Shown in pieces: positions 1 to 16,236 of a stretch of DNA of 16,236 nt. The position numbers were made by a program, and so were the translations under genes. The DNA is from Promethearchaeota archaeon (GTDB lineage: Archaea; Asgardarchaeota; Lokiarchaeia; Sigyniarchaeales; SOKP01): assembly GCA_018238625.1 (NCBI GenBank), contig JABCSY010000094.1:1-16236 (forward strand), written 5' to 3'. Under the pieces are notes generated by a model, which saw only the letters and a program-made list of their open reading frames with translations, was not told where the DNA came from and searched no databases. The first letter of the stretch is position 1; each line of letters starts with the position of its first letter.

Positions 1-1533
1 AACGTGATTTTTTTTGCATTCGTGAAATATCTTTCTGCTAATATCGGCTCCATTTTCCGAGAAATAGGCAATTCCGATATATTCGTAATCAGCCATTTTT
101 TTATCTATGTTTTTTCCAATTCTCACGATATCGTTATCCTTCTGATGTAGGACTCTTCTTTCTTTTAGCGGTTTATTTTTCGTTAGAACTAAATCGAGTT
201 TTTTGTCGATATCGTGTTTATGGTAGGCGTAAGAATTATCTACGACTAAAACTATGTCTTTCTTGGCGTTTAACAAGTTATTAATGATCTGTTGATCGAA
301 TAGAACATCTGAATTCAGATATATGAATCCATCGGTCATATCGTCTTCCGCTTTAAATAGGGAAAACAATATATGAGACTTATCATACTCGTCGTTATCG
401 ATATATTTTGCGCCATCAACGTTATAAAGTGATTTCTTATAGCCTCTTATTACGGTTATGTCTTTAATTCCACACGCATTTAAAGTCTCGATTTGTCTTT
501 GGAGTATTGATTTGCCTTTTATTTTTATTAAAGATTTTGGAGTGTCAAAAGAAGGGTCCTTCCCCGCAGCGGGTATAATAACTCTAATTCTTCCTTTTGT
601 ATATTTCATATCTTTTTTCTTTACTTCTAGAAACCCAACGTCTTCGAATATTGTTTTTACAGGGCTGCACATCGATTCGGCTTCAAAACCCCTTTTATTT
701 TTCAAAATCTTTAGAGCCGTCTCTTGCATGACTTTATGAGCGGAGCGTAATAATTGGTTGGCGTAAATAACGACATTAAACCCATATCCTTTTAGTTCTT
801 CTTCGGTAATTATATTATATGTCGTTGGGACGCATATTAGTGGCTTTCTAAATCCTAATTCGTCTGTTAATTTTTTGTATTCTTTAGCGAACTCAAATAT
901 TTCGCTAGGGTTGTCTATTTTAGAGTGAATTAAAATACCATCTGCTCCAGCTTTTAGATATTTTTTAGCCCGAAAGAGAGCGTCTTCTAATCCTAACCCC
1001 GAGATGAAGCTTTCGATCCGAGCGACGATCATAAAGTCTTGGGACAGTTGGATTTTTTTTCCTCTTTTTATTTTGACGGCAAAAACGTCTGGATCTTCTT
1101 GAGTCTGTTTTGAACCCGATTCTAAGCTGTTTCTTTTTGGAAACTTTTTATCTTCTATTATAACCATCGAAACGCCCATGTCTTCTAAGCTTCGAACGAA
1201 ATATTCGAAATTAGTCGCTTCTCCACCAGTATCTCCGTCCACGATTAATGGTTTATGGGAGCTGTTTAAAATTTGTCGAATTGTTTCGTATCTAGATTCG
1301 GGTCCGATTATTTCAGCATCAGGATATCCTTTTGCGGCACTATCAGTCAAACTACTTTCCCAAATTGCGTCGAATTCATAAATCTCGTTACCAACTTGTT
1401 CTTTTACGTTGTTTGCAACTATAGCGCTAAGACCGCTATGTGCTTCAATGACTCTTATTAAGTCTTTCTCTTTTAACAGATTTTTCAGAGATTTCCTTCT
1501 ATTTTCCGGGGAGATTCTATTTCTAAAACTCAT
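1..1533 (-). CDS. pepM: Phosphoenolpyruvate mutase fused to a C-terminal NTP-transferase (PntC/LicC-like) domain; 3' end runs off the window
   Basis: Manual translation from ATG at 1533, open to base 1 (511 codons): MSFRNRISPENRRKSLKNLL...IEAHSGLSA...FDAIWESSLTDSAAKGYPD...IVDGDTGG...VIIEDKKFPKRNSL (PepM EDKxxxxxNS motif, 1126-1155)...ARIES...AGADGILIHSK...LICVPTTY...VIYANQLLRSA. From about 590 downward: VIIPAAGKD...PKSLIKIKGKSIL...VIRGYK...YLNSDVLFD, a GT-A nucleotidyltransferase fold. Absent from the ORF track because no stop codon lies in the window. Confidence 0.93.
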   Translation of the reverse strand, partial: MSFRNRISPENRRKSLKNLLKEKDLIRVIEAHSGLSAIVANNVKEQVGNEIYEFDAIWESSLTDSAAKGYPDAEIIGPESRYETIRQILNSSHKPLIVDGDTGGEATNFEYFVRSLEDMGVSMVIIEDKKFPKRNSLESGSKQTQEDPDVFAVKIKRGKKIQLSQDFMIVARIESFISGLGLEDALFRAKKYLKAGADGILIHSKIDNPSEIFEFAKEYKKLTDELGFRKPLICVPTTYNIITEEELKGYGFNVVIYANQLLRSAHKVMQETALKILKNKRGFEAESMCSPVKTIFEDVGFLEVKKKDMKYTKGRIRVIIPAAGKDPSFDTPKSLIKIKGKSILQRQIETLNACGIKDITVIRGYKKSLYNVDGAKYIDNDEYDKSHILFSLFKAEDDMTDGFIYLNSDVLFDQQIINNLLNAKKDIVLVVDNSYAYHKHDIDKKLDLVLTKNKPLKERRVLHQKDNDIVRIGKNIDKKMADYEYIGIAYFSENGADISRKIFHECKKNHV

Positions 1534-1611
1534 ATTTTCTATAGTAATGTAAAAATATTATTTCTAAATAATTTTTAGGTTAAAAAGTGGAGCACTAAAT
1601 AAATGAAGTAA

Positions 1612-2832
1612 TTATGTATATTTAATTTTTAAAAAGTCTAAAATTCTTTTTGTAGAATTACCATCTACATATTTGTTAAAGCGATCTCTTATTATCCTTC
1701 GTTTTTCTGCGTATATTTTTTCAATTTCATCAATATCTCTTAGTGCTTCAATTAATTCGTTAATAGTAAATAACATAGGTCCAGGCGCAATATCGTTTAA
1801 ATCGTAATACATGCCTCGTTTTTTAGCATACTCTTCCAGATCGTATGGAAATAATAGGATTGGTTTATCTAATAAAGAAAAATCAACCATTGTTGAAGAG
1901 TAATCAGTTATTAATACATCTGAAATTAAATATAGCTCATGAATGTCTACTTCTTTTGAGATATTTCTAATATTAACATAATCTTGATGATCGAACAAGT
2001 TTCCAAAAGGATGGCCTTTCAATAGAAAAAGCGAGTTAGTTTCCTTAAGCGTATCGTCTAAATCTTTCAAATCTCTATTCGAGATTTTAAAACCTGAAGT
2101 TTTAAAGTCTCTAAATGTTGGGCAATATAGTATAATTCTATTAAAATCTTCAGCTATTTCAAATTTTTTCTTTAAAGTTTTTACAAATTCCCCATCTTTG
2201 TTAAATAAGATATCGTGCCTTGGATATCCTAAATTAAGAATTTTATTTAGAGGGACATCAAATGCTGAGCTTAAATTCTTATGTTCTAAGTCGCCCGTTG
2301 TTGGAGTTAATATGAAATCTATGTATTGATCGTATTTCAATTTTAATTTAAAGATATTGCCCCATTTTGTATATACATAGTTAACTGTTTCGTCAAGAAC
2401 TATTTTTTTAATTGGAGTTCCATGCCAAGTTTGAATAACTGTTGTGTCAGGAGATATTTCTATTGGTAATAAATCGTAAATTCCTTGAGTAATAAAAATA
2501 AATTTTGCTTTTCTCAATAGTCTAATTGCATTAATATTTAACGAGTAAATTGCATTATAACCGTTTTTTTTAAGCTCTTTGACTAAAGTCTTTGATTTGG
2601 CCATCCATACTACTCGATAATTTGAATGCTTAGATAAGAATTCAAATAGTGTGCGCGTATTACCTAAATATGTATTGCCCCCATAAGCGCCCATAATAAT
2701 TAGGTCCTCGTCAATATCGCCCCGAAACAATCTGGAAATAATTTTAAAACCGAAAGGTACGAGAATATCCCTTGTAAATTTATAATAATTACTATTTTTT
2801 ATGAACGAGAACCTCTCAAGTTGTAAATTCAT
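1612..2832 (-). CDS. CDP-glycerol glycerophosphotransferase (TagB/TagF) family protein
   Basis: Family motifs QTWHGTPIKKI, LGYPRHD, ILYCPTFRD, KGHP, SDVLITDYSS, FPYDLEEY..RGMY, DGNSTKRI. Confidence 0.9.
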   Translation of the reverse strand: MNLQLERFSFIKNSNYYKFTRDILVPFGFKIISRLFRGDIDEDLIIMGAYGGNTYLGNTRTLFEFLSKHSNYRVVWMAKSKTLVKELKKNGYNAIYSLNINAIRLLRKAKFIFITQGIYDLLPIEISPDTTVIQTWHGTPIKKIVLDETVNYVYTKWGNIFKLKLKYDQYIDFILTPTTGDLEHKNLSSAFDVPLNKILNLGYPRHDILFNKDGEFVKTLKKKFEIAEDFNRIILYCPTFRDFKTSGFKISNRDLKDLDDTLKETNSLFLLKGHPFGNLFDHQDYVNIRNISKEVDIHELYLISDVLITDYSSTMVDFSLLDKPILLFPYDLEEYAKKRGMYYDLNDIAPGPMLFTINELIEALRDIDEIEKIYAEKRRIIRDRFNKYVDGNSTKRILDFLKIKYT

Positions 2833-3028
2833 TATAAATTTCTCTTTCTTAGTAATTTGCTTTATAATTTTTAATTTTATAATATCACATTATCAAGTTA
2901 TATCTAATAATTATTTAGTTTCTTTCTTCTTTTTTGATACGATTTTAATATTCTTCTTATTAATTTATTATCTTTGTTAAAATATAACGAAATCTGAATT
3001 AGATAGTTGTGATATTTGTGATAACAGT

Positions 3029-3037
3029 TAAATATAC
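3029..3037 (+). promoter_or_regulatory. Possible archaeal TATA box for a leaderless transcript
   Basis: TTAAATATA lies about 20-28 nt upstream of ATG 3057 and there is no Shine-Dalgarno motif. Weak because the region is very AT-rich. Confidence 0.3.
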
Positions 3038-3056
3038 AATTAACAAAATATCATTT

Positions 3057-5075
3057 ATGTCCAAATCTAAATTAATAATAGGAATAATTTTAGTAGTTGT
3101 TGGTGGTGGTTTAATACCAACAGGATTTTTTGTAAACCAAATGTTCGTTGATCAAATTGCTGAGGGAGTTCCTGACGCACTTTTAGCTGTTGAAGACGAA
3201 GCCCTTCCATCTTTAGAAGAACAACTACCGGTTTTAGGTACGCCAGATGTACTTTTGGGTGTTGAAGACGGAGCACTTACTTCCTTAGAAGAACAACTGC
3301 CTGTTCTTACAACTCCTGCTGTCTTATTTGCTCTTAAGGAAGAGGCAGTAGGCACATTGCCGCTTATTATCAACGGTTCAGGTGCAGCCATAGTGATAAA
3401 CCAAACAATAACTGGTGTTGCTGGTGCAATTGGTTATCCTGCTGCTAAGGCACAATTCTTTAATAGCCCTACATTTCAAGCAACTTATGGCACGCCCCAA
3501 GGGGTTTCAGACTATTACGATACGCTAGCTGGTGATTTTGATGTGGTAAACCTTGGTTATACCGTTACTGCTCAAAATAATTTACTATATGGCGTGGGGC
3601 CTTTACCAGGATTAATTACAGATCTTGATATAGGGGAGGGTCTTCTGGGTTATATGGAACTCTACCTTAACGTAACTTTAGGTGATCAGGCGCTAAATGC
3701 AACTATGCAAAGCCTTTACAATGCTACATGGACTCAACTTGAATATCTTGCGGGCTATATAAAAAACTATCTATGGGATGGTGTGGTTAAATCAACATAT
3801 TCACCACCATATACCATAGAACAGTATGCTGAATTAGTATTTTACGCTCAGTGGGCTAATGGATCCGTTATCGAAGGTGGAATTGATTTAAGTCTCTTCA
3901 AGGATACGCTACCAGAAGATACTTTCGGTCTTGAAGCAGGTGTTCCAAACCCCACTAACATTACAGTACCCACATGCATGGCTCTTTGGGATGGTTCAAA
4001 TCCATACTCATTTGTAAACGATAGTGGGATTTTAATATGGGTTGGTGCGATGCAAGGAAATGTAACCCTCCAAGGTTATTTAATCGGAGCATTTAGTCTC
4101 ACTGGAGCTCAATTAACCATACTACTAGGTTGGCTTGGGAATTTTATGACTAATCTCGTTCCACTTTTGCTTTTTGACGAAACAGGGTATACCGTACCAG
4201 AACTAGCACAACTCGCATTCTATGAACAATGGGCTAATGGGACAATACAGGGGGCAGCAGTTTTACCTGATGGATTTTTAAATGAACTTAGTGCTTCCTT
4301 TGCGGGTGCGCCATATTTCGAAGTTGGATTACCAAGTCCTAGTGGACTTTCACTTACTGAAACTATGAATTTATGGGATGAAGCGAATGCTCTTACTTTT
4401 GTTAATATGGATGGTATCTTAGTCTGGCTTGGAGCAATTTCAAACGCGACTCTTCAAGGTACATTAATAGCAACGTTTGGCATATCTGCTGGTGAATTAA
4501 CAGCGCTTCTAGCCTGGTTGGGTGCTTTTCTTACAGTACGAGTTCCACAGCTTATTGAGTATGAAACAGGATATACTATACCAGAACTTGCTCAAGTTTC
4601 ATTTTATGAACAATGGGCTAACGGTACTATTCAAGGTCTAAGTATTTTACCTGATGGATTTTTAGCTGAACTTGATCCACCTTTACTAGGACCTCCCTAC
4701 TTCGAAGTTGGCTTAACAGAAGGTTCAACAGGCTTAACAGTTTTACAATGTGCTGCACTCTGGGATAATACAAGCGAATATTCACTCGTAACTGCAAGTG
4801 GAATAAATAAGTGGTATCAGGCAGAATCATCCAGTACTACATATGATGATTTAAGAACTAATAATGGTGGTATTTCTGCTGCGCAAATGACCCAAATTCT
4901 TGATTGGCTACCAAAATTTAGGGATATAATCGTAAATAAGTTAGCAAAAGAGGAATTGGGCTTACCGATGGAACCATATGATCTTGGAAATACACTCCTT
5001 ATGAGTCTAGGTGCTGGAGGCGGAACATTAGCCGTTATAGGCGTAGTACTATTAATATTATCGAAGAGAAAATAA
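3057..5075 (+). CDS. Uncharacterised membrane-anchored repeat glycoprotein (N- and C-terminal hydrophobic helices, about 672 aa)
   Basis: ATG 3057 (MSKSKLIIGIILVVVGGGLIP) is preferred over GTG 3009. C-terminal TM segment GGTLAVIGVVLLILSKRK, internal repeats, 13 N-X-S/T sequons, and visibly higher GC than neighbouring genes. Confidence 0.8.
   Translation: MSKSKLIIGIILVVVGGGLIPTGFFVNQMFVDQIAEGVPDALLAVEDEALPSLEEQLPVLGTPDVLLGVEDGALTSLEEQLPVLTTPAVLFALKEEAVGTLPLIINGSGAAIVINQTITGVAGAIGYPAAKAQFFNSPTFQATYGTPQGVSDYYDTLAGDFDVVNLGYTVTAQNNLLYGVGPLPGLITDLDIGEGLLGYMELYLNVTLGDQALNATMQSLYNATWTQLEYLAGYIKNYLWDGVVKSTYSPPYTIEQYAELVFYAQWANGSVIEGGIDLSLFKDTLPEDTFGLEAGVPNPTNITVPTCMALWDGSNPYSFVNDSGILIWVGAMQGNVTLQGYLIGAFSLTGAQLTILLGWLGNFMTNLVPLLLFDETGYTVPELAQLAFYEQWANGTIQGAAVLPDGFLNELSASFAGAPYFEVGLPSPSGLSLTETMNLWDEANALTFVNMDGILVWLGAISNATLQGTLIATFGISAGELTALLAWLGAFLTVRVPQLIEYETGYTIPELAQVSFYEQWANGTIQGLSILPDGFLAELDPPLLGPPYFEVGLTEGSTGLTVLQCAALWDNTSEYSLVTASGINKWYQAESSSTTYDDLRTNNGGISAAQMTQILDWLPKFRDIIVNKLAKEELGLPMEPYDLGNTLLMSLGAGGGTLAVIGVVLLILSKRK
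3168..3350 (+). repeat. Intragenic 72-nt (24-aa) tandem repeat, two full copies plus a degenerate third
   Basis: VPDALLAVEDEALPSLEEQLPVLG / TPDVLLGVEDGALTSLEEQLPVLT / TPAVLFALKEEAV. GTTGAAGACG at 3189 and 3261; TTAGAAGAACAACT at 3213 and 3285. Confidence 0.85.
3810..4920 (+). repeat. Three tandem intragenic domains of about 126-128 aa
   Basis: Units start at 3810, 4188 and 4572, each YT...A...FY.QWANG[ST]...E[AV]G...LWD....[ST][FL]V...GI..W....L.WL. The Q codons of QWANG are at 3849, 4227 and 4611. Confidence 0.9.
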
Positions 5076-5095
5076 AACTTCCAAAATATATATTC

Positions 5096-5106
5096 TTTTT
5101 TTTTTT
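5096..5106 (+). terminator. Oligo-T tract, putative archaeal-type terminator
   Basis: A run of 11 T about 20 nt after stop 5075, with no obvious GC hairpin before it. Confidence 0.45.
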
Positions 5107-5210
5107 ATTTTATCAATAAATTGCTTTATAGTTTCTAATAAGAAAAATTTTTAATTTTCGTATTATCTTTAATATTTATCAATCTTATTAAAAATAAAAA
5201 ATAGTTAACC

Positions 5211-6482
5211 ATGCTAAAAGAAATATTGTTTATTTCATACCATTTCCCCCCATTTAGCAAAATCTTGAGCATTAGAGCCGCAGAAGTTTCAAAAAGATTA
5301 GTGAATAATGGATATAAGATCTTTGTAGTAAGTTCAAAATCGAATAAAAATGCTTTTAAGGATATAAATTTACTACACAAAGTTAAGTCTCCCCTAATAA
5401 ATAACACGAGTGTTTTCAACCTCAGTTTCGCAATAAAAAGTGTGAATTCAAATATTCGAAAAAAACCATTATACTTTGAATTATTGAATCTTATTCTTTT
5501 TCTCCATTGGATTCCATTAGCATTCCTTGCTTGCAAAAGACAAATTAGAAAGAATGATATTAGGTTGATATATGTTTCCGCGCCTCCATTTTTTACTTTA
5601 ATATTAGGATATTTTTTGAAGTTAATCTTTAAAATTCCTTTAATTATTGAATACAGGGATCCATGGTCCTATAACCCCTATTTGAAAGGGACAATGTCAT
5701 CTTCGGTGGAAAATTTTTATTTATACATTGAAAAAAAAATATTAAAAACGGCTGATGGGATTTTTGCAATCAGTAATGGTATGAAAACGTTCTTAAGGAC
5801 AAATTTCTCAACTGAAATCAAAAACACAGAAATTCAAGTAATTCCCCATGGTATTAATATTGAAGATTTAAGAGTGATCCCTCAAAAAAAAGATTTTTCT
5901 AAAGAAATCACGTTTACGTTCACGGGTAATCTATACGGTCGAAGGGACCTTGAACCGTTAATCAAAATAGTATCTAAATCTCAAGAGAGTGGTTTTTTAG
6001 AGGGAATGTCTTTAAAAATAAATATTTTTGGCAAGTATGATAACAAGAAATTAAAATATTTAATTGAAAAATACAAAGTTTCCAACAATTTTGATTTAAA
6101 TGGATTTGTACCTCGGGATATCTGCTTAGATCAAATTACTAATTCTTCCTTAGCTTTGCATGTGGGAGAGAACCTTAATTATCCTACTCTAAGTTTTAAA
6201 GTGTGGGAATATTTAAGCATGGGGAAAAAAATACTCTATTTGGGGAGAGATGATTCTTATACAGCAGATTTTTTAGAAAAGAACAATCTAGGTTACACCA
6301 TTCCAATTAATGATTTGAAATTAGGACTAAAAAGATTTGAAGAAATAATAAGTGGTTTAAAAGAAAACCGAATCGAGTCAAACATCTATCCAGAACAACT
6401 GCGTCAATATACTTGGGATAATAGAGTTAAAGAAATTGAGATAATTTTTGCTAAATTTACTAAAGAGGACCATTTAAGATAG
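5211..6482 (+). CDS. Glycosyltransferase, GT-B fold, family 4-like
   Basis: ILFISYHFPP, YVSAPPF, PLIIEYRDPW, VIPHGI, FTFTGNLY..R, SFKVWEYLSMGKKIL, YTWDNR. Confidence 0.88.
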   Translation: MLKEILFISYHFPPFSKILSIRAAEVSKRLVNNGYKIFVVSSKSNKNAFKDINLLHKVKSPLINNTSVFNLSFAIKSVNSNIRKKPLYFELLNLILFLHWIPLAFLACKRQIRKNDIRLIYVSAPPFFTLILGYFLKLIFKIPLIIEYRDPWSYNPYLKGTMSSSVENFYLYIEKKILKTADGIFAISNGMKTFLRTNFSTEIKNTEIQVIPHGINIEDLRVIPQKKDFSKEITFTFTGNLYGRRDLEPLIKIVSKSQESGFLEGMSLKINIFGKYDNKKLKYLIEKYKVSNNFDLNGFVPRDICLDQITNSSLALHVGENLNYPTLSFKVWEYLSMGKKILYLGRDDSYTADFLEKNNLGYTIPINDLKLGLKRFEEIISGLKENRIESNIYPEQLRQYTWDNRVKEIEIIFAKFTKEDHLR

Positions 6483-6496
6483 TTAAGTGAATTATT

Positions 6497-8551
6497 ATGA
6501 GTAAACTCGAATTTTTGAAATATCTTAGACCTTTAAATTACTTTAACTTAGTAAATTATTATAAAATCCTATTCGAAAAATTCGTTCAAATTCCTATAAT
6601 TTATAAACGTAGGAGATATTTACGCAATTCAAAATCTTCAGAATTCCTTTACAATAAATTTATAGGAAATAATATATCTATTGATGAGTTATCTAAGATC
6701 TTTTTTCAAAAAAATATCTTTTATTATTCAAATATAGAAAGCCGTTCAGATATAATTAATATCTTGGACAAAAAATGCACTATAGAGAAGAATAAATTCA
6801 TTGATTATGCTAATTGTATTATTGAGAATGACTTTCAAATATTCGAAAAGCAATTAAAATTCGAAAAAGGTATAAATTGGCACTATGGTTTTGCAGAAAA
6901 TTACAATTGGAGTAGGATTCAATCTAACCAATTAGATATTATACCAAAAATTAATAATCAAAATGTTGATGTAAAATATGTTTGGGAGTTAAACAGACAA
7001 CTATTTTTGACGTATTTGGGGTTTGCTTATTATTACACGCAAGATGAGAAATATGCTCTCAAATTTAAGGAAATAATTTTACACTGGATAAGACACAATC
7101 CACCAATGATTGGAATTAATTGGTTTTCTGGGTTAGAAATTTCGATCCGTTTAACTTCTTGGATATTTTCGCTATATTTTTTTAAAAACTCAGAAATAAT
7201 CAACAATTCTCAATTTTTCAAGATTATTTTTCGATCTATGTTTCAACACGCTTATTATTTACGATTTTTCTATACCAAACGATCGTTCAATCATACTATT
7301 GGCGAATTATTTGGAGGATATTTGTTTTCTCATATATTTAACGATTGCAAGAAAATAAAAAACTGGGAACAAATCTCATTCAAGAAATTAAAAACGCAAA
7401 TATTATTACAGGTACGACCTGATGGATTCCATATAGAGCAGTCAGTTAATTACCACAGATTTGTACTTGAATTTTTTATGATTTTTCTTCTACTAAACAA
7501 AGATTTAATAGAAAGTCCTGAAGGGATTTTAATCAAGAAAATGGTAAAAAATTTATCGGTTATCGTTAAACCTAATGGAAAAGTTCCTTTAGTTGGTGAT
7601 GTTGATAATGGAAAAGTTCTTTTATTATCTGGTTATAATGATAAGTCCCATTTGGATTTAATAAACTTAGGATGCGTGTTATTCAAATCTTCTGACTTAA
7701 AACATATCGTTAAAAAATTATCTCCCATATCCCTCTTACTGTTTGGCCCCGAGGAGGTGAAATCAGTGGATTCTTTAGAATTCTATGAGCCAAAAAAAAA
7801 AGTTATATACTACGAAAATTCAGGTTATTTTCTTCTTAGAAACGGATGGGGCGATAAATCGAGTTACTTATTTGTCGATTTAGGAAACTTTGGTCCACAA
7901 AGAGCACCACATTCTCATAGCGGAATATCAAATATAATTTTATCTTGTAACGGAAAAGATATTTTAATAGATAGTGGAACAAAATCTTACAATAGATCAA
8001 TGGAAGAAAGAAATTATTTCAGGGGTAGCATAGCTCATAATGTAATTTCAATTGATAATAAAAATCAAGCAAAACCATCAAGTTGGTTTGGTTGGACTCA
8101 GAAACCCAAGACTAGTAGAAAGGTCGTGGAGAGTAATGATTTGATTCAAATTTTATGCAATCATGATGGATATAGCGGATTTTTAGTTCAAAGGTTAATT
8201 TTGGCTTCAAAAGACTTAAGATCTATTATTGTTAAAGACAAAGTTCAACCCGAAAGTAGAAAAAAGGATAATAAAAAACACAAAATAGAATTAAATTATC
8301 ATTTTCCTGAAGGAACATCGTTAGATGTCGATTTTAAAGGAAAGAATAGCGTCCTTATAAATAAAGAGATAATGCTAAGCATTTCCTCCAATTCTATTTT
8401 TGAATATAAATTGGAAAGTGCTGAAATTGCTCCCAAATATGGAGAGACTCACCAAATATCGGTTCTAAAGATACAAGTAATTGAAAGTTTTTCTAGTAAA
8501 AATAGCGTGAGTATCACTACTGAATTTAGGGTCATTAACCAATTAAATTAG
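6497..8551 (+). CDS. Heparinase II/III-like (alginate lyase fold) protein of polysaccharide loci
   Basis: DVKYVWELNR, WIRHNPPMIGINW, EISIR, NHTIGE, DGFHIEQSVNYHRFVLE, HSH, ILIDSGT, YFRGSIAHN, HDGY. Confidence 0.88.
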   Translation: MSKLEFLKYLRPLNYFNLVNYYKILFEKFVQIPIIYKRRRYLRNSKSSEFLYNKFIGNNISIDELSKIFFQKNIFYYSNIESRSDIINILDKKCTIEKNKFIDYANCIIENDFQIFEKQLKFEKGINWHYGFAENYNWSRIQSNQLDIIPKINNQNVDVKYVWELNRQLFLTYLGFAYYYTQDEKYALKFKEIILHWIRHNPPMIGINWFSGLEISIRLTSWIFSLYFFKNSEIINNSQFFKIIFRSMFQHAYYLRFFYTKRSFNHTIGELFGGYLFSHIFNDCKKIKNWEQISFKKLKTQILLQVRPDGFHIEQSVNYHRFVLEFFMIFLLLNKDLIESPEGILIKKMVKNLSVIVKPNGKVPLVGDVDNGKVLLLSGYNDKSHLDLINLGCVLFKSSDLKHIVKKLSPISLLLFGPEEVKSVDSLEFYEPKKKVIYYENSGYFLLRNGWGDKSSYLFVDLGNFGPQRAPHSHSGISNIILSCNGKDILIDSGTKSYNRSMEERNYFRGSIAHNVISIDNKNQAKPSSWFGWTQKPKTSRKVVESNDLIQILCNHDGYSGFLVQRLILASKDLRSIIVKDKVQPESRKKDNKKHKIELNYHFPEGTSLDVDFKGKNSVLINKEIMLSISSNSIFEYKLESAEIAPKYGETHQISVLKIQVIESFSSKNSVSITTEFRVINQLN

Positions 8552-8648
8552 TACTAAAGAATTTCTCGCAATATTTTTTTAGCAAAGCTTATTTATATAC
8601 TCATCAGCTAAAAGAACTTATAATATAATAAATTTAATCTCTAATCCT

Positions 8649-10826
8649 ATGAAAAAACTCTATATTAATCCACAAGGACAAATAGTTTTAAAAGAAGTCA
8701 GAGATCCTCAATTGCAAACAAGAGGAACCATTGTAAAAACCAGTTTTGCGTTGATTAGTTCAGGTACCGAATTATCAGCAATAAAATGGAAACGATTATA
8801 TAATTCCTCTATAATTAAACAATTTATTTCGTCAAAATATTTACGTAGGAGAATGTTTGATGAATTTAAAAAGCATTCCTTAAGAGGATTGTTAAAACTA
8901 TTCAAAATTTATAAAGAAAAAAATATTTTAAAAAATTTCAAAAATCCACTTTCAGATTTTTCACCTTTGGGTTATAGTTGTTCAGGCGTAGTAGTGGAAT
9001 CTAATGAAGACATCTATAAGCCACAAGAAAGAGTAGCCTGTGCGGGATCTAGTCATGCAGAAGCGATTTTTTCGCCTAAAAATTTAACGTGTAAAATTCC
9101 AGAAAATGTATCTTTAGAAGAAGCTGCGTTTTCAACACTGGGCGCAATAGCTCTTCATGGAATTCATAGAGCAAATGTTGTAGCTGGAGAATATGTGGGA
9201 GTAATTGGAACAGGATTAATTGGGTTAATTACAATTCAACTAGCAAAAGCAAGTGGAGCTCAAGTAATTGCGTTCGATTTAATTAATAAACGATTAAATC
9301 TGGCTAGAAAGTTAGGTGCTAATTATATTTGCAATCCGAATTATCATAACAGCGTAAACCTTGTCAACAAATTCACAAACGGTAAGTTACTAGATACGAT
9401 TATAATTTGTGCTACATCTAAATCAGCTAAACCTTTAGATGATGCGGTCTCATTAATCCGAGACAAAGGAAAGATCGTAATGTTAGGTGCCTTTCCAATT
9501 AGTGTTGATAGAAATAAGATATATTATAAAGAAGCTGATCTATTGATCTCAAGATCATATGGACCTGGTAGGTATGACCCATACTATGAGTTTGAGGGTT
9601 TTGATTATCCTAAAAAGTTAGTACCTTGGACAGAACAGAGAAATATGGAATTATTTTTAAAGCTACTCTCAGAGAAAAAGATTGACGTTTCTCCATTGAT
9701 ATCTGATATCATTCCTGCTGAAAAAGCAGAAAATGCTTATAAAAAGCTAGAAGAGGACCCAACAAACAATATAGCAATACTATTGAAATTTTCTGGAGAA
9801 AAAAAGGTTAAGCTTATTGATCAATTTGAGAGCCTAGATAAACGTCAGAATAAAGAATTGACAATTGGCTTAATAGGATGTGGCAGTTTCGCTCAAGGAA
9901 CCCATTTACCCCTATTATTACCAAATAGAAATTGCAAAATAAAAGCGATAGCGACTAAATCGCAAAAGTCTGCAGATATTTGTAAGAATAAATATCGACC
10001 TGATTATGTAACGACAAATTACAAAAAAATTCTTAAAGATCCAGATATCGATACGGTTTTTATTTATACTCAACATCATACCCACGCTAGATTCACAATT
10101 GAAGCTCTTAAAGCGGGAAAAAATGTTTATGTTGAAAAGCCGATGGGAATTACTTATCAAGAATGCCTTAATGTACACGATATAGTTAAAAACACTAAAT
10201 TAAACTATTGTATTGGATTTAATCGAAGATACAGTCCACTTATATTTAATGTTAAGGAATTAATTAAAGAACGTGTGAATCCAATAATAATAAATTATCG
10301 AATTGCTAGCTCATTCATACCAGGAAGCCATTGGGTATTTGATCCGAAAACTGGGGGAGGTCCTATTATTGGTGAATTTTGTCATTTTATTGATTTAATT
10401 CTATATTTAATAAACTCAAAACCGATCGAGATATTTGCTCTCGGAGGGGCAATGAGTCATAAAAATACAGATGTATACGATAGTTGTGTCGTTATGATAA
10501 GATTTCAAAATGGATCCATAGCTAACTTAATATATACGGATTTAAATGGTCCAAACATGCCCAAAGAGCGTATCGAAATATATTCTGGAGATTCAGCAAT
10601 AATAATTGAAGATTTTAAAAAAATGAAAACCTCTGGTTTTGGTTTTGGAAACATTCTATTAGACAAACAAGATAAAGGACACCAAAACGAGTTAAGCGCT
10701 GTAATTTTAGCTAATTTAGGATTAACAAAAGCTCTGGTTACTGAAGATGATGCTTTACAAGCAATGGAATTAGTGTTTAAAACAATTGAAAGTATAAAAA
10801 CCAATAAACCAATAAAATTGAATTAA
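8649..10826 (+). CDS. Bi-domain oxidoreductase (MDR/Zn-ADH-like plus Gfo/Idh/MocA), WeeE-like
   Basis: ISSGTE, PLGYSCSG, GVIGTGLIG, SRSYGPGRYDP.YE..G.DYP...V.WTEQRNM. Second domain has GLIGCGSFA, VYVEKP, GFNRRYSP, GEFCHFID, DKGH. Confidence 0.92.
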   Translation: MKKLYINPQGQIVLKEVRDPQLQTRGTIVKTSFALISSGTELSAIKWKRLYNSSIIKQFISSKYLRRRMFDEFKKHSLRGLLKLFKIYKEKNILKNFKNPLSDFSPLGYSCSGVVVESNEDIYKPQERVACAGSSHAEAIFSPKNLTCKIPENVSLEEAAFSTLGAIALHGIHRANVVAGEYVGVIGTGLIGLITIQLAKASGAQVIAFDLINKRLNLARKLGANYICNPNYHNSVNLVNKFTNGKLLDTIIICATSKSAKPLDDAVSLIRDKGKIVMLGAFPISVDRNKIYYKEADLLISRSYGPGRYDPYYEFEGFDYPKKLVPWTEQRNMELFLKLLSEKKIDVSPLISDIIPAEKAENAYKKLEEDPTNNIAILLKFSGEKKVKLIDQFESLDKRQNKELTIGLIGCGSFAQGTHLPLLLPNRNCKIKAIATKSQKSADICKNKYRPDYVTTNYKKILKDPDIDTVFIYTQHHTHARFTIEALKAGKNVYVEKPMGITYQECLNVHDIVKNTKLNYCIGFNRRYSPLIFNVKELIKERVNPIIINYRIASSFIPGSHWVFDPKTGGGPIIGEFCHFIDLILYLINSKPIEIFALGGAMSHKNTDVYDSCVVMIRFQNGSIANLIYTDLNGPNMPKERIEIYSGDSAIIIEDFKKMKTSGFGFGNILLDKQDKGHQNELSAVILANLGLTKALVTEDDALQAMELVFKTIESIKTNKPIKLN

Positions 10827-10843
10827 GATTACTTAGGTTACTT

Positions 10844-11626
10844 ATGACAACTTCAATATTAGATCCGGTTAAAATCTCAAACAAATATGCGATATTCTCA
10901 AATCAACCGGACGATCTTTTGTTTAATAAAGATTTTTTAAATAAGCCAATATTTTGCGCGGGTATCTTAAGAGAAATAGGGAGCGAAGTATATAATTATA
11001 AGATTGGAGATTTTTTAGGGTATTTTTCTCCCAATCAAGAGCTAGAGTTAGAAATATCGTCAAATTTAACGGTGAAAATTCCAAACGAAGACAACCATAG
11101 ATTAATATTCGTTTTACCTTATGCGCTACACGCAATGAATATTATGCGTAGGGTTGGTCCGAAATTAGGTGAAACGGTATTGTTAATTGGAGAAAACTTC
11201 TTTATTACTCTTTTAGAGAAATTATTTGCCTTTTCAGGGGCAGAAGTATTTGTATCATCTAAAAAAGCCTATGAACTGATACCTTCAACGGTAGATATAG
11301 CTCTAATTTCACCCGGAGCGACTGAAAATGCAAATTTTCTAAATGGATGTAAAATTGAAAGAAAATACGAGCTTACTCAATTTAATATTTATGACGAGGG
11401 ATTAGAAGATCCAAATTATATTAGGGGGATTAAATATCCTTATTCATATGTAAGATGGCAATACAAAACGAATTTGTATTATTTTATTGATCTTATTGTT
11501 AAAAATAGAATAAATCTTGATTTTTTTAAATTTACGGAGAAACAATTTAGTAACATCGACGAATTAAGCGAATGTATTGGTTCCTTAAAGGAAAATTCGT
11601 CAATATTGTTTAAATTACAGAATTAA
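10844..11626 (+). CDS. Degenerate MDR-fold protein paralogous to the N-domain of the upstream oxidoreductase
   Basis: PIFCAGILREIG vs PLGYSCSGVVVES; ALHAMNIMRR..PKLGETVLLIG vs ALHGIHRANVVAGEYVGVIG; DPNYIRGIKYPYSYVRWQYKTNLYYFIDLI vs DPYYEFEGFDYPKKLVPWTEQRNMELFLKLL. Confidence 0.7.
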   Translation: MTTSILDPVKISNKYAIFSNQPDDLLFNKDFLNKPIFCAGILREIGSEVYNYKIGDFLGYFSPNQELELEISSNLTVKIPNEDNHRLIFVLPYALHAMNIMRRVGPKLGETVLLIGENFFITLLEKLFAFSGAEVFVSSKKAYELIPSTVDIALISPGATENANFLNGCKIERKYELTQFNIYDEGLEDPNYIRGIKYPYSYVRWQYKTNLYYFIDLIVKNRINLDFFKFTEKQFSNIDELSECIGSLKENSSILFKLQN

Positions 11627-11635
11627 TCGCTAATA

Positions 11636-13069
11636 TCATATGGAAAGCTTTTGTTCGACCCAAATAAATTTTCCTCTGCTTGTTCTTTTAATGTCATCAA
11701 CAAATTCAATTTTAATATTAATATCTTTACCCATTTTTGAATATAAGGTTTTCAATATGGAATCTTTATCGAGATTTGTGAATGCATCCCGTTTAACAAT
11801 TTTTAAAATTGTTTCTCCTCTCTCCTCTTGGAAAAATTGAAACTTTTCCATGTTTTTAAAAACCATACCATGTAATGCTCCGATAACTCCCGTTAAAGAC
11901 ATCTTAATGCCTGTTCTATCCACAAGAAATTCCTGTATCCTACCTTGAATTGACTTTATTGTTGAAAAAGATCTTCCGCACTTACAAGATTTACCTGAAT
12001 ATTCAATAATATCCTCTGTATCGTACCTAATAAAGGGGAAAATATAGTTAGTTAAACTTGTTGCGTATAATTTTCCAATATCTCCCATATTTTTTGCCAC
12101 TTTTCCATGCTGATTTATTATTTCTGAAACGCCATATTCTGGAACGATATGATACAGGTCTGCTTGCTCACATTGATGAAATAGGGCACAAAGTTCTGCG
12201 TTTCCATAATGATCAAATACTCGAGAGTTAAATTGTGATTCCATTAAGCTTCTTTGATAAGGATACGAGTTTTCTGAACCAGTATGAGTAAGTTTTATGT
12301 TATCTAAGGTTTCTTCATTTTTCTCAAGGTATTTTGCCAAAGCATATAAATTTGATGGGAATCCAAATAAGATTGAATTTGGTCTACTTCTTATTAATTT
12401 TACATATCTTTTAAGATAAAAATCGTTCAAGTGGAAAGATGATAACACTAAAATTCGATACGGAATGTAATATTTAGACCATGAAACTTTTTCGTCAAAT
12501 CTATTAAGATTAGTTACTATTCCAGTCAAATAAATATATTCGTCAGAATACTTGACCCCTATCGTATTTCTATATCTCCAATGGAAAGCTTGTTCTATGG
12601 CTTTAGATTTCCCCTTTTCGTGATAGAAAACCGTAGGCACGCCTGTCGATCCACTCGTAGCAGTTAGCTTGAATTTTGATTCCGAATAATTTTGAGCTTT
12701 CAGCTTATCTAAATTATTTTTTATGATGTTTTTTGTTAGAGGAGGTATCAGTGATAATTTATCAAAATCATCAATATCAGCAGGTTTAATCCCTTCTCTT
12801 TTGAATAACGAACGATAGTAAGGAACATTTTTGCACGCATGATTTAATAGTTTAGATAAATTTTCAAGTTGATATTCTTCTATTTCGCTCTTGCTCCACC
12901 ATTGACTTTCATCTAAGAATTTTTTCCAATTACGAAATATCTGACCCTCTCTAATTGGAAGGGGTACTATTCTATAACCGTGCTCTACAAATCTTCTCAA
13001 TGATTGTGGAAACTTTTCAACAGATTTAAGACTTCTTTGTTCTAAATCGGTTAATGATCTTGAAAACAT
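11636..13069 (-). CDS. Phenylacetate-CoA ligase family adenylate-forming enzyme, CapK-like
   Basis: NVPYYR, P-loop TATSGSTGVP, GFPS, DHYGNAE, PFIRYDTED, IQGR, SRGK. ATG at 13069, alternative TTG at 13072. Confidence 0.88.
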   Translation of the reverse strand: MFSRSLTDLEQRSLKSVEKFPQSLRRFVEHGYRIVPLPIREGQIFRNWKKFLDESQWWSKSEIEEYQLENLSKLLNHACKNVPYYRSLFKREGIKPADIDDFDKLSLIPPLTKNIIKNNLDKLKAQNYSESKFKLTATSGSTGVPTVFYHEKGKSKAIEQAFHWRYRNTIGVKYSDEYIYLTGIVTNLNRFDEKVSWSKYYIPYRILVLSSFHLNDFYLKRYVKLIRSRPNSILFGFPSNLYALAKYLEKNEETLDNIKLTHTGSENSYPYQRSLMESQFNSRVFDHYGNAELCALFHQCEQADLYHIVPEYGVSEIINQHGKVAKNMGDIGKLYATSLTNYIFPFIRYDTEDIIEYSGKSCKCGRSFSTIKSIQGRIQEFLVDRTGIKMSLTGVIGALHGMVFKNMEKFQFFQEERGETILKIVKRDAFTNLDKDSILKTLYSKMGKDINIKIEFVDDIKRTSRGKFIWVEQKLSI

Positions 13070-13209
13070 CAATTTAAATTAATATGACAAGAATTAAATA
13101 ATTTTTTTTGTTATTTATAACCACATTTAGAAGAAAATTCATTTAGAAAATTTCATTATATCTATAAGTTGTATAAATTTTTTAATTTCTGTTGTGAGAG
13201 GATAAAAAG

Positions 13210-13920
13210 ATGAGAGCTATCATACTCGCTGGGGGTAAGGGTACTAGATTAAAACCATATACTTATTCTTTACCAAAACCTTTAATGCCAATTGGAGGAG
13301 AAATGCCAATATTAGAAATAATTTTAAAGCAATTAAAAAGAAATGGTTTTAACCATATCACAATAGCAGTAAATTATATGGCAAAGATCATAAAGGCTTT
13401 CTTTGACGATGGGAGTGAATGGGACCTGAAGATTGATTATTCAGTGGAAAGGATCCCATTAAATACAATAGGTCCCTTAACACTAATAGAAAATTTACCA
13501 GATAATTTTTTAGTTATGAACGGTGATATTTTAACAGATTTGGATTACTCGAAATTTTTTAAGTGGCATGTTGATAATAAAAATGATATTTCAGTTACTA
13601 CTTTTAAAAGAGAATCCATAATCGATTTTGGAGTTCTTAAATATAATGAAAATCAAGAAATCTTCGAGTTTATAGAAAAACCAAAATACTATTTTGATGT
13701 AAGCATGGGCATATATGCTTTAAACAAAAAAGTTATTGATGCTTTACCTAAAAATAAGGCGTATGGGTTTGATCAGCTAATGATTGACGGGATTAAAAAG
13801 AAGTACAAGATTAAGGGATATCCTCATGATTCATATTGGTTAGATATCGGACGAAATGACGATTATCAAGTTGCAAATGAAGATTACATTAAAAATAAGA
13901 AGAAATTCCTAAGGTTATAA
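13210..13920 (+). CDS. Sugar-phosphate nucleotidyltransferase (mannose-1-phosphate guanylyltransferase-like)
   Basis: AIILAGGKGTRLKPYT..LPKPLMPIG, FLVMNGDILTD, FIEKP, YWLDIGR. GAGAGG lies just upstream of the start. Confidence 0.92.
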   Translation: MRAIILAGGKGTRLKPYTYSLPKPLMPIGGEMPILEIILKQLKRNGFNHITIAVNYMAKIIKAFFDDGSEWDLKIDYSVERIPLNTIGPLTLIENLPDNFLVMNGDILTDLDYSKFFKWHVDNKNDISVTTFKRESIIDFGVLKYNENQEIFEFIEKPKYYFDVSMGIYALNKKVIDALPKNKAYGFDQLMIDGIKKKYKIKGYPHDSYWLDIGRNDDYQVANEDYIKNKKKFLRL

Positions 13921-13968
13921 AGTCTTGTATAGATAACTGATAACCGAAAAAGACCTGAAAAAAGCGAA

Positions 13969-14245
13969 ATTAGTCGTATTTATAATTATACAGTTGGTCC
14001 AACGGAAAGAGTTAAGGTTTGGTCTAGCGGTTATGTATTAGAGTTAGGGATTTATTATAGTTCTATTTTTGCTAAAAAAATAGGATTTAGATTGCAGAGG
14101 AAGCAGGATAATTTTAGGGAGTTAGATGAGGAGTACAGTTGTTTAAGTTCGTATGTACCTAAGATAGGGAAGATATTAAAAGCAAATATGAAAGAGGTTG
14201 GATTAAGGTACAAGGATATTAAAAGTGGATTGAATAAAGGTTTTT
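13969..14245 (+). other. Internal fragment of an intein-type LAGLIDADG homing endonuclease
   Basis: Frame open 13933-14277: ISRIYNYTVGPTERVKVWSSGYVLELGIYYSSIFAKKIGFRLQRKQ. F..KIGF...RK is typical of the end of intein endonuclease domains. No start context and no splicing motifs. Confidence 0.6.
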
Positions 14246-15326
14246 TTTCTAAGAGATCAGGGTTCGCTCTTATATAATTTTGTAATCCCTCAGCCCTATT
14301 ATGTGCATCAGGATCGCTAATTTCATATAAGAAAAACAGTCCTTCCTCGAGAGTCTTTATTAAATTGTGATTCTTTATAATCATTAATTTATTTGTATAC
14401 CTTTCGAATCTTGCTATATATTCTTTAAAACCATAATTATTTGTTGGAGGGTTAGTTCTTAGCAAGTTAACTTCCTCCTCAACAATTTCTCGCATTAAAG
14501 GCCTAATCTCTTCTAAAGCCCTTTTGCTTTCCTCATCTTTGAAATGTAAATAAAAGCGATTTAACGAATCGAGACAATTATTACCTCTATAACCCCCTAA
14601 TTTTAATACTGCCAATGTATTGTTTTCAAGCTTTTGCTTTATTTCTTTAAACTTATATAAATGTTTTTCAAGAACATTCGTCTTTGCTTCAACTTCTCTT
14701 AATCGCTCGTATAACATCCCAATATAAACGATCTTCTCCTTCAAATCGCTGTATTTGGTTTTTATAAAAACGATATCAAGGTTATCTTTATCTACCTTTT
14801 CTAATTTTGCTTTAATTTTTACCTTTAATCCATAGAAATTTTTTAGAATACTGCTATATGATTCTTTATCCTCTTTTGTATCAAAAACGTCTAAAAACAG
14901 GTCTGTAATTTTATCATATCTCTTATCTTCTTTCTCAACTTTAGCTTTTTCATTAGTAATAGCATCTAAAAAATTGTTGAAAAACTTTCCTTGCCCTTGA
15001 AGTATGCTAAATTGGTTCTTTATTTTATTAAAGTAATTTTTGAGTTTAGTTTGATCTCCCTGCTCTCTCAATTTTTTTAATTCTCTTGCAATATTTTCAA
15101 TTCCAATGTTTTGCAATTTAACGATGAACTCTTCCGCATTTTTTTTCTTGGAACTAAATCCGTCAATAGATATTAATGATGTCTCGATATCAATTGAAGA
15201 ATCATCGTAATCTTCTAAGGAACCCCTTATAATTTTACTCTCATCGATTAAAAATTCGTAATTGCTTACATCCTCGTATAATTGATTTAAAGCCCCCTTG
15301 TCATTTACTGATTCTTCGTAATTATC
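14246..15326 (-). other. Internal fragment of an unidentified K/E-rich helical protein (middle of the chimeric 530-aa ORF)
   Basis: About 360 open codons with protein-like composition and no recognisable motif. It does not resemble the rest of FtsX. Confidence 0.5.
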
Positions 15327-15647
15327 TAAAAAATCAATAAAATCTTCACCAAGGTCTTTTGTTAGTTCTTCGGCGGCTTTTTCTTTAGTAATATATTCGG
15401 TTGATTTCACGTAATCAGAGGCGTCAAGGGTTTTTTGAAGCTGAATAATACCGGCTTCTTTAACATTTTCTTTCATAATTATTGAAAACCCGATATTTTC
15501 CTTTACATAATCCGAAAGTTTTTTTGCATGCAAAATTATTAATCCCAGCATACCTAACATAAAAAGAACCAGTGTAATACTGACAACTGTAGTTATATAA
15601 GAACTTTTAAGGCGTCTTTTACTATATTTATCTTCTGCTTTAGACAT
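15327..15647 (-). other. ftsX: 5' fragment (107 aa) of cell division protein FtsX, Bacteroidota-like
   Basis: KRRLKSSYITTVVSITLVLFMLGMLGLIILHAKKLSDYVKENI...YITKEKAAEELTKDLGEDFIDFL. It breaks off where the conserved G.NPL motif should follow, and the three C-terminal TM helices are absent. Confidence 0.85.
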
Positions 15648-15695
15648 GAAATTATTTTGATTGCTGCTAAATTAATAAAATTAACGAAACTGAAA

Positions 15696-15960
15696 TTAAA
15701 GTATTATGTCTGCTTCTCCTTTTCGTAATGTAAAAATTGTGATTTCACCCTGGCAGTAAAATCTTAGCGGAATACCCGAAACACCACATCCGCAACTTGT
15801 ATATCCGGTTATAGAATTGTGTTTCCATAAACCTTTATAAAATTTTCTTCCTTCAAACTGGTGTGTAATTATGGGAATTCCGCCAGGCAGGCATATCTGC
15901 CCGCCATGAGTATGACCGCATAAATATAAATTGTATCCATTTTCAGCAGCAACATCATAC
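15696..15960 (-). other. 3' fragment of a YkuE/YaeI-like metallophosphoesterase
   Basis: LYLCGHTHGGQICLPG, GYTSCGCGVSGIPLRFYCQGEITIFTL. The N-terminal DxH, GD and GNHD motifs are missing. Confidence 0.85.
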
Positions 15961-16094
15961 TCTTTGAGGCTTTTATACATTAAAGCTGATTTAATCAAAG
16001 ATGATGTTGCAAAAGTGCTTTTGGGATAGAAAACCTGAACCTGGCGATAAGCTTTTGCTGCCGATGTAATTTCATTATTCTTTTCAAAGCATTC
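15950..16094 (-). other. Short tetratricopeptide-repeat-like fragment
   Basis: Upstream in-frame extension of the 100-aa ORF reads [47 protein letters not shown], matching the A..AY..V...YP.S..A pattern of CpoB/BamD-type TPRs. Confidence 0.55.
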
Positions 16095-16236
16095 ATTAAT
16101 ATCATTGAACTAACTTGTTGCCTACCGACACGTTTTCTTCTGCCCATATAATTACGTAAAATCATTAAAGAACGACCTGCACAATGTCTAAATCTACGTT
16201 TAAGTACTTCGGATTTGTCAATTGCGAGTTCCATAA
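16075..16236 (-). other. lhr: Internal fragment of archaeal Lhr-type ATP-dependent helicase (C-terminal domain)
   Basis: [50 protein letters not shown] matches the archaeal Lhr motif KRRFRH.A.R..MILRNY.G....V.RQQ. Similarity ends abruptly after KRI. Confidence 0.8.

Follow-up and report, generated by a model that had tools for sequence, protein, structure and literature searches.

The stretch of DNA analyzed here (the window, 16,236 bp; contig JABCSY010000094.1) ends within a gene resembling PEP mutase, and the question is which phosphonate such a gene might serve in an archaeon and where that phosphonate would go. An initial annotation had proposed a locus that makes a CMP-activated phosphonate and attaches it to an envelope glycan. 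Its assignment of the host to Asgard archaea (Lokiarchaeia, Promethearchaeota) was borne out, and a bacterial origin, which it had named as grounds for rejection, was not found. The terminator and SD arguments behind that assignment found no confirmation: scans for promoters and terminators stayed at chance level. All genes that it listed are in the window; they are not a single operon, as the strand changes three times.

PEP Mutase at the Contig End

The open reading frame at 1–1533 (minus strand) encodes a PEP mutase (residues 1 to about 310) with a C-terminal PF12804 domain. The protein scored 337 bits with the PEP mutase model TIGR02320 (cut-off 319.55) and was far under the cut-offs of the phosphonopyruvate hydrolase model TIGR02321 (147 bits; cut-off 374.4) and the lyase model TIGR02317 (105 bits; cut-off 354.4). 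Its best PDB match was the PEP mutase of Mytilus (E 2e-45). The W-x-S, D, DxDTG, R, and H positions were conserved in the alignment to 1m1b, and the loop EDKKFPKRNS (residues 127–136) agrees with the EDKxxxxxNS motif defined for PEP mutase in PMC6697681. By family membership, the predicted protein is a true PEP mutase, as first annotated. Its reading frame stays open until the contig runs out, with 511 of about 564 residues present and about 53 codons missing; full-length relatives (95% identity) have 564 residues. A single-sequence fold model of the full-length fusion was unusable (pLDDT 36.5).

Downstream Genes in Relatives

A profile search of the window's genome (assembly 97.9% complete) revealed neither Ppd nor AEPT above the cut-offs. 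The Fe-ADH and the stand-alone nucleotidyltransferase (NTP) of the cassette found in relatives are likewise missing from the assembly, where Fe-ADH paralogues are only about 28% identical. The initial annotation would have been rejected if the genome held no downstream phosphonate enzyme; formally this is the case for Ppd, and the absence is best explained by an assembly gap, because the contig stops inside pepM. A relative's locus (L214), with 94% amino acid identity and 89.5% nucleotide identity to the window over 1724 bp, has the order PepM, Fe-ADH, NTP, Ppd. In the same-genus genome G008 (96%), pepM is followed by Fe-ADH and NTP until that contig ends as well.

PepM was present in 35 of the 161 genomes of the class Lokiarchaeia, 32 of which encoded Ppd above the cut-off. 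Excluded from all counts were 10 genomes with lower TIGR02320 scores (nine at 117–145 bits, one with a truncated PepM); no Ppd/Fe-ADH clusters were found at the ten mapped low-scoring loci. Fe-ADH was encoded in 30 of the 35 pepM loci and AEP transaminase in 3, never both together. Since the relatives' Fe-ADH (PF00465) scored 190 with the phosphonate Fe-ADH model TIGR03405, under its cut-off of 423.7, its role is assigned from gene context. Of the representatives of gene clusters surrounding pepM, none carried an MpnS/HEPD-like annotation. From Fe-ADH and Ppd in the relatives, we infer that the product is 2-hydroxyethylphosphonate (HEP) and not methylphosphonate. A second type of Lokiarchaeia PepM (433–440 aa, fused to PF01467) was separately acquired; the PepM of P. 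syntrophicum is of this type.

Candidate Activating Enzyme

The fused domain in the window matched PF12804 with 38 bits, its nearest structure was LicC (1jyk), and its Atlas neighbours belonged to PF12804, so that it has the PF12804/LicC-like fold of a PntC. It also keeps the equivalents of Lys25, Lys153, and Asp106. The PntC motif GXG(T/S)RX4-8PK and the acidic metal site are incomplete: the GxGxR arginine (equivalent to Arg15) was absent from 59/59 PepM fusions, and the position of Asp222 was occupied by His or Asn in all 41 fused domains where the motif was located. Loss of Arg15 lowered the activity of Tde-PntC below 10%, according to PMC6697681. The fused nucleotidyltransferase, taken at first as the obvious activator, thus lost that standing.

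The stand-alone NTP, found in relatives only, has GxGxR in 31/31 cases, together with the GxGxR...PK, D106, and EID motifs; it lacks the equivalent of Lys153 (alignment A2). Enzymes of the AEP type matched Tde-PntC (6pd1) with E 1e-37, those of the HEP type with only 3e-8. Where Tde-PntC has its amine-binding Glu104, Glu stood in 3/3 NTPs beside AEPT and His in 27/28 beside Fe-ADH. Because the fused domain lacks the catalytic arginine, a stand-alone NTP beyond the contig end is most likely the better activator candidate. The logic of CMP activation and the glycan-island setting that had been proposed were supported.

Candidate Transferase

The gene at 1612–2832 (minus strand, like pepM, and 78 bp from it) encodes a putative CDP/CMP-alcohol phosphotransferase of the TagF/TarF family (PF04464, 261 bits, E 2e-77). 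Compared with Staphylococcus epidermidis TagF, it conserves WHGTP, GYPR, the His mutated in 3l7m, and ITDYSS; the domain and the His/Arg motifs that define the family are thus present. Like the teichoic-acid glycerophosphotransferases (PDB 3L7I), it has the PF04464 fold and the active-site motifs; unlike them, it scored under the equivalog cut-offs of TarF (193/550), TarL (96/1000), and TarB (91/500) and has no adjoining TagD-type donor gene. The host is not known to have peptidoglycan.

The protein falls in a clade of six (support 95/92), all six members of which flank pepM, with no other CDP-donor gene flanking them; other TagF clades adjoin inositol-phosphate synthase plus NTP or IspD/TarI-like genes. 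For the clade of six, the neighbours point to a CMP-phosphonate as the donor. Because its clade always flanks pepM and the other clades flank other CDP-donor modules, the adjacent TagF-like gene likely encodes the transferase for HEP. Over the 161 genomes, pepM occurred in 21 of 37 carriers of TagF-like genes versus 14 of 124 non-carriers, related genomes not being independent. Where genomes G150 and G151 have the synthesis cassette, G141, G012, and G002 keep TagF with NTP and MFS genes.

HEP and CMP-HEP might instead be made while the TagF-like protein uses another donor, HEP being moved by a sulfatase/alkaline-phosphatase-fold or unlinked transferase. pepM is absent from 16 of the 37 genomes with TagF-like genes, and only 10 of the 35 pepM loci have such a gene; a sulfatase-like gene is found instead in 14 and a CDP-alcohol-transferase-like gene in 7, and TagF and the sulfatase-like gene stand together in 2 metagenome loci. 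P. syntrophicum has a silent TagF-like gene (DSAG12_01891, RPKM 0, like most of its island) and an expressed sulfatase-like gene (RPKM 49). However, tblastn with the sulfatase-like and CDP-alcohol clusters linked to pepM matched nothing in the window's (incomplete) assembly, and the six TagF genes have no other donor gene beside them; we consider this explanation unlikely.

Neighbouring Genes

The gene at 3057–5075 (plus strand) encodes a sequon-rich, two-anchor, all-helical repeat glycoprotein of 672 aa, with 13 N-X-S/T sequons (4.1 ± 1.9 in shuffled sequences; 0/5000 shuffles reached 13), a hydrophobic stretch at each end, and three QWANG repeats. It is homologous to CD36 inserts, sharing only the insert repeat (CD36-tip repeat). 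Membership of CD36 (PF01130 barrel) was not supported, as there was no Pfam match and the predicted model was all-helical; the model matched no PDB fold at E ≤ 0.001 and had no usable match in the Atlas. The family occurs in 83 of the 161 genomes, pepM accompanies it in 21 of these (p 0.34, no association), and its closest orthologues lie in pepM-negative genomes in non-glycan contexts. Being widespread and unlinked to pepM, it was rejected as a dedicated acceptor, contrary to its place in the initial annotation; judged by its distribution, it is a neighbouring CD36-tip-repeat protein.

Genes for GT4 (5211–6482), a heparinase II/III-like protein (6497–8551), and a Zn-ADH + Gfo/Idh/MocA bi-domain oxidoreductase (8649–10826), all on the plus strand and assigned by family match, had also been counted as part of the phosphonate system. 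This block lies beside pepM in only 3/35 loci; it follows ppd in L062 and L068 and the import module in pepM-negative G002 (L170). By gene context, 5211–10826 belongs to this glycan island as a sugar module in its own right. Further island genes within 10844–13920 encode a degenerate Zn-ADH-like protein (plus strand), a PaaK-like ligase (11636–13072, minus strand), and a sugar-1-phosphate nucleotidyltransferase (13210–13920, plus strand); no link of these genes to phosphonate was shown. A tetranucleotide test did not separate the window's right end from the rest of the genome. No RNA data set was listed as holding the window's sequence.

Transcripts and Glycan Mass of P. syntrophicum

The genes DSAG12_01619-01622 of P. 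syntrophicum (NTP, Fe-ADH, Ppd, and PepM) are transcribed (RPKM 208–270). DSAG12_01619 was given as an aglF homologue in PMC11284389; the HEP reading suggests a phosphonate cytidylyltransferase instead. The same paper reports the sole published Asgard glycoproteome (data PXD051006). The terminal sugar of 311.08 Da in its N-glycan, unassigned in the publication, equals HexNAc plus HEP (311.077), isomers such as ethyl phosphate being equal in mass. Its glycoforms at 801.30 and 909.30 are a single C2H5O3P unit apart (calculated 909.2991). AEP, methylphosphonate, phosphoethanolamine, sulfoethyl, taurine, glycerophosphate, phosphonoacetate, phosphate, and sulfate were rejected because their masses do not fit 311.08/909.30. 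HEP linked through phosphorus would be a monofunctional cap unless its hydroxyl is extended.

The acceptor could also be a lipid or a teichoic-acid-like/exopolysaccharide polymer rather than a protein-linked glycan: TagF proteins are polymer primases or polymerases, CDP-alcohol phosphotransferase-like genes occur in 7/35 loci, and several islands encode flippase and ABC-2 export. Yet the class's sole chemical hint is an N-glycan and the window has no CDP-alcohol gene, which leaves such an acceptor slightly less likely still.

Proposed Pathway

HEP is probably attached to cell-surface sugars. We assign a probability of about 0.6 to the reading in which the window carries two parts, the first enzyme and the transferase, of a cassette that makes, activates, and attaches HEP to a surface glycan. 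PepM, identified by family membership, would convert PEP to phosphonopyruvate; Ppd would then yield phosphonoacetaldehyde, and Fe-ADH would reduce it to HEP, both genes being present in close relatives and presumed for the window's genome. A PntC/LicC-type enzyme, most likely the stand-alone protein of ~240 aa past the contig end, would form CMP-HEP. In the weakest step, the TagF-like protein would move HEP from CMP-HEP onto a sugar hydroxyl of the surface glycan. The acceptor is plausibly a lipid-linked N-glycan, AglB being encoded in the window's genome. The cassette appears to be a swappable module in a variable glycan island, a GlpT-type transporter and a nucleotidyltransferase apparently taking the place of synthesis in some relatives.

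A dead remnant or another isocitrate-lyase-superfamily enzyme is very improbable: a 97.9%-complete assembly without Ppd and a relative (G139) with PepM and no Ppd above the cut-off would suit a remnant, but the frame is open to the contig's last base, pepM's own last 53 codons are also nowhere in the assembly, four runs yielded contigs that cover the first bin, some of them extending past the window at one end or the other, and the hydrolase and lyase models are far under their cut-offs.

Comparison with Known Systems

The core chemistry is ordinary and known from bacteria. The bacterial Pnt (phosphonyl-tailoring) clusters, which encode PntC cytidylyltransferases (Rice et al. 2019, PMC6697681), share the Ppm-PF12804 fusion (33% of Ppm proteins there), a stand-alone nucleotidyltransferase at a distance of one or two genes, Ppd, and nearby glycan genes. 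In contrast, the host here is an archaeon, HEP (Fe-ADH) replaces AEP in 30/35 loci, the candidate transferase is TagF- or sulfatase-like and not LicD, and no counterpart of Arg15 is present in the fused domain. The HEP phosphonoglycan of Stackebrandtia nassauensis/Glycomyces (Yu et al. 2014, as cited in PMC8942020) likewise follows a Ppm-Ppd-PhpC route ending on a surface glycan, but it is an actinobacterial exopolysaccharide. The early fosfomycin steps, in which the CyTase-PepM Fom1 gives CMP-HEP (PMC6697681), share that intermediate, and the second Lokiarchaeia PepM type has the Fom1 layout; unlike fosfomycin clusters, the loci here have no later antibiotic genes, and the domain joined to the window's PepM is instead a C-terminal PF12804. 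The methylphosphonate exopolysaccharide cluster of Nitrosopumilus maritimus also combines archaeal PepM-Ppd-reductase with surface-polymer genes (PMC9381506 and PMC8942020); among the cluster representatives described above, by contrast, none was annotated as MpnS/HEPD-like.

The initial statement that such an Asgard system had not been described was nearly right, except that one row of a supplementary table from 2024 lists a Lokiarchaeia phosphonate cluster; the print record found consists of table rows without comment. In the literature searched, no description turned up of a phosphonylated N-glycan from an Asgard archaeon, nor of a phosphonate transferase belonging to the TagF family.

A broader and more tentative proposal, for which the odds fall a little short of even, is that about one-fifth of Lokiarchaeia cap protein N-glycans with HEP through an exchangeable module for synthesis or import and a transferase of the TagF or sulfatase fold, and that the 311.08-Da sugar is HexNAc-HEP. 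Because the mass fits a published sugar of a cultured Asgard archaeon, the HEP idea gives that sugar a chemical identity testable on deposited data. If true, the Asgard cell surface would bear a hydrolysis-resistant anionic cap, TagF-family chemistry would extend to C-P donors, and the Asgards of anoxic sediments would join the environmental producers as an uncounted source of phosphonates.

PEP mutase and origin of the contig

The window, contig C64 in full, carries a genuine but half-assembled cassette for tailoring with 2-hydroxyethylphosphonate (HEP), set within a glycan island of Lokiarchaeia. All genes named in the initial annotation were present, and its assignment of PepM was confirmed: the ORF at 1–1533 on the reverse strand exceeded the PEP mutase cut-off of 319.55 with 337 bits, stayed at 147 bits on the phosphonopyruvate hydrolase model (cut-off 374.4), contained the loop motif EDKKFPKRNS, and gave its best structural alignments with solved PEP mutases. 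The protein ends with the contig after 511 aa; its closest full-length relatives have 564 aa. PepM over the cut-off was encoded in 35 of the 161 genomes of the class; in a phylum sample, 23 of 301 genomes had PepM, 4 of these outside the class. Lower-scoring PepM-family proteins (loci L077-L086, 27–32% identity), found beside ORFs assigned from their sequence starts as aconitase/isopropylmalate-isomerase-like or citrate-synthase-like, were rejected as PepM and represent other superfamily members.

The assembly (G000) was 4.29 Mb in length and consisted of 201 contigs with 32% GC, 97.9% completeness, and 7.6% contamination. Among the best 80 of 81 PepM matches, those with 71–96% identity came from 23 genome records: 21 bore the name Promethearchaeota or Promethearchaeia, one was labelled Odinarchaeota, and one was an "uncultured archaeon". 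Nitrospinota and one Fibrobacterota record came next, with 56–61% identity. Named homologues of the membrane protein encoded at 3057–5075 (+) were also Asgard. A tree was built from 62 PepM domains (90 collected minus 27 redundant bacterial rows and 1 short row). It placed the window PepM in a 30-row clade (SH-aLRT 99) to which no genome outside its family contributed and whose sub-clades mostly followed genera. Thus, the contig is not bacterial contamination, and the Asgard host, tentative in the initial annotation, is upheld. The exception, outside the finding, is the right end beyond ~13,990, where depth was several-fold or more lower in four runs and a bacterial-type FtsX N-terminus runs at 15,326 into an unrelated frame, followed by metallophosphoesterase and Lhr helicase fragments. 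The stretch 13,990–16,236 is a probable assembly chimera.

A second PepM type, with N-terminal PF01467 in the Fom1 layout, occurred in five class genomes. A single clade for both types was rejected (p-AU 3.3e-5, 37 rows); therefore, the trait was gained on at least two occasions. Among bacteria, the closest PepM fusions (Nitrospinota loci L110, L113-L134, L138, L140, L158, and L164) lay amid housekeeping-like genes, and no Ppd or Fe-ADH matches were found within 6 kb of them.

Probable HEP pathway

The genome-wide search proposed earlier revealed neither Ppd nor AEP transaminase (AEPT) over cut-off in G000, and no close Fe-ADH was present either. Because the last codons of pepM itself are also missing, a gap in the assembly is the best explanation of this absence. 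Metagenome contig L214, sharing 94% aa identity and 89.5% nt identity over 1724 bp with the window, encodes PepM, Fe-ADH, a 241-aa nucleotidyltransferase (NTP), and Ppd in this order; in G008, a genome of the same genus, Fe-ADH and NTP follow PepM as far as the contig end. Ppd was found in 35 of 161 class genomes, together with PepM in 32. Two of the three PepM genomes without Ppd, G000 and G008, have contigs cut inside the cassette; the third is G139. Two other genomes encoded Ppd over cut-off without PepM, where phosphonate catabolism is possible (loci L206, L207, and L049 cover these two genomes and G139).

Within 7 kb of pepM (35 loci, several cut short), Fe-ADH was encoded in 30, Ppd in 29, GlpT-type MFS and sulfatase-like proteins in 14 each, TagF-like proteins in 10, CDP-alcohol-transferase-like proteins in 7, the membrane protein in 2, and AEPT in 3, never together with Fe-ADH. 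Following Li and Horsman (PMC8942020), the combination of Ppm, Ppd, and Fe-ADH indicates HEP as the product. The Fe-ADH scored 190 against the phosphonate-specific cut-off of 423.7; therefore, the HEP reduction step rests on context. We estimate the probability of HEP synthesis at about 0.9.

Three genomes of genus g21 (L069, L070, L071) contained an AEP version: PepM, Ppd, a Tde-PntC-like NTP, and AEPT over cut-off. In genus g22 (L050-L066 and G000:C185), the cassette insertion site adjoins an ApbE-like gene, an Arf-family GTPase, and a conserved multi-pass membrane protein of 760 aa that matches no Pfam family; at a guess, the latter could be a GT-C-type glycosyltransferase.

Probable CMP activation

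PntC is defined by Rice et al. (PMC6697681) by GXG(T/S)RX4-8PK, and its R15A, K25A, and K153A variants each had <10% activity. The fused PF12804 domain of the window (AAGKDPSFDTPK) has no Arg, which was absent in 59/59 such fusions, archaeal and bacterial; the Asp222 equivalent was His or Asn in all 41 with the motif found, and equivalents of Lys25, Lys153, and Asp106 were retained. Stand-alone NTPs kept GxGxR in 31/31 cases, while the HEP-type lacked the Lys153 equivalent in our alignment. At the amine-contacting Glu104 position they had Glu in 3/3 AEPT loci and His in 27/28 Fe-ADH loci. The fused nucleotidyltransferase is present, as initially annotated, but is not supported as the obvious activating enzyme. 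Judging by these residues, the stand-alone NTP would make CMP-HEP, and the fused domain may be impaired or have another role. CMP activation as such is very likely.

Evidence from cultured P. syntrophicum

In this cultured Asgard archaeon, Supplementary Table 3 of Imachi et al. 2020 (PMC7015854) lists DSAG12_01619-01622, annotated as COG1213 nucleotidyltransferase, COG1454 Fe-ADH, K09459 Ppd, and K01841 PepM, with RPKM of 208–270; as a limit on the comparison, the TagF-like gene had 0, the second NTP 16, the transporter 13, and the sulfatase-like gene 49. Nakagawa et al. 2024 (PMC11284389) reported an N-glycan of 801.30 Da with a HexNAc terminus and another of 909.30 Da whose terminal unit, 311.08, is unassigned. 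The calculated mass of HexNAc + C2H5O3P is 311.0770 (whole glycan 909.2991), and this was the sole chemically reasonable of five CHNOPS formulas within ±0.005. An isomer of HEP such as ethyl phosphate fits equally, and the unit need not contain HexNAc. The text of a 2026 preprint re-analysing these data (10.64898/2026.04.15.718822) leaves 311.08 unassigned, and its description of the 801 glycan does not add up. Another unassigned unit, 303.10 Da in the 1212.40 glycan (PMC11284389), approximates HexNAc + C4H4O3 (303.095, total 1212.395), a match just at the limit that rounding allows.

Candidate transferase

The TagF-like protein (1612–2832, reverse strand) retains the S. epidermidis TagF motifs, two His of which have catalytic roles. 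It occurred in 37 of 161 genomes, 21 also with pepM, counts in which kin are not independent. In a 38-row tree, it fell within a clade of six rows (95/92), every one of them directly adjoining pepM; other clades adjoin inositol-1-phosphate synthases and NTP, an IspD/TarI-like gene, or no obvious donor gene. At L174:3945-7051, L175, and L176, the neighbours of a TagF-like gene are a nucleotidyltransferase and two paralogous inositol-1-phosphate synthases; this set is a candidate for decorating Lokiarchaeia glycans with inositol phosphate.

Three pepM-negative genomes (G141, G012, G002) carry a TagF-like gene, an intact NTP, and a GlpT-type transporter (24/161 genomes, 16 with pepM) where G150 and G151 have the synthesis cassette. 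This swap looks like make-or-import supply, which would feed one transferase; the imported substrate could be glycerol-3-phosphate. Sulfatase-like genes hold the adjacent position in 14 loci and two metagenome loci carry both, arguing against a single answer. Transfer to a surface glycan by the TagF-like protein is moderately favored.

Other genes of the window

The membrane protein at 3057–5075 (+) was taken initially as part of the system. Its sequons are real, and G000 encodes AglB; the family, found in 83 of 161 genomes, shows no association with pepM, and its 76–89% orthologues lay in non-glycan contexts at the four loci viewed. It is a story separate from the phosphonate cassette: a two-anchor helical-repeat glycoprotein (model all-helical, pLDDT 89.8) with a ~128-aa QWANG repeat homologous to the insert in CD36-family proteins from protists and Asgard archaea (a Cavostelium protein matched with BLAST E 6e-22). 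PF01130 was present in 18 of 38 distant matches scanned (among them Hodarchaeales, Kariarchaeaceae, Heimdallarchaeota, Promethearchaeota, and two protists), and full PF01130 proteins in 20/301 phylum genomes. No relevant paper joining CD36 and Asgard was found, nor a CD36 term in the supplements of Eme et al. 2023. A 260-aa protein of no family match (10,844–11,626, +), perhaps a degenerate partner subunit, shows weak similarity (pairwise E 3e-4) to the Zn-ADH part of the protein encoded just upstream.

Relation to published work

Our search on Asgard/Loki and phosphonate, which covered few subscription papers, found no paper discussing such a system, in line with the initial annotation; a description of sorts does exist, since, in the 48 of 58 Lokiarchaeia rows consulted, Table S3 of Dong et al. 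2024 (PMC11051675) assigns an antiSMASH phosphonate cluster to one Lokiarchaeia MAG. The work of Li and Horsman (PMC8942020) drew on 12 archaeal neighbourhoods, and marine group I are the only archaea named in the sections consulted of Lockwood et al. (PMC9381506). The chemistry is already known; the host is new, the transferase candidate is unusual, and public glycan data allow a direct test of the HEP reading.
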